Virus record (IMG/VR): IMGVR_UViG_3300043036_000338
Reading direction: 5' to 3' (one strand)
Source: a virus
Lineage: Duplodnaviria; Heunggongvirae; Uroviricota; Caudoviricetes
DNA: 64,000 bases
Shown: positions 1 to 64,000 of the stretch, in pieces
How positions within the stretch are numbered: the stretch's first letter is position 1
Layout of the letters: every line of letters begins with the position of its first letter
Notes under the pieces: model-generated
What the model was told of the DNA's origin: nothing
What the model saw: the letters and a program-made list of their open reading frames with translations, nothing else
Database searches by the model: none
Position numbers and translations under genes: made by a program

Positions 1-528
1 GTCAATAAATTGATAAGCACCTGAAGCTGTAGATCCTATAGCATTACCGTTTGCATCTCTCTCGACATATCTTGTTCCACCATTTTCAGCTGTGTAATCA
101 CCGCCTGATTCTCGAGCTTTAATTGTTCTAAGAACACCTTCTGCAGTACCTGAAACATATGCTGGTGTTGCATTATTCTGGGATTGATCATTAGCACTCA
201 TATCACCAACAGAGCCAGTAGGTTCTAATGTAGGAATCCCAAACTTTGGTGTTGGTATTACCCCAAAGATAAGTGGTTGTTGAGCATCACGTCCATCAAG
301 AAAAGCACCAAATACCAATTCACCAATGGCAAGTTTTGCAGAAACACTTACGTTATTAACAAGAACTGTTGCCCATGGTAAATCATCTGCACTAACAGTG
401 CCTTCTGCAATAGTAGGATGGAACCCAAAAGCTCTTACTTTTACACGGCCTTCGTGTTTAGGATCATTAATGCGCTGCACAATTCCCATAAACCAAGTAA
501 GGTTATTTAAGCCCTCATATAATATCAT
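1..528 (-). CDS. 5: baseplate hub/cell-puncturing spike gp5-like, N-terminal part (gene continues beyond window start)
   Basis: manual translation MILYEGLNNLTWFMGIVQRINDPKHEGRVKVRAFGFHPT...DLPWATVL matches T4 gp5 OB-fold N-terminus; ATGA overlap with upstream gene stop. Confidence 0.55.
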   Translation of the reverse strand, partial: MILYEGLNNLTWFMGIVQRINDPKHEGRVKVRAFGFHPTIAEGTVSADDLPWATVLVNNVSVSAKLAIGELVFGAFLDGRDAQQPLIFGVIPTPKFGIPTLEPTGSVGDMSANDQSQNNATPAYVSGTAEGVLRTIKARESGGDYTAENGGTRYVERDANGNAIGSTASGAYQFID

Positions 529-1862
529 GCTGTTCCAATTCCATATCGTGATAATGTAAGTTTCTGTTTATATTCTTTATTTAGAAATTCATTTCGTATT
601 TCATTCACCAAATAATAACCACTGCGTTCAACATCTATGTTTTTTGTATTACCTGAATTGGCTTTTGCTCTCAATGGTAACTGAAGATTGATTACTGATC
701 CAGCAACAATATCATTATGCCCATGAATTTCAACTTCAATGGTGTTTTGATCATATTGGTAAAAATATGAACCTTTCTTATTATATAGGTCAGAATAATT
801 AGCATCAAGTCTGACTGCAGGTCCTGAAACATCTGCAGGTGCTGTATAATCTTTTAAAACAAATCGAGTATACTTATCTGATATGACTTCATCAATAAAT
901 TGTTTGCTGTGCGGTAACTTTATTTTATTATCTGAAAAGTCATCTAAAATACTATATGGTGTTTGAGGAATTAAAATAGTCCCATTTAAAATATCAATTG
1001 CATATACGTTGCGTTTGTAAGCACCTTTGTTAATATCATTTATCGTATTTACTTTTTCACCAAAATTGATGTCACGAATATTAAACATCAGCGTATATTG
1101 TGAATTAGCATCCATGTTTGGTAGATAGTTGTAATAGAAATTCTTTACTTCACCATCTTGCAATACACTTGGTGGTCGCATTTCAGTTTCAGAAACTTTT
1201 GTTCCATAGCGTTTAATAACATACTCATTTGTTCCAAAAAAGTAACTATCTCTGTTTTCAAAGAAGCGATAAGACTGTGTATTTGAATCTGATTTATAAG
1301 CATAACGAGCAAAAAACAAAAACGTTTCAACAGGAGTAAGATTTGGAATGACAAGATTCTGAATGCCATCAGTTTCTTCAACATCTAATTCCTTTGGTTT
1401 TAAACGCTGTTGATCCATTGCTGCTTTAAATGTAGCATCAAAATGTAGTTTTACATAATCACTTATTTTCTGATTCTTAAATGCTTTCATGACTCTAAAG
1501 CTATCAGTAAGAACTCTAGGTGTTGATACAAAGTTTAATGTGTACTGAATTAATGTTTGGTTATTAGGATCTGAATATTTAATATCAGATACTGAAAAGA
1601 CCATAAACACATCAGTTCTTACTTTACCAAAAAAGTCTTTATATATGAACTCAATATATTCTTCACCTATGACTGGCAATCTTGATAAAATATCATCACT
1701 GTCAAAGAGTGTAGTTGTACCAGTCATAAATGGTGCTGACATTGATTCTGTGATAGTAAAACCAGACATTAAAGCAGACACTTCTATCTTGCTCTGTCTT
1801 GTATAGTCACTGAGATAAACACTCACAAGTTCGTATTGTCCAGCTTGAGTCAGACTAGGCAT
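525..1862 (-). CDS. baseplate hub subunit, gp27-like (tentative)
   Basis: 445 aa directly upstream of gp5 in same operon; weak N-terminal resemblance to T4 gp27. Confidence 0.35.
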   Translation of the reverse strand: MPSLTQAGQYELVSVYLSDYTRQSKIEVSALMSGFTITESMSAPFMTGTTTLFDSDDILSRLPVIGEEYIEFIYKDFFGKVRTDVFMVFSVSDIKYSDPNNQTLIQYTLNFVSTPRVLTDSFRVMKAFKNQKISDYVKLHFDATFKAAMDQQRLKPKELDVEETDGIQNLVIPNLTPVETFLFFARYAYKSDSNTQSYRFFENRDSYFFGTNEYVIKRYGTKVSETEMRPPSVLQDGEVKNFYYNYLPNMDANSQYTLMFNIRDINFGEKVNTINDINKGAYKRNVYAIDILNGTILIPQTPYSILDDFSDNKIKLPHSKQFIDEVISDKYTRFVLKDYTAPADVSGPAVRLDANYSDLYNKKGSYFYQYDQNTIEVEIHGHNDIVAGSVINLQLPLRAKANSGNTKNIDVERSGYYLVNEIRNEFLNKEYKQKLTLSRYGIGTA

Positions 1863-2433
1863 TCAACAATCCCTTTAATTCTGATTCGGCTTGCGACGCA
1901 TATGCTCTATTAAATAAGAATATGTTTCTTTTATTCTCATTCAGTTCAAGTTCATAATCATAAATTCGTACTGGGTACCAATCACCTGCAGTGATCAATC
2001 CTAAATCTGCATTTAACAGATAAGTATCCTTACTGATTCTATTGTTCTCGGCATTCTGATACCATAGAATATTGCTGGTAAGTGATGCATTCTGTGTCCA
2101 ATTAATAACACCATTTCCAACATATGCTGGATTTACTGCTTGTGCTTGTTCAGTATATTTCTTTATAATCATTTTTTCAAAGTCACTATTTGATAATGGC
2201 CATTGAGAAACAGGGTCAATGATATTATTGGCCATGAATACAAGCCAAGTTTTACCCATATCATCATAATAATATAGAGCAATGTCTTCTGGCTTCTCAC
2301 CATCTTTAATTGAATATGAAAGGAATGAAATAGGTGAACTATATAATTGTTGCTGAATAGCAGTTCGGCGAGTAATATTTACTACCGATTTGCCGTTGTA
2401 TGTTACTGTTGGGAAAAATTTAAAGTAGTTCAT
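1855..2433 (-). CDS. 53: baseplate wedge protein gp53-like
   Basis: EDIALYYYDDMGKTWLVFMANNIIDPVSQWPLSNSDFEKMIIKKY aligns with T4 gp53 EELANAIYGNPQLYWVLLMCNDNYDPYYGWITSQEAAYQASIQKY. Confidence 0.55.
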   Translation of the reverse strand: MNYFKFFPTVTYNGKSVVNITRRTAIQQQLYSSPISFLSYSIKDGEKPEDIALYYYDDMGKTWLVFMANNIIDPVSQWPLSNSDFEKMIIKKYTEQAQAVNPAYVGNGVINWTQNASLTSNILWYQNAENNRISKDTYLLNADLGLITAGDWYPVRIYDYELELNENKRNIFLFNRAYASQAESELKGLLNA

Positions 2434-3440
2434 CTTGGCTGTCTCCCGCTATTAGTTCCTGGTGCACCGGTTAGTATGTCTTGTCTAAATTGATTCGGAT
2501 TCGAAATAGGTTCATCAAGAGGTATAATGGTATCAGCACCACCGCCGTAATCATCACTTGTATGAATTTGCACCTCAGTCATCTCTAATGATAATTCCAC
2601 AACAACAGGCTTACCACCTTTAAAAACGTTTAATTGTTCACCTCCATTATATCGTACATCAAACCCAGTGATCATACATGGTTTTAATTTATAATAATAA
2701 TCCTGATTAATACCAAGAAATGTAACCATAACAAGTTTTGGGTATTTAAGAAGTGCATGTGTTAAAGCAGCAGGACCTGCGGCACCAACATATGCCGGTA
2801 ACATATTTTTCTTAATTTCCTTAATAACATCTCTTAAAGCATCTGAATCTTTTTGACTTGACGGTGATAATCTCCAGTTAAAAGAATGGGATTTAAGTTT
2901 TACGCCTTTGAATTCCATTGTTTCAAATGAGTTAATAGCCTTACCCAAGAGAAGAGAACCTGTAGTTCCTGCTACTTGATTAGATACAACTGCAGTTCCA
3001 CCTAAAAATGTTGTAAGGGCTGCAGCTATTGGACCTTTAAGTTGAGAAGTCGCGGCAGCTGCGGATCCTGCCACATTTTTCATTAAATCAGCATAAAATC
3101 TAGCATTTGATTCAAAATCTTCACCGCCTTGATATGAACCAAAATCAGCTGCTGTACTTGTAATTGCTGCTATATTACCAGATACTGAACTTGCTTCAAT
3201 ACCTACAGAATCTCTTAATTGTAATGGTAATGGAAGAACAATAGAACCTTTTGAAATTTCATTTGCAAAATTTTCAGTGCCAAGTCCAATGTTTTCACTA
3301 TATATATATTCCTTGAAATTCATAAGCATAACATATGGAATAGCTTCTGATGCTGGGAATCTAAGATTATCAATTGCAGTAGTACTATTTCTTCGCGCTG
3401 CAGCTATTACATAGTTTGGATTTTCTACAAAATTGGGCAT
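2430..3440 (-). CDS. 48: baseplate tail-tube cap gp48-like
   Basis: IKKNMLPAYV...LKYPKLVMVTF matches T4 gp48 LKKGMLPRYV...LKYPHFFNLEL; LPLPLQL motif. Confidence 0.55.
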   Translation of the reverse strand: MPNFVENPNYVIAAARRNSTTAIDNLRFPASEAIPYVMLMNFKEYIYSENIGLGTENFANEISKGSIVLPLPLQLRDSVGIEASSVSGNIAAITSTAADFGSYQGGEDFESNARFYADLMKNVAGSAAAATSQLKGPIAAALTTFLGGTAVVSNQVAGTTGSLLLGKAINSFETMEFKGVKLKSHSFNWRLSPSSQKDSDALRDVIKEIKKNMLPAYVGAAGPAALTHALLKYPKLVMVTFLGINQDYYYKLKPCMITGFDVRYNGGEQLNVFKGGKPVVVELSLEMTEVQIHTSDDYGGGADTIIPLDEPISNPNQFRQDILTGAPGTNSGRQPR

Positions 3441-3491
3441 AGTATTCCTTTATAAATACATATAAGCTTTAACATATTTATATGGTTTTTC

Positions 3492-3950
3492 ATGGCAGCG
3501 TATCAAGGCAAATTTAAACCGAAGAATCCTTCTAAGTATAAGGGTGATCCTACAAATATTATTTATAGATCATCGTGGGAACTTAAGTTAATGGCATATT
3601 TGGATTCTCATCCGAATGTTATTAAATGGGGCTCGGAAGAGATTGTGATACCATATGAAAGTCCAGTTGACGGAAGAATGCATAGATACTTTCCAGACTT
3701 TTTTGTAGAGCAAATAAATAGAGATGGTAAAAAAGAAAAGATACTAATTGAAGTGAAACCAAAAGCACAGACAATAGCACCGAATCCAAGTACAAAGTTA
3801 ACACCCAAGGGAATGTTGAATAAAAAATATATCAATGAAGTTATGACTTACGGCGTGAATATGGCAAAGTGGAAGGCCGCTGAGGAAGTCTGCAAGGATC
3901 GTGGCTGGATTTTTCGAATTATGACGGAAATAGAACTAGGAATCAAGTAA
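3492..3950 (+). CDS. 4: head completion protein gp4-like
   Basis: KYKGDPTNIIYRSSWELKLMAYLD...WGSEEIVIPY conserved gp4 motifs; 152 aa. Confidence 0.65.
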   Translation: MAAYQGKFKPKNPSKYKGDPTNIIYRSSWELKLMAYLDSHPNVIKWGSEEIVIPYESPVDGRMHRYFPDFFVEQINRDGKKEKILIEVKPKAQTIAPNPSTKLTPKGMLNKKYINEVMTYGVNMAKWKAAEEVCKDRGWIFRIMTEIELGIK

Positions 3951-4549
3951 TGGCAATACTATTCGATACTATATTATCAAAGGGTATTCGAGAAGGAAAC
4001 ATTCCTGCTCGTACTCAAGAAGCACGTGATTGGTATCGTAACACCGCTCAACAGCAAGGCAAGATCAACGAAACATCACTGCTTAAAGGTAGTGATGCAA
4101 CTCGTTTTACTAGTTCTCCTAGAATTGGTCAGATGTATATGTTTACCTATAACCCAAAGCACAAGGATACTTTGCCATATTGGGATAGATTTCCTCTTGT
4201 ATTTCCATTCAGAAAAGTTCCAGGTGGATTTCTTGGTATGAATATGCACTATCTTCCATTGCCTTACAGAGCTAAGTTAATGGATGGCCTTTATTCCATT
4301 ACAAACAATACACTGTACAATGATACAACAAAGTTAAAGTTGAATTATGATTTATTAAATGGTGCTGCGCAATTTAAATACTTTAAACCAACAGTAAAGC
4401 ATTATTTAAGCGATCATCTGACAAGTAAATTCTTATACATATTTCCTGCAGAGTGGGACGTAGCACTTTTTCTTCCCTTATCAAGATTCCAAAAAGCGGC
4501 GAATCAAAAAGTTTGGGCAGATTCAGTCAAAATTATCAGAGGTCGTTAA
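3950..4549 (+). CDS. 2: DNA end protector gp2-like
   Basis: GQMYMFTYNPKHKDTLPYWDRFPLVF motif typical of gp2; ATGA overlap with gp4. Confidence 0.5.
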   Translation: MAILFDTILSKGIREGNIPARTQEARDWYRNTAQQQGKINETSLLKGSDATRFTSSPRIGQMYMFTYNPKHKDTLPYWDRFPLVFPFRKVPGGFLGMNMHYLPLPYRAKLMDGLYSITNNTLYNDTTKLKLNYDLLNGAAQFKYFKPTVKHYLSDHLTSKFLYIFPAEWDVALFLPLSRFQKAANQKVWADSVKIIRGR

Positions 4550-4550
4550 C

Positions 4551-5246
4551 ATGGTATTTAAATTATCAGAATTCAAAAGTTCACTCAATAGCTATGGAGT
4601 TGCTAAGACAAACACATATGAAGTAACAATTACGCCACCTCCTTTTGTACAAACATTTGCAAATATTAGTACTGAGGATTTAAGACAGTTATCACTTCGT
4701 TGTTCTTCTGTTCAGTTGCCAGAACTTGATCTCTTAACAATACCATATTATTCAAGAGTAACTGGTGTTGCAGAGAATCGTGTCATTGGTGCAAATCAGT
4801 TCAAAATAATTCCCATGGAATTTATTGTTGATGCAGATATGAAAAGTGCTAACTTTTTTCAAAGTTGGTTACAATTTATTGTTAACTATTACTCATCAGG
4901 AAGTCCCTTTAATTCAATTAATGATGCTGATCAATTACCATATGAAGTATCATATATTAATGAATATGCAGCAACCATTGATATTGACGTTTATCCTGGT
5001 GGTATGCAAGGTAATCCAGGTGAAGATGGTACCAATACTACTAAAATGCAGAAGTATAAATTAATTAAAGCATTCCCTGTGAACATGGGAAATATTTCGT
5101 TGAATTGGAATAATACTGATGCTACATCGACTATGATTCTTCCAATTGGTTTTACATACAGTGCAATTGAAGTTCCAAAAATAAATCGTGGAAAAAATCT
5201 AGATCCAATTTCTGCTAATGGTGCTGCACTTAGTGGCACTTTTTAA
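4551..5246 (+). CDS. virion structural protein (tail completion/tube-associated, gp3- or gp19-fold-like?)
   Basis: 231 aa in structural operon; N-terminus loosely like tube-family proteins. Confidence 0.3.
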   Translation: MVFKLSEFKSSLNSYGVAKTNTYEVTITPPPFVQTFANISTEDLRQLSLRCSSVQLPELDLLTIPYYSRVTGVAENRVIGANQFKIIPMEFIVDADMKSANFFQSWLQFIVNYYSSGSPFNSINDADQLPYEVSYINEYAATIDIDVYPGGMQGNPGEDGTNTTKMQKYKLIKAFPVNMGNISLNWNNTDATSTMILPIGFTYSAIEVPKINRGKNLDPISANGAALSGTF

Positions 5247-5271
5247 ACTTATAATATAGAAAGATTTTAAA

Positions 5272-5946
5272 ATGAGTTTACCAAAAATTGAACTACCACT
5301 ATTTGAATTGACAGTTCCATCAAGTGGTAAAAAAGTAAAATATAGACCGTATAATGTACGTGAAGAAAAGATCTTATTAGTAGCACAAGAGAGTGATGAT
5401 ATAGACCAAACAATATTGGCTATTAAGCAGATCATTACAAACTGTGTGTATGATCTTGATGTAAATGAAATTCCAATGTTTGATCTTGAATATATTATGT
5501 TAAATATTCGAGCAAAATCTGTTAATAATGAAATTGAATTTAATATCATTGATAATGAAACTGATGAAACAGTTACTTTGAAACTTGATATTAATAATAT
5601 AAAACTTATTCAGAATGAAAAGCATAGTAAAAAGATTGATCTTGATAATCATTATACTTTAATTATGAAATACCCTACAATTGATAAGATTAATAGTGGT
5701 GAAGATCTTGTTATTAATTGTATTGATGTTCTTGTCAGTAATGACGGCGAAAAGGTTTATAAGTTATCTGAATATACTAAAGAAGAAATTGAAAAATTTA
5801 TTGAAGAATTAAATCCAAAGAATATTGATTCAATCAAAGATTTTTTCAAAACAATACCAGTACTTAAAGTTGAAATACCATATAAAGATAAAACTGGTGT
5901 TGATAAAACTTTTGTATTGGAGGGATTGAGTAATTTTTTTACTTAA
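5272..5946 (+). CDS. putative baseplate hub subunit (gp26-like?)
   Basis: 224 aa, position in hub/baseplate operon; motif PLFELTVPSSGKKVKYRPYNVREEKILL. Confidence 0.25.
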   Translation: MSLPKIELPLFELTVPSSGKKVKYRPYNVREEKILLVAQESDDIDQTILAIKQIITNCVYDLDVNEIPMFDLEYIMLNIRAKSVNNEIEFNIIDNETDETVTLKLDINNIKLIQNEKHSKKIDLDNHYTLIMKYPTIDKINSGEDLVINCIDVLVSNDGEKVYKLSEYTKEEIEKFIEELNPKNIDSIKDFFKTIPVLKVEIPYKDKTGVDKTFVLEGLSNFFT

Positions 5947-6101
5947 TGGTGAGTCATACTTCTTTGATTCACCTATATACAAATATTTTTAAATTGGTAA
6001 CCATTCATAGATATGCATTAAGTGATATTGAAAACATGATACCATATGAATTAGAATTGTACATACATATGTTAACAGACCACATAGAGAAAGATAACTA
6101 A

Positions 6102-7496
6102 ATGGTAGAAGTAACCAGCAAACCAACTGATATATCTAAGATTCAAGATATTATGAATGCAATTAGTTCAAATGGTGGTTCAGATAAAACTGGGCTTATG
6201 GTAGATTATGCTGCTGGTTCAAAACTTGAAAGTGGTATCAATGAACTTAAAATGATTGGCAAAGAACAAGCTGTTTATCTTAAAAAAATGGTTGGTTATC
6301 AAGAAGCAATGCTTGGAAAGGCCAGAAGAGAAGATGTATCTAGTGCTGCAACGCCATCAAAAAAAGGTAAAAAAGATAATGATGAAGAAGAAAGTAAATC
6401 TGCTAGTTTAGGTTCGGTATTAGCAGCTGCTGGATCAGCAGGACTTATGTCATTACTTGGACCTTTAGGATTACAAGCTGCAGCAGGAATGTTACTTAGA
6501 GGTGGAGGTGGCGCTGACAAATTAAAGGGAGCACCTGGAAATGACCGACTGAATGTTAATGACACAAAACCAAAAACATCGACAAAATACTTAACTGTAG
6601 ATGAGCGTCTTGCAGCAATTGCCGAAGATAAGCGTCTTGCCACACTTGCTGAGCAAGCATCATCCAAACCAAAAACATCAACAAAATACTTAACTGTAGA
6701 TGAGCGTCTTGCAGCATTTGCTAAAGATAAACTTCTTGCATCAATTGATGATCTGAATACAGTGCCAAAACCAAAACTATCTACAAAATACTTAACTGTA
6801 GATGAGCATCTTGCAGCGCTCGGTGATAAAAAACCAACACTCAAACCAATGCCACCAATGAATGCTGGGTTAGAACCATTCAAATTAACACAAGATATGC
6901 GTGTTACCACTGAAGCCGCACCTAAAATATATCCTAAAATATCAGATGCACCAACAAAAGGTATAGTTAAGCCACCAAAAATGTCCAAAGTACCTGGCGC
7001 ACTTGGAGCATTATTATCAGGTGGTATGGGTTATTTTGATCAAGAATTAAAAGATGCCGGACTTGATGCCACACAAAGAATTCGTCAAGGTCTTCTTGAA
7101 TCTATTCCTGGCGCAATTGATATGTTTGTTCAAGGTTTAATCACAGATCCACTTAATAGCATAACAGGAAGAGGATTTGCCGCTGAGGAAGATAAGTTTA
7201 ATCTTGATATTACACCGGCATTTCGTAAATATATGTTGGCATCAATTGATGAAACGCCTAATAAAACAATAGCTGCAGCTCCAAATAGAATGACAGCATT
7301 TAAAACGGCTATGGCACCAACAACAGTACCTGATAAAACCCTTGCACAACCACAAGCAGCACCTATTATTATTGCACCGCCTGCAGCACCAGCATCATCT
7401 GTAGTGAACTCTAATAACCAACAGACCACCATTGTAAATCAAACAAAAAATGTGTCTGCATCGTTATACACACAGATGCTTGGTGGTAATCGGTAA
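6102..7496 (+). CDS. repeat-containing structural protein (possible tape-measure/hub gp29-like)
   Basis: 464 aa; Ala/Gly-rich hydrophobic segment; three tandem KPKTSTKYLTVDERLAA repeats. Confidence 0.3.
   Translation: MVEVTSKPTDISKIQDIMNAISSNGGSDKTGLMVDYAAGSKLESGINELKMIGKEQAVYLKKMVGYQEAMLGKARREDVSSAATPSKKGKKDNDEEESKSASLGSVLAAAGSAGLMSLLGPLGLQAAAGMLLRGGGGADKLKGAPGNDRLNVNDTKPKTSTKYLTVDERLAAIAEDKRLATLAEQASSKPKTSTKYLTVDERLAAFAKDKLLASIDDLNTVPKPKLSTKYLTVDEHLAALGDKKPTLKPMPPMNAGLEPFKLTQDMRVTTEAAPKIYPKISDAPTKGIVKPPKMSKVPGALGALLSGGMGYFDQELKDAGLDATQRIRQGLLESIPGAIDMFVQGLITDPLNSITGRGFAAEEDKFNLDITPAFRKYMLASIDETPNKTIAAAPNRMTAFKTAMAPTTVPDKTLAQPQAAPIIIAPPAAPASSVVNSNNQQTTIVNQTKNVSASLYTQMLGGNR
6567..6836 (+). 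repeat. three tandem ~100-bp in-frame repeats inside CDS 6102..7496
   Basis: aaaccaaaaacatcgacaaaatacttaactgtagatgagcgtcttgcagca... repeated 3x with substitutions. Confidence 0.7.
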
Positions 7497-7554
7497 CAAA
7501 AAGGGGATGCATTTCTGCACCCCCTCATATTTCATAATATAGTCACATTACTGA

Positions 7555-8469
7555 TTAGTCATCAGCAAGGTTCTTGAAGAATGATAGACTGTCGTCATCA
7601 TCCTCATCAATAGAAGGCGATGAAGCTTCACTCATAGCAGGAGCAGAACGTTCCTTAAACTTAGGAGTGTAGTCCATCACCTCATCATCGTCCTCAGCAG
7701 CAGTGGATGTGGGTGCACGTTTGCTACCGTCAAGACCAAGTGTGCTATACAATTTGGTCTTGAGTTCTTCATATGATTTGAAGTTTTTAGGATCGACAAT
7801 ATCCTTTAGAGAATTTTCTGATTTCCAGATTTCCTCTAGGCGATCATCATCTTCCAACAAAGGACCTGCTGGGGCAAAATCTGATTTGTCATAGTTCTGA
7901 TAACCTTCATACTTACGAATTTTAAGTTGAAAGTTAGCACCTTTCCATAGATCGAAAGGGTTAACCTTTGCTTCACCTTCAAATTGTGGATTCATAAGGT
8001 CATTGAGTTTTTCAAAGATTTTCTTACCAAACTTGTATAGGAAAACTTTGCCTTCATTAGAAGGATTTGCTGGATCACGTACGATATAGACGTTTGCAAT
8101 ATATGACTCACGACGCTTTTGTTTACGAACAATCTCTTTGTTTGCTTCAATACCTGTTGCCCAAAGTTCTGAGTTATGTTCAGAAACTGGATCAGGCATT
8201 CCAAGAGTTGTAAGTGATTTCTCAATATACCATTTACCAGTTGGTCCCTGGAATCCATGATCCCATAGGCGCACAAATGGCATTTCTTCATTTACTGGAG
8301 GAGGGAGGAAACGAAGGACGGCAAAACCATTGCCAGCCTTATCAACGATTGGTTTCCAATATTTATCTTCGTCATTAGAATAGTTCGGCTTGCCCATTGA
8401 TTTCAATTGATTGTTCAATTTATCAAATGACGATGAACTGTTTTTCTTAAGGTCTGCGAAATTAACCAT
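7555..8469 (-). CDS. 32: single-stranded DNA-binding protein gp32
   Basis: GNGFAVLRFLP, EGKVFLYKFGKKIFEKLN, WKGANFQLKIRKYEGYQNYDKSDF match T4 gp32; acidic C-terminus. Confidence 0.85.
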   Translation of the reverse strand: MVNFADLKKNSSSSFDKLNNQLKSMGKPNYSNDEDKYWKPIVDKAGNGFAVLRFLPPPVNEEMPFVRLWDHGFQGPTGKWYIEKSLTTLGMPDPVSEHNSELWATGIEANKEIVRKQKRRESYIANVYIVRDPANPSNEGKVFLYKFGKKIFEKLNDLMNPQFEGEAKVNPFDLWKGANFQLKIRKYEGYQNYDKSDFAPAGPLLEDDDRLEEIWKSENSLKDIVDPKNFKSYEELKTKLYSTLGLDGSKRAPTSTAAEDDDEVMDYTPKFKERSAPAMSEASSPSIDEDDDDSLSFFKNLADD

Positions 8470-8490
8470 GTTTAGTATCCTTTATGCGAT

Positions 8491-9081
8491 TTATTTGCGA
8501 AATGTTGCGATTATAGTAGTTTTAATTTTTGCCTTATCGAATGATAAGAATGGTCTATATTTGACACATGTTCTCTTTATATCAGGCCATATTATTTTGT
8601 CAACCAATTTCTTATCCCAATAATCAAAAATATTTATCACGTCGTTTATCATAATCAAGGTTTCAGAATGTATTTGTTTTGTCAAGTACATTCGGATCAG
8701 TGGTGGATGTTGACCGTCCTTTGTAAGAACATTGGAATCAAAATCTCCATCCATGTTATTTATATCAGATTGGAAAGTATACATCAGTGATTGCTGAACT
8801 TTTTTCCAATCATTGTAGATAGTTTCACCATTACCATTACCAAGATCACCTATCCATAATTTAGGATTATGAATGATATTTGCTAAAAGATAACTTTGAG
8901 AATCAGATCGTTTTGATAGTTTATAGAAAAAGAACTTGTCTTTTCTATTCTCAAAGGCATCTTGTGATGCTCTCACTTTACCATTGTATTTGAAAAAATC
9001 ATAATCAGTGGTAAAGTGTTTCTTTAAAGCCAAATAGTACACATACAGATCATATGCAGCTTTTGTTGAATATATACTCAT
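8491..9081 (-). CDS. 59: helicase loader gp59-like
   Basis: YDLYVYYLALKKHFTTDYDFFKYNGKVRASQDAFENRKDKFFFYKLSKR aligns to T4 gp59 N-terminus; adjacent to gene 32 as in T4. Confidence 0.65.
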   Translation of the reverse strand: MSIYSTKAAYDLYVYYLALKKHFTTDYDFFKYNGKVRASQDAFENRKDKFFFYKLSKRSDSQSYLLANIIHNPKLWIGDLGNGNGETIYNDWKKVQQSLMYTFQSDINNMDGDFDSNVLTKDGQHPPLIRMYLTKQIHSETLIMINDVINIFDYWDKKLVDKIIWPDIKRTCVKYRPFLSFDKAKIKTTIIATFRK

Positions 9082-9299
9082 ACTGGAAGTTGTGCCGTTT
9101 TTTCTTCTAATAAGTTAAGACGTTCTGCATCATTACGAACTTTTGCTTTTAATACAACAGAACGTCTTACAATTTCACCAATCAATTCAATTTCAATATC
9201 ATGTTTTTCAGAGAAATGTACTAAAGCATCAATAAGACTGACTTCATTATTTGTATATTGTTCTACTTCTTTTAGGATCATTTCAGCTGAAAGTGTCAT
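9078..9299 (-). CDS. hypothetical protein
   Basis: ORF 73 aa, operon with gp59. Confidence 0.35.
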   Translation of the reverse strand: MTLSAEMILKEVEQYTNNEVSLIDALVHFSEKHDIEIELIGEIVRRSVVLKAKVRNDAERLNLLEEKTAQLPV

Positions 9300-9300
9300 A

Positions 9301-9498
9301 TTATTCCTTCAATACTTGAATCTGTGATGCCCATGTTTCGGCAATGTTTTGTGCCGTTTGTTCATTGACAAAGTTTTCAGATCTGAATAACTGACCACTA
9401 TTATTGTAGTAATGAACCTCATATAGACCATTATTTTTAATCACTTCAGCTCGGGCCTTTGAAGTCTGTTCATTAAAGTATGTTGAAATTAATTCCAT
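9301..9498 (-). CDS. hypothetical protein
   Basis: ORF 65 aa. Confidence 0.35.
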   Translation of the reverse strand: MELISTYFNEQTSKARAEVIKNNGLYEVHYYNNSGQLFRSENFVNEQTAQNIAETWASQIQVLKE

Positions 9499-9561
9499 GT
9501 TTATCCTTTCATAGTCTATAGTTTAATATACACCAACTATAAGATATGTCAATCTAATAAT

Positions 9562-9597
9562 AAAATGTGGAGAGATTAAGTTCTCTCCACATTTTTA
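9562..9597. terminator. rho-independent terminator (bidirectional hairpin)
   Basis: tgtggagaga-ttaagt-tctctccaca perfect 10-bp stem followed by ttttt; A-run on other side. Confidence 0.6.
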
Positions 9598-9601
9598 AGT
9601 A

Positions 9602-9949
9602 TTAGAAACTAACAGTGGCGCCAATAACTACATCACCGAAGTTAAAATTCTCATCTGTAGATACATTTGCATACAAATTAAAACTGTCGTTCAAATCATA
9701 CGAAGCTTCAAGATCAAGACCGACAAAATATACATCAGCCAAATCAATATCGGTACCGATTGTCAAGTCGACAGAAGCAAGACTGTAATACAATGCTGGA
9801 GTTGCAGTCAATGCAATATCACCACCAGCGGTCAAATTGTATTCTGCATTGATGTCGGCGCCAACAGAGAAGCCATAGCCAAGGTCAGCAGCCATTGCAG
9901 AAACAGCGGTCATTGCAAGGATGGTAGTTGCAAGAAGAATCTTTTTCAT
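9602..9949 (-). CDS. small secreted/beta-rich protein with signal peptide
   Basis: MKKILLATTILAMTAVSAMA signal peptide; 115 aa. Confidence 0.45.
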   Translation of the reverse strand: MKKILLATTILAMTAVSAMAADLGYGFSVGADINAEYNLTAGGDIALTATPALYYSLASVDLTIGTDIDLADVYFVGLDLEASYDLNDSFNLYANVSTDENFNFGDVVIGATVSF

Positions 9950-9959
9950 AGTATTTCCT

Positions 9960-10265
9960 TTAATTATATAAACATGTTTAAGTGAGCCCGTTAGGTTATA
10001 CGGTGGAGCTCATACCGCAAGAGATTAAGCCGCTAGGCGAACCTCAGGTGCGAAATTTTCATTTGCCTTTAGTTTATTTAGCCGATACGAGGCCATCCGG
10101 TAAACTCCACTCTATCTTCACACCTGTCGATCCTAATTTCGACCCCAGCAAAGATACACTACCAGACGGCGTAAAGCCTATCCCCGTGTCAAAAGACCAT
10201 AAGCAGTGTATCTATGGTGGAGTCGTGCGGTACCGCCCCGCAGTCCAGAATGTGTCCATGTTGCT
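9960..10265 (-). ncRNA. ssrA: tmRNA (ssrA), apparently circularly permuted two-piece form
   Basis: minus strand: GGGGTCGAAATTAGGATCGAC (10146-10126) matches the tmRNA 5' consensus; tag frame GCA AAT GAA AAT TTC GCA CCT GAG GTT CGC CTA GCG GCT TAA = ANENFAPEVRLAA* (10066-10025); T-arm-like hairpin plus CGACTCCACCA 3' end (10246-10215) lies upstream of the GGGG 5' end and pairs with it, including G3:U70. Confidence 0.6.
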
Positions 10266-10321
10266 TCAATATTTACAAGTCTATTTATAACACCTTAATT
10301 AGTATATGTCAACCATTGTTT

Positions 10322-10621
10322 TCAAAGGTGTCCCCATGGTGTCCATGCTTTAGAATTATCAGTATCGGTAAAGTCATAGGTCTTTTCAAAGATGGCTTTA
10401 TCACAAATATAAAGTTCAGCATCAATACCCATCATGAGATAGTCACCAGCTTTACCTTGCTTGTAATTACCTTCAAGAGTATTGACACGGAACTCTTCAT
10501 GTATCTGTTTGGCATGAACAACAATAGGTCGTTTCATACAAGGTTGTAAATTATGCACATATTCATAAGTTTCAAACGTTTTCATATCAACCTCTATCAT
10601 ATCGCCTAATTGTTTCTTCAT
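10322..10621 (-). CDS. hypothetical protein
   Basis: ORF 99 aa. Confidence 0.35.
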   Translation of the reverse strand: MKKQLGDMIEVDMKTFETYEYVHNLQPCMKRPIVVHAKQIHEEFRVNTLEGNYKQGKAGDYLMMGIDAELYICDKAIFEKTYDFTDTDNSKAWTPWGHL

Positions 10622-10719
10622 GTGTTAACTTATGTTTTGGTGTTGTCACAGGCACAGGAGGATTATCATCTTTCTTTTTAGCATCCTCTATGTCTGTTTC
10701 AAGTTTTTTATTATCCCAT

Positions 10720-11187
10720 TTAGCCATTGTCAGTTTCTTTCTTGTAAAAAATATGTCCGTCAATCTTTGTAGTAACAACATATGATTTTCTCCAAGAAGG
10801 TTTACTATTTAATGTGTGAAACATAACAGCACCATCTGTTGGATCGTTGCTAACCTTATGGGTTTTAAGAATCACATATGCTATATATAAGGCTCTAGCC
10901 CATGCATTATCATCCTTAGGATCATCAGACTTTTTATCTCTTGTCCATGAGAATTGACCTCTATCATAGACAACATCACAAATATCGTCTGGGTATTCTG
11001 GAGAGTTAGTCCTATTAAGAGTCACCCATGCAACAGCTTTTTGACCCAGACTAGATTCACCTCTTGATTCAAAATAAACATTAAGTGCTAGACAATTTAA
11101 TTCATTCATATAATCATCATGTAGTGCTTCAACTTTAGTACTTGTTAAGATACTAGTGAGAATAATTATTCCTAAGATATATCTCAT
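10720..11187 (-). CDS. cell wall hydrolase, SleB/CwlJ (Hydrolase_2) family with signal peptide
   Basis: NVYFESRGESSLGQKAVAWVTLNR...ICDVVYDRGQFSW conserved SleB-type motifs. Confidence 0.55.
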   Translation of the reverse strand: MRYILGIIILTSILTSTKVEALHDDYMNELNCLALNVYFESRGESSLGQKAVAWVTLNRTNSPEYPDDICDVVYDRGQFSWTRDKKSDDPKDDNAWARALYIAYVILKTHKVSNDPTDGAVMFHTLNSKPSWRKSYVVTTKIDGHIFYKKETDNG

Positions 11188-11330
11188 TTTGTATTTCCTT
11201 ATATAGTTAAAATATATTAGTTATAACTCATTAATCCTTTCATATTATTCAGAACCATTAATTCATTATACCATACTATAGAACTTTGTCAATATAAATA
11301 TGTTATATACTTATACAAAAATTACGTACT

Positions 11331-11648
11331 ATGGACAGAACAATGGACAAAAAGTCAAGTCGCATTGGTTATGATAGTGATGGAGATGGTGTTATTTCAA
11401 ATAGTGATATTAAAAAGACTCAAGAGATAATTGAGATTGAGAATCTAGATAAAAAAGAAGACCAACAACGGCGCATGGCATGGATTGCTATGGCGTCAAT
11501 GGTCTTCTTTACAGCATTGTTATTTTTACCATGGATTGATACAGAACGCATCCAGGCTATAGATAATATCCTGGGCATGTTTTACATTGCCCAGGCTGGT
11601 GTAGTCGCTACATTTTTTGGAAGTCAAGCTTACATGAGCAGAAGTTAA
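11331..11648 (+). CDS. small membrane protein with EF-hand-like DSDGDGVISNSD motif
   Basis: only convincing plus-strand gene in this region; predicted TM segment. Confidence 0.3.
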   Translation: MDRTMDKKSSRIGYDSDGDGVISNSDIKKTQEIIEIENLDKKEDQQRRMAWIAMASMVFFTALLFLPWIDTERIQAIDNILGMFYIAQAGVVATFFGSQAYMSRS

Positions 11649-12595
11649 GCAGCCTCTGCCATTTCCAAGGCCAATTCCAAGGCCTGAGTTTTCAGCTTTT
11701 TGTTAGTGCCATACCATGCCGATTGCATCCGCGTATCGGCCGAGCGACCCAATTCATGGTCAGTCATGAAGGTAATCGAGTTAAAGGCAGACCACCAAGA
11801 GCCTTCGGCAAACTCAGCACCTGGTTGTTCAATCAGAACTTCCATTGCACGGGCGGCGGTGCGGCTCAATTCACCTTCCTTCTTGTTTGACATACCCAAC
11901 AACTCACCGAAGTATTGTTTGACGGTATCCTCAGTGGTGCGCTTGGAGCCAAGGAAGGAAGCCATTTCCTTGTATTGCGACATCTTGAAGTGTGCAATGC
12001 CCATCATATCTTTGACAGCATCAGCATCAAACTTTTGACGGTGGTTCAACTTGACTGCATTTGCAGCGGTCTGGTTGAGCGACAATGTCAAGGTGTTGTT
12101 ACATACCACACGGATAGGAGTAAACCGAATGTCGATGGTCTTGCCGTATTGGTGTGGGTTCGAGAAGAGCATGTAGCTCTCAACTTTATCACCATTGAAC
12201 AATTCAAAGTCATCATCAACTTTTGCCAAGGCCCAGATGATCTCACCGTTCTTCAAAGAACCTGCAGTGTGCATTTTCATCTTACCAGCATCGGTGAAGT
12301 CCTTGAAGAACTCAAAGGCCTCTTCGTTTTGGACAGGGTGCCAACCCTTGCCGACCTGAGTCAATACACGGCCGTCAGTTTCACGGATCAGTGCTTTCAT
12401 ACCGGTTGGGACTTTTTTGCCGTTGAACTCAGCAAAGGTTTCAACCTCTTGTACACGCCAGTCAACACCAGCAGCCTTCATCATATCGGCAGGAGCCAAA
12501 TCATCGGCAACCTGAACACCCAGGCCATGCCAAGGCAATTCACCGACAAATGCCATCTGAGCAGCGCCGTTAACAAATTCAATCTCGTGAGCCAT
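11645..12595 (-). CDS. DUF932/TIGR03299 phage-plasmid family protein
   Basis: N-terminus MAHEIEFVNGAAQMAFVGELPWHGLG typical of the family; locally higher GC. Confidence 0.5.
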   Translation of the reverse strand: MAHEIEFVNGAAQMAFVGELPWHGLGVQVADDLAPADMMKAAGVDWRVQEVETFAEFNGKKVPTGMKALIRETDGRVLTQVGKGWHPVQNEEAFEFFKDFTDAGKMKMHTAGSLKNGEIIWALAKVDDDFELFNGDKVESYMLFSNPHQYGKTIDIRFTPIRVVCNNTLTLSLNQTAANAVKLNHRQKFDADAVKDMMGIAHFKMSQYKEMASFLGSKRTTEDTVKQYFGELLGMSNKKEGELSRTAARAMEVLIEQPGAEFAEGSWWSAFNSITFMTDHELGRSADTRMQSAWYGTNKKLKTQALELALEMAEAA

Positions 12596-12655
12596 TTTGT
12601 ATTCCTCTGTTTTGTTTTGGTTACATAGTCAACATAACATACAATTAAAACAATG

Positions 12656-12838
12656 TCAACAATTATTTTTAAAATATTTCACAACCATCATATCTTTTTC
12701 AGTCAGCTTTTTCACAAAGGGCATACCTTGGTGAGCAACAAGATCACCGACACGAGCAAACTCATTTGCAAGAATGTCATTGTGATAGGTCTTAGCGACA
12801 GTCATCATGCGATCGCCTAGGATTTGAAGTTTATTCAT
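12656..12838 (-). CDS. hypothetical small protein
   Basis: ORF 60 aa. Confidence 0.3.
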   Translation of the reverse strand: MNKLQILGDRMMTVAKTYHNDILANEFARVGDLVAHQGMPFVKKLTEKDMMVVKYFKNNC

Positions 12839-12850
12839 GGTCAGTTCTCC

Positions 12851-13228
12851 TTATGCTGCAAACAAGAATTTTGCCATATCTTCGGCACATTTGTAACGCT
12901 TACCGTCAGAAGCTTTCTGATAGATGAAAGGCATCTTATGGGCACGACTGTTATAGCCAACAAGTTCATCACCATTGGCATTCTTCAGTTTTAGACCTTT
13001 CAGTTTGATCACAGTCTCAAGCATAGAATCGGCACGAGTTTTCACACCGATGACCTTAGCCGTCACTTTGATCTCGACTTCAGCTTCACTGAACTTCATA
13101 TTGCCGACAGCAATCTCAAGATTTGCGGCAACACCGTATTTTTCAAGGACGGCAGCCATTTCAGCGCGAAGAGCTTTCAGATTAGCACGGTCAAACTTAG
13201 CAAATTTAGTCATTGTCATTTCCTTCAT
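12851..13228 (-). CDS. hypothetical early protein
   Basis: ORF 125 aa preceded by early promoter cassette. Confidence 0.4.
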   Translation of the reverse strand: MKEMTMTKFAKFDRANLKALRAEMAAVLEKYGVAANLEIAVGNMKFSEAEVEIKVTAKVIGVKTRADSMLETVIKLKGLKLKNANGDELVGYNSRAHKMPFIYQKASDGKRYKCAEDMAKFLFAA

Positions 13229-13231
13229 TGG

Positions 13232-13275
13232 TTACATATACTTTATAATATAAACAAAAGCAAATGTCAACAACA
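13232..13275 (-). promoter_or_regulatory. T4-early-type sigma70 promoter plus conserved leader (representative of >20 copies)
   Basis: minus strand AAAATAGTTGTTGACA-17nt-TATAAT/TATAAA then TATATGTAACCAATGAAGGA leader with Shine-Dalgarno. Confidence 0.6.
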
Positions 13276-13283
13276 AAATGCAT

Positions 13284-13529
13284 TTATTTCAAATTATTTT
13301 TTGTTTCAATCAGAACACAAGGTGCCTCGGTTTCAATCCAAAGCTTTGCACCACATGGTCTAGGACTGTCTGGTCTATAGATCATTCGACTAGGACCTTG
13401 TATATCGACTTCCATACAGTATTGTACAACACCATTGGTTTCGACACGGACAACTGGTTCCGCCCGACTATGCTTTGCATTCTGTTGAATGATGTTTCTA
13501 TTGATATGGATAATGGTTGTGGTAGCCAT
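13284..13529 (-). CDS. hypothetical small protein
   Basis: ORF 81 aa. Confidence 0.3.
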   Translation of the reverse strand: MATTTIIHINRNIIQQNAKHSRAEPVVRVETNGVVQYCMEVDIQGPSRMIYRPDSPRPCGAKLWIETEAPCVLIETKNNLK

Positions 13530-13532
13530 ATG

Positions 13533-13880
13533 TTATCTCCGCATTGCACTCACTTCGATGGCCTGTTCGGCTGTAGTGATGGGGATGGCATTGCTCTTAT
13601 GTGTTGTAGCAATACCTTTGATCAATGTACCAGTATATACATTCCGTTCCTTTGCAGCACCATTCGAGCATACTTTATTGCTCAAAGGAACCGAAGGTTT
13701 TGTTGACTTGTAGTCTGGAATACTATTGACAGAAGACTTGGCTACTTTATTGTAACCTTGTTCTTCCATCCATTTCTCATGTCGTTCCTGTGCAGCTAGA
13801 AGCCGTTTATTCTTTGTCTTTTTTGTCTTGCTGTTATACTTTGTGGTCGCCATATACGGACCAACAAGATGCATTGTCAT
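13533..13880 (-). CDS. hypothetical basic protein
   Basis: ORF 115 aa. Confidence 0.35.
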   Translation of the reverse strand: MTMHLVGPYMATTKYNSKTKKTKNKRLLAAQERHEKWMEEQGYNKVAKSSVNSIPDYKSTKPSVPLSNKVCSNGAAKERNVYTGTLIKGIATTHKSNAIPITTAEQAIEVSAMRR

Positions 13881-14059
13881 TTCCAGCCTCCGATAGGGGA
13901 ATATGTCGATACAATTTTATTCGAACTCATCTCAACAATGTTGCACTCGAACCCACATGCAACTGCTGCATCCTTAGCTTTTGATACATCAGTGAACTTC
14001 TTCCCCAATGCATGACCAAAATTATAGAACTGAACTTCATAGTACATGTCATTCTACCT

Positions 14060-14323
14060 TTAATAAGAGTATTTGTCTTTGAATGCTGCATTCGGAAACA
14101 ATTGTTTCAGAGCAGTAACAATGTGAGCATCAACCACTGACCGATCAGTATAGGCTTCCTCAGTAATACCAGAACGGTGAGCAATCGTCCATGCACTTGT
14201 AGCATCAGTCACATGGGAACGTTCAGTGATGCCGAACCGATCGGTAATACCAAAGTTCTTAGAAAACCATACATCAATCATCTCGGTCCAACGAACAATT
14301 GTTTCTTGATCAAACTTTGACAT
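14060..14323 (-). CDS. hypothetical small protein
   Basis: ORF 87 aa. Confidence 0.35.
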   Translation of the reverse strand: MSKFDQETIVRWTEMIDVWFSKNFGITDRFGITERSHVTDATSAWTIAHRSGITEEAYTDRSVVDAHIVTALKQLFPNAAFKDKYSY

Positions 14324-14544
14324 TAGATATTGATCCCTTCAAAGTAACGAATGTCAGCTTCGGTAGTCCATGGATCCTCATTTTGAATCCGCATAACAAA
14401 TTCAGCCCAAAGACCTTTGGCTTTGGCATCAAGTGCACGGGACAATCCAAAATCATTTGCAGCAAAAGCAAGTTTGGAATTGCGGATCATGGACTTAATG
14501 GCGTCACGGATTTGGTCAATTGTCAAGTCAGCATATTTGGTCAT
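14323..14544 (-). CDS. hypothetical small protein
   Basis: ORF 73 aa. Confidence 0.35.
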   Translation of the reverse strand: MTKYADLTIDQIRDAIKSMIRNSKLAFAANDFGLSRALDAKAKGLWAEFVMRIQNEDPWTTEADIRYFEGINI

Positions 14545-14556
14545 GGTCAGTTCTCC

Positions 14557-14748
14557 TTAGTTGAAGCTGCGAACAAAGACGACTTTGTCGGTGATCATAT
14601 CCGACAGGCAGACTGTTTCTTGTGACAACTCCCGCAATGCCAAGAAGGCCTCAGCGGCTGCGACTGTCTCAAAAGATACCTTTTCCAGGCGGGCTGACGA
14701 AGTGAGCACATATGCAACAAACCGTTTAGTCATGTCATGTTCCTTCAT
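14557..14748 (-). CDS. hypothetical small protein
   Basis: ORF 63 aa preceded by early promoter cassette at 14745-14795. Confidence 0.35.
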   Translation of the reverse strand: MKEHDMTKRFVAYVLTSSARLEKVSFETVAAAEAFLALRELSQETVCLSDMITDKVVFVRSFN

Positions 14749-14824
14749 TGGTTACATATACTTTATAAAACAAACTAAAGTATATGTCAACAACAAAATG
14801 CATTTATTTCAAATTATTTTTCAA

Positions 14825-15052
14825 TCAATCCTTGGCTTTTACAATATGACCGCTTTTGGTGAAAGTTGACCATACATATCCTGCTCGACGAGTTGCATTT
14901 AAAAGATCGGATTTATCTTCGACGTGCAAAAAAATAGAGATGAATTTATTGAAAAATTGATCTTGAGTAAATTGTCTATCTTTAAATGTTCTTTTCATAG
15001 CTCGATCATACCAGACATTGCTTTTAATTCTCTTATTCGTGTATGTATACAT
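14825..15052 (-). CDS. hypothetical small protein
   Basis: ORF 75 aa. Confidence 0.3.
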   Translation of the reverse strand: MYTYTNKRIKSNVWYDRAMKRTFKDRQFTQDQFFNKFISIFLHVEDKSDLLNATRRAGYVWSTFTKSGHIVKAKD

Positions 15053-15241
15053 ATTAAAGTTCCTTTAATTATTCAACAGTAGGCCATGGAATCAACTCAA
15101 CTTTATATGATTCAATGCCCCACTTTTCAGGTGCACCAAATTTTCTTACGCTCATTGTTTGAGCATCAGCTTCATCTTTTGCATATTCATAACCCAAAAA
15201 GTTATTTCCTGCAAAAATCTTCCAAGTGCGGTTATCCCATA

Positions 15242-15760
15242 TCATGCTAGTTCCTTCACTTTAAACCATTCTGGTACTTCACGTTTAGTCCAAGACATCT
15301 TGAACCGGTCTTGTTTTGTTTGATAGAACTCACGGTATGACCGAACAGGATCATTCGGATGCATGCACTCTGGATTTGAACCCATCGCCAATGGAAATTG
15401 TGTCCGATAGTTGGTCGGCAAATTCTTTGGATAGTTTGCCAATGGATTACGCAACAATGTATCGGTAGAATGTACTTTGCCATAGCGGTGATTATATTCG
15501 TCACACAGCGCAGTAAAGTGCACATAGTGCCACCAATAGTTGCCAGTGTTGATGGTTGACCACACAGTGCATGGATGACCCATATGTACTGCCTTGTACA
15601 TAATAGAGTCACGGCTATCGGGCAATATCCAATGTTTTGATAATGTCTTGCCAGACTTGGATGGAGCACGTTTGAGTTCACCATCCAGCATACGATGAAC
15701 TGTCGAGAGCATTTGAGCAGACTCGACAATCATTTTTACTACATGTTTGTCACACTGCAA
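15242..15760 (-). CDS. hypothetical Trp-rich protein
   Basis: ORF 172 aa; early promoter at 15820-15865. Confidence 0.4.
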   Translation of the reverse strand: MQCDKHVVKMIVESAQMLSTVHRMLDGELKRAPSKSGKTLSKHWILPDSRDSIMYKAVHMGHPCTVWSTINTGNYWWHYVHFTALCDEYNHRYGKVHSTDTLLRNPLANYPKNLPTNYRTQFPLAMGSNPECMHPNDPVRSYREFYQTKQDRFKMSWTKREVPEWFKVKELA

Positions 15761-15865
15761 TTGTGCAGCAGCAACTGGATCTTTGTCAAGGATGAAAATA
15801 TTAATTTTTTATTCCCCATATGTTTACATTAGTTTTATAATATAACCAGAACCAAATGTCAACAA

Positions 15866-16063
15866 CTATTTTTGGTGAGTCTGATTTACGCCAAGAATAC
15901 CGAGGATAACTGACTTGATGTGGTAGCATTCAAACTTCATCTTCTTTTTGCAGTTACACACGAAGCCGTCTGATAGCATTTCTACCTGAAACTGACCATG
16001 TGGCCAGACAGTGCCGACTAACATATTGCCATCGGTGTTGATGTGTCTATGATTGAATGTCAT
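15866..16063 (-). CDS. hypothetical Cys-containing small protein
   Basis: ORF 65 aa. Confidence 0.3.
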   Translation of the reverse strand: MTFNHRHINTDGNMLVGTVWPHGQFQVEMLSDGFVCNCKKKMKFECYHIKSVILGILGVNQTHQK

Positions 16064-16072
16064 TCAGTTCTC

Positions 16073-16273
16073 CTATTTCACTCTATCTAAAATTTCAAAT
16101 TCATCTGAGTGATAATCATAGACTCGTCTAGTTTTGAATCGCTTATCTAGCTTAACCAAAGCTACGTTATCAACAAAACCACCGCCCACAATAGTGCCCT
16201 CTTTTCCACCAGTTGGTCTATTGCCGATAATTCTAACCCTATCGCCATACTTCCAATTGGTCATCGTGCCCAC
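16073..16273 (-). CDS. hypothetical small protein (KOW/SH3-like?)
   Basis: ORF 66 aa. Confidence 0.3.
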   Translation of the reverse strand: MGTMTNWKYGDRVRIIGNRPTGGKEGTIVGGGFVDNVALVKLDKRFKTRRVYDYHSDEFEILDRVK

Positions 16274-16521
16274 ATATCATTGTTAGGATTCCGCAGTCGA
16301 TCATTCTCACGCTGCAACTCTTCTGTGGTCTGGTCCCACGCAACATGGAGCATATCAATAACCGTATTGAGCGAAGTGATTTCGAGTTGCAACTCTTCGA
16401 TGCGATCAGCGGCAGCACTCATGCTTTCTGCCATCATTTTATAAAGATGATCTTTATTGAGTGCCATAGACATCACGGGCGGGTTTCGTAGTTGGTACAT
16501 CAAAAGTTCTGTGTCAGTCAT
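16261..16521 (-). CDS. hypothetical small protein
   Basis: ORF 86 aa. Confidence 0.3.
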   Translation of the reverse strand: MTDTELLMYQLRNPPVMSMALNKDHLYKMMAESMSAAADRIEELQLEITSLNTVIDMLHVAWDQTTEELQRENDRLRNPNNDMWAR

Positions 16522-16730
16522 TATACAATCTCCAAAATATCAGCTTCATCACGGAAAAAAGAAGTTCCATGGGTGTTCCAAAACATCATATCATCATGAT
16601 CATCATATGCATAAATCACATCAATCTGCCACCCGTTTTGACCAGCAGGATTGAAATGCAGTATTACAATAGAACCATCAACCAGACGGGCATTTTCCCC
16701 ATTCTGGGCTGCCTGAGTGTATTCGGTCAT
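16521..16730 (-). CDS. hypothetical small protein
   Basis: ORF 69 aa. Confidence 0.3.
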   Translation of the reverse strand: MTEYTQAAQNGENARLVDGSIVILHFNPAGQNGWQIDVIYAYDDHDDMMFWNTHGTSFFRDEADILEIV

Positions 16731-16741
16731 CTTAGTTCTCC

Positions 16742-16996
16742 TTAATAAGCCAAGTAGGAAACAGAAATGATAGGATCATCGCCAAGTTTATACTCTTTAG
16801 CATATTCTACAGCCTTAGTAACCGCTTCCATGAAAGTCGGTGCCGTCACTGTCACCGGTATGGTCTTACCAACATAGCGAACCATCCACGTAGTCATAGT
16901 CTTTGCTCCATCACAATGCCCACAAGTACCTTCGGCACAGGCAACTCCTTCTTCTCTGTAACAAATCCCAGTCTCTGCTTCCCAATGTCCAGCCAT
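16742..16996 (-). CDS. hypothetical Cys-rich small protein
   Basis: ORF 84 aa; promoter at 17010-17055. Confidence 0.35.
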   Translation of the reverse strand: MAGHWEAETGICYREEGVACAEGTCGHCDGAKTMTTWMVRYVGKTIPVTVTAPTFMEAVTKAVEYAKEYKLGDDPIISVSYLAY

Positions 16997-17054
16997 TTGA
17001 TCTCTTCCCTTTTGGTTACATATACTTTATAATATAAACAAAAGTAAATGTCAA

Positions 17055-17083
17055 CAAAAAAGAGCGCCGAAGCGCTCTTTTTC
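17055..17083 (-). terminator. rho-independent terminator
   Basis: aaaaaaGAGCGCcgaaGCGCTCttttt; identical copies at 20260-20290 and 21925-21952. Confidence 0.6.
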
Positions 17084-17093
17084 ACAACTATTT

Positions 17094-17762
17094 TCAGATA
17101 CCTTTGAGTTCTGTATATTTTTTTCGGAGTACAATGAAGTTGTGAATATGATCATCACGGTTCTCAATAAAGACTTGTGGGTCATCACTATCGACTGCTA
17201 CAATCGTTACCAGTTGCTTGATGGGTTTACCTATACGCTCTTCGAAGGCAACAGCATAGAACGATTCTTGCATGAAGTAATTCTGAATCCACTCACGTTT
17301 CTTTGGCTTACGAGAGGTTTTGAAGTCAATAATTGACAGTTTACCATTCCATTCTGCAACCAAGTCAACACGACCAGCTACTCGGATAAAATGTGAATAA
17401 AGAGGTGCTTCTTGGAACCAGATGTTATCTAGATGTTTGTCTAACAATGGTTTAATCTGATTGAAGGTAAACATATTGGTTGGCATTTTACCGACGGCAT
17501 AGTCTGGCTTGTTGTCAATATACTCTTCGGCAATCAAGTGAACTTCAGTTCCTCGAATGCCAGCCTGAGTGACAATTTTGGCTGCTTGTTCTTCACCAAC
17601 ACTTTTCTTCCATTTTTCAAGACCATCCTTCTCCATAATAGATAGGACTGTAGTGACCGATGGATACTTTTCACCTGTTGGTGGGTAATAGAATCTTCCA
17701 GTTGGAGTAGTATCACAATGTAGATCAGGTAGAATTAACCCGTGTTTCACATGATTAAACAT
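17094..17762 (-). CDS. PD-(D/E)xK nuclease superfamily protein (Cas4/RecB-like exonuclease fold)
   Basis: GRVDLV...IIDFKTS motif arrangement; 222 aa. Confidence 0.45.
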   Translation of the reverse strand: MFNHVKHGLILPDLHCDTTPTGRFYYPPTGEKYPSVTTVLSIMEKDGLEKWKKSVGEEQAAKIVTQAGIRGTEVHLIAEEYIDNKPDYAVGKMPTNMFTFNQIKPLLDKHLDNIWFQEAPLYSHFIRVAGRVDLVAEWNGKLSIIDFKTSRKPKKREWIQNYFMQESFYAVAFEERIGKPIKQLVTIVAVDSDDPQVFIENRDDHIHNFIVLRKKYTELKGI

Positions 17763-17764
17763 TT

Positions 17765-18019
17765 TTATCCTATAATTACAGTACTTGATCCTGTAGCAGA
17801 ATGACCGCAGGATGCAGTATCACCAGTTTTGACTATTGACTTACCACCGATTTTAACACTTGATGTACCAGAAATAGTGGCTGCAGCATGAAGGCCAATA
17901 CCATGTGGTTGCACAGCATCACCATCTACAATCACTAATTTACCATTAAAGTAAACAGTTGATTGTGATGAAATTAATGCACCACCGGCCAAATCATTCT
18001 GAAGGCAAGCTGCCGGCAT
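17765..18019 (-). CDS. PAAR-repeat protein (gp5.4-like spike tip)
   Basis: MPAACLQNDLAGG...VDGDAVQPHG...GHSATGSS; 84 aa. Confidence 0.5.
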   Translation of the reverse strand: MPAACLQNDLAGGALISSQSTVYFNGKLVIVDGDAVQPHGIGLHAAATISGTSSVKIGGKSIVKTGDTASCGHSATGSSTVIIG

Positions 18020-18171
18020 CTTTCACCTCTCGTATTGTAACCATATCATCACTTATGATCCATTCAATAAGTGTATCCTCGGTCCATCCCATTTGATTGA
18101 GTAGTTCAACGGGGAATTGAACAATCGCATCCCCGTTGATATCTTCTTGTACTTCCATAGTGTATGTCATA

Positions 18172-18927
18172 TTAATATCCTAATTTGTCTCTTGCAATAA
18201 TGTATGATTTGACCAAGTCACTACGAACAATATCATCAATGAAAAATTCAACAAATTTAAATTCACTCATACTGCTAATGATCTTCATAAAATCAGCAAT
18301 ACCTGACTGTTCGTTATAGCGCTTGTTAGTAAGGTCGTCTTGTTTAATATCACCGGCAAAGATGATTCGGCAATTCTGTCCAACACGAGTCATAATGGTA
18401 TGCAATTCACCATCGTTCATGTTCTGCATTTCATCAACAACAATAATACAATCATCAAAGGTAACGCCTCTTAGAAATGATGTACTTCTAAATTCAATAA
18501 TATCCTTTTGCTTTAAAATAGAATATGAATCACCACGACCGAAGAACTTTTGGCAGATAGGTGGATATGGTTCTTCATATACCGCTTCTTTCTGTGCTTT
18601 AGTTCCTGGCATAAAGCCTTGATCACGAGCAGAAACAGTTGATCGAACGATCCAAACTTTTTTCTGTGGTGTGTTTTTATTCATCACTGTTTTTAATGCA
18701 AAGTATAGAGCAAGGAATGTCTTACCTGTACCAGCAATACCATGTAACATGACATTATTGTCATCATCCCATGCATCAAAGGCTTTGCCTTGATTCAAAG
18801 TCATAGGTCTAATATCTTCTACAATATTAAATGAAGCAGATAGTCTATTACCATCCTCCAACACTCCTTGTTGCTTTAATCCACGCTTTTGTCTTTTATT
18901 GATTCGTTGTTGTTGTTGAAAAGCCAT
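18172..18927 (-). CDS. phoH: PhoH-like ATPase
   Basis: Walker A GIAGTGKT, VVDEMQNM, PhoH family architecture. Confidence 0.8.
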   Translation of the reverse strand: MAFQQQQRINKRQKRGLKQQGVLEDGNRLSASFNIVEDIRPMTLNQGKAFDAWDDDNNVMLHGIAGTGKTFLALYFALKTVMNKNTPQKKVWIVRSTVSARDQGFMPGTKAQKEAVYEEPYPPICQKFFGRGDSYSILKQKDIIEFRSTSFLRGVTFDDCIIVVDEMQNMNDGELHTIMTRVGQNCRIIFAGDIKQDDLTNKRYNEQSGIADFMKIISSMSEFKFVEFFIDDIVRSDLVKSYIIARDKLGY

Positions 18928-18935
18928 AATTGTCC

Positions 18936-19226
18936 TCAGTTGCGAGTTTCAATAGTACTATGTAAATGTGCCTTCTTGGCCTTTTTTAGTACGTCGTTAA
19001 ATCCGTCATCAATTCTACGGAAGCCTAATCGGACTGAGTCTCCAATAGATACCATTGGTGGTACTTGCATGTAATCTTGATTTTCTTCTAGGAATTTCTC
19101 TCTCTCTGCCAAAGATAAAATTTGTGTTACTTCTTCAAGGGTTTCCTTGTTACGAAAAGTATACGTCGGCAATATAATACTCCTTAATAAAAAAGGCGGC
19201 ATAGTAGCCGCCTTCACTTCCACCAT
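18936..19226 (-). CDS. hypothetical protein
   Basis: ORF 96 aa. Confidence 0.35.
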   Translation of the reverse strand: MVEVKAATMPPFLLRSIILPTYTFRNKETLEEVTQILSLAEREKFLEENQDYMQVPPMVSIGDSVRLGFRRIDDGFNDVLKKAKKAHLHSTIETRN

Positions 19227-19241
19227 AGGAGTATTTATAAT

Positions 19242-19832
19242 CTAATGAAAGAATGTAATCATCTCATAAATTTCCTTCCAGCCTTTTACAACAGGAACAT
19301 CTGGGTGAACAAAGTCTTTGTTATAGTCATGTTCAATTAGGACTGCCCACAAACCAAGATCATTACCACACACTGCGTTTTCTGGTTTATCTTCAATCCA
19401 GAAACAATCAGTATCTTTGTATGGAAGCAATGCCTGATCCTTATCAGCACCACAATCCAAGCAGATCACCTTTTCAAAGATGTTGGCGCCAAAGATTGAG
19501 TTCAGATTCTTCCGCCGAAGTTTGCCGGCATATTCATTGGTACTCAGTGAGGTAATGCAATGGAAAACAAACCCATGTTCCTCATGAAGTTTCCGAACAT
19601 ATTTAATAGCATCACGGAAAGGAGTAAGAGAACCAATGTTAGACGATTCATTGAACTGCCGAACAAAGGCCTTCATATCAGCCTTTGGAATGTCATATGT
19701 AATTGCCAAATCATATACACCATCAACCTTTTTGGTGTATCCATGTTCTTTCATGTAATTGTCAAATGAGTATACCCAATCAAGAAGAACACCATCACAA
19801 TCGGTTAGGATCACTTTATCTTTCAGTTTCAT
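19242..19832 (-). CDS. HAD-superfamily 5'(3')-deoxyribonucleotidase-like phosphatase
   Basis: N-terminal DCDGVLLDW HAD motif I; 196 aa. Confidence 0.5.
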   Translation of the reverse strand: MKLKDKVILTDCDGVLLDWVYSFDNYMKEHGYTKKVDGVYDLAITYDIPKADMKAFVRQFNESSNIGSLTPFRDAIKYVRKLHEEHGFVFHCITSLSTNEYAGKLRRKNLNSIFGANIFEKVICLDCGADKDQALLPYKDTDCFWIEDKPENAVCGNDLGLWAVLIEHDYNKDFVHPDVPVVKGWKEIYEMITFFH

Positions 19833-20203
19833 TTTGCACCTTTCAGGTTCATTTCAACTTCTTCAAACTTTTTATTCCGTGGTGCATAAAACCAAATGTC
19901 ACCATCCCAGAGATATAAATATTGTGCACCTGTGTCTGCATGACCTTCGTTCAGATATTCATCAACAGAATTGAAAGTTTCTGGACGATCATTATGGGCC
20001 GCTCCAGCACGGCTCTGAGCATAGTCATGATATAGAGCCGAAAGATAACCACCGTAGGCAACCTTTTGTGCGCCGAGTTCAGTGTTATACGAATCAACAA
20101 GTGTTGCGCCAACACCGTCAACATAGCCATCAAAGTGTACATACGAGGCAATAACTTTGCCGGTGCCCTTGTCAAAATGGCCGATCATTGCAGAAGTACC
20201 CAT
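19829..20203 (-). CDS. hypothetical protein immediately downstream of rtcB
   Basis: ORF 124 aa, own early promoter at 20215-20260. Confidence 0.4.
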   Translation of the reverse strand: MGTSAMIGHFDKGTGKVIASYVHFDGYVDGVGATLVDSYNTELGAQKVAYGGYLSALYHDYAQSRAGAAHNDRPETFNSVDEYLNEGHADTGAQYLYLWDGDIWFYAPRNKKFEEVEMNLKGAK

Positions 20204-20259
20204 GTCATTTCCTTTTCATTGGTTACATATATCTTATAAAACAACTACAACCCATTGTC

Positions 20260-20290
20260 AACAAAAAAGAGCGCCGAAGCGCTCTTTTCT
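20260..20290 (-). terminator. rho-independent terminator followed directly by early promoter -35
   Basis: GAGCGCcgaaGCGCTC hairpin plus T-run then GTTGACA. Confidence 0.6.
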
Positions 20291-21663
20291 CACATTTTTT
20301 TCCACGACTTTTCAAAGTTACCAGCCATGATGTTACCATATGGCATGATACGATCAACAGTCACAGCCAAACCAAAACCCAACATATCAGCCTGAACAGT
20401 AGCAGCACTTTTGTAAGCACTTGGCAATTCACTGATGTCAGGTATTCCAGACCAGAACCGAGCATCAATACCACGAGTTTCCTGTGCTACCAATTCGGCT
20501 TCAGACAAGGTCTGTTGACGAGCAAATTGTGAACGACTGAAGATACGACCGGCACCGTGTGGTGCAAAACCTATCTCATTGTCGGCATGTGCCTTAACAA
20601 ACAAAATTGGCTCAGCCATGTTCATAGGAACAATTTGAGTGTCATATGGGTCACGCAACAAAGCAGTGTTAACAGGTGTAGAACCTTTGGCGTGATATAC
20701 CAATTGATCATCACTTGGGTCACGGAATACAAAGTTGTGTGGAGTAAAGATACGATCAGTACCAGAAACAGACAAACGACTCAACACAGCATCATGCAAA
20801 CTGTTATGGTTAGCACGAGTCCAATCGTGGGCAATCTCCAAAGCATCCCAATATTCAACACCTTCGTCAGTGTCCAATGGAATCCAGGCATTCTGCTTCA
20901 ACGTTTTTGGGCTCATTTGAATCCGAAACTTTTCAGCAATCTCCATACCTTTTTTATAGATACCAGCGCCAAAACCACGGCTACCGAAGTGCGAGATCAA
21001 CCAAACATCACCAGTGTTTTCACTACGGCCAACAGATATAAAATGGTTACCATCGCCAGAGGTGCGCAAATGACTCATAGAAGCATTTACAGTTTTTTGA
21101 TCACGAGTAAAGCGGTTAACCAAAATGCGATCCAACAAACTCAAGTCAATTTGTTCAACAGGAGTCGAATGGCCACCAGGACCAAAGTGACTCAATTCAT
21201 GTGCAACATTCAATACATCCAAAGGATCAACATCACCGAAGTTGGTGGCACTCATAGAGCAACACACATCAGCTGAGTGCATGCCAGGATGGATAGCATT
21301 ACGAGTCACAACCATACCACCCACTGGGATAGTACCAATTGAACCTGCAGGACAAGCATCTGGCATTACCGAAGCACTTACAACTGTGGGAGTCTTGACC
21401 AATTCAGCCATAGTAGCCATTACAGCATTGTAGTTTGCGGTCTCGTATTCATCACCTTGTGACAAAAATACATTAATAGCAATATTGTCTTGCAATGGCA
21501 TATACACTGGTTCTACAGGCATATTTCGTTGGATAATGTCAGCCAAGACAGAGTCATCAACTACAGCAATCTGACGCAATTCTTTCAGGATCTTACCGAT
21601 ATGTGGACCTGGCTTTACACCACGGTCAATCAAATCTTTGCCAGTCCAAACATATTGTTCCAT
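20290..21663 (-). CDS. rtcB: RNA-splicing ligase RtcB
   Basis: 457 aa; HNFVFRD, FAPHGAGRIFSRSQ and other RtcB conserved His/Cys motifs. Confidence 0.85.
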   Translation of the reverse strand: MEQYVWTGKDLIDRGVKPGPHIGKILKELRQIAVVDDSVLADIIQRNMPVEPVYMPLQDNIAINVFLSQGDEYETANYNAVMATMAELVKTPTVVSASVMPDACPAGSIGTIPVGGMVVTRNAIHPGMHSADVCCSMSATNFGDVDPLDVLNVAHELSHFGPGGHSTPVEQIDLSLLDRILVNRFTRDQKTVNASMSHLRTSGDGNHFISVGRSENTGDVWLISHFGSRGFGAGIYKKGMEIAEKFRIQMSPKTLKQNAWIPLDTDEGVEYWDALEIAHDWTRANHNSLHDAVLSRLSVSGTDRIFTPHNFVFRDPSDDQLVYHAKGSTPVNTALLRDPYDTQIVPMNMAEPILFVKAHADNEIGFAPHGAGRIFSRSQFARQQTLSEAELVAQETRGIDARFWSGIPDISELPSAYKSAATVQADMLGFGLAVTVDRIMPYGNIMAGNFEKSWKKM

Positions 21664-21674
21664 AGTTATTCTCC

Positions 21675-21872
21675 TTAAAGACTGTTGATACGTTCAACTT
21701 CACCGCTTTGGATGTCTTTCATTGCCCGAAAATATCCTTGAGTATTGGCACGTGACATTTCTTTAAGCAGAAGATCAGCAAGACGATCTACACCATACAG
21801 ATTAAAAGGAATATCAGATTCAAGGGATCCTTCAATCAAACTGATAAGGTCATTGCGAGTCATCATGATCAT
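21675..21872 (-). CDS. hypothetical small protein
   Basis: ORF 65 aa with early promoter. Confidence 0.3.
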   Translation of the reverse strand: MIMMTRNDLISLIEGSLESDIPFNLYGVDRLADLLLKEMSRANTQGYFRAMKDIQSGEVERINSL

Positions 21873-21951
21873 TTCCTCTATTGGTTACATATACTATATA
21901 AAACAAATAGAACCCATTGTCAACAAAAAAGAGCGCCGAAGCGCTCTTTTC

Positions 21952-22170
21952 TCACATTTTTTTCCATGTCTTGTTGTCGACCACAGGAGTATCAAGTTCA
22001 TCTAGATACTGACTACGCTGATTCAACTTTTCTCTCCGTTTGTCACGAATGGATTGTTTCTTGTCATCATAGTCAAAGTCTGGAGCCCAATCACTACCAT
22101 AATCTTCTGCATAGGCATTACGCTTTTTCGACATCGCTTTTCTCATTAATAATGTTACCGAATGCTTCAT
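21952..22170 (-). CDS. hypothetical small basic protein
   Basis: ORF 72 aa. Confidence 0.3.
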   Translation of the reverse strand: MKHSVTLLMRKAMSKKRNAYAEDYGSDWAPDFDYDDKKQSIRDKRREKLNQRSQYLDELDTPVVDNKTWKKM

Positions 22171-22558
22171 TGATTGCTTTTACTGGCAGATCTTTATATC
22201 CAGTCTGTGCAATCATATCTAACAAAAGTAAAGCATCTTCTTTATGGACAGATTCAAGCATCTGAATAAAGATTTGTTCCCGCTTAATTTTTTGTACTTT
22301 TTCACCGCCAAACCCATCAACAAAATATTTGAGTTTGCGGCATTCGTGATATAAAGCACCTTGATTCTCAACTGCACCTGATGGACTATATGGAGGCGCT
22401 TCAGAAGGAATGAGAAACTTTACTTTGCCTTTATCATACATTGCAGTAAGAATGTCACGAATTTGTGGACTATCATGATTCTTAAGCCACGCAACCTTCT
22501 CATCATGAGTTTTAAGTTTGCGAGACTTATTGATAATCTCAGATAACATTTGGACCAT
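22118..22558 (-). CDS. hypothetical protein
   Basis: ORF 146 aa. Confidence 0.4.
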   Translation of the reverse strand: MVQMLSEIINKSRKLKTHDEKVAWLKNHDSPQIRDILTAMYDKGKVKFLIPSEAPPYSPSGAVENQGALYHECRKLKYFVDGFGGEKVQKIKREQIFIQMLESVHKEDALLLLDMIAQTGYKDLPVKAINEAFGNIINEKSDVEKA

Positions 22559-22560
22559 TA

Positions 22561-23409
22561 TTAGAATTCCTGTATATTTTGCATTAAATTACGAAGGTTG
22601 TTTTCCATAAAATATTCAAATAGTTTTGATCTATCTTTTGGGTTAATCTCTTCAAACTTTTCAGTAATTTTTGCTTGAAGAGAAGCAGGGATTTTTGTCA
22701 AATCAATTAAGGTTTGATTACGATTAAAGTTACGAAGAATTTGTTCATTAGTAATAGAACCTTGTAACTCACTCATACGTTTTTGTGTGATAGGCTTTTG
22801 ACGTTCACCAACGACAAAACAATTGTCATTTGATAGAACATTTGGTACACCATCGCCAGTATCGCCCTTGATGATGTGCTCAAGTAGATATGTATCAGGG
22901 TCAGAATGAGCAATCCAACGCTTGCGGATTGGATCATATTGCTTGATATTGGCATACTTATGAAGTTGAATATAGTCTTTGTCTGATGAAAGGATCAGAA
23001 TAGGTTCACCACTGTTGAGAATGGTACCTTTGGTATGGCAGATGGTACCAATAATGTCATCGGCCTCGGCTGTATCAATCTGAATTACCTTATAAGGGAA
23101 TACAGTTTTGAGTTCCTCACGAATTTTGTTGAGTGAAACAAAAATAGCATTCCAATCAAGTTCAGATTCCTCACGACTCTTACGACGTGATGCTTTATAA
23201 TATGGAAAGAGTGTCCGACGCCAATAGTTTTTATCATCAGCACAGATGATCATTTCGCCAAACTCTGGGCCAAATTTAACTTTATTCATACGAAGAGAAT
23301 TAAGAACCATATGACGGATCATATTCTCATCAATAGCAGCATTGTGGTGATTGCCAATATTTGCCATTAGGTTGGCAATCATCACTTGGTTAAGGTCTAC
23401 AAGTATCAC
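22561..23409 (-). CDS. rnh: RNase H / 5'-3' flap exonuclease (T4 rnh-like)
   Basis: KNYWRRTLFPYYKASRRKSREESELDW, ILILSSDKDYIQLHKYANIKQYDP and C-terminal LRNLMQNIQEF match T4 RNase H. Confidence 0.8.
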   Translation of the reverse strand: MILVDLNQVMIANLMANIGNHHNAAIDENMIRHMVLNSLRMNKVKFGPEFGEMIICADDKNYWRRTLFPYYKASRRKSREESELDWNAIFVSLNKIREELKTVFPYKVIQIDTAEADDIIGTICHTKGTILNSGEPILILSSDKDYIQLHKYANIKQYDPIRKRWIAHSDPDTYLLEHIIKGDTGDGVPNVLSNDNCFVVGERQKPITQKRMSELQGSITNEQILRNFNRNQTLIDLTKIPASLQAKITEKFEEINPKDRSKLFEYFMENNLRNLMQNIQEF

Positions 23410-23464
23410 TTATTATCTCCAAAAATTAACTCATAGTATAAGTATACACTATTTATAGCAAATG

Positions 23465-23794
23465 TCAATCACTTTCCATAATTTCACGAAAACTAATTAA
23501 ATGTTCCTCGTATTCAATGTCGATAAGTTTTTCCGATAGGATTTGTGCATCACATGGAATTCCGGCAACACGAGTGATCAATGCTTTTAGAACATCAATC
23601 ATCAGATAAATATCACCCATTGATTTAATGTCATTCTCTAATGGAATACCCATCTCATCTAATAGGACTCCAATATCCGCGGCAATACTGATTGCATATT
23701 GTAGGGCTTCATCTTCGTCAAGAATCGCAATATTTTCTTCGTCTTGTTCTTTTTTCTTTTCTTTTGCTACAGTAAAGTCGACTACATTGTTCAT
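23465..23794 (-). CDS. acidic small protein (possibly gp33-like late transcription coactivator)
   Basis: 109 aa, acidic, position after rnh. Confidence 0.25.
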   Translation of the reverse strand: MNNVVDFTVAKEKKKEQDEENIAILDEDEALQYAISIAADIGVLLDEMGIPLENDIKSMGDIYLMIDVLKALITRVAGIPCDAQILSEKLIDIEYEEHLISFREIMESD

Positions 23795-24990
23795 TTATAT
23801 ACTTTCAGAATAATTGTTTCGTTATTAATTCGCCCTGTAAACTCACTTGGTGATGTTTTGATTTCACTGAAGAATTTCAAGGACTTTGCCTTCGTCATAC
23901 TCATCAGTTCCTTCAATGCTTCGTCAGGTTTACGAAGCATCTTCTTAGATGTATTGGTGGCATCAATACCTTGCAGTGTAGTACCTTTTAGAGTGAAGCC
24001 AGACGAACTCTGAGTCACAACATGAGCAAGGGTACGATATTTGACATTGAACAAATACAGTTCACTGGCACCAATGATATTCATGGGGTCCACACTTGTG
24101 ATCTTATATTCGACACTTTCTTTTAGATAGAGAACTTTTGACACTTGTTGTGTAGCAGATTTTGGTTTGGCAACTCGTGTTTTCCGAACAGCCTTTTTGG
24201 AAGTCATGAACTGTTCAGCATCATCAATGATGAGAGTGATGAGTTTGAGCAATTCTTTCTTCTTAGGTAGTGTTAAATGTTGATAACCTTCAACAAGGTC
24301 AGGTGTTTTCTTTTGAAGCAATTCATTGAGTTCATCCTTGAAAGGAGTATAGTATTCAATGATTGCCTTCGCCACATTGGATGATGCATCAATCTTTTTC
24401 AGTTCATTATAAACCGAATAGTTTTCAACATCTAACCATACACCTTCATCCCATATGTCAATCACTTCTTCAATCTCGGCAATGAAGTCCGAGGTACGTT
24501 GTTTAATAATGTCAGAAGGACTCATCCGTGTTGGAGTTGTTATAACAGTCTTTTTCTTATTCAGAGAACCAGCAACAATTGCTTCCTGAAGTTTGTTTTT
24601 AATCCAAGCAATCCGATCAGCATCAAATGGTGCGCCGTTAATATGCATTTTGCATAGACCAGCAGCAGTCATACTGGTGCGCCATGTTTCAGCTTCTTGG
24701 TAGTTTGAAAGGTCTTCTTTGGTCATGTGCTTTTTCATCCACATTGCAACCCACTTCACACCATCTTTCAGATCATAGAAATAGTTGTAATGTCGAAGTG
24801 TTTCATATACCGCTTTATTCATATCTTCAACTTGAAGCCAGTTAACAACTTCAACTCCGACATGCCGTTCTTCAAGGGTAATGGACTTACGGCCGCTACT
24901 TACAAAAGCCGTCTTTTTCTTTTTTGCAGAGATTTTAGTCAGTGCGGTAGCCATGTTCGAAGTCCTTTCAATAACTCTCAAGATCAACAT
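23791..24990 (-). CDS. hypothetical protein
   Basis: ORF 399 aa, no recognised motif. Confidence 0.45.
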   Translation of the reverse strand: MLILRVIERTSNMATALTKISAKKKKTAFVSSGRKSITLEERHVGVEVVNWLQVEDMNKAVYETLRHYNYFYDLKDGVKWVAMWMKKHMTKEDLSNYQEAETWRTSMTAAGLCKMHINGAPFDADRIAWIKNKLQEAIVAGSLNKKKTVITTPTRMSPSDIIKQRTSDFIAEIEEVIDIWDEGVWLDVENYSVYNELKKIDASSNVAKAIIEYYTPFKDELNELLQKKTPDLVEGYQHLTLPKKKELLKLITLIIDDAEQFMTSKKAVRKTRVAKPKSATQQVSKVLYLKESVEYKITSVDPMNIIGASELYLFNVKYRTLAHVVTQSSSGFTLKGTTLQGIDATNTSKKMLRKPDEALKELMSMTKAKSLKFFSEIKTSPSEFTGRINNETIILKVYK

Positions 24991-25010
24991 AACTTACTTA
25001 TATGGCAATG

Positions 25011-25949
25011 TCAACCACTTTTTTGCAAAATGTTGTGCATTAGATTCTTCCATTGAATTGCACGATTATCCCAACTATAGACCACATCAGCAATTGACTT
25101 TTCAACGGCAAGATTATTCATATGTTTTGATAGCATAGTTTTATCATTGTGGATCATAATTGCTTGTCGAAGATTGTTATAGAAAATCATTGCGTGAGTA
25201 TTTGGATCTTCATGATAGTCATACATATGAGTAAGACTCAATGATGTTTCTGGTAGCGCAGCCAACGATGAGTGGACACAAGTAAGCCCAGCAGACATTG
25301 CTTCAATAAGAACTAGGCATGATGTTTCAGCCCATGTAGATGGATAAGCAAGAATATGATTGCGCTTGAGTTCTTCACGAATCTGATCATTTGATACTGA
25401 TTTGCTATAATTGATCTGAGGATGATCCTCAAGTTTCTTAAATAGATCCTTGTGTTGTTCATCACGCTCGGGCCATGCATATAGATCAAATGAACTGAAT
25501 ATATTCAATTCTAAGTTTGGAAACTCTTTTGCCAATGGAACAAAAGCTGCATATAGAATATCCAACCCACGATGGGGAGTAGAGTAATACATCAGACGAA
25601 TTTTGTCTGTTGGCTTAGTATGTTCTTCAATTGGAGTGATTGCATTTTTCAATACAACACCAGCTGAAGGTGGCACACCAAGATAATCAAAGAATTGTTG
25701 TTTCTGCCAATGACTTACAAAGACAAGTTTGTCAAAGTTTTTCCAACCACCATTACGTAGATGATCATGCATAGGATCAAGTGCAAGGTCATGTAATACC
25801 AAAATGTTCTTCTTGGTAAAACTAATATTTGTTTCACGTGAATGCATAATATTAAAATGTGAAAGTAACTCGGCAGGGAGAGTATTAATTCTCCCTGCCA
25901 TCAGTTCAGTGCCGCCTCTTGGCTTTAATTCAGACATCATATCCGGCAT
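25011..25949 (-). CDS. glycosyltransferase (GT-B, family 1/4-like)
   Basis: LIEAMSAGLTCVHSS E-x7-E type motif region. Confidence 0.45.
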   Translation of the reverse strand: MPDMMSELKPRGGTELMAGRINTLPAELLSHFNIMHSRETNISFTKKNILVLHDLALDPMHDHLRNGGWKNFDKLVFVSHWQKQQFFDYLGVPPSAGVVLKNAITPIEEHTKPTDKIRLMYYSTPHRGLDILYAAFVPLAKEFPNLELNIFSSFDLYAWPERDEQHKDLFKKLEDHPQINYSKSVSNDQIREELKRNHILAYPSTWAETSCLVLIEAMSAGLTCVHSSLAALPETSLSLTHMYDYHEDPNTHAMIFYNNLRQAIMIHNDKTMLSKHMNNLAVEKSIADVVYSWDNRAIQWKNLMHNILQKSG

Positions 25950-26325
25950 ACTCTTCTTCTAAGTCTAGATGGTCAAAGATCACGCCGTTTACTGAAATGA
26001 GAGAGTCCCATCTGAATGAGCGCCAGCCTTGATTAATCAAATCAAATACAGCCACGACATCAGGATTTGTTGCTTTCTTTTGTACTGCTTCTTCAAGACC
26101 AACTTGATCAGGAAGAGATTCTGCTTTCAGTGTTGCAGTCATAACACGAACTGTGCCATCCTTCTTTACAAATTCCAGATCAACAGTTTCAGTGTGTAGC
26201 AGTTCAAGTACTTTAGATTTTTCCATTACCATAGTCTCCCATTGTGTTTTCAATTTCAGCGGCAAAGTCAGTATAGCCACCAATGTAACGATCATCCCAC
26301 CAGATTTGTGGTAGGGTCTTAACAC
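25930..26325 (-). CDS. hypothetical protein (true start probably internal)
   Basis: ORF 131 aa overlapping neighbours. Confidence 0.3.
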   Translation of the reverse strand: MLRPYHKSGGMIVTLVAILTLPLKLKTQWETMVMEKSKVLELLHTETVDLEFVKKDGTVRVMTATLKAESLPDQVGLEEAVQKKATNPDVVAVFDLINQGWRSFRWDSLISVNGVIFDHLDLEEEYAGYDV

Positions 26326-26467
26326 CTGGCATTAGAGCACTCAATTCAAAAATGAATTGGATATTATCATCGACATTACGATAGTCATGTGTCAATGAAC
26401 GACTTTCAGCCAATCCCTTAGCTGCAGTGCACCATTTGCAATTATTCTTTGCATAGATGGTGATCAT
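26213..26467 (-). CDS. glutaredoxin/NrdH-like redoxin
   Basis: 84 aa, CKWC active-site motif near N-terminus. Confidence 0.55.
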   Translation of the reverse strand: MITIYAKNNCKWCTAAKGLAESRSLTHDYRNVDDNIQFIFELSALMPGVKTLPQIWWDDRYIGGYTDFAAEIENTMGDYGNGKI

Positions 26468-26730
26468 GCCTCAACTTCTTTCATACCCTTTTGGTTATGC
26501 TTCAAAGAGTTGATGTAATCTTTACCATTCACCTTGATAACCTTGTTTGGCATTACCTTGCCATTTTTACCCAAAACAGGCAATGACCAAACCACATTCT
26601 TACCTTTTTGAAGGGCAGCAATTTGATTCAAAAGCTTTTGAGCAGGATCTTTCACCGAGGTACTCATACAACTGATACGTTCACCCTTCGAAGTCTTAAC
26701 ACCGCTCGAACTTTTTTTACCTTTAGCCAT
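26464..26730 (-). CDS. hypothetical basic protein
   Basis: ORF 88 aa. Confidence 0.35.
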   Translation of the reverse strand: MAKGKKSSSGVKTSKGERISCMSTSVKDPAQKLLNQIAALQKGKNVVWSLPVLGKNGKVMPNKVIKVNGKDYINSLKHNQKGMKEVEA

Positions 26731-26740
26731 TTTATATTCC

Positions 26741-26926
26741 TTACTTTTCTAGGGATTCAATACGATATTCAAGTTCATCAAGTTCACTTATGAACTTTAA
26801 TTTAATTTCATTTGCACGTTCATATGCTTCTTTTGTGTGGTTATGACTAGTCCCATAAACAGACTTTGCAACATCTGCTGATCGTTGTAGTTCAACATAA
26901 ATTAGAAATAGTGATTTAAGTGACAT
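26741..26926 (-). CDS. hypothetical small protein
   Basis: ORF 61 aa. Confidence 0.3.
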   Translation of the reverse strand: MSLKSLFLIYVELQRSADVAKSVYGTSHNHTKEAYERANEIKLKFISELDELEYRIESLEK

Positions 26927-26961
26927 AATAATCTCCGATATGTTTACTATATATCAAGCAT

Positions 26962-27288
26962 TTAGTATGTCAACATATTTCTACGCCATTTTGTAACCCA
27001 GGATAATTTCTGCTCCTTAGTCCATTCGTTCAGATAATCATTATCTTTATCAAACAACTCGAGCAGTTGAGTTTCATCTAATAGAACACTGTCAATGATT
27101 GTTTCACCAAGGTGCTTTTGTGAAAACTCCTCTACATCTTCACATGTAACACAATCCTCTGCCCATTCAAGTTCTAGACCTTCAATTGGTACTTCTGGAT
27201 TCAAAGCTTGAAGTTGATCTACTGGAATTGCATAACGATTTCGAAAAGTAGAAATTACTGTAACCATTGCATATTGAGTCATAGACAA
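26962..27288 (-). CDS. hypothetical acidic protein
   Basis: ORF 108 aa. Confidence 0.35.
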   Translation of the reverse strand: MSMTQYAMVTVISTFRNRYAIPVDQLQALNPEVPIEGLELEWAEDCVTCEDVEEFSQKHLGETIIDSVLLDETQLLELFDKDNDYLNEWTKEQKLSWVTKWRRNMLTY

Positions 27289-27417
27289 TCCTCATCTGAA
27301 TAATAGTTGTCAGCATGCCAAACAATGAATTCCCATACAATGTTTTCAAATGCTTTGCTAATAAAGTAAATACCACCAAACAAAAGTACATTTGGTAGAA
27401 CGTAGTATAAAATTAAA

Positions 27418-27816
27418 TCAATCATTCTTGTCCCAATCTAATAGAGTGTCTTTATCTTTGTAAAATGGCAGGGTGGTTTTCCAACTGTTGGTATTCTCAA
27501 TAACATATTCGTAATTATTAAACCTCATGTTATCACGAAGGATACTATTTTCTTTTGTATCTGGAATATCATCAAGTGTTAAGAGTCTACCACCAAGGTA
27601 ATACATGCCAGATTCTTTGACAGTCTTTGGCGACCAACCATCACTTTCTTTAGTTTTAAATCTAAAGCCATATGGGGTAGCGCCGTGACGTTCTTTAATC
27701 TTTTTAGCATAGTATACAGCTAGATCAACACTCCACATGTCAATCTCTTTTGTTGTGGTCTCTGATACAAAAGTTCCAGGAGAGTGAAAAGTTACATAGT
27801 GTTTTTGGTCATTCAT
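27418..27816 (-). CDS. hypothetical protein
   Basis: ORF 132 aa. Confidence 0.4.
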   Translation of the reverse strand: MNDQKHYVTFHSPGTFVSETTTKEIDMWSVDLAVYYAKKIKERHGATPYGFRFKTKESDGWSPKTVKESGMYYLGGRLLTLDDIPDTKENSILRDNMRFNNYEYVIENTNSWKTTLPFYKDKDTLLDWDKND

Positions 27817-28091
27817 TCTGTTTTCTCCAGTTCAGCCAGCACCTCATAAATCCCGCCTTCCAGTCCAAACTTATCACGTAAATCCCGCAGCGCCTCCACA
27901 GCCTTAGCCAGCTTGGCTTCTGCGGCAAGGCGTTCCTCTACTCTCGCATTTGCAAAATCTCGCCAATAGTCGGCAGCGTCCCTTGCCGTGGCTCGTTCCT
28001 TCACCAACTGTTCAATGCGGTTGGCTGCATCATGCACAGTATAACCCCATGCGTTTTGGCGTAGTCCACGTATCAATTCTTCGTCGGTCAT
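27813..28091 (-). CDS. hypothetical protein, paralogue A
   Basis: MTDEELIRGLRQNAWGYTVHDAANRIEQLV shared with next gene; higher GC. Confidence 0.4.
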   Translation of the reverse strand: MTDEELIRGLRQNAWGYTVHDAANRIEQLVKERATARDAADYWRDFANARVEERLAAEAKLAKAVEALRDLRDKFGLEGGIYEVLAELEKTE

Positions 28092-28432
28092 TTTTTATCC
28101 AGTTCGGTAATAAAGTATTGTGCATCATCCAACATGATGCGCCACTCGTCATCGTCGCCATCTGGCGCAATGTCGATTATGTCCTTAATAACACCAATAG
28201 CTTTAGTCAGCTTGGCTTCTGCATCTTTACGCTTGCAACCACTTTCGCGCAGTGTCTCAACCAGAGATTCCTGTGCCCCAGCAAGACTCTTGTTGTCTTC
28301 CACCAACTGCTCAATGCGGTCAGCGGCATCTTCTGTCCATCCAAAGCCGTTGCGACCACGTAGTGTTTCAATCAACTCTTTATCAGTCATCGTTTTGCTC
28401 CCACTCCTACTGCAAGACCGAGTGCGACCCAA
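28088..28432 (-). CDS. hypothetical protein, paralogue B
   Basis: MTDKELIETLRGRNGFGWTEDAADRIEQLV. Confidence 0.4.
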   Translation of the reverse strand: MGRTRSCSRSGSKTMTDKELIETLRGRNGFGWTEDAADRIEQLVEDNKSLAGAQESLVETLRESGCKRKDAEAKLTKAIGVIKDIIDIAPDGDDDEWRIMLDDAQYFITELDKK

Positions 28433-28572
28433 CCAACAACTTGGTCAGCAGGTTCACCAAAAAGCCAAGCAAAGAAATACACTACACCTATAACAATCAA
28501 CACATCAACAAGGCTTGAAAAGCTCACATTCCGCAGACCTTCAACAAAACCTTCTTTAAACTTATTCCACAT
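28387..28572 (-). CDS. small membrane protein
   Basis: 61 aa, two hydrophobic helices. Confidence 0.3.
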   Translation of the reverse strand: MWNKFKEGFVEGLRNVSFSSLVDVLIVIGVVYFFAWLFGEPADQVVGWVALGLAVGVGAKR

Positions 28573-29015
28573 CAGAAATCCTCCGTTCCTTGATACACAT
28601 CAGCAACAAACACACCATTCTCACGCAGCATCTTCACAACACGAGGACGGTCATCAAACCACAGATCAGGCTTTTGGCCCCAATCAAGAACAATATGTGC
28701 CAGAAGTAAACTCTTGACAATGTCGTCTGACCGATGATCTTTCTCCGCCCTCATGTATAATTTCTTAAACCTAATGTTATGTCTGTTCAACCAGTTTTCA
28801 GTTACTTCACGATTTTCTTCACCACGACCAGTGCACAGGATAACATGATGGCCTAGAAGAGACATGCTACGAGCCATAAAGCAAATCGGTTCAATAGGTA
28901 TGTCATTGATCATTTCCGACTTGAACATATTCCAGTTCTTTGGTTCTTCACGCCAGTAATGAACACGGTGGCTCAGATCAGCAAGTGTACCATCAATATC
29001 GAAACAGATCAGCAT
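28572..29015 (-). CDS. HAD-superfamily phosphatase (Pnkp 3'-phosphatase-like/nucleotidase)
   Basis: FDIDGTL motif I at N-terminus; 147 aa. Confidence 0.5.
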   Translation of the reverse strand: MLICFDIDGTLADLSHRVHYWREEPKNWNMFKSEMINDIPIEPICFMARSMSLLGHHVILCTGRGEENREVTENWLNRHNIRFKKLYMRAEKDHRSDDIVKSLLLAHIVLDWGQKPDLWFDDRPRVVKMLRENGVFVADVYQGTEDF

Positions 29016-29017
29016 AG

Positions 29018-29299
29018 TTATTCTCCTTCAAACCCGATCAACTCAACCACCGTATAACAAGGGGCCACAGTAAACGGCAAACCAAATTTATCTTTTTTGA
29101 ACAAACCCCACAAAAAGTCATAGATGGCTTGTTCAGCTTCTTTACGAGTTTCAAATTGTTTGTCTGAGTATTCATCACCAAACAAGAATTCACCTGGAGT
29201 ACCTTCAGACCAGTTAGAAGCAACAGGGCGGATCATCAAGCCTTCTTTAGTTAATTGACGGATTACATAAACTCTGGTCAACATGGTTATTTCCTTCAT
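29018..29299 (-). CDS. hypothetical small protein
   Basis: ORF 93 aa with early promoter. Confidence 0.35.
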   Translation of the reverse strand: MKEITMLTRVYVIRQLTKEGLMIRPVASNWSEGTPGEFLFGDEYSDKQFETRKEAEQAIYDFLWGLFKKDKFGLPFTVAPCYTVVELIGFEGE

Positions 29300-29344
29300 T
29301 GGTTACATATACTTTATAAAACAATTCAAAGCAAATGTCAACAA

Positions 29345-29668
29345 CTATTTTTGTAAAAAGAATAATATAAGCCAAAAGGCTGACATTATTGTGAACACAC
29401 TCACAGCAATAAAGATTTGTCCATTAACTGCATCTCTCAAGTCTCGTTTTACTTTTTGAGTTGTATTAATTTGTTCTTGTAACATTCTATAATATTTCTG
29501 GGACTCAGTTCGAGCTTGAGTAACCAGCTGTGCCCACTGCTCGTCTCGCTCTTGGTCAATTGGTGCATCAGCTTTCAAACCTTTCTTGCGAGCCATGCGA
29601 AGGCAAGCAATAGCTTCATCTTCGGAAGTGGTGCTTAGAGCCTTGGCTATTAGTTGATTAGCACTCAT
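29345..29668 (-). CDS. hypothetical protein with C-terminal TM
   Basis: ORF 107 aa. Confidence 0.35.
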   Translation of the reverse strand: MSANQLIAKALSTTSEDEAIACLRMARKKGLKADAPIDQERDEQWAQLVTQARTESQKYYRMLQEQINTTQKVKRDLRDAVNGQIFIAVSVFTIMSAFWLILFFLQK

Positions 29669-30042
29669 TTTCTGAACTCCAAGTAATTGTTCAACAGACC
29701 TTCGATGTTCGCTTTACCGATAAGATTCTTTGAGTGAACATAGAATGCAAAGTCTGCAGGGAACTGCATATGTGGTTCATCAGGAAAGTCAAGGGCATCA
29801 TTAATTAGCCTTTTGGCAAGCACATTTCCTGTCAGTTGATTTACACCCAAGTCATGGTCAAACGAGATAAACTTAGGCATACTGCATCGGCTGATGATCA
29901 TTCTACTTGCAGATGAAACACTCCGAACAACCACCCACTCTTCATTACGATACATTTCTTGAACCTGCCAAGGAGCCCAAGTCACATCAGCAGGCATTCT
30001 TTCATCATCTAGAAATAGATTCCAAGTCATGTCAATATCCAC
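29665..30042 (-). CDS. hypothetical protein
   Basis: ORF 125 aa. Confidence 0.35.
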   Translation of the reverse strand: MDIDMTWNLFLDDERMPADVTWAPWQVQEMYRNEEWVVVRSVSSASRMIISRCSMPKFISFDHDLGVNQLTGNVLAKRLINDALDFPDEPHMQFPADFAFYVHSKNLIGKANIEGLLNNYLEFRK

Positions 30043-30302
30043 TTAAAAATTTCAGAGTCGACCATAATAGTGCCGAAATACAAAAGAGATGGGCTAAAGT
30101 CCTTGTTGTTGCGGAAAGCATGGCAATATGCGATAAAACAAGTAATCATTTTGACACACAGACTCCATCTATACCTTTCCATAACCCTGTGAACCTTGAA
30201 TTTTTTCCAATGCATCTTGACATGTTTTGAAAGAATTAAAATCTATCATAGCAATTGTATGTGCACCAGAGACTCCCCACCCAACTAAAATAAGAACATA
30301 CA

Positions 30303-30605
30303 TCATTTCCACACCTGTGCTGTCACATCATACCCATCAAAACGAGACACAAGGATCACATCATATCCTTCAAGTTCTGCTACATGCTTTTTCAGATGCC
30401 GTCTAAACGCTTTGTAACTACGGCAAGGCGCATGGGTAGACCCACTCCATTTCACGTCAAGTGTAGAAGTCACCCACCGACGAGTTTCATAGCACCACCA
30501 CAGAGGTGGCTGATCTTTATCACGAGTCCATGTTGTAATCCCCATGAAGCGACTGTTCATAATCCGTTCACGAATACCAGCTTCAAAGCCAATCATCATT
30601 TTCAT
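30303..30605 (-). CDS. hypothetical protein
   Basis: ORF 100 aa. Confidence 0.35.
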   Translation of the reverse strand: MKMMIGFEAGIRERIMNSRFMGITTWTRDKDQPPLWWCYETRRWVTSTLDVKWSGSTHAPCRSYKAFRRHLKKHVAELEGYDVILVSRFDGYDVTAQVWK

Positions 30606-30606
30606 T

Positions 30607-30798
30607 TTATACCTCCACGGCAGTTACAGTATCATCAGCTTGTTCATAATAGTCAGGAGCAGTTGCAGCAGTATTCTTATCGTCATACCACTTAATACGA
30701 GCTTTGGCTTCTTGCAGTGTATCAAAGTCTTCGGTCCAATGGTCTTGACCCCAACCACGTTCAGACGATAGACATTTAATCCGAAACTTGACAGTCAT
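30607..30798 (-). CDS. hypothetical small protein
   Basis: ORF 63 aa. Confidence 0.3.
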   Translation of the reverse strand: MTVKFRIKCLSSERGWGQDHWTEDFDTLQEAKARIKWYDDKNTAATAPDYYEQADDTVTAVEV

Positions 30799-30810
30799 AG
30801 TGTATTCCTT

Positions 30811-31074
30811 TCAATAAGCAAAATCGGGGTGAGAACGACCATATGTATCACGAGTTCCAATAACCTCAGTACGTTTGATAAAAGACTTCATTTTCTTTGG
30901 AGTTCCATAAGTCTTAACAGCTTTTTCAGGGTTTTTGAGAACGATATTTGCCACAGCATATTTCAGAACATCACGATATTCTTTTGGTGTGGCATCATAG
31001 AGTTCCATTATTTCTTGGGAAGTACGTTTTGGACCTTTTGGAAAACCTGTTACACCGTTGTTGTTAATTGTCAT
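30811..31074 (-). CDS. hypothetical small protein
   Basis: ORF 87 aa. Confidence 0.35.
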   Translation of the reverse strand: MTINNNGVTGFPKGPKRTSQEIMELYDATPKEYRDVLKYAVANIVLKNPEKAVKTYGTPKKMKSFIKRTEVIGTRDTYGRSHPDFAY

Positions 31075-31082
31075 TGTTTATC

Positions 31083-31421
31083 TCACTCAGCTTCTGTTAC
31101 TTCAATTGCCACTACATGGAATTCAGCAGGACCTTCATCTGCATACCACTCGTCTTCTGGGTCAAACCAGCAAAAGTCAGACAGTGGAATAAAACTAATT
31201 CCATTAGGACCTTTAGAATTGACAAAATACCGTTTAGTTTTGAAAGTGCTATGACGGCCCATTTCACTTACAGACACTTCAACTAAACGACTTGTGACGT
31301 CACAACAAATGCCGTCGATTTCAATAACTCTGATGTCAGTCAGTACTTTACCACCAGCTTTGTAAACATGGTGGCCATATTCATCTTCAAAGTAAATAGT
31401 GTGTTTCATCTTCATCTCCAT
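31083..31421 (-). CDS. hypothetical protein
   Basis: ORF 112 aa, early promoter upstream. Confidence 0.35.
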   Translation of the reverse strand: MEMKMKHTIYFEDEYGHHVYKAGGKVLTDIRVIEIDGICCDVTSRLVEVSVSEMGRHSTFKTKRYFVNSKGPNGISFIPLSDFCWFDPEDEWYADEGPAEFHVVAIEVTEAE

Positions 31422-31469
31422 TTGATATATACTTTATAAAACAAATCAAAGCAAATGTCAACAACTAAA

Positions 31470-31498
31470 TGCAAAAAAGGCGACCGAAGCCGCCTTTT
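31470..31498 (-). terminator. rho-independent terminator
   Basis: aaaaaAGGCGaccgaagCCGCCTTttgtttt. Confidence 0.5.
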
Positions 31499-31520
31499 GT
31501 TTTATAATATATTCAAAATG

Positions 31521-32465
31521 TTACTTAACTACATCCATGAAAGGCACAGTCGAGTCAGGAATCATAGTGGTTGGCAGTGCACCATTCCAGCGTTCGGCTT
31601 GGATCAGAGCAATCAAACCAGCATTATCTTTCAGAGCTTCTGCTTTTGCCTTAATAGCACTTGCCTCGGCTTCACCTTGGATACGAGTTGCCTCTGCAGC
31701 AGCCTTTGCTTCGGCAAGTTTTGAGTCAGCCGCGGCTTGAGCTTGGATCACAGTAATCTCTGCAGTGATCTTTTCACGCTCGGCATTTTGTTTGACCTTC
31801 TGAACTTCAACTTCTGCTTCCATACGGGCAGCAATTGCACGCTCATAACCGTCATCAAAGTCGATGTTTTCAATCTGAACGGATTCGATGATGATAGGAC
31901 CTTTGACCGATTCCATCAAAGCAGTCGAAACTTCATTGACCAACCGACCACGCTCATTGATAGCAGTCACAGCATTGAAGCGACCAAACACATTTTTTAC
32001 AGCTTGCGGGACTTGACGGTCAAGCAAACGATTCACAACACCTTCAGCGCCACCATATTCACCATAAATGGTTTCAACTTGATCAGCTGGCAAGCGATAG
32101 TTGACTGAGATCATCAAGCTAGCAGTTTGCTGGTCTTTCGAGTAAGTCTGGACATTTTCATAAGTGCGAGCTTGAGACTGCACACTGATGTCGACAACAG
32201 AGTCGATCACAGGCATCTTAAAGCCAAGACCAGGTTCAGCAGTGCCAACAACAGCACCGTTGCGCAGCTGCACACCACGATAACCTTCACCTACAGTATA
32301 CCACGAACCACCAAGAACGGTCAGGGCAACAAGACCAGCAACAGCAGCAACACCGGATCCAACAACAGCATTCATTTTCATTTTCCTTACATATTGATTA
32401 TAACGTTTTTTAGCAGCTTCGTATTCCGCATTAGTTTTGAAGTCCCAACGTTCGGGTTTATTCAT
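31521..32465 (-). CDS. SPFH/band-7 (prohibitin/HflC-like) membrane protein
   Basis: N-terminal TM, SPFH core (YRGVQLRNGAVVGTAEPGLGFKMP...), C-terminal A/E/K-rich coiled coil. Confidence 0.75.
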   Translation of the reverse strand: MNKPERWDFKTNAEYEAAKKRYNQYVRKMKMNAVVGSGVAAVAGLVALTVLGGSWYTVGEGYRGVQLRNGAVVGTAEPGLGFKMPVIDSVVDISVQSQARTYENVQTYSKDQQTASLMISVNYRLPADQVETIYGEYGGAEGVVNRLLDRQVPQAVKNVFGRFNAVTAINERGRLVNEVSTALMESVKGPIIIESVQIENIDFDDGYERAIAARMEAEVEVQKVKQNAEREKITAEITVIQAQAAADSKLAEAKAAAEATRIQGEAEASAIKAKAEALKDNAGLIALIQAERWNGALPTTMIPDSTVPFMDVVK

Positions 32466-32620
32466 TAGTGTTATCTTTCACGCTCATATTTCCATTTTCA
32501 TCAGTCTTGTACTCATACGGGTTTGGTTGTTTCTTGAAGGTGATGTTTTGCACCAACCAATAAGCACCTGCAGCAAACACTGCTGCAACAACAATCATAC
32601 CCAACATTGTATAGATAGCC
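32458..32620 (-). CDS. small single-TM protein overlapping start of the SPFH gene
   Basis: manual ORF MAIYTMLGMIVVAAVFAAGAYWLVQNITFKKQ... 53 aa; 8-nt overlap. Confidence 0.3.
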
Positions 32621-32623
32621 ATT

Positions 32624-32908
32624 TTAGTATTCCTTCATTTTATTGATAATATCAACCCACATATCAATCTCTTTGTTTTTGTTTGCGAGCATAGTAATCA
32701 GCCATTTGATCCGATCAATTGAATTAGCATGCCGCCAATCCTTTGAGTCATATAGATCATCGGGCAACAATTCACGCAACTCAACTTGTAGTGGCGAACA
32801 ATCACACGTGCCATAAGAACAGCAATATGGACAAAATTCGTCTTTTGATAGGATAAAGTCTGTCATTTGATGTATTCCTCTATTGGTTCCAAAACTTTGT
32901 TGCATCAC
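32624..32908 (-). CDS. hypothetical Cys-rich protein
   Basis: ORF 94 aa. Confidence 0.35.
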   Translation of the reverse strand: MMQQSFGTNRGIHQMTDFILSKDEFCPYCCSYGTCDCSPLQVELRELLPDDLYDSKDWRHANSIDRIKWLITMLANKNKEIDMWVDIINKMKEY

Positions 32909-32967
32909 GAGGTGTTAGGTTTTTGCTCTTAAAGCAATCTTCAAGTCTTCTTCACTAAACGTGAAAG

Positions 32968-33186
32968 TCATTTTTCCTCCACAATATCTTGAAAGAATTG
33001 AAGCAGTTCTTCCTTTTGATCTGCAACAGTTTCTTCATGAGAGATGAAGATACCATTCGTATCCCATCTCTCATTGTTCAATCCATCTTTCAGGACCACC
33101 ATGACACCATTACCTTCAGACCACATCTTTCCGACCTTGGTCAGTCGACGTTTACCTAACCACTTGGTGATCATAGCAGTATTCAT
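32968..33186 (-). CDS. hypothetical small protein
   Basis: ORF 72 aa. Confidence 0.3.
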   Translation of the reverse strand: MNTAMITKWLGKRRLTKVGKMWSEGNGVMVVLKDGLNNERWDTNGIFISHEETVADQKEELLQFFQDIVEEK

Positions 33187-33301
33187 GTAAGGTCCTCCTA
33201 GACCTGTTGCCTACATATATTTTATATACCAACCAAAACCAAATGTCAACAACTATTTTGTCTCATTTTGCAATTATCACCGTGCCATCTGTTATGGTTT
33301 C

Positions 33302-33922
33302 CTATGTCCATAAGCTTTCAAAATAAACACCAAAAAGTCTGAAGCCATTACTCATGCGATCTTGGTGCGCTTTCAACCCTTCATAATCACATTTAAATTT
33401 ATCGTTGGGTTCGTTGTAATACTGACTTGACCAGTCATAGCTCGCTTTGCTTTCAAATGCCCAAATCATTTCATCAATTACGTAATCCCAACGTTTGATA
33501 ATCAAGCTGTCATGATCTGGGTGTTCAGCATCCTCAACTACTTTTTTGTTTCGAAGAGCTTTAGGAACATCAATATCATCTACCCAACTTGAACCACGTT
33601 TATCTTCTTTTACTTTTTTTAACAAAGGGTAAATGATATGAGCGAGAGTATCATCAGCACTCCATGCATCATAGTTGTCAATATGAACATTGATCTTCTG
33701 GTCTGTTCGTTTGTCGAAGATCTTGTTGACTGTCACATTGTAGATAACCTGCAAAGTGTCTTCAAGTTTCTCAAGGAAGCTTTCATAGATATTGTGATTG
33801 TTTTCCCAGTTATAACCATAACGTTTTTTCATATAATTACAATAAACGTTGCTGTGCCAACGATGGCGATACGGTCCGATGTGGATTTTCATTAGCAGGT
33901 CACTTTCATAAATGTTGGACAT
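33302..33922 (-). CDS. hypothetical protein
   Basis: ORF 206 aa. Confidence 0.4.
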   Translation of the reverse strand: MSNIYESDLLMKIHIGPYRHRWHSNVYCNYMKKRYGYNWENNHNIYESFLEKLEDTLQVIYNVTVNKIFDKRTDQKINVHIDNYDAWSADDTLAHIIYPLLKKVKEDKRGSSWVDDIDVPKALRNKKVVEDAEHPDHDSLIIKRWDYVIDEMIWAFESKASYDWSSQYYNEPNDKFKCDYEGLKAHQDRMSNGFRLFGVYFESLWT

Positions 33923-34299
33923 TGTGCGTCATTACAAACATATCCCATGACGCCAGAAAGATGGATACCACACTTGGGACATTGTGGCTTTGGATTATCT
34001 AGGGTTGGGTATTTGATGTAAGGGCGAGGGAAACTCGGTGTTTGCTCCATAGGTGAATGCCATGGTTGTCGTTTAACCATTTCAACCATATCATTCCACG
34101 TCTGAATGATGTCGCGTTCTTGAACTGGCTCTTCCCAATCTTCAAGAAGTTCCATCAGTTCAAACAACGACATTTTGTTGATGTGTTCTTCGAATTGTGT
34201 TTCTGGAGTATCTCTGTAATGAAGTGGTGGAGGTTCATGCGGTGCTTGATGTTCGATCCACCATTTTTTATATTGTGTGTAACTATTCATTTTGCCCAC
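33892..34299 (-). CDS. hypothetical protein with C-terminal zinc ribbon
   Basis: CPKCGIHLSGVMGYVCNDAQC. Confidence 0.35.
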   Translation of the reverse strand: MGKMNSYTQYKKWWIEHQAPHEPPPLHYRDTPETQFEEHINKMSLFELMELLEDWEEPVQERDIIQTWNDMVEMVKRQPWHSPMEQTPSFPRPYIKYPTLDNPKPQCPKCGIHLSGVMGYVCNDAQCPTFMKVTC

Positions 34300-34450
34300 T
34301 TTGTTTTAATATTGCCACAGCATTCGCATTGCAGTGTGTACCTATTTGCTAGACCGCTTGAAAAGTCGTTGTCATATCTAACATCTTCGGTATTGATAAT
34401 CTTCCATTTGTGCCAGCAACCACTGAACAAAAATCCAATAAGTTTAAACA

Positions 34451-34828
34451 TCAGTTAATATCCTCATCTTGCCATTCTTTTGTATATATTACGTTCGAGG
34501 GGCGATTGTACTTCTCAACAAGAGGCTTGATCTGATCACGACGATAACCAGCAAGGCCACAGCCAATAGGAGTCAGCATAAACTCGTCGTCAGGATGCGC
34601 TTCTGCATGTCTTAAAAACTCAGCAATGTAAAGCTCAATCTGATTTAGAGGCAAAGTATTTAATTGCCTATCCTTGGTTGGCAGAGCATACGACATACCG
34701 GTACGGCCAACACCAACACCATACTCTGCGCCATAATAGTTCATAGCATAAAGAGCTGCACCAGCGCCATGACGACCAGCAAGGTTCGATCCGAATACGA
34801 AAATCTTAGTCATTCTTTGTTCTCCCAA
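34451..34828 (-). CDS. hypothetical Rossmann-like protein (FVFGSNLAGRHGAGAA motif)
   Basis: ORF 125 aa. Confidence 0.35.
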   Translation of the reverse strand: MGEQRMTKIFVFGSNLAGRHGAGAALYAMNYYGAEYGVGVGRTGMSYALPTKDRQLNTLPLNQIELYIAEFLRHAEAHPDDEFMLTPIGCGLAGYRRDQIKPLVEKYNRPSNVIYTKEWQDEDIN

Positions 34829-35124
34829 GAGTAGTCTCGTTTTACTGGCCCAGAAGGAATTGCTACAATATCAATTTTGATTTTGACTTCTCGACCCAAC
34901 TCAAAAATTTGATCGTAGTCAGCACGATACGCCGAATGTTTGAACACTGCAGCCAAGTCAGTAATAATGACAGGTGGTTTTTCAGCACTAACCCAGACGT
35001 ATTTTGGTTTTGGTTCAGCTTTCATAGTTCTCTCCGTTTGTAGTTGAGACACATCGCCCACTAAACTAAAGTGTATACACTGCTTATTACCGCAAACAGG
35101 ATACTCTCTTGCTTCTCGCATCAC
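34810..35124 (-). CDS. hypothetical protein
   Basis: ORF 104 aa. Confidence 0.3.
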   Translation of the reverse strand: MMREAREYPVCGNKQCIHFSLVGDVSQLQTERTMKAEPKPKYVWVSAEKPPVIITDLAAVFKHSAYRADYDQIFELGREVKIKIDIVAIPSGPVKRDYSWENKE

Positions 35125-35378
35125 GCCACAATGTGGACAGGGTGTTGGTCGCCAATCTGTGTTGTTTATTTAGTTTACCTCATATTCAAATGTTTGAGTT
35201 TCATATCCTTGGCTTTCATACCAGTCAGAGATGTATCCTGCAAATTTTGGATCGGATTCAACACGTTGACCAATCTTGATCAAACCTTCGTAGATAGCAA
35301 TCACATAACGTTTCATCATATATCCTTTGTTCATAATCATAAGTAAGTTATACCATAAACAAAACCAAATGTCAACAA

Positions 35379-35600
35379 CTATTTTACCTGAAATGTACCA
35401 ATTGGGCTATTCAGTGCAATTTGGAACTGCTCAAACATTTCGGGTGACATACCAACTTCCTTAAAGTTTTCAGAATCTTCATCCCACTGTCGGATGATAA
35501 CAATATCCTCATACAAATAGATTTGTACATCTTCATAGAATCCACCATCATCTAGAATTGTTACAATTGTTTCATCATGATCCATTTCATTTGTGAACAT
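35379..35600 (-). CDS. hypothetical acidic small protein
   Basis: ORF 73 aa. Confidence 0.3.
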   Translation of the reverse strand: MFTNEMDHDETIVTILDDGGFYEDVQIYLYEDIVIIRQWDEDSENFKEVGMSPEMFEQFQIALNSPIGTFQVK

Positions 35601-35614
35601 CCATATACTTTCTA

Positions 35615-36463
35615 TTAAACTGGCAGTGTTGCGCCGACATCTTTTGGTTTACGTTTTGCTCTGGGTTTGATATTAGTCGGAAATGCTTTTTCATTATTAA
35701 TCTTTGCAATGTTATTTGAGTTTTTTAACCCAGCATTTGCGCCAATCAAAAGCAATACGGCAAGAGGATCAAAGACAAAAATAATGATCAGAATAATAAG
35801 ACGAACGGCATGTTCAATTGTGGCCGTTTCTGAATTACCATACACAATCTCTGCAACATACTTCAAAGGGCCAATCTCTGTTTCAAGAGCAGATGCTTCA
35901 ATATCAACCTTTTGTTTTTCCTCAAGTAGTTTTGATACTGTGTTACTATTTGATGCAATTAAAGCATTCAAAGAATCACGTTCAGCTTGTTGGTTATTCC
36001 TAACAGCAACTGCACCTTCAGCACCACGAATCCGTTGAGCATCAGTTAATGCTTTTACAACAGAATCCAAATTAGCCAATGTTGCACGTGCAAGTGCAAT
36101 ATCCTGATTTGCAATATCAAGTTTCATTTGAATAGCGTCTTGGTCAACAATAGAGATAGAAGACTTGGACGACTGGTCTATATGTGCTTTCGACAGATAA
36201 CCAAAGATACCAATGCTAGTGATAAACATTAGCACAGTCACAGCCAGCATCAGGTAGTATCGAACAAAGCGTGGTGCGATAGTCCAGTTCTGATAGAGCC
36301 AAGAAGTCGTGACAACCTTAGCCACTTCAAGTGTAGAACCCATCACCACAATAGGCCAGAATGATGCTGCAAAGATTGCAGTCAGACCGATGATTGAGTA
36401 GTAGGCAGCAACGGCTGATAACGATAGCGATACCAGTAGTGCTAGAATGTTAATAAACTTCAT
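35615..36463 (-). CDS. membrane protein with N-terminal TM helices, central coiled coil and C-terminal TM
   Basis: 282 aa hydropathy pattern. Confidence 0.45.
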   Translation of the reverse strand: MKFINILALLVSLSLSAVAAYYSIIGLTAIFAASFWPIVVMGSTLEVAKVVTTSWLYQNWTIAPRFVRYYLMLAVTVLMFITSIGIFGYLSKAHIDQSSKSSISIVDQDAIQMKLDIANQDIALARATLANLDSVVKALTDAQRIRGAEGAVAVRNNQQAERDSLNALIASNSNTVSKLLEEKQKVDIEASALETEIGPLKYVAEIVYGNSETATIEHAVRLIILIIIFVFDPLAVLLLIGANAGLKNSNNIAKINNEKAFPTNIKPRAKRKPKDVGATLPV

Positions 36464-36639
36464 TTTATGTCTTTCTACTTGTTTGGATCGACAATAAGCA
36501 ACATATTATTTAGACTGCAATTAATATGATTACCATCTTTTGGGATAAATTCCACAATCAAATCTGTATCAATATCTAGAATTTTTGCAAAGTGCTTCTT
36601 ATAGTTTATATAGTTCATTTTTTATCCTTTGGTATTGTT

Positions 36640-36855
36640 TCATTGATCCTCTGTCCATCTTTTGTCACAGTCGGGGCAGTAATGTTTAATCCAGTAGCAA
36701 TCATCACCACGGTCCCAGTTACCTGTTGAACTATCTCTTTTGCTAATCGATTTTGGATGCAAACATTCTTCTTGCAGCGCCTTGTATGCAAGATGCCACT
36801 TTCTTTGATGTTTCATAATCGTTTGATATCTGCGTCTTACTTGTGCCGGAGTCAT
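36640..36855 (-). CDS. small zinc-finger protein
   Basis: CPDCDKRW. Confidence 0.3.
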   Translation of the reverse strand: MTPAQVRRRYQTIMKHQRKWHLAYKALQEECLHPKSISKRDSSTGNWDRGDDCYWIKHYCPDCDKRWTEDQ

Positions 36856-37202
36856 TATGTTTGTCCTGTCATTTTCAAGAATTCATCAAGTTCCAACATA
36901 TCCATATCCGAATCACCACCATTATACCAATGGCATTTGTATGGTCGTACTCTATCCATATGTGCTTCAATATCAAATTGTAATAGATCATAAAATGGTG
37001 TTTTTGAATGAGTATCAGTCAATCCAAAAGTAATACCGTATTCACTACTATCTTCAGCAGTATAAGCAAGGGTTCCTTCATAATTGATCCGAATGCTTGA
37101 TCCTTGATCATAAAGCAATTCATTCCATTTGTCCAGTTCTTCTTCTGTTAGTTTACGACTCAAAGGAGCCATAAGACCTGCAGATGTTACATTTCTACTC
37201 AT
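36855..37202 (-). CDS. hypothetical protein
   Basis: ORF 115 aa. Confidence 0.35.
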   Translation of the reverse strand: MSRNVTSAGLMAPLSRKLTEEELDKWNELLYDQGSSIRINYEGTLAYTAEDSSEYGITFGLTDTHSKTPFYDLLQFDIEAHMDRVRPYKCHWYNGGDSDMDMLELDEFLKMTGQT

Positions 37203-37591
37203 AACGTAATCTTTCCGATAATTTCATCAAGTTTTTCTAGAATGGGATTGAGATGATCGAATGTTTTGTGCCCGTAATGGTAGCGCAGATCATTCCGCAA
37301 ATTAATCAATTCATAAGACAACTCTCCATAGACTTTATTGACAATAGCGTGCCTCATCCGCTCAACCGCATAATCAATCACCTTTCCACCAGAAGCGTTA
37401 ATTGCTTCTTCTGCAATCCATTCACTGGCGCCAAGAGTCACAGTAATTACATATTCCCTTGCATACTTCCCTTGCCAGTCTGGTTCTTTATCACCAATAA
37501 GTTTAATCTTATACAAAGGTTCTTCAATGTGACTCCTATGTCCAGTTGCAACTGCTTTAATACCATCAACTAGTCTCATTTTATAATCCAA
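37199..37591 (-). CDS. hypothetical protein
   Basis: ORF 130 aa. Confidence 0.35.
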   Translation of the reverse strand: MDYKMRLVDGIKAVATGHRSHIEEPLYKIKLIGDKEPDWQGKYAREYVITVTLGASEWIAEEAINASGGKVIDYAVERMRHAIVNKVYGELSYELINLRNDLRYHYGHKTFDHLNPILEKLDEIIGKITL

Positions 37592-37597
37592 TCCATG

Positions 37598-38311
37598 TTA
37601 AGTTTTTAATTTACAATTGTCAAAATGCCATCTATTCATTACACCACCAGATCCTTTTTTGAGACAGTGTGGGCACATAACCTCAACAATCTTTCCACAA
37701 TTTTTGCCGTGCCACTTTGTATAATTGCCAGGATCTGATACGACACCACACTTTTCACATAGCATGTTTTTATATGGAGTTTTATTTCGTAATAAAGACA
37801 TGGTAGAAGATTGTTTAATTCTTGATGGCTCTAACATATTTGTAACCCATTCGTCACTTTCTTGTCTTGCCTTGTATTTTTCTTTTATAGTATTAGATTT
37901 TTTTAATCCAATAGTTTGCAACCATTCTTCACTATTGGTTGTGATTTTTCTTTTTTCAATTGCAGCAGGAGTATTACATTTACTGTAATCAATAAATGGT
38001 GATGTATCCCCTCCATCCTGTCCATTTTCAGGTTTCAGATTAGACCATTCATCACTTTCAACAATGTTTAGTTTTCTACTCAAATCCAAAGCATATTTAA
38101 CGATAGAGGTGTCAAAGAACCAATCACTATTCCAAATGTGAATAGCAGCGGCTTTATGTTTTTTTAGATGTCTTTGCCACACGGTGCCGGATCCCGAGTA
38201 AGATTTAATATCATTTGAAACTGATTTTCCTAAATAGTTTAGGCCACAATGAGAGCATTGTTTGTGATAGATACGAGTGGGCTTTTTTAAAGCCTCATAT
38301 AAATAAGTCAT
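37598..38311 (-). mobile_element. GIY-YIG homing endonuclease gene (Seg-like) with C-terminal zinc ribbon
   Basis: GLNYLGKS...YSGSG GIY-YIG variant; C-terminal NRWHFDNCK shared with HEG at 39771..40532; late promoter and shared leader upstream. Confidence 0.55.
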
Positions 38312-38375
38312 GCTGGAACTCCTATATTGTTCTAGAGTAGGTGGGGATACTGGGGAGTCTCCCGTGACCTACATG
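38309..38375 (-). repeat. 67-bp HEG leader repeat, copy 1 (identical to 40530-40596)
   Basis: catgctggaactcctatattgttctagagtaggtggggatactggggagtctcccgtgacctacatg; contains GGGGAGTCTCCC hairpin and SD AGGAG. Confidence 0.8.
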
Positions 38376-38379
38376 ACTT

Positions 38380-38387
38380 ATTTATAT
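38380..38387 (-). promoter_or_regulatory. T4-type late promoter TATAAATA
   Basis: TATAAATA on minus strand just upstream of leader repeat. Confidence 0.5.
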
Positions 38388-38392
38388 TTTTA

Positions 38393-38722
38393 CTACTTTA
38401 TAATATAGTCAAGATTAAGCCAGTCAGTATCTTCTGGCATCAATTCAACTTCAAACAATGTACTTTCTTTCATGTGAGTCCAAATGCCTGAATTGTTCCT
38501 ACGAATACAATATGCAGTTTTGATACACTCATAGCAGGAGCCAGATGCGCCATAAAACAAGAATGAATGTTCACTCTCCTCAACACGAACAATACCACTG
38601 TTAATCCGCCAAGTGTCACTGTCAAGATACCCACCGGATGTCCCAGCAAGAATACGATAATGAGTTGGTTCATCGTTATATTTGTATTTAATCACAACCC
38701 AATTATCTGGAATGTATGTCAT
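38393..38722 (-). CDS. hypothetical protein
   Basis: ORF 109 aa. Confidence 0.35.
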   Translation of the reverse strand: MTYIPDNWVVIKYKYNDEPTHYRILAGTSGGYLDSDTWRINSGIVRVEESEHSFLFYGASGSCYECIKTAYCIRRNNSGIWTHMKESTLFEVELMPEDTDWLNLDYIIK

Positions 38723-39024
38723 TTCTTGTAATATTCCTTATACAGATAAGCAATCTTTTTGATTTCAGGATGCTTTCGAATCCATTGACCAGTCGATGGA
38801 TCGAAGTGTTTCTTAAAGTAATTATCACACTTTTTGTTGCCAGTGTCAATATTTAAATTGACTTCCAGGCACATTTTGTCAAACTCAGCATCTGACATAA
38901 TCGACTCATCAAGATACTCATATGCATATGCGGCAACAGATAACTTAATTCGGCGCCGCACTTCAACTTCAACTGAGTTACCCCAAACTGGTACAGGTTC
39001 ATCAAAAAATGCTTCAAGACTCAT
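38719..39024 (-). CDS. hypothetical protein
   Basis: ORF 101 aa. Confidence 0.35.
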   Translation of the reverse strand: MSLEAFFDEPVPVWGNSVEVEVRRRIKLSVAAYAYEYLDESIMSDAEFDKMCLEVNLNIDTGNKKCDNYFKKHFDPSTGQWIRKHPEIKKIAYLYKEYYKK

Positions 39025-39671
39025 AGTTCAACATCCACATAATCAAGAATACCAATGCACTGGAACATTGTGCGACCATGCTTGTATTGCATAGTGTGGT
39101 GCCAATGACCAAAGTACCACTCGTCAGGCTGATGGATATCAAACATCTTCTGAAGGTAATTGCCAGTTCGAGTAGGATAACGAGGACCTTTTAAAAACCC
39201 AGTATCCCAGAACATATGACCAGCAATCATATGAGGACAGTCATGGGTGATCATAACACGAGGCTTAACAGTGCTATAGACATCTAGCATCTGCTCAAAC
39301 TGTTCATGAGAACATTGTTCATCAGCCCACCAGTCATAGTTTTCTGTGCGCTTGAGCCAACCATCAGGCGCATCTGGATTATCAATCGACCACGCACCAC
39401 CAATGAACATCACATCACCTTCGACTGTGCCATCTGGAATACAGCTTGGCATGGTCTTGCATAAAGCAGGATGATCATGATTACCCCGAATGAAGCGATG
39501 ACCGCCTAACTTATGAAACTCTGATACAGAGTTCAACCAGTAGTCGCCTTGACCAAAGCCAATGCCGAAGTCGCCAATCTGAATGGTTGGTCCTTCAAAG
39601 TTATCAATTGCGTATGCTTTACAGTCATACACAGCACCATGAATATCACCAATCAATCGTGTTAGAGTCAT
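39021..39671 (-). CDS. calcineurin-like metallophosphoesterase
   Basis: GDIHG, GDFG, GNHD, GHWHH metallophosphatase motifs. Confidence 0.65.
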   Translation of the reverse strand: MTLTRLIGDIHGAVYDCKAYAIDNFEGPTIQIGDFGIGFGQGDYWLNSVSEFHKLGGHRFIRGNHDHPALCKTMPSCIPDGTVEGDVMFIGGAWSIDNPDAPDGWLKRTENYDWWADEQCSHEQFEQMLDVYSTVKPRVMITHDCPHMIAGHMFWDTGFLKGPRYPTRTGNYLQKMFDIHQPDEWYFGHWHHTMQYKHGRTMFQCIGILDYVDVEL

Positions 39672-39763
39672 TTATCAATCTCCAATACAGGAACCCCTGC
39701 TTCTCGTCCAATTTTTATCATATGGGCAGTACCATTACCGCCTTTAAAAGCTACTATAACATC
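39668..39763 (-). pseudogene. 3' fragment duplicating the C-terminus of the DUF2493 gene
   Basis: encodes DVIVAFKGGNGTAHMIKIGREAGVPVLEIDK* versus AVIAFPGGKGTANMVNISKKAGIPIYFVKD* at end of 40612..40992. Confidence 0.4.
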
Positions 39764-39770
39764 ATTTGTA

Positions 39771-40532
39771 TTATTTGTCAATATTTGATTTGCAATTATC
39801 AAAGTGCCATCTTTTCATACTATTGCCCTTACCGTTTTTTCCACAATGTGGACATTCAATAATGGGATTGTTTAAATGAGTATTTTTCATTTTTAATTTT
39901 GTTTCTTCTGATACAATTTTATTCTTTTGCGATTTGCTCATTTTTTTACGAGATTCTTCTGAAAAAGTCCTGCCTATTTTTGAATTTCTCATTTTTGTTT
40001 TTGTTTCTTCAGAATATTCACGGCCTTTCAGTGATTGGCCTATCTTTTGCTTTGTACTCAAATCGTGTTTCTTTCCCAATCTGGACTTTCTCATATTGTT
40101 TCTTTCAATATCTGTTCTTTCTCGGGTTTTTAGTTTTTGTTTAGTCTCTTCTGATAATTTGTGATCTAAATGAGAATTACTCAATTTTCTTCTTGTTTCT
40201 TCTGAGTGTTTTCTTCCTTTGGCTTTTCTTGATATTTTATCCCTACTTTCTGCAGAAAGTTTTCCAGAACCATCCCCATTTTCTTCCATTAGGTTTGCAA
40301 AGTCTGGGTTTTCAATAATCGACCAAAGTTTAGAATAATAAAGACCTATTTTCTTCAATTCATCTTTATCTCTACAAATATCTAAAATATCAGTTTTAAC
40401 GTCATTGCCATGTACTGAAATATGCCTTAGCCAGTATATACCCGAGCCTTTATATTTGAATGGATCTTTTGTAGTCTGACCTAGGTATTTTTTACCGGTA
40501 ATGTTGTGAGTTTTTAAATATAAATAAAACAT
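39771..40532 (-). mobile_element. GIY-YIG homing endonuclease gene with NUMOD3-like repeats
   Basis: YLGQT...YKGSG GIY-YIG; repeated SEETKxK motifs; C-terminal zinc ribbon. Confidence 0.7.
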
Positions 40533-40596
40533 GCTGGAACTCCTATATTGTTCTAGAGTAGGTGGGGATACTGGGGAGTCTCCCGTGACCTACATG
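40530..40596 (-). repeat. 67-bp HEG leader repeat, copy 2
   Basis: identical to 38309-38375. Confidence 0.8.
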
Positions 40597-40598
40597 TT

Positions 40599-40606
40599 TA
40601 TTTATA
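40599..40606 (-). promoter_or_regulatory. T4-type late promoter TATAAATA
   Basis: TATAAATA upstream of leader copy 2. Confidence 0.5.
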
Positions 40607-40611
40607 ACATT

Positions 40612-40992
40612 TTAATCTTTCACAAAATAAATTGGTATTCCTGCTTTTTTGGATATATTTACCATGTTAGCAGTTCCTTTTCCACCAGGAAAGGCAATTA
40701 CTGCGTGTGGGTTTTCTGTCAACATCAATTTGTTTCGGATGGGTCCTGCTGCTTTTTTGTCTCGTTCCCAATTTGCATGGTATACTCTAACATTGCCGCC
40801 CTCAAGTGTGATTTTTCGCTCTGTCGCCCATACATGTGCAAGCGAGTCAGCACCTCGGCATCCTCCATGGATAAGCGTAAAAGATTTTCCTGCCATGGTT
40901 ACAGCTTGTAGTGCTTGATCAAGGACTCTAAAGAGTCTTTCTCGGTTGTCATAGTCTCTACCCCCACAAACAAGGACGCGGAATTCTTTCAC
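40612..40992 (-). CDS. DUF2493/SLOG (DprA-like Rossmann) domain protein
   Basis: VLVCGGRDY...IHGGCRGADSLAHVWA. Confidence 0.5.
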   Translation of the reverse strand: MKEFRVLVCGGRDYDNRERLFRVLDQALQAVTMAGKSFTLIHGGCRGADSLAHVWATERKITLEGGNVRVYHANWERDKKAAGPIRNKLMLTENPHAVIAFPGGKGTANMVNISKKAGIPIYFVKD

Positions 40993-41302
40993 TTACTCCA
41001 AGCCTTTGCAAAAAAATTACTCATTGTATCAGTCCCTGCACTATAACCAGCCAACCATGCAAGAAACAATGCCTCTGTCTGATCATTCCGCAAAAGGTCT
41101 ATTAGTTTATCCTTATGTTCTTCTAACCAAGTATCAAAGTCCATTTATTGCTTCACTTCCCTTACACAGATGATGTTTTCATGAGGAATGTTTGCTCTAT
41201 AACAGTAAGTTCTAGCATCATATGGATGATTAAATGCTTCTAATAATCCTGATGCTGATTCCACAATCCAAAATACTCTGAGTTGTTGATCATTGGTATC
41301 CA

Positions 41303-41527
41303 TTATCGTTTCCTCAACTTCTCATAGATTTCATAACCAATCGTTCCAGGCAGAGACATCTGGAACTTGTTAAGTATAAAAGTAATCTCTTCCTGAGACA
41401 ACTCTTCGTCTGGCTCCCAACCTTTTTCTTCACCCACAAACCAACCACGATTCTCAAGTTCGGCGATCAATTCTTGGTCGTCAACCGTGTCCAATTCAAA
41501 CTCAACATCCATATTAACGTAAGGCAT
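41303..41527 (-). CDS. hypothetical acidic small protein
   Basis: ORF 74 aa. Confidence 0.3.
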   Translation of the reverse strand: MPYVNMDVEFELDTVDDQELIAELENRGWFVGEEKGWEPDEELSQEEITFILNKFQMSLPGTIGYEIYEKLRKR

Positions 41528-41710
41528 TTTACTTCTCCATTATTATATTAGTTTTATATCACAACCAACACAAAATGTCAATCCTTAATTGCATCTTTAA
41601 TAAAAGTTGTTGCTTTTACTTCTCCACAAGCAGCGCAATAAACTAGACTATATGGAAAAAGAAAGTCACCATATTTCAGATGACTTTCTTTAATTATAAT
41701 AATAGTATTA

Positions 41711-42205
41711 CTACAACACTTCACTTCTTGATGAACCTCGGCCATGAGCAATACCATCAGCACCAAACGAAGCAGCCCATGACTCAGGTTTTAGTTTTGG
41801 AACAATACCAGTCATGCCAAGAACGTAACCGGCCGCTTCACTTGCAGCACAATTAGAACCATATTTAGGATCTGTATTAATATCAAGATGCAGTTCAACT
41901 TCAAATTCGTCAATAAAAGGCGCCAATTGAGTATATAGTTCACATACCTTTTGTACTTCTTTCATCATTCTCATCTTAGGTCTATTTGCTTTTAGATCAT
42001 AGTTGGCTTCATGTGATATATGTGAGAAGATACGACAACCATTCTTACCATTCATATGAACAATAGCAACAGTAGCATACCTAGCCATAGCACGATTATG
42101 TTTATCTACATATCGTACCGAATCACAACCTAGATATACCTTTGTTTCAGGATTCAATCCAATCAACAGATTCACCATATCTTCAATTTGTTTTTCAGTA
42201 AGCAT
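41711..42205 (-). CDS. hypothetical protein, possibly RNase H-like (DUF458-like) fold
   Basis: VYLGCDS motif; 164 aa. Confidence 0.3.
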   Translation of the reverse strand: MLTEKQIEDMVNLLIGLNPETKVYLGCDSVRYVDKHNRAMARYATVAIVHMNGKNGCRIFSHISHEANYDLKANRPKMRMMKEVQKVCELYTQLAPFIDEFEVELHLDINTDPKYGSNCAASEAAGYVLGMTGIVPKLKPESWAASFGADGIAHGRGSSRSEVL

Positions 42206-42334
42206 AATATTATTACCTTTCCATTACCTATAATTAATTATACACCTACCTACTTATATGTCAACTAAAAAGTAGATTCTAGACATAAAAAAAGCGGAGC
42301 ACAGAGGCTCCGCTTGAGGGTAGTTTGTTACTGA

Positions 42335-42697
42335 TTAGCCAGCACTACGAGTAATAAAGTTAACTCGAACCTTAGTTGGCTTGAAGTATTTGTCAATAAC
42401 ATCTTGTGCAATGCCAATATCAACTGGTTTACAAGAGAAGATGTCAATATATGCATCGCCATTGGAATCAACAAGGTGACCGGTAATATTACTAGTTTCA
42501 ATCATTTGACAGAAGCTAATACCTGCTTTATCAGCCGCATGAGTAGCAAAGTGTTCGATCATTGGCTCGCCAAAGGCTACCATGTCGATTGCAGGAACAA
42601 GTTCTTTGATAAACTTGTAAACATTTTCTTTGCTAGTGATAAGATCTTTATCACAAGCAGCGCAATCAAACATTGCCATATAACCCCAGTATGCCAT
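42335..42697 (-). CDS. speD: S-adenosylmethionine decarboxylase proenzyme (SpeD/SpeH class)
   Basis: QMIETSNITGHLVDSNGDAYIDIFSC matches AdoMetDC ES-cleavage/pyruvoyl motif; start assigned at MAYWGY with SD AGGAG. Confidence 0.6.
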   Translation of the reverse strand: MAYWGYMAMFDCAACDKDLITSKENVYKFIKELVPAIDMVAFGEPMIEHFATHAADKAGISFCQMIETSNITGHLVDSNGDAYIDIFSCKPVDIGIAQDVIDKYFKPTKVRVNFITRSAG

Positions 42698-42719
42698 TGA
42701 AACTCCTAATAATGAAAAA

Positions 42720-42794
42720 TGGTGCCCCAGGTAGGAATCGAACCCACACACTCGCCTTACAAGAGCGAACCTCTACCATTAAGGATACAAGGGC
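42720..42794 (-). tRNA. tRNA-Thr (UGU)
   Basis: rc GCCCTTG...CTTGTAA...GGGTTCGATTCCTAC...CACCA. Confidence 0.65.
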
Positions 42795-42798
42795 ATAT

Positions 42799-42873
42799 TG
42801 GAGCGGGCAATGGGGATCGAACCCACGACAATCAGTTTGGAAAACTGGAGCTCTACCACTGAGCTATACCCGC
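42799..42873 (-). tRNA. tRNA-Gly (UCC)
   Basis: rc GCGGGTATAGCTCAGTGGTAGAGCTCCAGTTTTCCAAACTG...GGGTTCGATCCCCATTGCCCGCTCCA. Confidence 0.75.
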
Positions 42874-43067
42874 ATTAAGTGTCTGTCTCTCCAGACTGTC
42901 ACATCAGCCCCAGAAGGCGTTTACCCGATGTTTGGTAGGTAGCTTCATATATTCGCACTTCACAAATTTATTACAGGATGGTCTGTGTGTGCATTGAATG
43001 TACTATCTAACCATCTACAATAAGATCTTACGATCATGCTTGGTGGCAGTATCCATCCTAATCTTAT

Positions 43068-43523
43068 TTATACGACCAGCGTTGCCCATTGCTGAATTTT
43101 TTGTTTTAAAATAGCAGTTGCTTCGTATTTATTTTTCTCACGATTCCAAATCCGATCACCATCTTGCTTACCGTATTTTGCTACCATAGCCCATACACGA
43201 GGTAGGGTTAGAATTTGAAAGTATGACTCGTTTTCAGGCTTACGCTTTTGTTCGACTGATGTATAAGGCACACCAGCAATATAAGCACGAGCAAGGAAGG
43301 TGGCACGATTCTCATTCCGAACATCCCACTTACGGTGGTTATTCAATGAACAATATGTATTGAATGCTTTATCATCCCAACGAGGATACATATCGTTGTT
43401 TCCAGCGGCATGCCATTTATTTAGCGCCCATTGATACTGTTTGAGTTGCTTCCGTTCTTCAAATTTAATGATACGGGCTTCTTCGGATAGGTGTTTCGAT
43501 TTTACTTTAAGTTCTACAGACAT
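43068..43523 (-). CDS. hypothetical protein
   Basis: ORF 151 aa. Confidence 0.4.
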   Translation of the reverse strand: MSVELKVKSKHLSEEARIIKFEERKQLKQYQWALNKWHAAGNNDMYPRWDDKAFNTYCSLNNHRKWDVRNENRATFLARAYIAGVPYTSVEQKRKPENESYFQILTLPRVWAMVAKYGKQDGDRIWNREKNKYEATAILKQKIQQWATLVV

Positions 43524-43915
43524 TTTATTCTCCTAAATTGATTTCAAATTGGTTTCATGTTACAGTCCAATTTAGGGTGGTTTAGTAATCTACAAGTTAT
43601 CACTCATTGTGATTCTCCTTTTTTAGAATTTCTTCGTATTTAGATACGACAACATCCAGTTCATCAACCTGTTTAACACTTTCTTCTGTGAACTTAAGAT
43701 CACCTGATTTAATTTTAGTCATCATAGATTCAAGTCTATCAGCCATATTTTGTAGAGTCACAGTTAGTTCTCCTTGTTAATATCCAATATATCAGCCATG
43801 TCATGATTCACATCAGCATGACCTTGTTCATCAGCTCTTACACACAAAACAACATCACGCAAGGCCAATCTGGTAAGTTGTGATTTAGATACGACATAAA
43901 TTAGCCTTTCTTTAA

Positions 43916-43991
43916 TGGTGGGTCTACTGGGACTCGAGCCCAGATTGTTCGTTTTAGAGGCGATTGCATACACCGTTCATGCTCTAGACCC
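43916..43991 (-). tRNA. tRNA-like gene with good acceptor, D and T arms but poorly paired anticodon arm (loop CUCUAAA; possible CUA suppressor-like or pseudo-tRNA)
   Basis: rc GGGTCTAGAGCATGAACGGTGTATGC...CCTCTAAAACGAAC...CTGGGCTCGAGTCCCAGTAGACCCACCA. Confidence 0.4.
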
Positions 43992-44123
43992 AAATTTGGG
44001 ATGCCCTATACTTCCCGATATGACAGTCAGCATTTGATTTCTTCCATAGCCGACATCCAACTATAGCATATACCGTTACTAATTACTCTACTCTATCAAC
44101 GATCTAACTTTGAGTAGAAATTC

Positions 44124-44639
44124 TTATGTTATTTTTATCAATGTGCGGTTATGAATTCGTTGGATATTGTAACCGCCGGCAAGGATAGTGCGGATATTGA
44201 TATGATGATCACCAACGTTGAAACTACCTTCATAACCATCACTCATGTGTGTCAGATCAAAGTCAGGAATAGTCTCAATATTCTTCTTACGCAGAGCCGA
44301 GATGATTTGCAAATCACGTTTTGCAATAAGAGCATTCGTATTCTTCATCATGTTCTCAAGGCCACCGGCAAGACCACGATCGGCAATCAAATTCATCATG
44401 GATTGACTACCCCAGTACTTGATCACTTCAGGACCACGCAATTTGTAATCCATACGGCCTGTATGTTGAGCATCCCATTCCTTCATATGAGGTTGGAAAC
44501 CTTTGATCTTTTTCTCTGCCCATTCTTGGTCAGACTTAATCAGTTTGGCATTCAACTCTGCAAACGCTTTAGTGATCTTGGCTTGCATATCTTTTTCAAT
44601 TGAAAAGGTCGAGAAATTTGATACGGTCATGGCGAACAT
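44124..44639 (-). CDS. hypothetical protein
   Basis: ORF 171 aa, early promoter at 44650-44700. Confidence 0.4.
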   Translation of the reverse strand: MFAMTVSNFSTFSIEKDMQAKITKAFAELNAKLIKSDQEWAEKKIKGFQPHMKEWDAQHTGRMDYKLRGPEVIKYWGSQSMMNLIADRGLAGGLENMMKNTNALIAKRDLQIISALRKKNIETIPDFDLTHMSDGYEGSFNVGDHHINIRTILAGGYNIQRIHNRTLIKIT

Positions 44640-44695
44640 CTCCTGTTGATATAATACTTATATATCACATAGAAAGTAATGTCAACAACTATTTT

Positions 44696-44787
44696 TGGCG
44701 GATCGTGTAGGATTTGAACCTACGGTAGAACTTTTGCCCTACGACGGTTTAGCAAACCGCTGATTTAAACCACTCATCCAACGATCC
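44696..44787 (-). tRNA. tRNA-Ser (GCU), type II
   Basis: rc GGATCGTTGGATGAGTGG...GCGGTTTGCTAAACCGT...long variable arm...GTAGGTTCAAATCCTACACGATCCGCCA. Confidence 0.7.
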
Positions 44788-44911
44788 AATTCTTCATATG
44801 AAGGATACACCGGTCTTAATCCACCAGACATCGGTTCATCCACGTACACGCGGCAGCCATAAGCAAGACGATCGAGCACGCTTCACGGTGTATCCATGAT
44901 ATAAAGAATAT

Positions 44912-44989
44912 TGGTGCCTTCGGTGAGATTCGAACTCACACTAGACCGCTTTTGAGGCAGTCGCCTCTACCAGGTTGGGCTACGAAGGC
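44912..44989 (-). tRNA. tRNA with anticodon CAA (Leu-type anticodon, but short variable loop)
   Basis: rc GCCTTCGTAGCCC...ACTGCCTCAAAAGCGGT...GTGAGTTCGAATCTCACCGAAGGCACCA. Confidence 0.5.
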
Positions 44990-45173
44990 ATTACGTATTT
45001 CTTTGTTATGGATTTTCTTGATCATGTCATCACGCATATCAATGCAGACGCAGCACCAACACTTATCCACCTTTGTCTTCTTGCCGTGCATATTGATATT
45101 GGCAGCGGCAGGATGATTTAGTGATCCGCGTGGCTTGTGATCACGATTGCGACCACGACCATAGACTGGAGAT

Positions 45174-45410
45174 TTAGCCATTGTAATCCTCATCAGTTGC
45201 TTTATAGTAATCATCCATGCGCTTTTCTTGCATTGTCTTGCTTTTCCAGTGCTTGCGAGGATTGCCGCACATATAACAAGAACAATTATGTGGAGTATGC
45301 GCCAGTTGACCAATAGACGATTCATCAAGTGGTCGCCATTTGGAAAAGATCTTAACAACCCATTTCTTTTTCTTCAACTCTTGAAACCGCCGAAAAGCTC
45401 TATCACGCAT
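45174..45410 (-). CDS. hypothetical small basic Cys/His protein
   Basis: ORF 78 aa (HTPHNCSCYMCGNPRKHW). Confidence 0.25.
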   Translation of the reverse strand: MRDRAFRRFQELKKKKWVVKIFSKWRPLDESSIGQLAHTPHNCSCYMCGNPRKHWKSKTMQEKRMDDYYKATDEDYNG

Positions 45411-45577
45411 TAGACTCTCCTATAGCATTTAACAGAATGTTTGGGGAAAGCTAAGATTACTCTTAGCGGCACCTTGCCATACTCCCCATCAAAGATACAC
45501 TGTTTGGATTCAAACCTTGTTCTAGTCTTGTCGATCTGCGCTTCTCACAGTGCTGACAGAGTATCTATGGTGGGGAG

Positions 45578-46210
45578 TTAGTTAAATTTAAGTTTTCTTC
45601 CGATTGACCAACCATTTGGTATTAATTGATCTCTATTTATTTTTTTACTTTGTTTTAATTCTATAGAATGAATCCACATTGTCCCATATTGTGAATTGTT
45701 AGGACCTTTTTGATGATCAATTTTATCATATGTCAGTTTCTTTTTTTCAATAGCTTCTGGTGCACGTGAAGCTTCGTTTGCAATACGTCTAACATTGGGA
45801 TCAAAAAATCCTAATTGTTTTTCTTTAAGAGTTTTAATCGTTTTAGAATTACCTTTTCTTTTATCTAAAGATTGTTGGAATTCTGGCGATCTGAATGGAT
45901 TTTTAGCTTCACCTAACTCATTATTTATATAACCCCAACCGCCTCTGCCACCAGCACAAAGATTGTATGTATTTTCTTTTAAACAAAACTCTTCAGTTAC
46001 TAACTCCGCTTCTTTAGCGTCCATATCAGATTCATTATCAAATTGGAAGAGTATTTCTTTTTCAAAATTCTCAATTCCATATTTTTTAATAGATTCCTTT
46101 ATCAACTTACCTGAACCCATATAACCATCATTGAGGTTCCGAGTTTGATGCTTACCAACATAAATTTTGTTATTCACTTTGTTTGTTATTTTATAAATCG
46201 TATAGAACAT
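45578..46210 (-). mobile_element. GIY-YIG homing endonuclease gene
   Basis: KIYVGKH...YMGSG; paralogue of 53816..54331; late promoter TATAAATA at 46233-46240 and SD AAGGAG. Confidence 0.7.
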
Positions 46211-46410
46211 TCAATTACTCCTTGCATATCAGTATTTATAATACTATTTATTTCATAGGAGTATCGGAATCGAACCGATAGTTTTTGTTTTCTTGCTGTA
46301 AACATTCTAAATTAGTATTGCTAGGGGTTTCGGACGCTCCCTATTACGCAGCACTACGCTACTCGACTTACGCCTAAGTCTGGGTCTGTTAGTTCCGGCC
46401 TAGCAATTTT

Positions 46411-46488
46411 TGGTGCCTCTAGTCGGATTCGAACCGACACTGTATGGCTTCTAAGACCATTGCCTGCTACCAATTGGGCTACAGAGGC
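46411..46488 (-). tRNA. tRNA with anticodon UAG (Leu-type anticodon, short variable loop)
   Basis: rc GCCTCTGTAGCCCAATTGGTAGC...ATGGTCTTAGAAGCCAT...GTCGGTTCGAATCCGACTAGAGGCACCA. Confidence 0.5.
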
Positions 46489-46493
46489 ATATT

Positions 46494-46567
46494 TGGTAGT
46501 CTGTGAGGGAATCGAACCCACGTAGTCGCCGTGTAAAGACGATGTTCTACCATTGAACTAACAGACC
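46494..46567 (-). tRNA. tRNA-Val (UAC)
   Basis: rc GGTCTGTTAGTTCAATGGTAGAACATCGTCTTTACACGGCGA...GTGGGTTCGATTCCCTCACAGACTACCA. Confidence 0.7.
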
Positions 46568-46709
46568 ATAATTGCTGGAGTCGACGTGATAATTCAATCG
46601 ACTCCGAAACCCTTTTGTGCACATGGTACATAGGGAAATTTGGTGAAGTGGATTTACGTCGTATGCCACTTCGGTGTTGAGATTTCGACACGGAGTACTC
46701 AACGTATAT

Positions 46710-46783
46710 TGGCGATCTATGGGGTAATCGAAACCCCGCCCTCGGATAGACAATCCGGTACGCTACCACTACGTCAATAGACC
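46710..46783 (-). tRNA. tRNA-Asp (GUC)
   Basis: rc GGTCTATTGACGTAGTGGTAGCGTACCGGATTGTCTATCCGA...GGGGTTTCGATTACCCCATAGATCGCCA. Confidence 0.6.
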
Positions 46784-46788
46784 AATTT

Positions 46789-46863
46789 TGGAGCGGAGAA
46801 TGGGAATCGAACCCACGACCTTCTCGTTGGCAACGAGTGGCTCTACCTCTGAGCTACCTCCGC
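46789..46863 (-). tRNA. tRNA-Gly (GCC)
   Basis: rc GCGGAGGTAGCTCAGAGGTAGAGCCACTCGTTGCCAACGAGA...GTGGGTTCGATTCCCATTCTCCGCTCCA. Confidence 0.75.
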
Positions 46864-47072
46864 AATTTAATTCTGGTGTCGATCTTCCTGCAAATCCTGA
46901 GAAGGAATTTAACGATTTTACCAGCAGGCCGTCGATCATAAAGTAAAAATCTCGGTTATAAATACACCGCCAGAAACTGAATATGATGGAATAACGAGCA
47001 TCGGCCATGAACCGATAGTCTTTTTAGTTTCCATGTCAATACTTTGTAAACTCTGACACAACCATCATAACT

Positions 47073-47147
47073 TGGTGGAGAATGGGGGATTCGAACCCCC
47101 GACTCAAGCGTGCAAGGCTAGTGTTTTCCCGATTAGACTAATTCCCC
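47073..47147 (-). tRNA. tRNA-Ala (UGC)
   Basis: rc GGGGAAT...CTAGCCTTGCACGCTTG...GGGGGTTCGAATCCCCCATTCTCCACCA with G3:U70. Confidence 0.7.
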
Positions 47148-47273
47148 GTTATTTGTTGTTTCTCATAAAGAATGAACACTTCTTAAAGTTTTCAAGACCT
47201 ATCTCTTTGATAGTTGCCACAAACGCGGCAATTAATGCTTCTTCTCGTGTCATTGTTCATTCCTTTTAATTTA

Positions 47274-47343
47274 ACAGGATCGTTTTGTCCGCTAAGACAT
47301 CATTGCATTGATTTAGCGTTTTGGTTTGCTGAACCGATCCTAA
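47274..47343. other. inverted-repeat-bounded structured element E1 (CAGGATCG...CGATCCTA) containing TTGTCCGCTAAGACATC motif
   Basis: 7-bp terminal inverted repeat; family with 48050-48172 and 50126-50215. Confidence 0.45.
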
Positions 47344-47347
47344 ACTA

Positions 47348-47438
47348 TGGCGGAGAGTGTGAGATTCGAACTCACGGAACGCTATTAACGTTCGGTAGTT
47401 TTCAAGACTACAGGCATAATCCTCTCGCCCAACTCTCC
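47348..47438 (-). tRNA. tRNA-Ser (UGA), type II
   Basis: rc GGAGAGTTGGGCGAGAGG...GTAGTCTTGAAAACTAC...long variable arm...GTGAGTTCGAATCTCACACTCTCCGCCA. Confidence 0.7.
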
Positions 47439-47445
47439 GTATATT

Positions 47446-47521
47446 TGGCTCCTGAGGAGGGTTACGATCCCCCGACCAACGAGTTAACAGCTCGGCGCTC
47501 TACCAACTGAGCTACTCAGGA
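47446..47521 (-). tRNA. tRNA-Asn (GUU)
   Basis: rc TCCTGAGTAGCTCAGTTGGTAGAGCGCCGAGCTGTTAACTCG...GGGGGATCGTAACCCTCCTCAGGAGCCA. Confidence 0.65.
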
Positions 47522-47593
47522 ACATTGGTTATAATATGAAGGGCGACTATATCCTTCATCATTTTACCCTGACTAGCAGGTCTGCGCTGTATT

Positions 47594-47669
47594 TGGTTGC
47601 GGTGGGACGGACTCGAACCGTCGATCTACTGGTTATGAGCCAGTCAAGATGCCTCTTCTCTACCCCGCA
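47594..47669 (-). tRNA. tRNA (CAU) copy 1 (Met/fMet/Ile2 family)
   Basis: rc TGCGGGGTAGAGAAGAGGCATCTTGACTGGCTCATAACCAGT...GACGGTTCGAGTCCGTC...CACCGCAACCA; one bulge in acceptor. Confidence 0.55.
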
Positions 47670-47690
47670 AAACTTAATTTGAAAATGCTT

Positions 47691-47769
47691 TGGTCGACTC
47701 ACCGATTCGAACGGTTAAGTAACTAGTGTAGTATCCACATACCTACGCCAAAGAATGCACTAGACTCAT
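47691..47769 (-). other. degenerate tRNA-like element (T-arm CCGTTCGAATCGG and ...GTCGACCA 3' end, no cloverleaf)
   Basis: rc ...CTAGTG...CACTAGTTACTTAACCGTTCGAATCGGTGAGTCGACCA. Confidence 0.35.
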
Positions 47770-47870
47770 TTTCAAAACTCTGTTTTCAACGATACACCAC
47801 CAAAGCGTCTTTCTGGGCATAACCAGCGACCACCATGTCTACTCGCTTACATCTTTCGAATGGCGCACGA

Positions 47871-48030
47871 GGTATATCTGTGAAAACAGAATTTCTTCTG
47901 TTTCTCTCTATTATCGACCGAAGTCTAAGAGTAATTCTAAATTGTCAAAGAGCAAGTAGTAAGGTTGTTTTTCATTCCCTATGTGTTATATATATCATAT
48001 ATGGAATGGATGTCAACAACTATTTTTGTT
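47871..48030 (-). promoter_or_regulatory. tRNA-operon early promoter plus conserved leader, copy A
   Basis: minus TTGACATCC...ATATAT then leader CTTGCTCTTTGACAATTTAGAATTACTCTTAGA...GAAACAGAAGAAATTCTGTTTTCAC; homologous copy at 52620-52770. Confidence 0.5.
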
Positions 48031-48049
48031 TTTTACATTTATTTTTTAA

Positions 48050-48172
48050 CAGGATCAACTTTTTGCTACGTGTGCTAACCATTACACTAGTGACCCATTT
48101 GGCGCCACTTGGGATTCGAACCCAAACTCCGATCGTTCAATGATATGCTATTTGTTGCTGTAATGATCCTAA
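48050..48172 (-). ncRNA. inverted-repeat-bounded tRNA-like element E2 (candidate Y-RNA-like/tRNA-mimic)
   Basis: outer stem AGGATCA/TGATCCT; internal T-arm TTGGGTTCGAATCCCAA plus ...GTGGCGCCA; D-arm-like GTGTAATGGTTAGCACAC placed after T-arm; ~370 nt downstream of rsr. Confidence 0.35.
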
Positions 48173-48332
48173 AATTTTACGTTTGTTGTAGATATGGTTT
48201 AATTTCCCAGAGACCATCGGTCACTGTAACACAAAAGTGTTTAGTCCCCAATGTCACGATCCATCTTTTATTCATTCGAGTATCTCCAAAATTATGTAGC
48301 CACGACCCATTACAGGTCGTAGCGAGCATTCA

Positions 48333-48490
48333 TCAATCAAAGTCTTGATAAGAGGTGCCGATAATCTTATCAGAGCCACCATACTTATCAAGCATTTTTT
48401 CAAATTCTTTACGATGATCAACTTTTGGTTCAGCTTCAGGTTTTTTCTTTTTCTTTAAAAAATCCTTAAACTTATCTATTGTTCTTTTCA
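48333..48490 (-). CDS. small Lys-rich ORF between rsr and element E2
   Basis: manual ORF MKRTIDKFKDFLKKKKKPEAEPKVDHRKEFEKMLDKYGGSDKIIGTSYQDFD. Confidence 0.25.
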
Positions 48491-48537
48491 TTCAGACACC
48501 TTTAAAGGAAATTCCAGCTATGACTATTTATACAGTC

Positions 48538-55381: not shown

Positions 55382-55678
55382 TTACTTACCAGTGACATAT
55401 GCCCAAGCAAAGGCAATAATAAATGCAAAAACAACAATTCCGAGCGCTGTTGCAAAGCCGATCCACAATGGGGAAAGCACCCACCACCACGACCAAGTGA
55501 TGTACCCAGTCAGTTTAAGCCCAATAAACAGAATAGTCAACAGGCCCAAAAAGCCAATTCCACTATTGTTATTGTTGTTTACTTGATTTGCCATTAGTTT
55601 AGCCTTTCTTTCCAGAATTCTTGTGCAGATTTTGCAGGAGTAGCCCACGATCTGTGAGCAGGTTGTTTCTTGATCCAA
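55382..55678 (-). CDS. small membrane protein
   Basis: 98 aa, hydrophobic C-terminal half. Confidence 0.35.
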   Translation of the reverse strand: MDQETTCSQIVGYSCKICTRILERKAKLMANQVNNNNNSGIGFLGLLTILFIGLKLTGYITWSWWWVLSPLWIGFATALGIVVFAFIIAFAWAYVTGK

Positions 55679-55857
55679 GCATCAATTTCTTGCTTGACTT
55701 GGATCTCAAAGTCTGATCGAACATCTCTAGCACGGACACGAGCACACTCTTGCAGAGTAGTATCATCCCATTCAATATCCATTAATTCCTTACGTTTTAG
55801 GAAACGATCATACGAGACTTTTGCATCAGGAGTCATCAGTTCAGCCTTTCGTTCCAA
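55594..55857 (-). CDS. hypothetical protein (overlaps previous; one of the two may be wrong)
   Basis: ORF 87 aa. Confidence 0.25.
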   Translation of the reverse strand: MERKAELMTPDAKVSYDRFLKRKELMDIEWDDTTLQECARVRARDVRSDFEIQVKQEIDAWIKKQPAHRSWATPAKSAQEFWKERLN

Positions 55858-56111
55858 AAGAGTTTAATCACTTCTTTCATGTCCATACCATACGTGTTGA
55901 CAGAAGTTGTGTTAAGCATCCAATAGACGATAGCGCCTTGGCAATCTTGTTCAAACTCACTCAATACCTCAACAGGGTTGATCCGAGCAATTTCATCAGC
56001 CATCACACGGTCCATCATAATTGATTTGCCAGGTTTGGAACTGCTGGCAAAAGTAGTAAGTAGTGGACCCAACTGCATACCATTACCATTTTCATATTCG
56101 ACAAATTCCAT
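55836..56111 (-). CDS. hypothetical protein
   Basis: ORF 91 aa. Confidence 0.3.
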   Translation of the reverse strand: MEFVEYENGNGMQLGPLLTTFASSSKPGKSIMMDRVMADEIARINPVEVLSEFEQDCQGAIVYWMLNTTSVNTYGMDMKEVIKLFWNERLN

Positions 56112-56362
56112 TAGTTAGCCTCCACCCAGTCACGTTGCATTTGAACGATCATTTCCATTTCCATTGCTTCGGCAAGATCCTGATAGTCATCAGCCATAGC
56201 AATCAACTCCAAGATCATGTCCGACTTGTCATAGCCATAGTCGCCCATGTGAGCCAGTTTACGCAGTTTCTTAGCAATCTCAAGAGCAGAATGAATATTC
56301 ATAGTGAACCCTTTTTGTTTCCTCATAGACAACTTAACACAACCAGAAACATATGTCAACAA
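56111..56362 (-). CDS. hypothetical protein
   Basis: ORF 83 aa, early promoter at 56340-56385. Confidence 0.35.
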   Translation of the reverse strand: MLTYVSGCVKLSMRKQKGFTMNIHSALEIAKKLRKLAHMGDYGYDKSDMILELIAMADDYQDLAEAMEMEMIVQMQRDWVEAN

Positions 56363-56560
56363 CTATTTTGAATATATTTCCATTTGTTCCAGTTTTCTTC
56401 AACATTATACCGATACGTGGTGACCCATGTTTGTTGCATAGGACCCCACGATTGGATTGCAAGATTTTTGCTACGGGTGTTTTTGATCAACCGAAGTTTA
56501 GCACCATCACCGATAGTGATCTCTTCAAGAATATCAAAGTCATGATCAGATGTAAACATA

Positions 56561-56887
56561 TTAGACCTCAAATGGGTTTGGGATTTGTGTGAAACCCATG
56601 TTATCAACAATGAAACATTGACCAATCCAATCAACAAAGATGTCACCAACAGAGGAACTTGGACCTGGATCAGCACATAAGTTGATTTTATTCATGTCAT
56701 TCCACAGATTTGTCAACTCAAAAGCTTCTTCAAGATCGTTAGTGTTAACTTCATATACAGGAGTGTAGTACTGAGCAAAGTCAGTCTCCCATTGTTTTGC
56801 ACCAAGCATCATTGCATACTTAGCCTCTTTCTGAAGTTCTGAAGTAAACTCTTTGCAACGGTTTTGGTAGATGGTAATCATTGTCAA
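56561..56887 (-). CDS. hypothetical protein
   Basis: ORF 108 aa, early promoter at 56900-56945. Confidence 0.35.
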   Translation of the reverse strand: MTMITIYQNRCKEFTSELQKEAKYAMMLGAKQWETDFAQYYTPVYEVNTNDLEEAFELTNLWNDMNKINLCADPGPSSSVGDIFVDWIGQCFIVDNMGFTQIPNPFEV

Positions 56888-56939
56888 CTCCTGTTGGTTA
56901 TATTTACTTTATAAATCAAATAAAAGCAAATGTCAACAA

Positions 56940-57182
56940 CTATTTTCCTATCTTGTCATATTTGTCTATGGCTTCATGAATGATCATCCACTTGATCCAA
57001 GATTCAGCACAATGATCTTTCTCATGGAAAAACAATATGTCAATAAGCCAACAAATATTAAACTTACCTTCACGCTTACGACTATATTGTGTAGCAGACA
57101 ATGTTTGGTTATGTTTTCCACCAAAGATTGAATTTAGTAATATTGAAAATGATATGGCAACTCTACTGACATATGTACTCAT
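56940..57182 (-). CDS. hypothetical small protein
   Basis: ORF 80 aa. Confidence 0.3.
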   Translation of the reverse strand: MSTYVSRVAISFSILLNSIFGGKHNQTLSATQYSRKREGKFNICWLIDILFFHEKDHCAESWIKWMIIHEAIDKYDKIGK

Positions 57183-57187
57183 GATTC

Positions 57188-57610
57188 TTACTCACCTTTA
57201 AGATGCTTTACGTGATTGCGATGAATCTTACATCCTATAAAAGCATTATAGTATTCATCAGGTTTAAGTAGTACTTCTCTCACAAATTGCTCTTTGGCTT
57301 CATAATAACTCATTTCTGCGGTAGTCGTACAAAATCTAAGAATGATTCTAGTAAATCTTTCAGCACCAAACTCTTGAACTAAAGATTTGAGTTCTTCACT
57401 AGAACCATAATACGTTCCCCAATCAGATTCTTTGATAACAGTTCGCTTACGCTTCTGTCCTTTCAAGGGAGCTAATCTTCGTTTTGAGATAAGTTTTTTC
57501 TTACCTATGTATTTTTTACCATTCACAGTATCAGTAATCTCATAAATAAAGCCAATGTGACTATCATCTAAATCTTCTGAAGAGAATGGCTTCCCTTCAT
57601 AGAACCACAT
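57188..57610 (-). mobile_element. GIY-YIG homing endonuclease gene (short form) adjacent to nrdA
   Basis: GFIYEITDTVNGKKYIGKK...YYGSS. Confidence 0.5.
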
Positions 57611-57612
57611 TA

Positions 57613-57774
57613 TTCTTCGTCCGAATCTTCTTCAAATGCTTCCCAAAAATCATCAGATTCTGTTGATTCATCAAGTGCGGTACCACAGTGTGCACAAAAA
57701 AGCACTTCATTATCAGATTCAATATAAAACTCTGCTTCACATGAAGGGCAAATAATTTCCTCTTTAGTCATATG
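57613..57774 (-). CDS. small zinc-ribbon protein with acidic tail
   Basis: manual ORF MTKEEIICPSCEAEFYIESDNEVLFCAHCGTALDESTESDDFWEAFEEDSDEE; stop overlaps HEG start. Confidence 0.3.
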
Positions 57775-57782
57775 TCATTCTC

Positions 57783-57822
57783 CAAAAAAAATAAGCAGTA
57801 AGACTTTATGTCCTACCGCTTA
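57783..57822 (-). terminator. rho-independent terminator downstream of nrdA
   Basis: minus AAGCGGTAGGAC-ATAAA-GTCTTACTGCTT 12-bp stem followed by TTTTTTTT. Confidence 0.6.
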
Positions 57823-57846
57823 TTTATCTCATCTATTTTTCAGTAA

Positions 57847-59523
57847 TCAAGCTTCACACGTACTACATTCCAGAATATTTCTCACCAATTCTTGTGCAGG
57901 ATTGGCAGAACGTTGGTAATAGAATGTTTTTACTCCAAGTTTCCAGCCTTCGATAAGCAACGCATTTACATCCTTTGCTGATACATCTGGGTGAATAAGA
58001 AGGTTCAATGACTGTGCCTGATCAACATACTTTTGTCTTGCCGCAGCTTGTTGAACAATAGTCAATGGTGTAATTTCAGAGAATGTTTTAAATACATCTT
58101 TTTCATCTTGACTCAAGAATTCAAGATGTTGAACAGAACCACCACGTTTCAAGACTGATTCCCAAATTTCTTTATAACCCATTGCAGTGTCACCATGACT
58201 CACATGATCCTGTATCACAGAGTCTAGATAAGGATTTTTGTAGGTGAACTTACCTTTTGCTAGGTCTTTTGTAAAATAATTTGAGGCCAATGGTTCAATG
58301 CTTGGACTTACCTGACCTAATATAAAACTAGAAGAAGTAGTAGGAGCGATAGCACAACGTGTAAGATTTCGTTGACCATATCCAAGCATTCCTGATGGTT
58401 CACCATATTCAAGTGCAAGTTCCTTAGTTGCAATCATTGATTTATCATCAATGAATTTTGAAATTTTGATGTTTTCCATATGAGCAGCAAATGATTCAAA
58501 TGCAATCATCTTTGATTGTAGATAAGTATGCCATCCAAGAATACCCAGACCCAATGCTCTCCAACGAACAGCAAAGTTATATGATGCTTCCATGAATGGA
58601 ATGTCTTTTGTCTTCTCAATATATTCTTCCATAACAGCATCAAGAAAATAAATCATGGTTTCAACAGCATCGGTGTTCTGCCATTCATCATATGTCAAAG
58701 CATTCATAGAGGCCAAGTTACAAACAAATGACTCATCGTTTGATGAAGGCAATGCAATTTCTGAACACAGATTAGAGGCCCAAATAGTTCTATTCTTGTC
58801 TTTAAGAACTTGAGGCTTATTGTTATTAACAGTATCAGAAAAGAACAGATATGGATAACCGGACTCACGGCGCTTACGAAGTACTCTTGCCCAGACAGTT
58901 CTTTTAGCTACATCACCGTCAATCATTTCTTGCATAAACTTATCTGAAATGCAAACACCTAAGGACAAGTTCTTAATTGACGATCCTTCCTCACGTGCAT
59001 CAAGAAATTCCATAATGTCAGGCGATTCAATATCCAAATAAACAGCCATTGAACCGCGGCGAACATTGCCTTGGCTGATAATATCGACTGTAGTTTCAAA
59101 CATATTTGCATAGTGAACAGGTCCGTCAGCTTTACCGCCACTCTTAATGATAGAACCTCTTGGACGAATGCTGCCAAGATAACCACTTGTGCCGGCGCCG
59201 CTCTTTGTTTGTGTTCCGACTTCGCCTACTTTGGTTAAAATACTTTCAATAGAGTCATCAATATATACTCCATTACACGAGATAGGAAGACCTTTTTTGG
59301 TACCAAAGTTACTCCAGACAGGTGATGAAAGTGAATAATATCCACGACTCATATAGTGATAAAACTTGTCGGCAAAACCTTCCATGTCAAGAATACGTTC
59401 TGCGGTCTTAGCAATCTCCCGAACGCGTTCCTCTGCGGTCATATTACCATCAATATATCCACGTGATAGGAATGTCCGAGAGTCATCATTCGCCCACCAC
59501 CAATTTTTTGTTGTATCAATCAT
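57847..59523 (-). CDS. nrdA: ribonucleoside-diphosphate reductase large subunit (NrdA-like, no ATP cone)
   Basis: PISCNGVYIDD, NLCSEIALP catalytic Cys motifs, C-terminal CSTC redox pair. Confidence 0.75.
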   Translation of the reverse strand: MIDTTKNWWWANDDSRTFLSRGYIDGNMTAEERVREIAKTAERILDMEGFADKFYHYMSRGYYSLSSPVWSNFGTKKGLPISCNGVYIDDSIESILTKVGEVGTQTKSGAGTSGYLGSIRPRGSIIKSGGKADGPVHYANMFETTVDIISQGNVRRGSMAVYLDIESPDIMEFLDAREEGSSIKNLSLGVCISDKFMQEMIDGDVAKRTVWARVLRKRRESGYPYLFFSDTVNNNKPQVLKDKNRTIWASNLCSEIALPSSNDESFVCNLASMNALTYDEWQNTDAVETMIYFLDAVMEEYIEKTKDIPFMEASYNFAVRWRALGLGILGWHTYLQSKMIAFESFAAHMENIKISKFIDDKSMIATKELALEYGEPSGMLGYGQRNLTRCAIAPTTSSSFILGQVSPSIEPLASNYFTKDLAKGKFTYKNPYLDSVIQDHVSHGDTAMGYKEIWESVLKRGGSVQHLEFLSQDEKDVFKTFSEITPLTIVQQAAARQKYVDQAQSLNLLIHPDVSAKDVNALLIEGWKLGVKTFYYQRSANPAQELVRNILECSTCEA

Positions 59524-59535
59524 TCTTTCTTCTCC

Positions 59536-60507
59536 TTAAAACAGATCATCAGCATCAATGCCTTTACCTTTGGCATATTCAACGGGACGTTTCTGAAAGA
59601 AGTCAGTCATATTTGCACCAAGTAGTTCTTCATCAAACCAATATGTTTGTTCGATGTGTTGTGGATTATATTGAATCTCACTTGAATTAAATCCAATTTG
59701 ATCAAGAGAGTCTTTCATACGCTTTGCAATAAATGATTTCAGAATTTCAGCATTTAATCCTGGAATATTATAATCACCCATAATCCAATCAATAACTTTT
59801 GACTCTGCTTTTAAAGAATCAATGCATTCATGTGCAATACGTTCCTCAAGTTCAGCATCAAACAAGTCTGGATATTCTTCACGAAGTGTATTAATTAACT
59901 TAACACCAACTTGAGCATGAAGCATTTCTTCATTACGAGTATATTGTACTTGTTGTGCACAATCTTTTAATACTGCACGGTTACGATTGAAGTGCATGAT
60001 AATATAGAACTGACTGAAAAGAGAAACATTCTCTACAAACAGTGTAAACAAAATAATGGAATAGATATATTGCTTTTTGTCGTTTGAATATGCTTTTTTC
60101 AAATATTTACGAAGATAGTTAACACGACCTTTAATGACTTCTTCATTTAGGTTTTCTTCAAAGATATGTGTCAAATGTAGAACATCAAGTAGTTTTTCAT
60201 ATGCAAGGTTATGAATGACTTCTGAGTTAGCCATAGAATAACCTAGGTCACGGATTGATGGGTGCGGCATCTTATCGCCAATATTTGACCAAAATGTTTT
60301 AACAGCAACTTCAATCTGACCAATAGCACTCAGTGCACGAACAACGATCTGTTGCTCTTCTGGTGATAGATCATTTTTGTATTGTGAATAATCTGATCTA
60401 AAATTAAACTCGTCGGGTGTCCAAAACCCTTGCCAAATAGCATCCATAAACTGTTTAGTCCATGGATATAGATCCGGCTTTCTTGAAATTTGTTCTTCGA
60501 AAAGCAT
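59536..60507 (-). CDS. nrdB: ribonucleotide reductase small subunit (NrdB-like)
   Basis: 323 aa ferritin-like R2 with E..H iron ligand motifs (EVIHNLAYEKLL, EEMLHAQV). Confidence 0.7.
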   Translation of the reverse strand: MLFEEQISRKPDLYPWTKQFMDAIWQGFWTPDEFNFRSDYSQYKNDLSPEEQQIVVRALSAIGQIEVAVKTFWSNIGDKMPHPSIRDLGYSMANSEVIHNLAYEKLLDVLHLTHIFEENLNEEVIKGRVNYLRKYLKKAYSNDKKQYIYSIILFTLFVENVSLFSQFYIIMHFNRNRAVLKDCAQQVQYTRNEEMLHAQVGVKLINTLREEYPDLFDAELEERIAHECIDSLKAESKVIDWIMGDYNIPGLNAEILKSFIAKRMKDSLDQIGFNSSEIQYNPQHIEQTYWFDEELLGANMTDFFQKRPVEYAKGKGIDADDLF

Positions 60508-60519
60508 TTACGTACCTCT

Positions 60520-61200
60520 TTATTGTGTGATTTGACTAGAAAGTGGGAAGATTTCGGCAATTGCCTTACCAATTTCTACCGCAAGTTCCATGTGTTCTTT
60601 TTGTGTTCCATTGGCGGAACGTAGAGTAATATAATGAATCCATGAACGAATAGTACCTTGCATATATAAACGTGATACAGTATTACCTTCTGGTAGAACT
60701 GAGCGTGCCACCTCTTTAGCAATACCATTCTTTAATGCCCAGTCATATGCTTTTTTAGAAAGATCAATCACACTTTGTTGTGCTGCAGCCCATTGATGCT
60801 GCAATTCTTCATCGTCAGTTTCAATTGAGTCTTGACGATTGGTTGGATGTTGTAAACGAGCTTCACGGATAACAAATGAATTACCCAAAGCATCAACTTC
60901 TTTATAGCGTTGACTAAACTCTTGGAATGAGAACGACCGATGGCGAAGCATTTGTCGAGCAATATCACGAGTGGTTTCAATCTCAATAGTAGCTGAAACC
61001 ATTTCAAATGGAGACCAATGAGCATTTGCAATAAGATATTTTAATAGTTTTTCTGATGTTTCAAAGTTTGTTTGAAATTGTGGATTTGATACCTTAGCAC
61101 AATAGGCAATAATATCTTGAATATCATCTAGGCCAATAATACGATCTTTAACAGGTTGTGAATAGGCAAATAGATTGACCTTCATTAACATTTTCTCCAA
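60520..61200 (-). CDS. thyX: flavin-dependent thymidylate synthase ThyX
   Basis: RHRSFSFQEFSQRY ThyX motif. Confidence 0.85.
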   Translation of the reverse strand: MEKMLMKVNLFAYSQPVKDRIIGLDDIQDIIAYCAKVSNPQFQTNFETSEKLLKYLIANAHWSPFEMVSATIEIETTRDIARQMLRHRSFSFQEFSQRYKEVDALGNSFVIREARLQHPTNRQDSIETDDEELQHQWAAAQQSVIDLSKKAYDWALKNGIAKEVARSVLPEGNTVSRLYMQGTIRSWIHYITLRSANGTQKEHMELAVEIGKAIAEIFPLSSQITQ

Positions 61201-62213
61201 TGGCTGAGTTGTAGTTTGCCGACCAAACCACTATATATATTCTTTTCAATGATCGCTTTAGGATCCAATCCAGACATTATAGCATCATTTATATCTTTGT
61301 CAACCAAATTAGTTGGCCAAATGCACAATTTATATCCTTTATCTAACAGTTTTTCCATACGATCACATATCTGTTTATTCCGTGGTTCATTATCAAACAC
61401 ATAGATAGCATTCTCTGTGTTTTCAAGAGCCAAATCACTACCACCAGCATCACCAGTCGCAATTGCATTATCAATAAACAGACTATCAATTGGCCCTTCA
61501 ACGATATAGTAAGGCCGAGTAAAGTCAACAGTATTCAGACCAAAAATCTTTGGTTTACTTTCATCAAGCATTATGGTAAGGTAGCGCAGACCATCCTTCT
61601 TAAATGATCGTCCAGTAAAACCAATCAAGATACCATTTTTATCAATAAACGGAATGACAAGTCGTGGTTCATCCATTTTAGCATTCAGTTTGTCTGGAAG
61701 AATAGTATTTACCCAGGCATTGTATTTAGGTGTGTAGTATAGTTTATAATGGCTTGAAGTAGGGATCTTACGATTCTCTACATATCTTTTGGCAGGATGA
61801 TCTGGTTGCAGCTGACTAATTTTTTTAATCTTAAGTAATGGCGAATTAGCCTTTTTGAATTGTGGCACCTTATGAACAAGCGTATCAATAGGAGACTGAA
61901 TCTCTTCTTTGACAACTTGTCCTAGATCCATTTTAAAATCAATAATATAGTTATTATATAGATTGATGTCAACCGATCGTAATAGATTTTTTAAACCAAG
62001 ACTTGTACTACAGTTAAAACAATGGAACATGGCTTTATTATCTTTTTCAAGAATCCATCCTCTGGTCTTTGTTTTGGATGTTTGACTATCACCACAGATA
62101 GGACATCTAAAGTTCACCTTATATGGATTGGTAGACTTGACAGTAAACCTATCAAGCCTTACCGATAACATGTTAACATACTTATAATCAATGTAATGCA
62201 ATATTGTCTCCAA
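61185..62213 (-). CDS. 61: DNA primase gp61-like
   Basis: FRCPICGDSQTSKTKTRGW zinc ribbon, TOPRIM EGPIDSLFIDN and VFDNEPRN align with T4 gp61. Confidence 0.8.
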   Translation of the reverse strand: METILHYIDYKYVNMLSVRLDRFTVKSTNPYKVNFRCPICGDSQTSKTKTRGWILEKDNKAMFHCFNCSTSLGLKNLLRSVDINLYNNYIIDFKMDLGQVVKEEIQSPIDTLVHKVPQFKKANSPLLKIKKISQLQPDHPAKRYVENRKIPTSSHYKLYYTPKYNAWVNTILPDKLNAKMDEPRLVIPFIDKNGILIGFTGRSFKKDGLRYLTIMLDESKPKIFGLNTVDFTRPYYIVEGPIDSLFIDNAIATGDAGGSDLALENTENAIYVFDNEPRNKQICDRMEKLLDKGYKLCIWPTNLVDKDINDAIMSGLDPKAIIEKNIYSGLVGKLQLSHWRKC

Positions 62214-62276
62214 TAATATATTGAACCATTAATTCATTATACCATCATGTAGATAAATGTCAACTAAAAAGAGCAC

Positions 62277-62582
62277 TTAGTTGTAAAATTGCATTAACAT
62301 TGTTGCAACACCGCCAGTTACTGCTGTAACCAAAATCCAAAACAATGTGGATATGTTACGAGATACCTGGGCATTGAGAATTACTTGTCTCTCAATGTCA
62401 TCAAGTTTGGTAGAAAATCTATTCATACGTTCATACTGGGCACCATATTTTTGCTCCATAGCAACCAACTTTTCATCGGTTCTAGCAATCAGTACCATTG
62501 CTTCTGATAGTCTATCAATTTTTTCTTCAATACGATCTAATCGTTTTTCATCTGATGCTTCTGACATTTTAGGATACTCCAA
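62277..62582 (-). CDS. coiled-coil protein with C-terminal TM anchor
   Basis: 101 aa. Confidence 0.35.
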   Translation of the reverse strand: MEYPKMSEASDEKRLDRIEEKIDRLSEAMVLIARTDEKLVAMEQKYGAQYERMNRFSTKLDDIERQVILNAQVSRNISTLFWILVTAVTGGVATMLMQFYN

Positions 62583-62590
62583 CTTTTATG

Positions 62591-62998
62591 TTACTGATAT
62601 GCCTTAACACCGGCGGAATAATATCCTTCGTATGCAACTATAATAGATTGTAACTGCTGCACATATGTTCTTAAATCATTAATATTCAAAGAAAGATTTT
62701 CATAACCTTTATCAGTAAGTGCAAAAACAGCAACTTTGCCGCCTGTTGTTGGTAATGTTTTAAATACTTGCTCTGCATTTTCAGGTGTAATTATAATCCA
62801 TTTTACTTCACGAAGATTTAACGTGTCAGCCGTTGGCAAAACCAATGCTGGTTTGTCAATAGGCTTAGATGATATTTCAATTGGTTTTGGCTGTGCACAA
62901 GCACTAAGGAGTAACACTAACCCACAACCAAGGACATTCACTATTAAACGCTTTTGCATCTTTTGCATCCATTTCTTTATCTGTGAGTGGACTACCAC
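62591..62998 (-). CDS. outer-membrane lipoprotein, o-spanin (Rz1/PseT.2-like) candidate
   Basis: lipobox LLLSAC; overlaps next gene out of frame. Confidence 0.45.
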   Translation of the reverse strand: MVVHSQIKKWMQKMQKRLIVNVLGCGLVLLLSACAQPKPIEISSKPIDKPALVLPTADTLNLREVKWIIITPENAEQVFKTLPTTGGKVAVFALTDKGYENLSLNINDLRTYVQQLQSIIVAYEGYYSAGVKAYQ

Positions 62999-63362
62999 TT
63001 AATATTTCAAAACATCTTAGAGCCTTAGCTGAGGCATTGTTGATGATACCTTCAACCAAAGCTGGTTTGATTGCAGCTAATACACCAATTTCATGTTTTG
63101 ATAGTCTATCTACTAATTGTCTATTTTGTTCTCTTGAAGCCGAAAATGCCGTATTTACTTTTTTCAATTCTGCATTGGCCAAATAGTTTTGTAACTTTAA
63201 CTCAGAAATTGCTTGTTGATTTGTTTGTACTGCAACCTCAAGTCGAGCATTATTCTCACTATATACAGCCATTCTTGACTGCGTATCATTATAATACCAA
63301 TAGAATAAAGCAGACATTACCAATAACAAAGCGCCAACTATTGCGGCAAGTTTCATACCCAT
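62904..63362 (-). CDS. i-spanin (Rz/PseT.3-like) candidate
   Basis: N-terminal TM plus coiled coil, 152 aa, 95-nt overlap with lipoprotein gene. Confidence 0.45.
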   Translation of the reverse strand: MGMKLAAIVGALLLVMSALFYWYYNDTQSRMAVYSENNARLEVAVQTNQQAISELKLQNYLANAELKKVNTAFSASREQNRQLVDRLSKHEIGVLAAIKPALVEGIINNASAKALRCFEILSGSPLTDKEMDAKDAKAFNSECPWLWVSVTP

Positions 63363-63860
63363 TTATGCTTTATCCTTTAATGTCATTTTCTTATATTTAT
63401 TCATCTGTGATTTGGTCAATCCAGGCTCACCTCTTGGTCCAATACCAATACCGTCAATTTTACCAGAACCAACTGAATTAATAATCACATCTTCAAAGAT
63501 CAAGTCAAACTTTTTATTGACATCTACATTTTCTTTGATATAGTGCATATATGATACTAACTGTTGTTCCATAAGCGCTTCATCTACATATGCATTATTC
63601 TCTTTGATAAGCCATAATGCTGCAGCGTACGATGCTAGTTTGGTAGAACCACCAGGAATTTTAGCTAATAATTTCTTGAGTTTTAGAATCATAAGATCAA
63701 ATTTACCAAATGAGTCATTTTGCTCACGTGATCTATTCTGTTTCTTAATCAGGATTTCACCTTTATCATTAATGACGCCTGTCTTAAATGAAGGCCATGA
63801 GTCAAATGACATAGTCAGTCTTTTAAGAAATTGATATACGAGATAAAGATCTACAATCAT
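63363..63860 (-). CDS. hypothetical protein
   Basis: ORF 165 aa. Confidence 0.4.
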   Translation of the reverse strand: MIVDLYLVYQFLKRLTMSFDSWPSFKTGVINDKGEILIKKQNRSREQNDSFGKFDLMILKLKKLLAKIPGGSTKLASYAAALWLIKENNAYVDEALMEQQLVSYMHYIKENVDVNKKFDLIFEDVIINSVGSGKIDGIGIGPRGEPGLTKSQMNKYKKMTLKDKA

Positions 63861-64000
63861 ACTTTTCTCAGCTCTTCTATTATACGTTGATCCATTGATA
63901 TATCACTATTCAATATAAGTTCATTTTCATATTCTATATAATCTGGCATATAGTTTAAAAAGATCACAAATGGTTTTAAGTATTTATGATGTTCTTTTAG
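63857..64000 (-). CDS. hypothetical protein, C-terminal part (gene continues beyond window end)
   Basis: manual translation ...NYMPDYIEYENELILNSDISMDQRIIEELRKV* with ATGA overlap. Confidence 0.3.
   Translation of the reverse strand, partial: LKEHHKYLKPFVIFLNYMPDYIEYENELILNSDISMDQRIIEELRKV

Follow-up and report, generated by a model that had tools for sequence, protein, structure and literature searches.

Does this T4-like phage carry a complete tmRNA gene in two pieces, and if it does, what could the phage gain from it? The question arises on the minus strand of the window, by which we mean the whole 64,000-nucleotide stretch of uncultured viral DNA analysed here (G+C 38%), where the original prediction had placed a circularly permuted tmRNA gene (ssrA) at 9960-10265. 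We find that the locus holds a complete, circularly permuted alpha-type tmRNA gene of a T4-like phage. The feature lies where it was predicted, but the gene is larger, with the 5' strand of a helix beginning at 10276, a promoter reaching to 10312 and a terminal pseudoknot extending to 9984.

ARAGORN and the Rfam covariance models run with Infernal, both of which had been proposed as checks, recover the gene. ARAGORN reports a permuted tmRNA at 9934-10309 on the minus strand with the tag peptide ANENFAPEVRLAA, which is the in-frame tag that had been predicted, with its GCA resume codon and its LAA-TAA end. In Rfam, where membership was judged by a covariance-model score above the curated gathering cut-off, the locus scores 99.6 bits against RF04321 (tmRNA_permuted; cut-off 47, E 3.5e-18) and 86.7 bits against RF01849 (alpha_tmRNA; cut-off 50, E 4.3e-22), with the full model covered in both cases, a match far beyond chance. 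Alpha is also the best-scoring Rfam tmRNA subtype for the window copy (lower clan matches being suppressed), in agreement with the alphaproteobacterial style that the original prediction had claimed. The RF01849 score is lower than that of the nearest relative (113 bits).

The permuted layout was read correctly from the start. All of the tmRNA elements are on the minus strand, and the hairpin and 3' end come before the 5' end: the T-arm and CCA end (to 10215) are followed by G1 of the 5' end at 10146 and then by the tag at 10066-10025. We also looked 3' of the tag for a second T-arm and CCA end, the arrangement of the one-piece alternative that the original prediction had raised, and found none; the next gene begins at 9949. 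The standard one-piece form (RF00023) is excluded by the permuted order and by the lack of a 3' tRNA-like half after the tag.

The acceptor piece is 62 nt long (10276-10215), and the RF04321 alignment begins at its first base, 10276. Its 3' part, GGACUGCGGGGCGGUACCGCACGACUCCACCA (10246-10215), contains the T-arm UGCGG/GGCGGUA/CCGCA (10242-10226), the 3' strand of the acceptor stem, CGACUCC (10225-10219), and ACCA (10218-10215), so that the T-arm is followed by the string CGACUCCACCA, which ends at 10215. The T-arm can be aligned with the consensus of RF01849 and has the T-loop typical of alpha tmRNAs, GGCGGUA. A spacer of 68 nt (10214-10147), which can form a long hairpin, lies between the pieces; a spacer had been predicted at about 67 nt, slightly off the exact length. 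The coding piece runs from 10146 to 9981, where the 3' end is approximate and not set by the sequence. It opens with the canonical 5' end GGGGUCGAAAUUAGGAUCGAC (10146-10126), whose first seven bases, GGGGUCG (10146-10140), are the 5' strand of the acceptor stem, and it also contains the D-loop analogue. As predicted, GGGGUCG pairs with CGACUCC over 7 bp including G3:U70, and the tRNA-Ala identity set is present, consisting of this stem with G3:U70 and a discriminator A, and then ACCA.

The two pieces are further joined by a long interrupted helix, with its 5' strands in the acceptor piece (GUAAAU at 10276-10271 and CACAUUCUG at 10254-10246) and its 3' strands in the coding piece (CAGGUGUG at 10126-10119 and GUUUAC at 10105-10100). 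RF04321 draws a 4-bp middle helix whose pairs would be non-canonical in the window; four middle inter-piece pairs take its place, so all helices are intact in this copy, the middle inter-piece ones by replacement pairs. The PK1 region follows at 10099-10067, and then the tag frame, GCA AAU GAA AAU UUC GCA CCU GAG GUU CGC CUA GCG GCU UAA (10066-10025), with U and A at positions -5 and -4 before the resume codon. The gene ends in an H-type pseudoknot (10019-9984) that aligns to the 3' end of RF01849, with stem S1 formed by UGCGGU (10019-10014) and ACCGUA (10004-9999) and stem S2 by GAGCUC (10011-10006) and GGGCUC (9989-9984).

We then asked how these elements are conserved in other phages. No match was obtained when the 501-nt locus was compared by blastn (word size 11) with 50,697 phage records, and relatives were gathered via the phage protein gp59 and short exact patterns in IMG/VR. 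Twenty-four distinct phage copies were aligned by anchors and their base pairs counted, with the 3' partner slid by 1-3 columns as the control; overall, the slid controls were 15-67% paired. The T-arm, for which the search pattern did not impose pairing, is paired in 120/120 cells across the 24 copies, with double changes at 3 pairs. Pairing in the inter-piece helix stands at 92% for the outer 6 bp and at 86% for the inner 8 bp, against 15-52% in the slid controls, and the four middle pairs are formed in 20-24 of the 24 copies by several pair types, with covariation. Pseudoknot stem S2 is 91% paired, with double changes at 5/6 pairs, and S1 is 80% paired. There are six different acceptor stems, whose positions 5-7 covary and all of which have G3:U70 (24/24), although the search pattern required acceptor pairing and a G at position 3, so the conservation of G3:U70 is not independent. 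The single PK1 helix that we tried is 57% paired in column counts over a heterogeneous alignment. A local hairpin within the 5' portion of the acceptor piece, convincing to the eye in close relatives, was rejected: it is 67% paired against at most 56% in slid controls, 10/24 copies do not fold in this way, and the inter-piece pairs fit better.

The tag is conserved as a peptide. Its last two Ala residues are invariant in 24/24 copies, encoded by all four GCN codons, and the Leu before them is present in 23/24. The Asn, Phe and Ala codons vary synonymously, and UAA, UGA and UAG all occur as stops. The U and A at -5/-4 before the resume codon are found in 20/24 copies. Between fixed ends, the tag differs from phage to phage in its middle and C-proximal parts; four residues from its end the window tag has Arg where Ala is usual, a variant seen in 2/24 copies in all. 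These compensatory changes in the helices, together with conservation of the tag at the amino-acid level with synonymous codons, fit phage copies that are under selection as working tmRNAs, the RNA apparently being both folded and translated.

The position of the gene is also conserved. On the minus strand of the window the order is cell-wall hydrolase, a 64-aa ORF, a PGDYG-family protein, tmRNA, an ORF of 115 aa (ORF115), ORF65, gp33, gp59 and gp32, and elsewhere the window encodes gp53, a T4 baseplate protein, T4 RNase H, ribonucleotide reductase, PhoH and ThyX. The same window has 26 tRNA hits (ARAGORN, Rfam), an RtcB RNA ligase at 20290-21663, a PNKP-type phosphatase domain and a cyclic-phosphate-processing receiver domain. 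The gp59-based search of IMG/VR gave 80 loci, of which 47 had at least 2.5 kb upstream of gp59, and in 36 of these 47 a permuted tmRNA gene is found on the same strand, at a median of 1.1 kb upstream of gp59. All of the relatives that we tested pass RF04321 (16/16), with alpha_tmRNA the best subtype in 15 and beta_tmRNA in 1. In this branch of the T4-like phages, the tmRNA gene is a fixed element, under selection, among the replication and late-transcription genes, and not something acquired now and then.

Two-piece tmRNAs in marine T4-like phages are already known. Buchholz et al. (2022, PMC9004378) showed that the OM43 myophage Melnitz and pelagimyophages carry an alpha-type ssrA in two pieces, and reported tmRNA in 402/18,146 phage genomes (~2.3%); among 133 unique tmRNAs in tmRNA-bearing phage genomes they called 53 two-piece, 50 of these from marine or aquatic phages. 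They found a permuted tmRNA in 17/47 Melnitz-like contigs. The gene in the window is thus a further example, common among its relatives. The original prediction that such a gene is unusual in a phage holds over phages as a whole, given the ~2.3% with tmRNA and the 53 two-piece cases (PMC9004378), but does not hold for this clade, where it is present in 36/47 loci and had already been published. Our literature search on the function of phage two-piece tmRNAs returned genomic descriptions only, with no experimental work found. The window adds a well-annotated uncultured example to those described in 2022, and the new detail concerns promoter class, synteny, modular exchange in the tag region and the spacer ORFs of relatives; the small spacer genes and the tag-region exchange were not found described in the literature on phage tmRNA examined here.

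The closest comparison is with these phages. Like the window gene, the ssrA of Melnitz (MZ577097, 45984-46436) and those of the pelagimyophages (Mosig, PMP-MAVGs) are permuted and alpha-type, and come from aquatic T4-like myophages. In both Melnitz and the window, ssrA lies 3' of the cell-wall hydrolase region and upstream of gp33-gp59-(thyX)-gp32, in Melnitz directly before gp33-gp59-thyX-gp32; both have a TTGACA-N17-TATAAATA promoter, and both pass RF04321 and RF01849. The two sequences are nevertheless too diverged for blastn. The tags differ (ANENFAPEVRLAA in the window, ANDNYVPVDYALAA in Melnitz), as do the spacers (68 nt and 142 nt) and the number of tRNAs (26 hits and 4); a porin-like ORF follows the tmRNA in the window, and the gp32 of the window phage is nearest to those of phiM12-type Sinorhizobium phages (58.6%). 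A glutamine riboswitch in the ssrA 3' domain is common but not defining, according to Buchholz et al. (PMC9004378). Among the relatives put through Rfam only Melnitz has one (6399-6447 of the Melnitz locus L003, 52.8 bits), whereas neither RF01739 nor any other riboswitch gave a hit up to E 5 in 8500-11500 of the window.

Other phages carry tmRNA genes of different kinds. Those of mycobacteriophages (Bxz1, Catera and others) and of Bacillus phage G are likewise found in large myophages with many tRNAs, but they are one-piece and unpermuted, belong to phages of other hosts and are unrelated in sequence (PMC4131195). With the two-piece tmRNA of Alphaproteobacteria, the window gene has in common the gene order, G3:U70, A73, an encoded CCA, the T-loop GGCGGUA, an ANDN-type tag ending in LAA and the terminal pseudoknot. 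It differs in being phage-borne, in its phage promoter, in having no adjacent smpB, in the protein gene with which it is probably co-transcribed, and in lacking ~43 RF01849 model positions after the stop codon.

The promoter belongs to a class that is the phage's own. The tmRNA gene is preceded by TTGACA (10312-10307) and, 17 nt further on, by TATAAA (10289-10284), a -10 element that extends to TATAAATA (10289-10282). Sites of the form TTGACA-N17-TATAAT, with one mismatch allowed, number 17 in the window where 1.1 would be expected; all are on the minus strand, and 12 of the 17 end in TATAAA, the tmRNA promoter among them. This places it in the early-promoter class of the phage. When 24 distinct regions upstream of related tmRNAs are compared, almost every one has a -35 box, and the exact TATAAATA stands at the same place in 15 of the 24, Melnitz included. 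TATAAATA also matches the T4 late-promoter consensus, a motif of which the window has 21 copies, more than the 4.9 expected. Early expression of the tmRNA is likely, and additional late expression through TATAAATA is possible. The predicted start, ~7 nt downstream of the -10 element, falls on G10276, where the acceptor piece begins, or on its neighbour.

At the other end of the gene, no terminator was found between the pseudoknot and the ATG of ORF115; instead there is an AU-rich stretch with the ribosome-binding site AAAGGAAA, and then ORF115 itself (9949-9602). The protein that this ORF encodes is small, porin-like and secreted; it has a signal peptide and ends in Phe, although its Porin_4 match is weak (E 0.04), and its 28 homologues are all ~115 aa and all metagenomic. 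A start of the ORF115 type lies 3' of the tmRNA in at least 12/24 relatives. ORF115 is closed by an intrinsic terminator (9595-9556) with a 14-bp stem followed by UUUUAUUAUU and a fold of -28 kcal/mol (z -7.4), 3' of which comes the next promoter, TTGACA-16-TATATT (9552-9525). Given that there is no terminator after the pseudoknot and a strong one after ORF115, the tmRNA and ORF115 probably share one transcript, and with a shared precursor the 3' end of the coding piece would have to come from cleavage. The spacer between the pieces has a predicted minimum free energy of -23.2 kcal/mol (z -3.8; 0/200 shuffles were as stable), and its hairpin juxtaposes the CCA end and G1. By analogy with the two-piece tmRNA of Caulobacter crescentus, the prototype that Keiler, Shapiro and Williams reportedly described in 2000, the spacer would be removed on maturation.

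Based on these features, we think it probable that this is a working permuted ssrA of the alphaproteobacterial type, stable in an aquatic lineage of T4-like phages, that sustains ribosome rescue by means of host factors. Host RNA polymerase would transcribe it from the early-class TTGACA-N17-TATAAATA promoter, starting at the first acceptor-piece base or immediately beside it. In the precursor, the hairpin of the 68-nt spacer would present a tRNA-like acceptor stem, which host RNase P could cut at G10146 while the tRNA 3'-end enzymes trim to the encoded CCA at 10215. The expected products are an acceptor RNA of ~62 nt and a coding RNA of ~165 nt, held together by the acceptor stem and the long interrupted helix. 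Host alanyl-tRNA synthetase (AlaRS) would charge the molecule through G3:U70 and A73, and host SmpB would bring it to ribosomes stalled on broken or stop-less mRNAs. No SmpB was found among the family matches listed for the 62 ORFs of at least 100 aa in the 64-kb window, which covers part of a contig of at least 94 kb, and the function of the tmRNA would therefore depend on SmpB and AlaRS of the host. Translation would resume on GCA and add ANENFAPEVRLAA, freeing the ribosome, and the tagged product would be marked for ClpXP-type proteolysis by its terminal LAA. The likely benefit is that ribosome rescue is maintained at a time when host transcription is shut off and host nucleic acids are broken down by the phage, a purpose that the tRNA genes (26) and RtcB RNA ligase of the window may also serve. 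The conserved promoter, the predicted processing sites and the tag are concrete targets for follow-up.

The tag region has its own history. The nearest relatives, L019 and L020, have a gp59 that is 99% identical to that of the window and DNA that is 92% identical over 4.7-5 kb, yet their tag is ANENFAPKAFALAA. Over the promoter and acceptor piece the window is identical to L019 at 103/106 positions, but over the segment 10045-9981, which comprises the 3' half of the tag and the terminal pseudoknot, it is identical at 44/65 positions to L019 and at 62/65 to L028, a locus whose gp59 is 57% identical to that of the window and whose tag is ANINAKPEVSLAA. The exact tag and pseudoknot cassette was found in one IMG/VR contig only (L016/L028). 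From the low identity to L019 and the high identity to the distant L028, the alignments indicate a short recombinational exchange within the tmRNA gene with a distant phage, of which the direction cannot be inferred, and the difference in tag from L019 and L020 is thus not, on this comparison, random drift. The Arg in the window tag results from the exchange, and the terminal LAA was kept.

The exchange of the 3' half of the tag between distant phages could also be read as a sign that the tag itself is what matters, with a working tmRNA benefiting the phage by selective tagging, so that truncated host proteins are degraded early and their amino acids recycled, or with a tag tuned to host proteases or adaptors. 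An early-class promoter would suit such a role, as would a tag whose middle and C-proximal parts vary between fixed ends, and recycling of amino acids by tagging is an alternative offered by Buchholz et al. (PMC9004378). We consider this benefit rather unlikely, however: trans-translation tags whatever stalls and no targeting mechanism is evident, expression may not be early only when the -10 element matches the late-promoter motif too, and the variation in the tag could be neutral drift at positions that are unconstrained in bacteria as well.

We find it quite unlikely that the gene is instead a backup against host defences or stress nucleases that cut or deplete host tmRNA and tRNAs, with the tRNA bank and RtcB as the other members of a toolkit for RNA maintenance. 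The window does hold the contents of such a toolkit (26 tRNA hits, RtcB, the PNKP-type phosphatase domain and the cyclic-phosphate-processing receiver domain), but their co-occurrence in one 64-kb window is weak evidence, and Melnitz has a tmRNA with only 4 tRNAs. To our knowledge there is no defence that targets tmRNA, nor did our literature search find one, which counts against this explanation.

A phage RNA could also work against the host tmRNA. Mycobacteriophage DS6A carries a tmRNA derivative that consists of the tRNA-like domain only and inhibits host tmRNA (PMC4131195, PMC11915505), and an RNA of this kind in the window would bind host SmpB or AlaRS as a decoy and block host trans-translation. 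For this purpose, however, a tRNA-like domain would suffice. DS6A has no tag frame, whereas the window gene keeps one, and here the tag frame, the resume context and the terminal pseudoknot all appear to be under selection. A decoy is therefore very unlikely in our judgement, the selection on the tag and the fixed synteny both disfavouring it. The same two observations disfavour a recently captured host passenger without a role, or the attachment-site mimic for integration that the original prediction had suggested, and although tmRNA genes often serve as integration sites and fragments of ssrA can end up in prophages (PMC9004378, PMC4131195), we give either almost no credence, since the gene is complete and not a fragment, stands behind a phage-type early promoter, shows covariation and fixed synteny in 36/47 diverged relatives, shares an exact 21-mer with 1 of 185,579 species genomes in a gene that is otherwise dissimilar, and belongs to the gene set of a lytic T4-like phage in which no integrase was found among the family matches listed for the 62 ORFs of at least 100 aa. 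Ribosome rescue by a working phage tmRNA remains the reading that we prefer.

The original prediction had also taken the two-piece form as a hint of the host lineage. This hint proved weak. Melnitz has an alpha-type ssrA and yet a non-alphaproteobacterial host, OM43 (PMC9004378), so an alpha-type phage tmRNA is no proof of an alphaproteobacterial host. There is no close isolate genome; the window matches the 94-kb JGI metagenome contig Ga0377191_000064, on which the same tag occurs. The best matches of gp32 are to the Sinorhizobium phages phiM12, phiM7, phiM19 and phiN3 (58.6% amino-acid identity), followed by cyanophages and Pelagibacter phage HTVC008M (~53%). We also considered as a host clue the single species genome with the exact 21-mer, which is from the tRNA-like domain; it is a GC-rich Pseudorhodobacter MAG with an otherwise dissimilar tmRNA (tag ANDNRAPAFALAA), and it names no host.

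Apart from ribosome rescue, the permuted gene might double as an expression cassette that is driven by processing, with one early transcript giving both the tmRNA pieces and released mRNAs. In the window, the tRNA-processing enzymes would release the mRNA of ORF115; in relatives, the released mRNAs would be those of small proteins encoded in the spacer, and those without a stop codon would become substrates of trans-translation; and the exchange of modules between distant phages would reflect selection on the action of the tag. We offer this only tentatively and consider the joint reading doubtful.

In relatives, long spacers between the two pieces often contain small ORFs. Spacer lengths are 29-168 nt in one count of the relatives and 20-266 nt in another. 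In the first set of relatives, five distinct spacers are at least 140 nt long, and four of these hold an ORF of 41-48 codons (shuffle p 0.002-0.01), and in the broader IMG/VR sample 15/17 distinct spacers of at least 125 nt hold an ORF of 33-77 codons. The 68-nt spacer of the window has no such ORF. In the broader sample the ORF usually begins 12-24 nt past the CCA end, and several of the spacer ORFs in relatives have no stop codon before the RNase P site. In one family of 62-aa spacer ORFs, the differences at codon positions 1, 2 and 3 number 16, 4 and 26, and an AAGGA ribosome-binding site lies right after CCACCAU.

In phage loci related to the window, a small protein gene is often located inside the spacer that separates the two tmRNA pieces, between the CCA end of the acceptor piece and the RNase P site of the coding piece. 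We listed these spacer ORFs in Methylophilales phage Melnitz (L003, 6077-6219) and in the IMG/VR loci L004, L016/L028, L093, L114, L132, L136, L155, L162, L166, L170, L171, L172, L192, L195, L199, L205, and L211. Among the related loci that we collected first, 4/5 distinct spacers of at least 140 nt had a small protein gene, and in the broader IMG/VR sample an ORF of 33-77 codons fills the spacer in 15 of the 17 distinct spacers that are at least 125 nt long. Frequently, a Shine-Dalgarno sequence immediately follows the CCA end, and one family of 62-aa spacer ORFs has a coding-type substitution pattern. No stop codon precedes the RNase P site in some of the spacer ORFs, which processing would therefore turn into non-stop mRNAs. 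The window's own tmRNA spacer has no ORF. In the papers that we read, we found no description of spacer ORFs in tmRNA genes.

The 141-nt spacer of L077/L078 (3618-3759) has no ORF. It has a strong fold (-40.9 kcal/mol) and includes a perfect T-arm-like GTCGGTTCGAGTCCGAC, possibly the remnant of a tRNA inserted into the spacer, although ARAGORN and Rfam both report no tRNA at this place. The terminal pseudoknot motif (GGTATGAGCTCCACC...AACGGGCT) is repeated in L031, L035, and L096, with the second copy after the first, downstream of the tmRNA, and from the sequence these relatives have predicted tandem pseudoknots at the tmRNA 3' end.

ORF115 follows the tmRNA in the window with no intervening terminator, an arrangement shared by at least 12 of 24 relatives. 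In the window this small ORF is on the minus strand (9602-9949), with a terminator at 9556-9595, and its sequence has a signal peptide, an alternating beta-strand-like pattern, and a C-terminal Phe. The Porin_4 match is weak (E 0.04). All 28 homologues are metagenomic and about 115 aa long, and JGI labels some of them "opacity protein-like" or "predicted porin".

The window also has a tRNA bank, entirely on the minus strand (42720-54737), with 23 ARAGORN tRNAs and three further Rfam matches (43919-43991, 50729-50799, and 50889-50959), which together cover at least 18 amino acids. Melnitz, with 4 tRNAs, has far fewer. The window encodes an RtcB-type RNA ligase (20290-21663, minus strand, E 3.5e-32), and other ORFs, of 100-200 aa, carry a PNKP-type HAD phosphatase domain and a cyclic-phosphate-processing receiver domain; this combination suggests an RNA-repair module in addition to the tRNA bank and tmRNA.

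Several mobile-endonuclease domains occur in window ORFs of 100-260 aa: a SegE-type GIY-YIG domain in three ORFs, as well as NUMOD3, T5orf172, and a TnsA-like endonuclease N-terminal domain. On its minus strand, the window has 17 early promoters of one uniform class (TTGACAT..TTATAAA, spacer of 17 nt) versus 1.1 expected, for example at 13242-13270, 14762-14790, 15834-15862, 17026-17054, 29313-29341, 31433-31461, and 56908-56936. The T4 late motif TATAAATA occurs 21 times in the window versus 4.9 expected.

Follow-up and report, generated by a model that had tools for sequence, protein, structure and literature searches.

Does the RtcB ligase encoded by this phage work with the products of the genes around it, or alone? 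The window, by which we mean the whole 64,000-nucleotide (64-kb) stretch of viral DNA analysed, comes from a T4-like marine phage whose synteny is Kyanoviridae- and Emdodecavirus-like, and baseplate genes lie beyond its left end. A near-identity (megablast) search of the region against 50,697 phage records gave no match. On the minus strand, rtcB is followed by two open reading frames (ORFs), orf124 and HAD196, and all three were found where the first-pass annotation had placed them (Table 1). That annotation proposed an RNA-repair module made up of RtcB, orf124 as a possible cofactor and the HAD phosphatase next to it; with a second HAD enzyme and a metallophosphoesterase, this module would replace the Pnkp and Rnl1 of T4. 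The adjoining of the three genes on one strand favours this proposal.

Table 1. Positions of the features discussed, numbered from the first nucleotide of the window.
Feature	Position	Strand	Description
Permuted tmRNA	9934-10330
Third PeSL core copy	17026..17077	-	29 nt identical; downstream of a PD-(D/E)XK gene
Terminator-like hairpin	19192..19215	-	Ends the orf124-HAD unit; -17.8 kcal/mol, z -4.2
HAD196	19242..19832	-	196 aa; predicted HAD-superfamily phosphatase; backbone gene
orf124	19829..20203	-	124 aa; backbone gene; PHROG 1987
Downstream PeSL copy	20218..20310	-	Includes last codons of rtcB (WKKM and stop); terminator hairpin 20265-20288; -35 TTGACA 20256-20261; -10 TATAAG 20233-20238
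rtcB	20290..21663	-	457 aa; predicted 3'-phosphate/5'-OH RNA ligase; divergent clade
orf65	21675..21872	-	Small ORF ahead of rtcB; no family match
Upstream PeSL copy	21880..21972	-	Includes last codons of orf72 (WKKM and stop); terminator hairpin 21927-21950; -35 TTGACA 21918-21923; -10 TATATA 21895-21900
Pnkp-type polynucleotide 3'-phosphatase, stand-alone	28572..29015	-	147 aa; PF25109 9.5e-24
cREC domain protein	29665..30042	-	Predicted cyclic-phosphate-processing receiver domain; PF20274 3e-16; PHROG 1479
Band-7/SPFH protein	31521..32465	-	Pfam 7.8e-32
Metallophosphoesterase	39021..39671		PHROG 1649 8e-32; Pfam weak (18.5 bits, cut-off 21.5)
DUF2828+DUF7788 protein	48538..49965	-	Helical N-domain and vWA domain with MIDAS DVSGS
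tRNA-Thr-like element	50087..50160	-	74 nt; conserved; upstream of the DUF2828 gene

Identity of the RtcB protein

RtcB is a GTP/Mn2+-dependent ligase that seals 2',3'-cyclic-phosphate or 3'-phosphate RNA ends directly onto 5'-OH ends. The rtcB product matched Pfam PF01139 with 112.6 bits (cut-off 27, E 3.5e-32), in an alignment that spans only residues 189-445, the C-terminal 57% of the protein, and PHROG 1075 ('tRNA splicing ligase') over its full length (6e-78), which bears out the assignment made in the first-pass annotation. Its AF2 model (pLDDT 89.6) resembled the human and P. horikoshii enzymes in Foldseek searches; the hits included 8odo, 4dwr, 1uc2 and 2epg (E about 1e-24 to 1e-17, TM 0.60-0.71), the best match being human RTCB, 8odo (E 8.7e-24, TM 0.71). 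D132, C134/C135, N206-H207, H225-GSRG, H309-N310, K326 and H369-GAGR are invariant in 33 members of the clade. We take the metal ligands of P. horikoshii RtcB to be D95, C98, H203, H234 and H329, and its guanylylated histidine to be H404 in HGAGR. H225, H309 and H369 align directly onto P. horikoshii residues, while the equivalence of D132 and C135 comes from a weak segment of the HMM alignment together with clade invariance, and that of H207 from motif recognition. The clade has Cys at the His position of the canonical MPDxH motif (MPDACP versus MPDxHxG). The gene is under purifying selection, as shown by a dN/dS of 0.13 against the copy in a related phage (L012). Overall, this is a genuine, intact and active-looking RtcB, and its motifs and modelled fold predict RNA ligase activity.

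The N-terminus carries an extra helical extension of ~60 residues, which matched tRNA_NucTran2_2 in 8 of the 33 clade members (best E 2.5e-5) and appears weakly similar in sequence to the tail of CCA-adding enzymes. Scores against the NCBIfam equivalogs for E. coli-type RtcB (NF007153, 64.2 versus 407 bits) and PrfH-linked RtcB (TIGR03073, 37.5 versus 271.8 bits) fell far below the cut-offs, so the clade differs from both types. It is widespread in bacteria (46-51% identity over the full length) and occurs in many phages as well as in the operons for RNA repair that Flavobacteriia carry (WYL regulator, RtcB, RlaP), one member lying in a Polaribacter operon in the order WYL, RtcB, RlaP, RlaP. 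Phages PTm1/PTm5 of Tenacibaculum, phi38:1/Calle of Cellulophaga and the RHph phages of Rhizobium encode members of the same clade (40-52% identity, full length). No archease, RtcA or RtcR gene was detected within the window. Base composition gives weak evidence for a horizontal origin of rtcB, which has a GC content of 43.5% (38.3% in the window) but an ordinary GC3.

rtcB lies in a repeat-bounded cassette

A 93-nt direct repeat stands on either side of rtcB and the small ORF ahead of it, orf65, and its two copies are 92% identical to one another. Each copy is a PeSL (promoter-early stem-loop), in which a terminator hairpin is followed by a promoter. The downstream hairpin has a UUCG loop (-17.4 kcal/mol) and a U-run after it, and the promoters, predicted like the terminators from sequence, are of the sigma70 type (TTGACA-17-TATAAG downstream, TATATA upstream). 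Identical 29-nt PeSL cores occur three times in the window (0 expected) and the core was also found in 8 viral contigs; a variant PeSL-like element follows the Band-7 gene (~31433-31498). The stop codon of orf65 overlaps the Shine-Dalgarno sequence of rtcB (AAGGAG), and the two genes would be read as one early transcription unit. The slot that they occupy, between DUF6433/orf72 and orf124, is hyperplastic. Relative L012 has an RtcB that is 93% identical, but an unrelated 65-aa ORF takes the position of orf65.

Comparison with related phages showed that the cassette is present in some and absent from others. Homology between the window and relative L010 breaks exactly at both PeSL repeats, and two further relatives, L107 and L112, have an empty site with a single PeSL copy. 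The flanking genes of L112 are 95-100% identical to those of the window, RtcB is absent, and the junction consists of the left half of the window's upstream PeSL and the right half of its downstream PeSL. Recombination between the two repeats would delete or insert the orf65-rtcB cassette, a PeSL mechanism that is documented (PMC2839356, PMC4122927). Between the window and L012, dS is 0.31 for RtcB and 0.64-0.90 for the flanking genes. Other relatives have different genes in the slot, or RtcB elsewhere: in L014 rtcB comes directly after a Band-7 gene, and in L028 a second type of RtcB is encoded directly upstream of a tRNA-like element and a DUF2828 gene. The occurrence of RtcB at three different sites within the phage group argues for repeated selection of the gene. 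In this phage rtcB is a swappable accessory gene with terminator-promoter repeats at its borders, and is not in an operon with its neighbours.

The genes downstream of rtcB

The stop codon of orf124 overlaps the start codon of HAD196 by 4 nt, and the pair is predicted to form a transcription unit of its own, driven by the promoter of the downstream PeSL and ended by a terminator-like hairpin that lies within the 5' end assigned to orf96 by automatic calling. A terminator and a promoter thus separate orf124 from rtcB, which speaks against the proposed module. Across the family alignment of orf124, the N-terminal MGT and a YxHxDGY motif are invariant. The AF2 model of orf124 has a confident, compact fold (pLDDT 93), a point in favour of a cofactor, and comparison of this model with the PDB gave no confident fold match, its structural relatives being uncharacterised phage proteins. 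A profile search placed it in PHROG 1987, and it resembles archease neither in fold nor in sequence, the latter as the first-pass annotation had already remarked.

The assignment of HAD196 to the HAD phosphatases held up on its motifs, which are invariant in 8 homologues (D11/D13 of DxD, K131 and D148), though no Pfam model, those for HAD included, matched at E<=0.01. The best PDB match of its profile was a 5'(3')-deoxyribonucleotidase (1mh9, end-to-end, E 0.04), and it appears weakly closest to enzymes of that kind. Homologues are found in 745 phage records and go with PhoH in distant phages, in the order RNaseH...HAD...PhoH in phiN3 and with HAD adjoining PhoH in PA5oct. Both this linkage and the resemblance to dNMP nucleotidases count against a role beside RtcB.

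The two genes also occur without rtcB, and rtcB without them. Four relatives (L010, L107, L112 and L113) keep orf124, HAD and PhoH together without RtcB, and orf124 occurs without RtcB in L006-L011, L107, L112 and L113. Conversely, L001-L003 and L014-L016 have RtcB without an adjoining orf124 or HAD, and near 80 viral RtcB genes orf124 was never found (0/80) and HAD only once (1/80). The suggestion that orf124 is an RtcB cofactor fails on these counts. As judged from sequence and synteny, orf124 and HAD196 are a translationally coupled backbone pair unrelated to RtcB, and are not its partners.

Other enzymes acting on RNA ends

The second HAD phosphatase of the first-pass annotation proved to be, more exactly, a Pnkp phosphatase domain. 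It matched Pnkp1 (4xrp, 3.8e-9) and T4 Pnkp (5uj0/1ltq) in the PDB, and aligned to residues 162-296 of T4 Pnkp with its DxDGT, (S/T)GR and DDR motifs conserved. The N-terminal P-loop 5'-kinase domain is absent from this ORF, and the flanking ORFs have no family match. No polynucleotide kinase, Rnl1, Rnl2 or ATP-dependent ligase was found by Pfam and PHROGs among the ~75 ORFs of the window, in a scan covering 64 kb plus ~10 kb of a larger genome (related contigs are 146-190 kb). The presence of a Pnkp phosphatase domain is a point against a replacement of Pnkp. RtcB coexists with Rnl2 in other phages (also PMC7824862).

Two more genes might process RNA ends. The cREC protein has been predicted to do so, and cREC, HAD and calcineurin-like enzymes have been proposed as RNA-end processors in phages (PMC7824862, PMC9503650), which lends the module some support. 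The calcineurin-like phosphoesterase of the first-pass annotation is clear from its PHROG, but its Pfam match stays below the cut-off. RtcB does not require its substrate ends to be healed first. A Pnkp-type 3'-phosphatase would remove the 3'-phosphate that RtcB needs and would so antagonise it, making it a poor fit in one pathway with RtcB; together, this phosphatase and the cREC protein would be competitors of RtcB for its substrate ends. Moreover, the genes assigned to the module are spread over ~30 kb among unrelated genes, and so they are not a module.

Possible partners and other roles

Could RtcB have partners elsewhere in the genome? One reading is that it acts with dispersed ribonucleoprotein components, namely a 'Ro-like' protein with DUF2828 and vWA domains, the tRNA-like RNA and possibly Band-7, as a cassette-shuffled analogue of bacterial systems. 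The RtcB-Band-7-b7a-tRNA system of bacteria was reportedly predicted by Burroughs and Aravind in 2016. This system and the rsr(Ro60)-yrlA-rtcBA operon are precedents for such a reading (bioRxiv 10.1101/312249, PMC4201824), which is also favoured by the positions of rtcB in L014 and L028 and by the presence of Band-7 within 10 kb in 6/80 viral RtcB loci. In the window, however, the genes are 10-28 kb apart (Band-7 is ~10 kb from rtcB, not adjacent), and DUF2828 is near RtcB in only 1/80 loci. DUF2828 is also very abundant (at least 7944 homologues), while RtcB is found in only some close relatives of the phage. Beside Band-7, no b7a-tRNA-like RNA was matched by Rfam at E<=1 in the window from 28 to 35 kb or in L014, nor by ARAGORN in L014.

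The first-pass annotation had named the DUF2828 protein Ro60, a name that is not confirmed: Pfam found DUF2828 and DUF7788 only and no TROVE domain, and searches of the PDB with the single sequence and with a 15-sequence profile found no Ro60. The tRNA-like element has an outer stem, a D-arm, an anticodon arm and a small hairpin. Neither YrlA nor tRNA scored above threshold in Rfam (18.1 bits for tRNA, threshold 29 bits). Its conservation also favours a ribonucleoprotein, since 96% of cells are paired and two pairs are compensatory, but this comes from only 4 distinct sequences and 21/500 shuffles reached the same covariation. On balance, we regard dispersed partners as unlikely.

The tRNA-like element is, in its own right, a candidate Y-RNA-like partner of the DUF2828 protein. 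More specifically, RtcB might cooperate with an undescribed viral particle of the Ro/Y-RNA type, made of the non-TROVE DUF2828-vWA protein and the tRNA-Thr-like RNA upstream, with rtcB hopping between PeSL sites, once (L028) to a place beside the pair, and giving near-isogenic phages with and without RNA sealing. This particular version is more doubtful still.

Alternatively, RtcB could serve the phage's own nucleic acids, by maturing or repairing tRNAs or the two-piece tmRNA, or by sealing DNA breaks with 3'-phosphate and 5'-OH ends. The large tRNA set and the tmRNA of the first-pass annotation were confirmed, and the 23-27 tRNAs and permuted tmRNA are consistent with this; DNA 3'-phosphate ends, too, are among the substrates of RtcB. 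A point against it is that RtcB is missing from near-identical phages in which the flanking genes are the same, so that the basic cycle can do without the gene. In addition, ARAGORN found no intron in any tRNA gene, and, to our knowledge, two-piece tmRNAs are not ligated. We give this role little credence. The module of RtcB, orf124 and HAD196 is the least probable of the alternatives, being largely refuted by synteny.

Discussion

The reading that we favour, with a probability of about 65%, is that a PeSL-bracketed, mobile cassette supplies a lone, one-step RNA sealer that acts against host RNases, and that orf124-HAD is unrelated to it. RtcB most likely acts alone, and would rejoin tRNAs (those of the host or the 23-27 of the phage) or other RNAs cut by metal-independent RNases of the host, for which anticodon nucleases, HEPN RNases and toxin RNases are candidates. 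Counter-defence by RNA repair appears the most plausible role of RtcB, and this part of the module hypothesis stands. It has already been published for phage RtcB (PMC7824862), whose part in tRNA repair is proposed but not demonstrated (PMC7824862, PMC3203893).

With RtcB genes in 530 phage records and the counter-defence idea in print, one more phage RtcB adds little. What the locus offers is a natural experiment, in which the orf65-RtcB cassette, cleanly bounded by PeSLs, is present in one phage and absent from another that is nearly identical, and these matched plus and minus genomes would be useful for testing phage RtcB against host RNases. It is also a warning that adjacency in T4-like hyperplastic regions should not be read as operon function.

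Comparison with known systems

The T4 pathway of Pnkp and Rnl1 against PrrC has the same presumed purpose, the resealing of 2',3'-cyclic-phosphate/5'-OH cuts; the window encodes a homologue of the phosphatase domain, half of Pnkp, whereas RtcB would join the ends directly, without a healing step. With cellular RtcB (E. coli, P. horikoshii, human RTCB) the phage protein has the fold and the metal-ligand and guanylyl-histidine motif residues in common, at an identity of only 15-20% and with the N-terminal helical module added. As in the rsr-yrlA-rtcBA operon, RtcB adjoins a vWA-containing putative RNA-binding protein and a tRNA-like RNA in L028, and as in the RtcB-Band-7-b7a-tRNA system it adjoins Band-7 in L014; in the window, unlike in both, the genes are apart and the protein is a DUF2828 rather than a TROVE protein. 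The RtcBs of PTm1/PTm5, phi38:1/Calle, the RHph phages and cluster K mycobacteriophages are likewise accessory genes of large phages, but their neighbourhoods differ, and the window's rtcB has PeSL borders and a documented empty site. Finally, the PeSLs of T4-type phages (phi1/RB49, PST/T4 and nt-1/KVP40) are also composites of a terminator hairpin and an early promoter of the sigma70 type. They too recur in hyperplastic regions and mark the borders of indels between related phages. Those described here differ from them in sequence and phage lineage, and what they carry is not an ORFan but an enzyme that can be identified, RtcB.

RtcB and its clade

The window derives from a T4-superfamily phage with nearly all genes on the minus strand, among them gp32, gp59, baseplate genes, RNase H, PhoH, ribonucleotide reductase and ThyX. 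No near-identical sequence was found among 50,697 phage records. The first-pass annotation had placed an RtcB-centred RNA-repair module here; its gene call was correct but its module interpretation was over-extended. The positions given for RtcB, a 124-aa ORF (orf124) and a HAD-like 196-aa ORF 3' of it (HAD196) were exact.

The window RtcB is a real RtcB. It matched Pfam RtcB at 112.6 bits (aa 189-445 only) and PHROG 1075 end to end, and its AF2 model (pLDDT 89.6) matched the RtcB structures of human, P. horikoshii and T. thermophilus (Foldseek E 8.7e-24 to 1e-18). Invariant positions in a 33-member clade alignment include D132, C134/C135, N206-H207, H225-GSRG, H309-N310, K326, H369-GAGR and ELPxAYK. 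H225, H309 and H369 align directly with P. horikoshii H234, H329 and guanylylated H404; equivalence of the D/C pair came from a weak alignment segment plus motif, and H207 from motif recognition. Judged by its sequence, the enzyme looks active, and rtcB evolves under purifying selection, with a dN/dS of 0.13 relative to a metagenomic copy that is 93% identical.

Clade proteins are ~460 aa long, with MPDACP in the window's clade in place of the canonical MPDxHxG, and have an N-terminal helical module (~60 aa) that weakly matched a CCA-enzyme tail model in 8/33 members. Flavobacteriia and Rhodobacterales commonly carry this clade (46-51% identity), in Polaribacter within a WYL, RtcB, RlaP, RlaP repair operon; the clade is also found in Tenacibaculum, Cellulophaga and Rhizobium phages (40-52%).

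Positions of features in the window
Feature	Coordinates	Strand
TnsA-like endonuclease, among baseplate genes	3492-3950	+
Permuted tmRNA	9934-10330	-
Third 29-nt repeat core	17049-17077	
PAAR spike-tip protein, adjoining PhoH	17765-18019	-
orf96 as mechanically called	18936-19226	-
Terminator hairpin in orf96	19192-19215	
HAD196	19242-19832	
orf124	19829-20203	
93-nt repeat, downstream copy	20218-20310	
RtcB	20290-21663	
WKKM* of RtcB	20290-20304	
orf65	21675-21872	
93-nt repeat, upstream copy	21880-21972	
WKKM* of orf72	21952-21966	
WYL_2 domain protein	25930-26325	-
Stand-alone Pnkp-type 3'-phosphatase (no kinase)	28572-29015	-
cREC domain protein	29665-30042	-
Band-7	31521-32465	-
125-aa ORF	34451-34828	-
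NAD+-binding Ia domain	38719-39024	-
Homing-endonuclease-like genes (NUMOD3, GIY-YIG/SegE-like, T5orf172)	39771-40532, 45578-46210, 53816-54331, 54851-55381, 57188-57610	
DUF2828 gene	48538-49965	-
74-nt tRNA-like element	50087-50160	-
Ferritin-like gene	53067-53501	

RtcB lies in a repeat-bracketed cassette

A 65-aa ORF (orf65) and rtcB are bracketed by a 93-nt direct repeat, its copies 92% identical. On the coding strand each copy runs from the final codons of the upstream gene (WKKM*), through a GC-rich hairpin (-17.4 kcal/mol, z -4.2) that has a UUCG loop and a U-run, to TTGACA-17-TATAAG/TATATA; a leader, which is conserved, and a ribosome-binding site then precede the following ATG. An identical 29-nt core occurs a third time elsewhere in the window, against a chance expectation of 0. 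This terminator-promoter repeat matches the promoter-early stem-loop (PeSL) architecture reported for T4-type phages (PMC2839356, PMC4122927). Because the repeat extends 15 nt into both genes, RtcB and orf72, the gene upstream of the cassette, both end in WKKM*. The orf72 homologue ends RKRF*/GKKF* in the related loci L012 and L107, which suggests gene conversion between repeat copies.

Scanning viral contigs for the PeSL core returned eight loci. Two very close relatives, L112 and L107, have neither orf65 nor rtcB and keep a single PeSL; their respective identities to the window are 98.6% and 96% for RNase H, 98.6% and 84% for DUF6433, 95% and 85% for orf124, and 96% and 95% for the HAD protein. 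The L112 junction matches the window's upstream copy in its left half and the window's downstream copy in its right half, exactly the product that recombination between the two repeats would give. Compared with L010, homology breaks off and restarts at the repeats. Compared with L012, orf65 alone is swapped, for an unrelated 65-aa ORF (L012 3611-3808), between flanks of 87% DNA identity. RtcB of L012 is 93% identical, and its synonymous divergence of 0.31 is at most half the 0.64-0.90 seen for the flanking genes, as would fit a more recent cassette exchange.

RtcB also occupies other sites. In L014, which shares Band-7 (64% identity), the metallophosphoesterase (56%) and further genes with the window, RtcB (74%) directly follows Band-7 behind another terminator-promoter; the window has a PeSL-like element after Band-7 but no RtcB there. 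The same PeSL core lies 3' of Band-7 in several relatives, and Band-7 itself can fill the slot between DUF6433 and orf124. In the close relative L028 (IMGVR_UViG_3300043137_000214), whose RNR large subunit and DUF2828 protein are 86% and 94% identical to those of the window, another RtcB from this clade (50%) lies directly upstream of a tRNA-like element and the DUF2828 gene (L028 3068-6139). This is a third location within this phage group; RtcB moves within it.

The adjacent genes are not RtcB partners

The proposal that orf124 and the adjacent HAD are RtcB partners did not hold, as relatives keep both without RtcB. The metagenomic relative L010/L011 has the order RNaseH, DUF6433, orf72 homologue, orf124, HAD, orf96, PhoH, with three unrelated small ORFs where the window has orf65 and RtcB. 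Neither an orf124 nor a HAD homologue adjoins RtcB genes of 74%, 55% or 41-48% identity. When all window ORFs were compared with 80 viral loci that contain an RtcB of this clade (10-kb flanks), homologues lay near RtcB in 0/80 loci for orf124, 1/80 each for HAD196 and the Pnkp-type HAD, 2/80 for cREC, 5/80 for the metallophosphoesterase and 6/80 for Band-7. HAD196, found in 745 phage records, accompanies PhoH in Sinorhizobium phage phiN3 and Pseudomonas phage PA5oct; its closest profile is mitochondrial 5'(3')-deoxyribonucleotidase, end to end and weak (E 0.04).

A 125-aa ORF (FVFGSNLAGRHGAGAA...IGCGLAGY) without a Pfam match has homologues within 10 kb of RtcB in 6/80 loci, ~1.1 kb or less upstream in L095, L101 and L105, and two genes upstream in RHph_X66. 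The true start of orf96 is probably ~18 codons later than called; the called 5' part contains a strong terminator hairpin, and the product called in relatives is 78 aa.

Other proposed toolkit genes

The Pnkp-type 3'-phosphatase, cREC and Band-7 genes together span <4 kb on one strand (28572-32465, minus). A 3'-phosphatase takes away the end that RtcB requires, so these enzymes would probably belong to an end-healing route of their own, or to nucleotide metabolism, rather than to an RtcB pathway. Among the ~75 ORFs scanned in this 64-kb part of the genome, none was identified as a polynucleotide kinase, Rnl1 or Rnl2. The 3' end of a stand-alone DNA-ligase-like NAD+-binding Ia domain ORF (PF22745, 3.7e-13) overlaps the metallophosphoesterase gene start.

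The large tRNA set and tmRNA were borne out, with 23-27 tRNA genes and a phage-encoded permuted tmRNA. The latter is two-piece and alphaproteobacterial-type (Rfam tmRNA_permuted, 99.6 bits), with tag peptide ANENFAPEVRLAA. Of the five homing-endonuclease-like genes, three interrupt the run of tRNA genes and the other two lie immediately beyond it.

The supposed Ro60 is instead a DUF2828+DUF7788 protein with a vWA MIDAS motif and without detectable TROVE or Ro60 similarity. Directly upstream of its gene is a conserved 74-nt element, also present in L028 (4555-4640), L124 and L128, in which a D-arm and an anticodon arm, both tRNA-Thr-like, and a small hairpin are enclosed by an outer stem. It scored 18.1 bits against Rfam tRNA (threshold 29 bits). 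Pairing holds in 96% of cells and two pairs show compensatory change, although only 4 distinct sequences were available. The element is a candidate Y-RNA-like partner, recalling the Y-RNA/YrlA tRNA mimics that adjoin Ro60, phages included (PMC4201824), and the bacterial rsr-yrlA-rtcB linkage (bioRxiv 10.1101/312249).

Relation to known systems

RtcB with tRNAs, ROT/TROVE proteins, cREC, HAD and calcineurin-like enzymes has already been set out as RNA-repair counter-defence (PMC7824862, PMC9503650), and PeSL-mediated shuffling is already known. As phage RtcB is also frequent (530 records), the finding belongs to known kinds. What it adds to them is a clean presence/absence polymorphism for the cassette and, within a single phage group, an RtcB gene that has repeatedly changed place.
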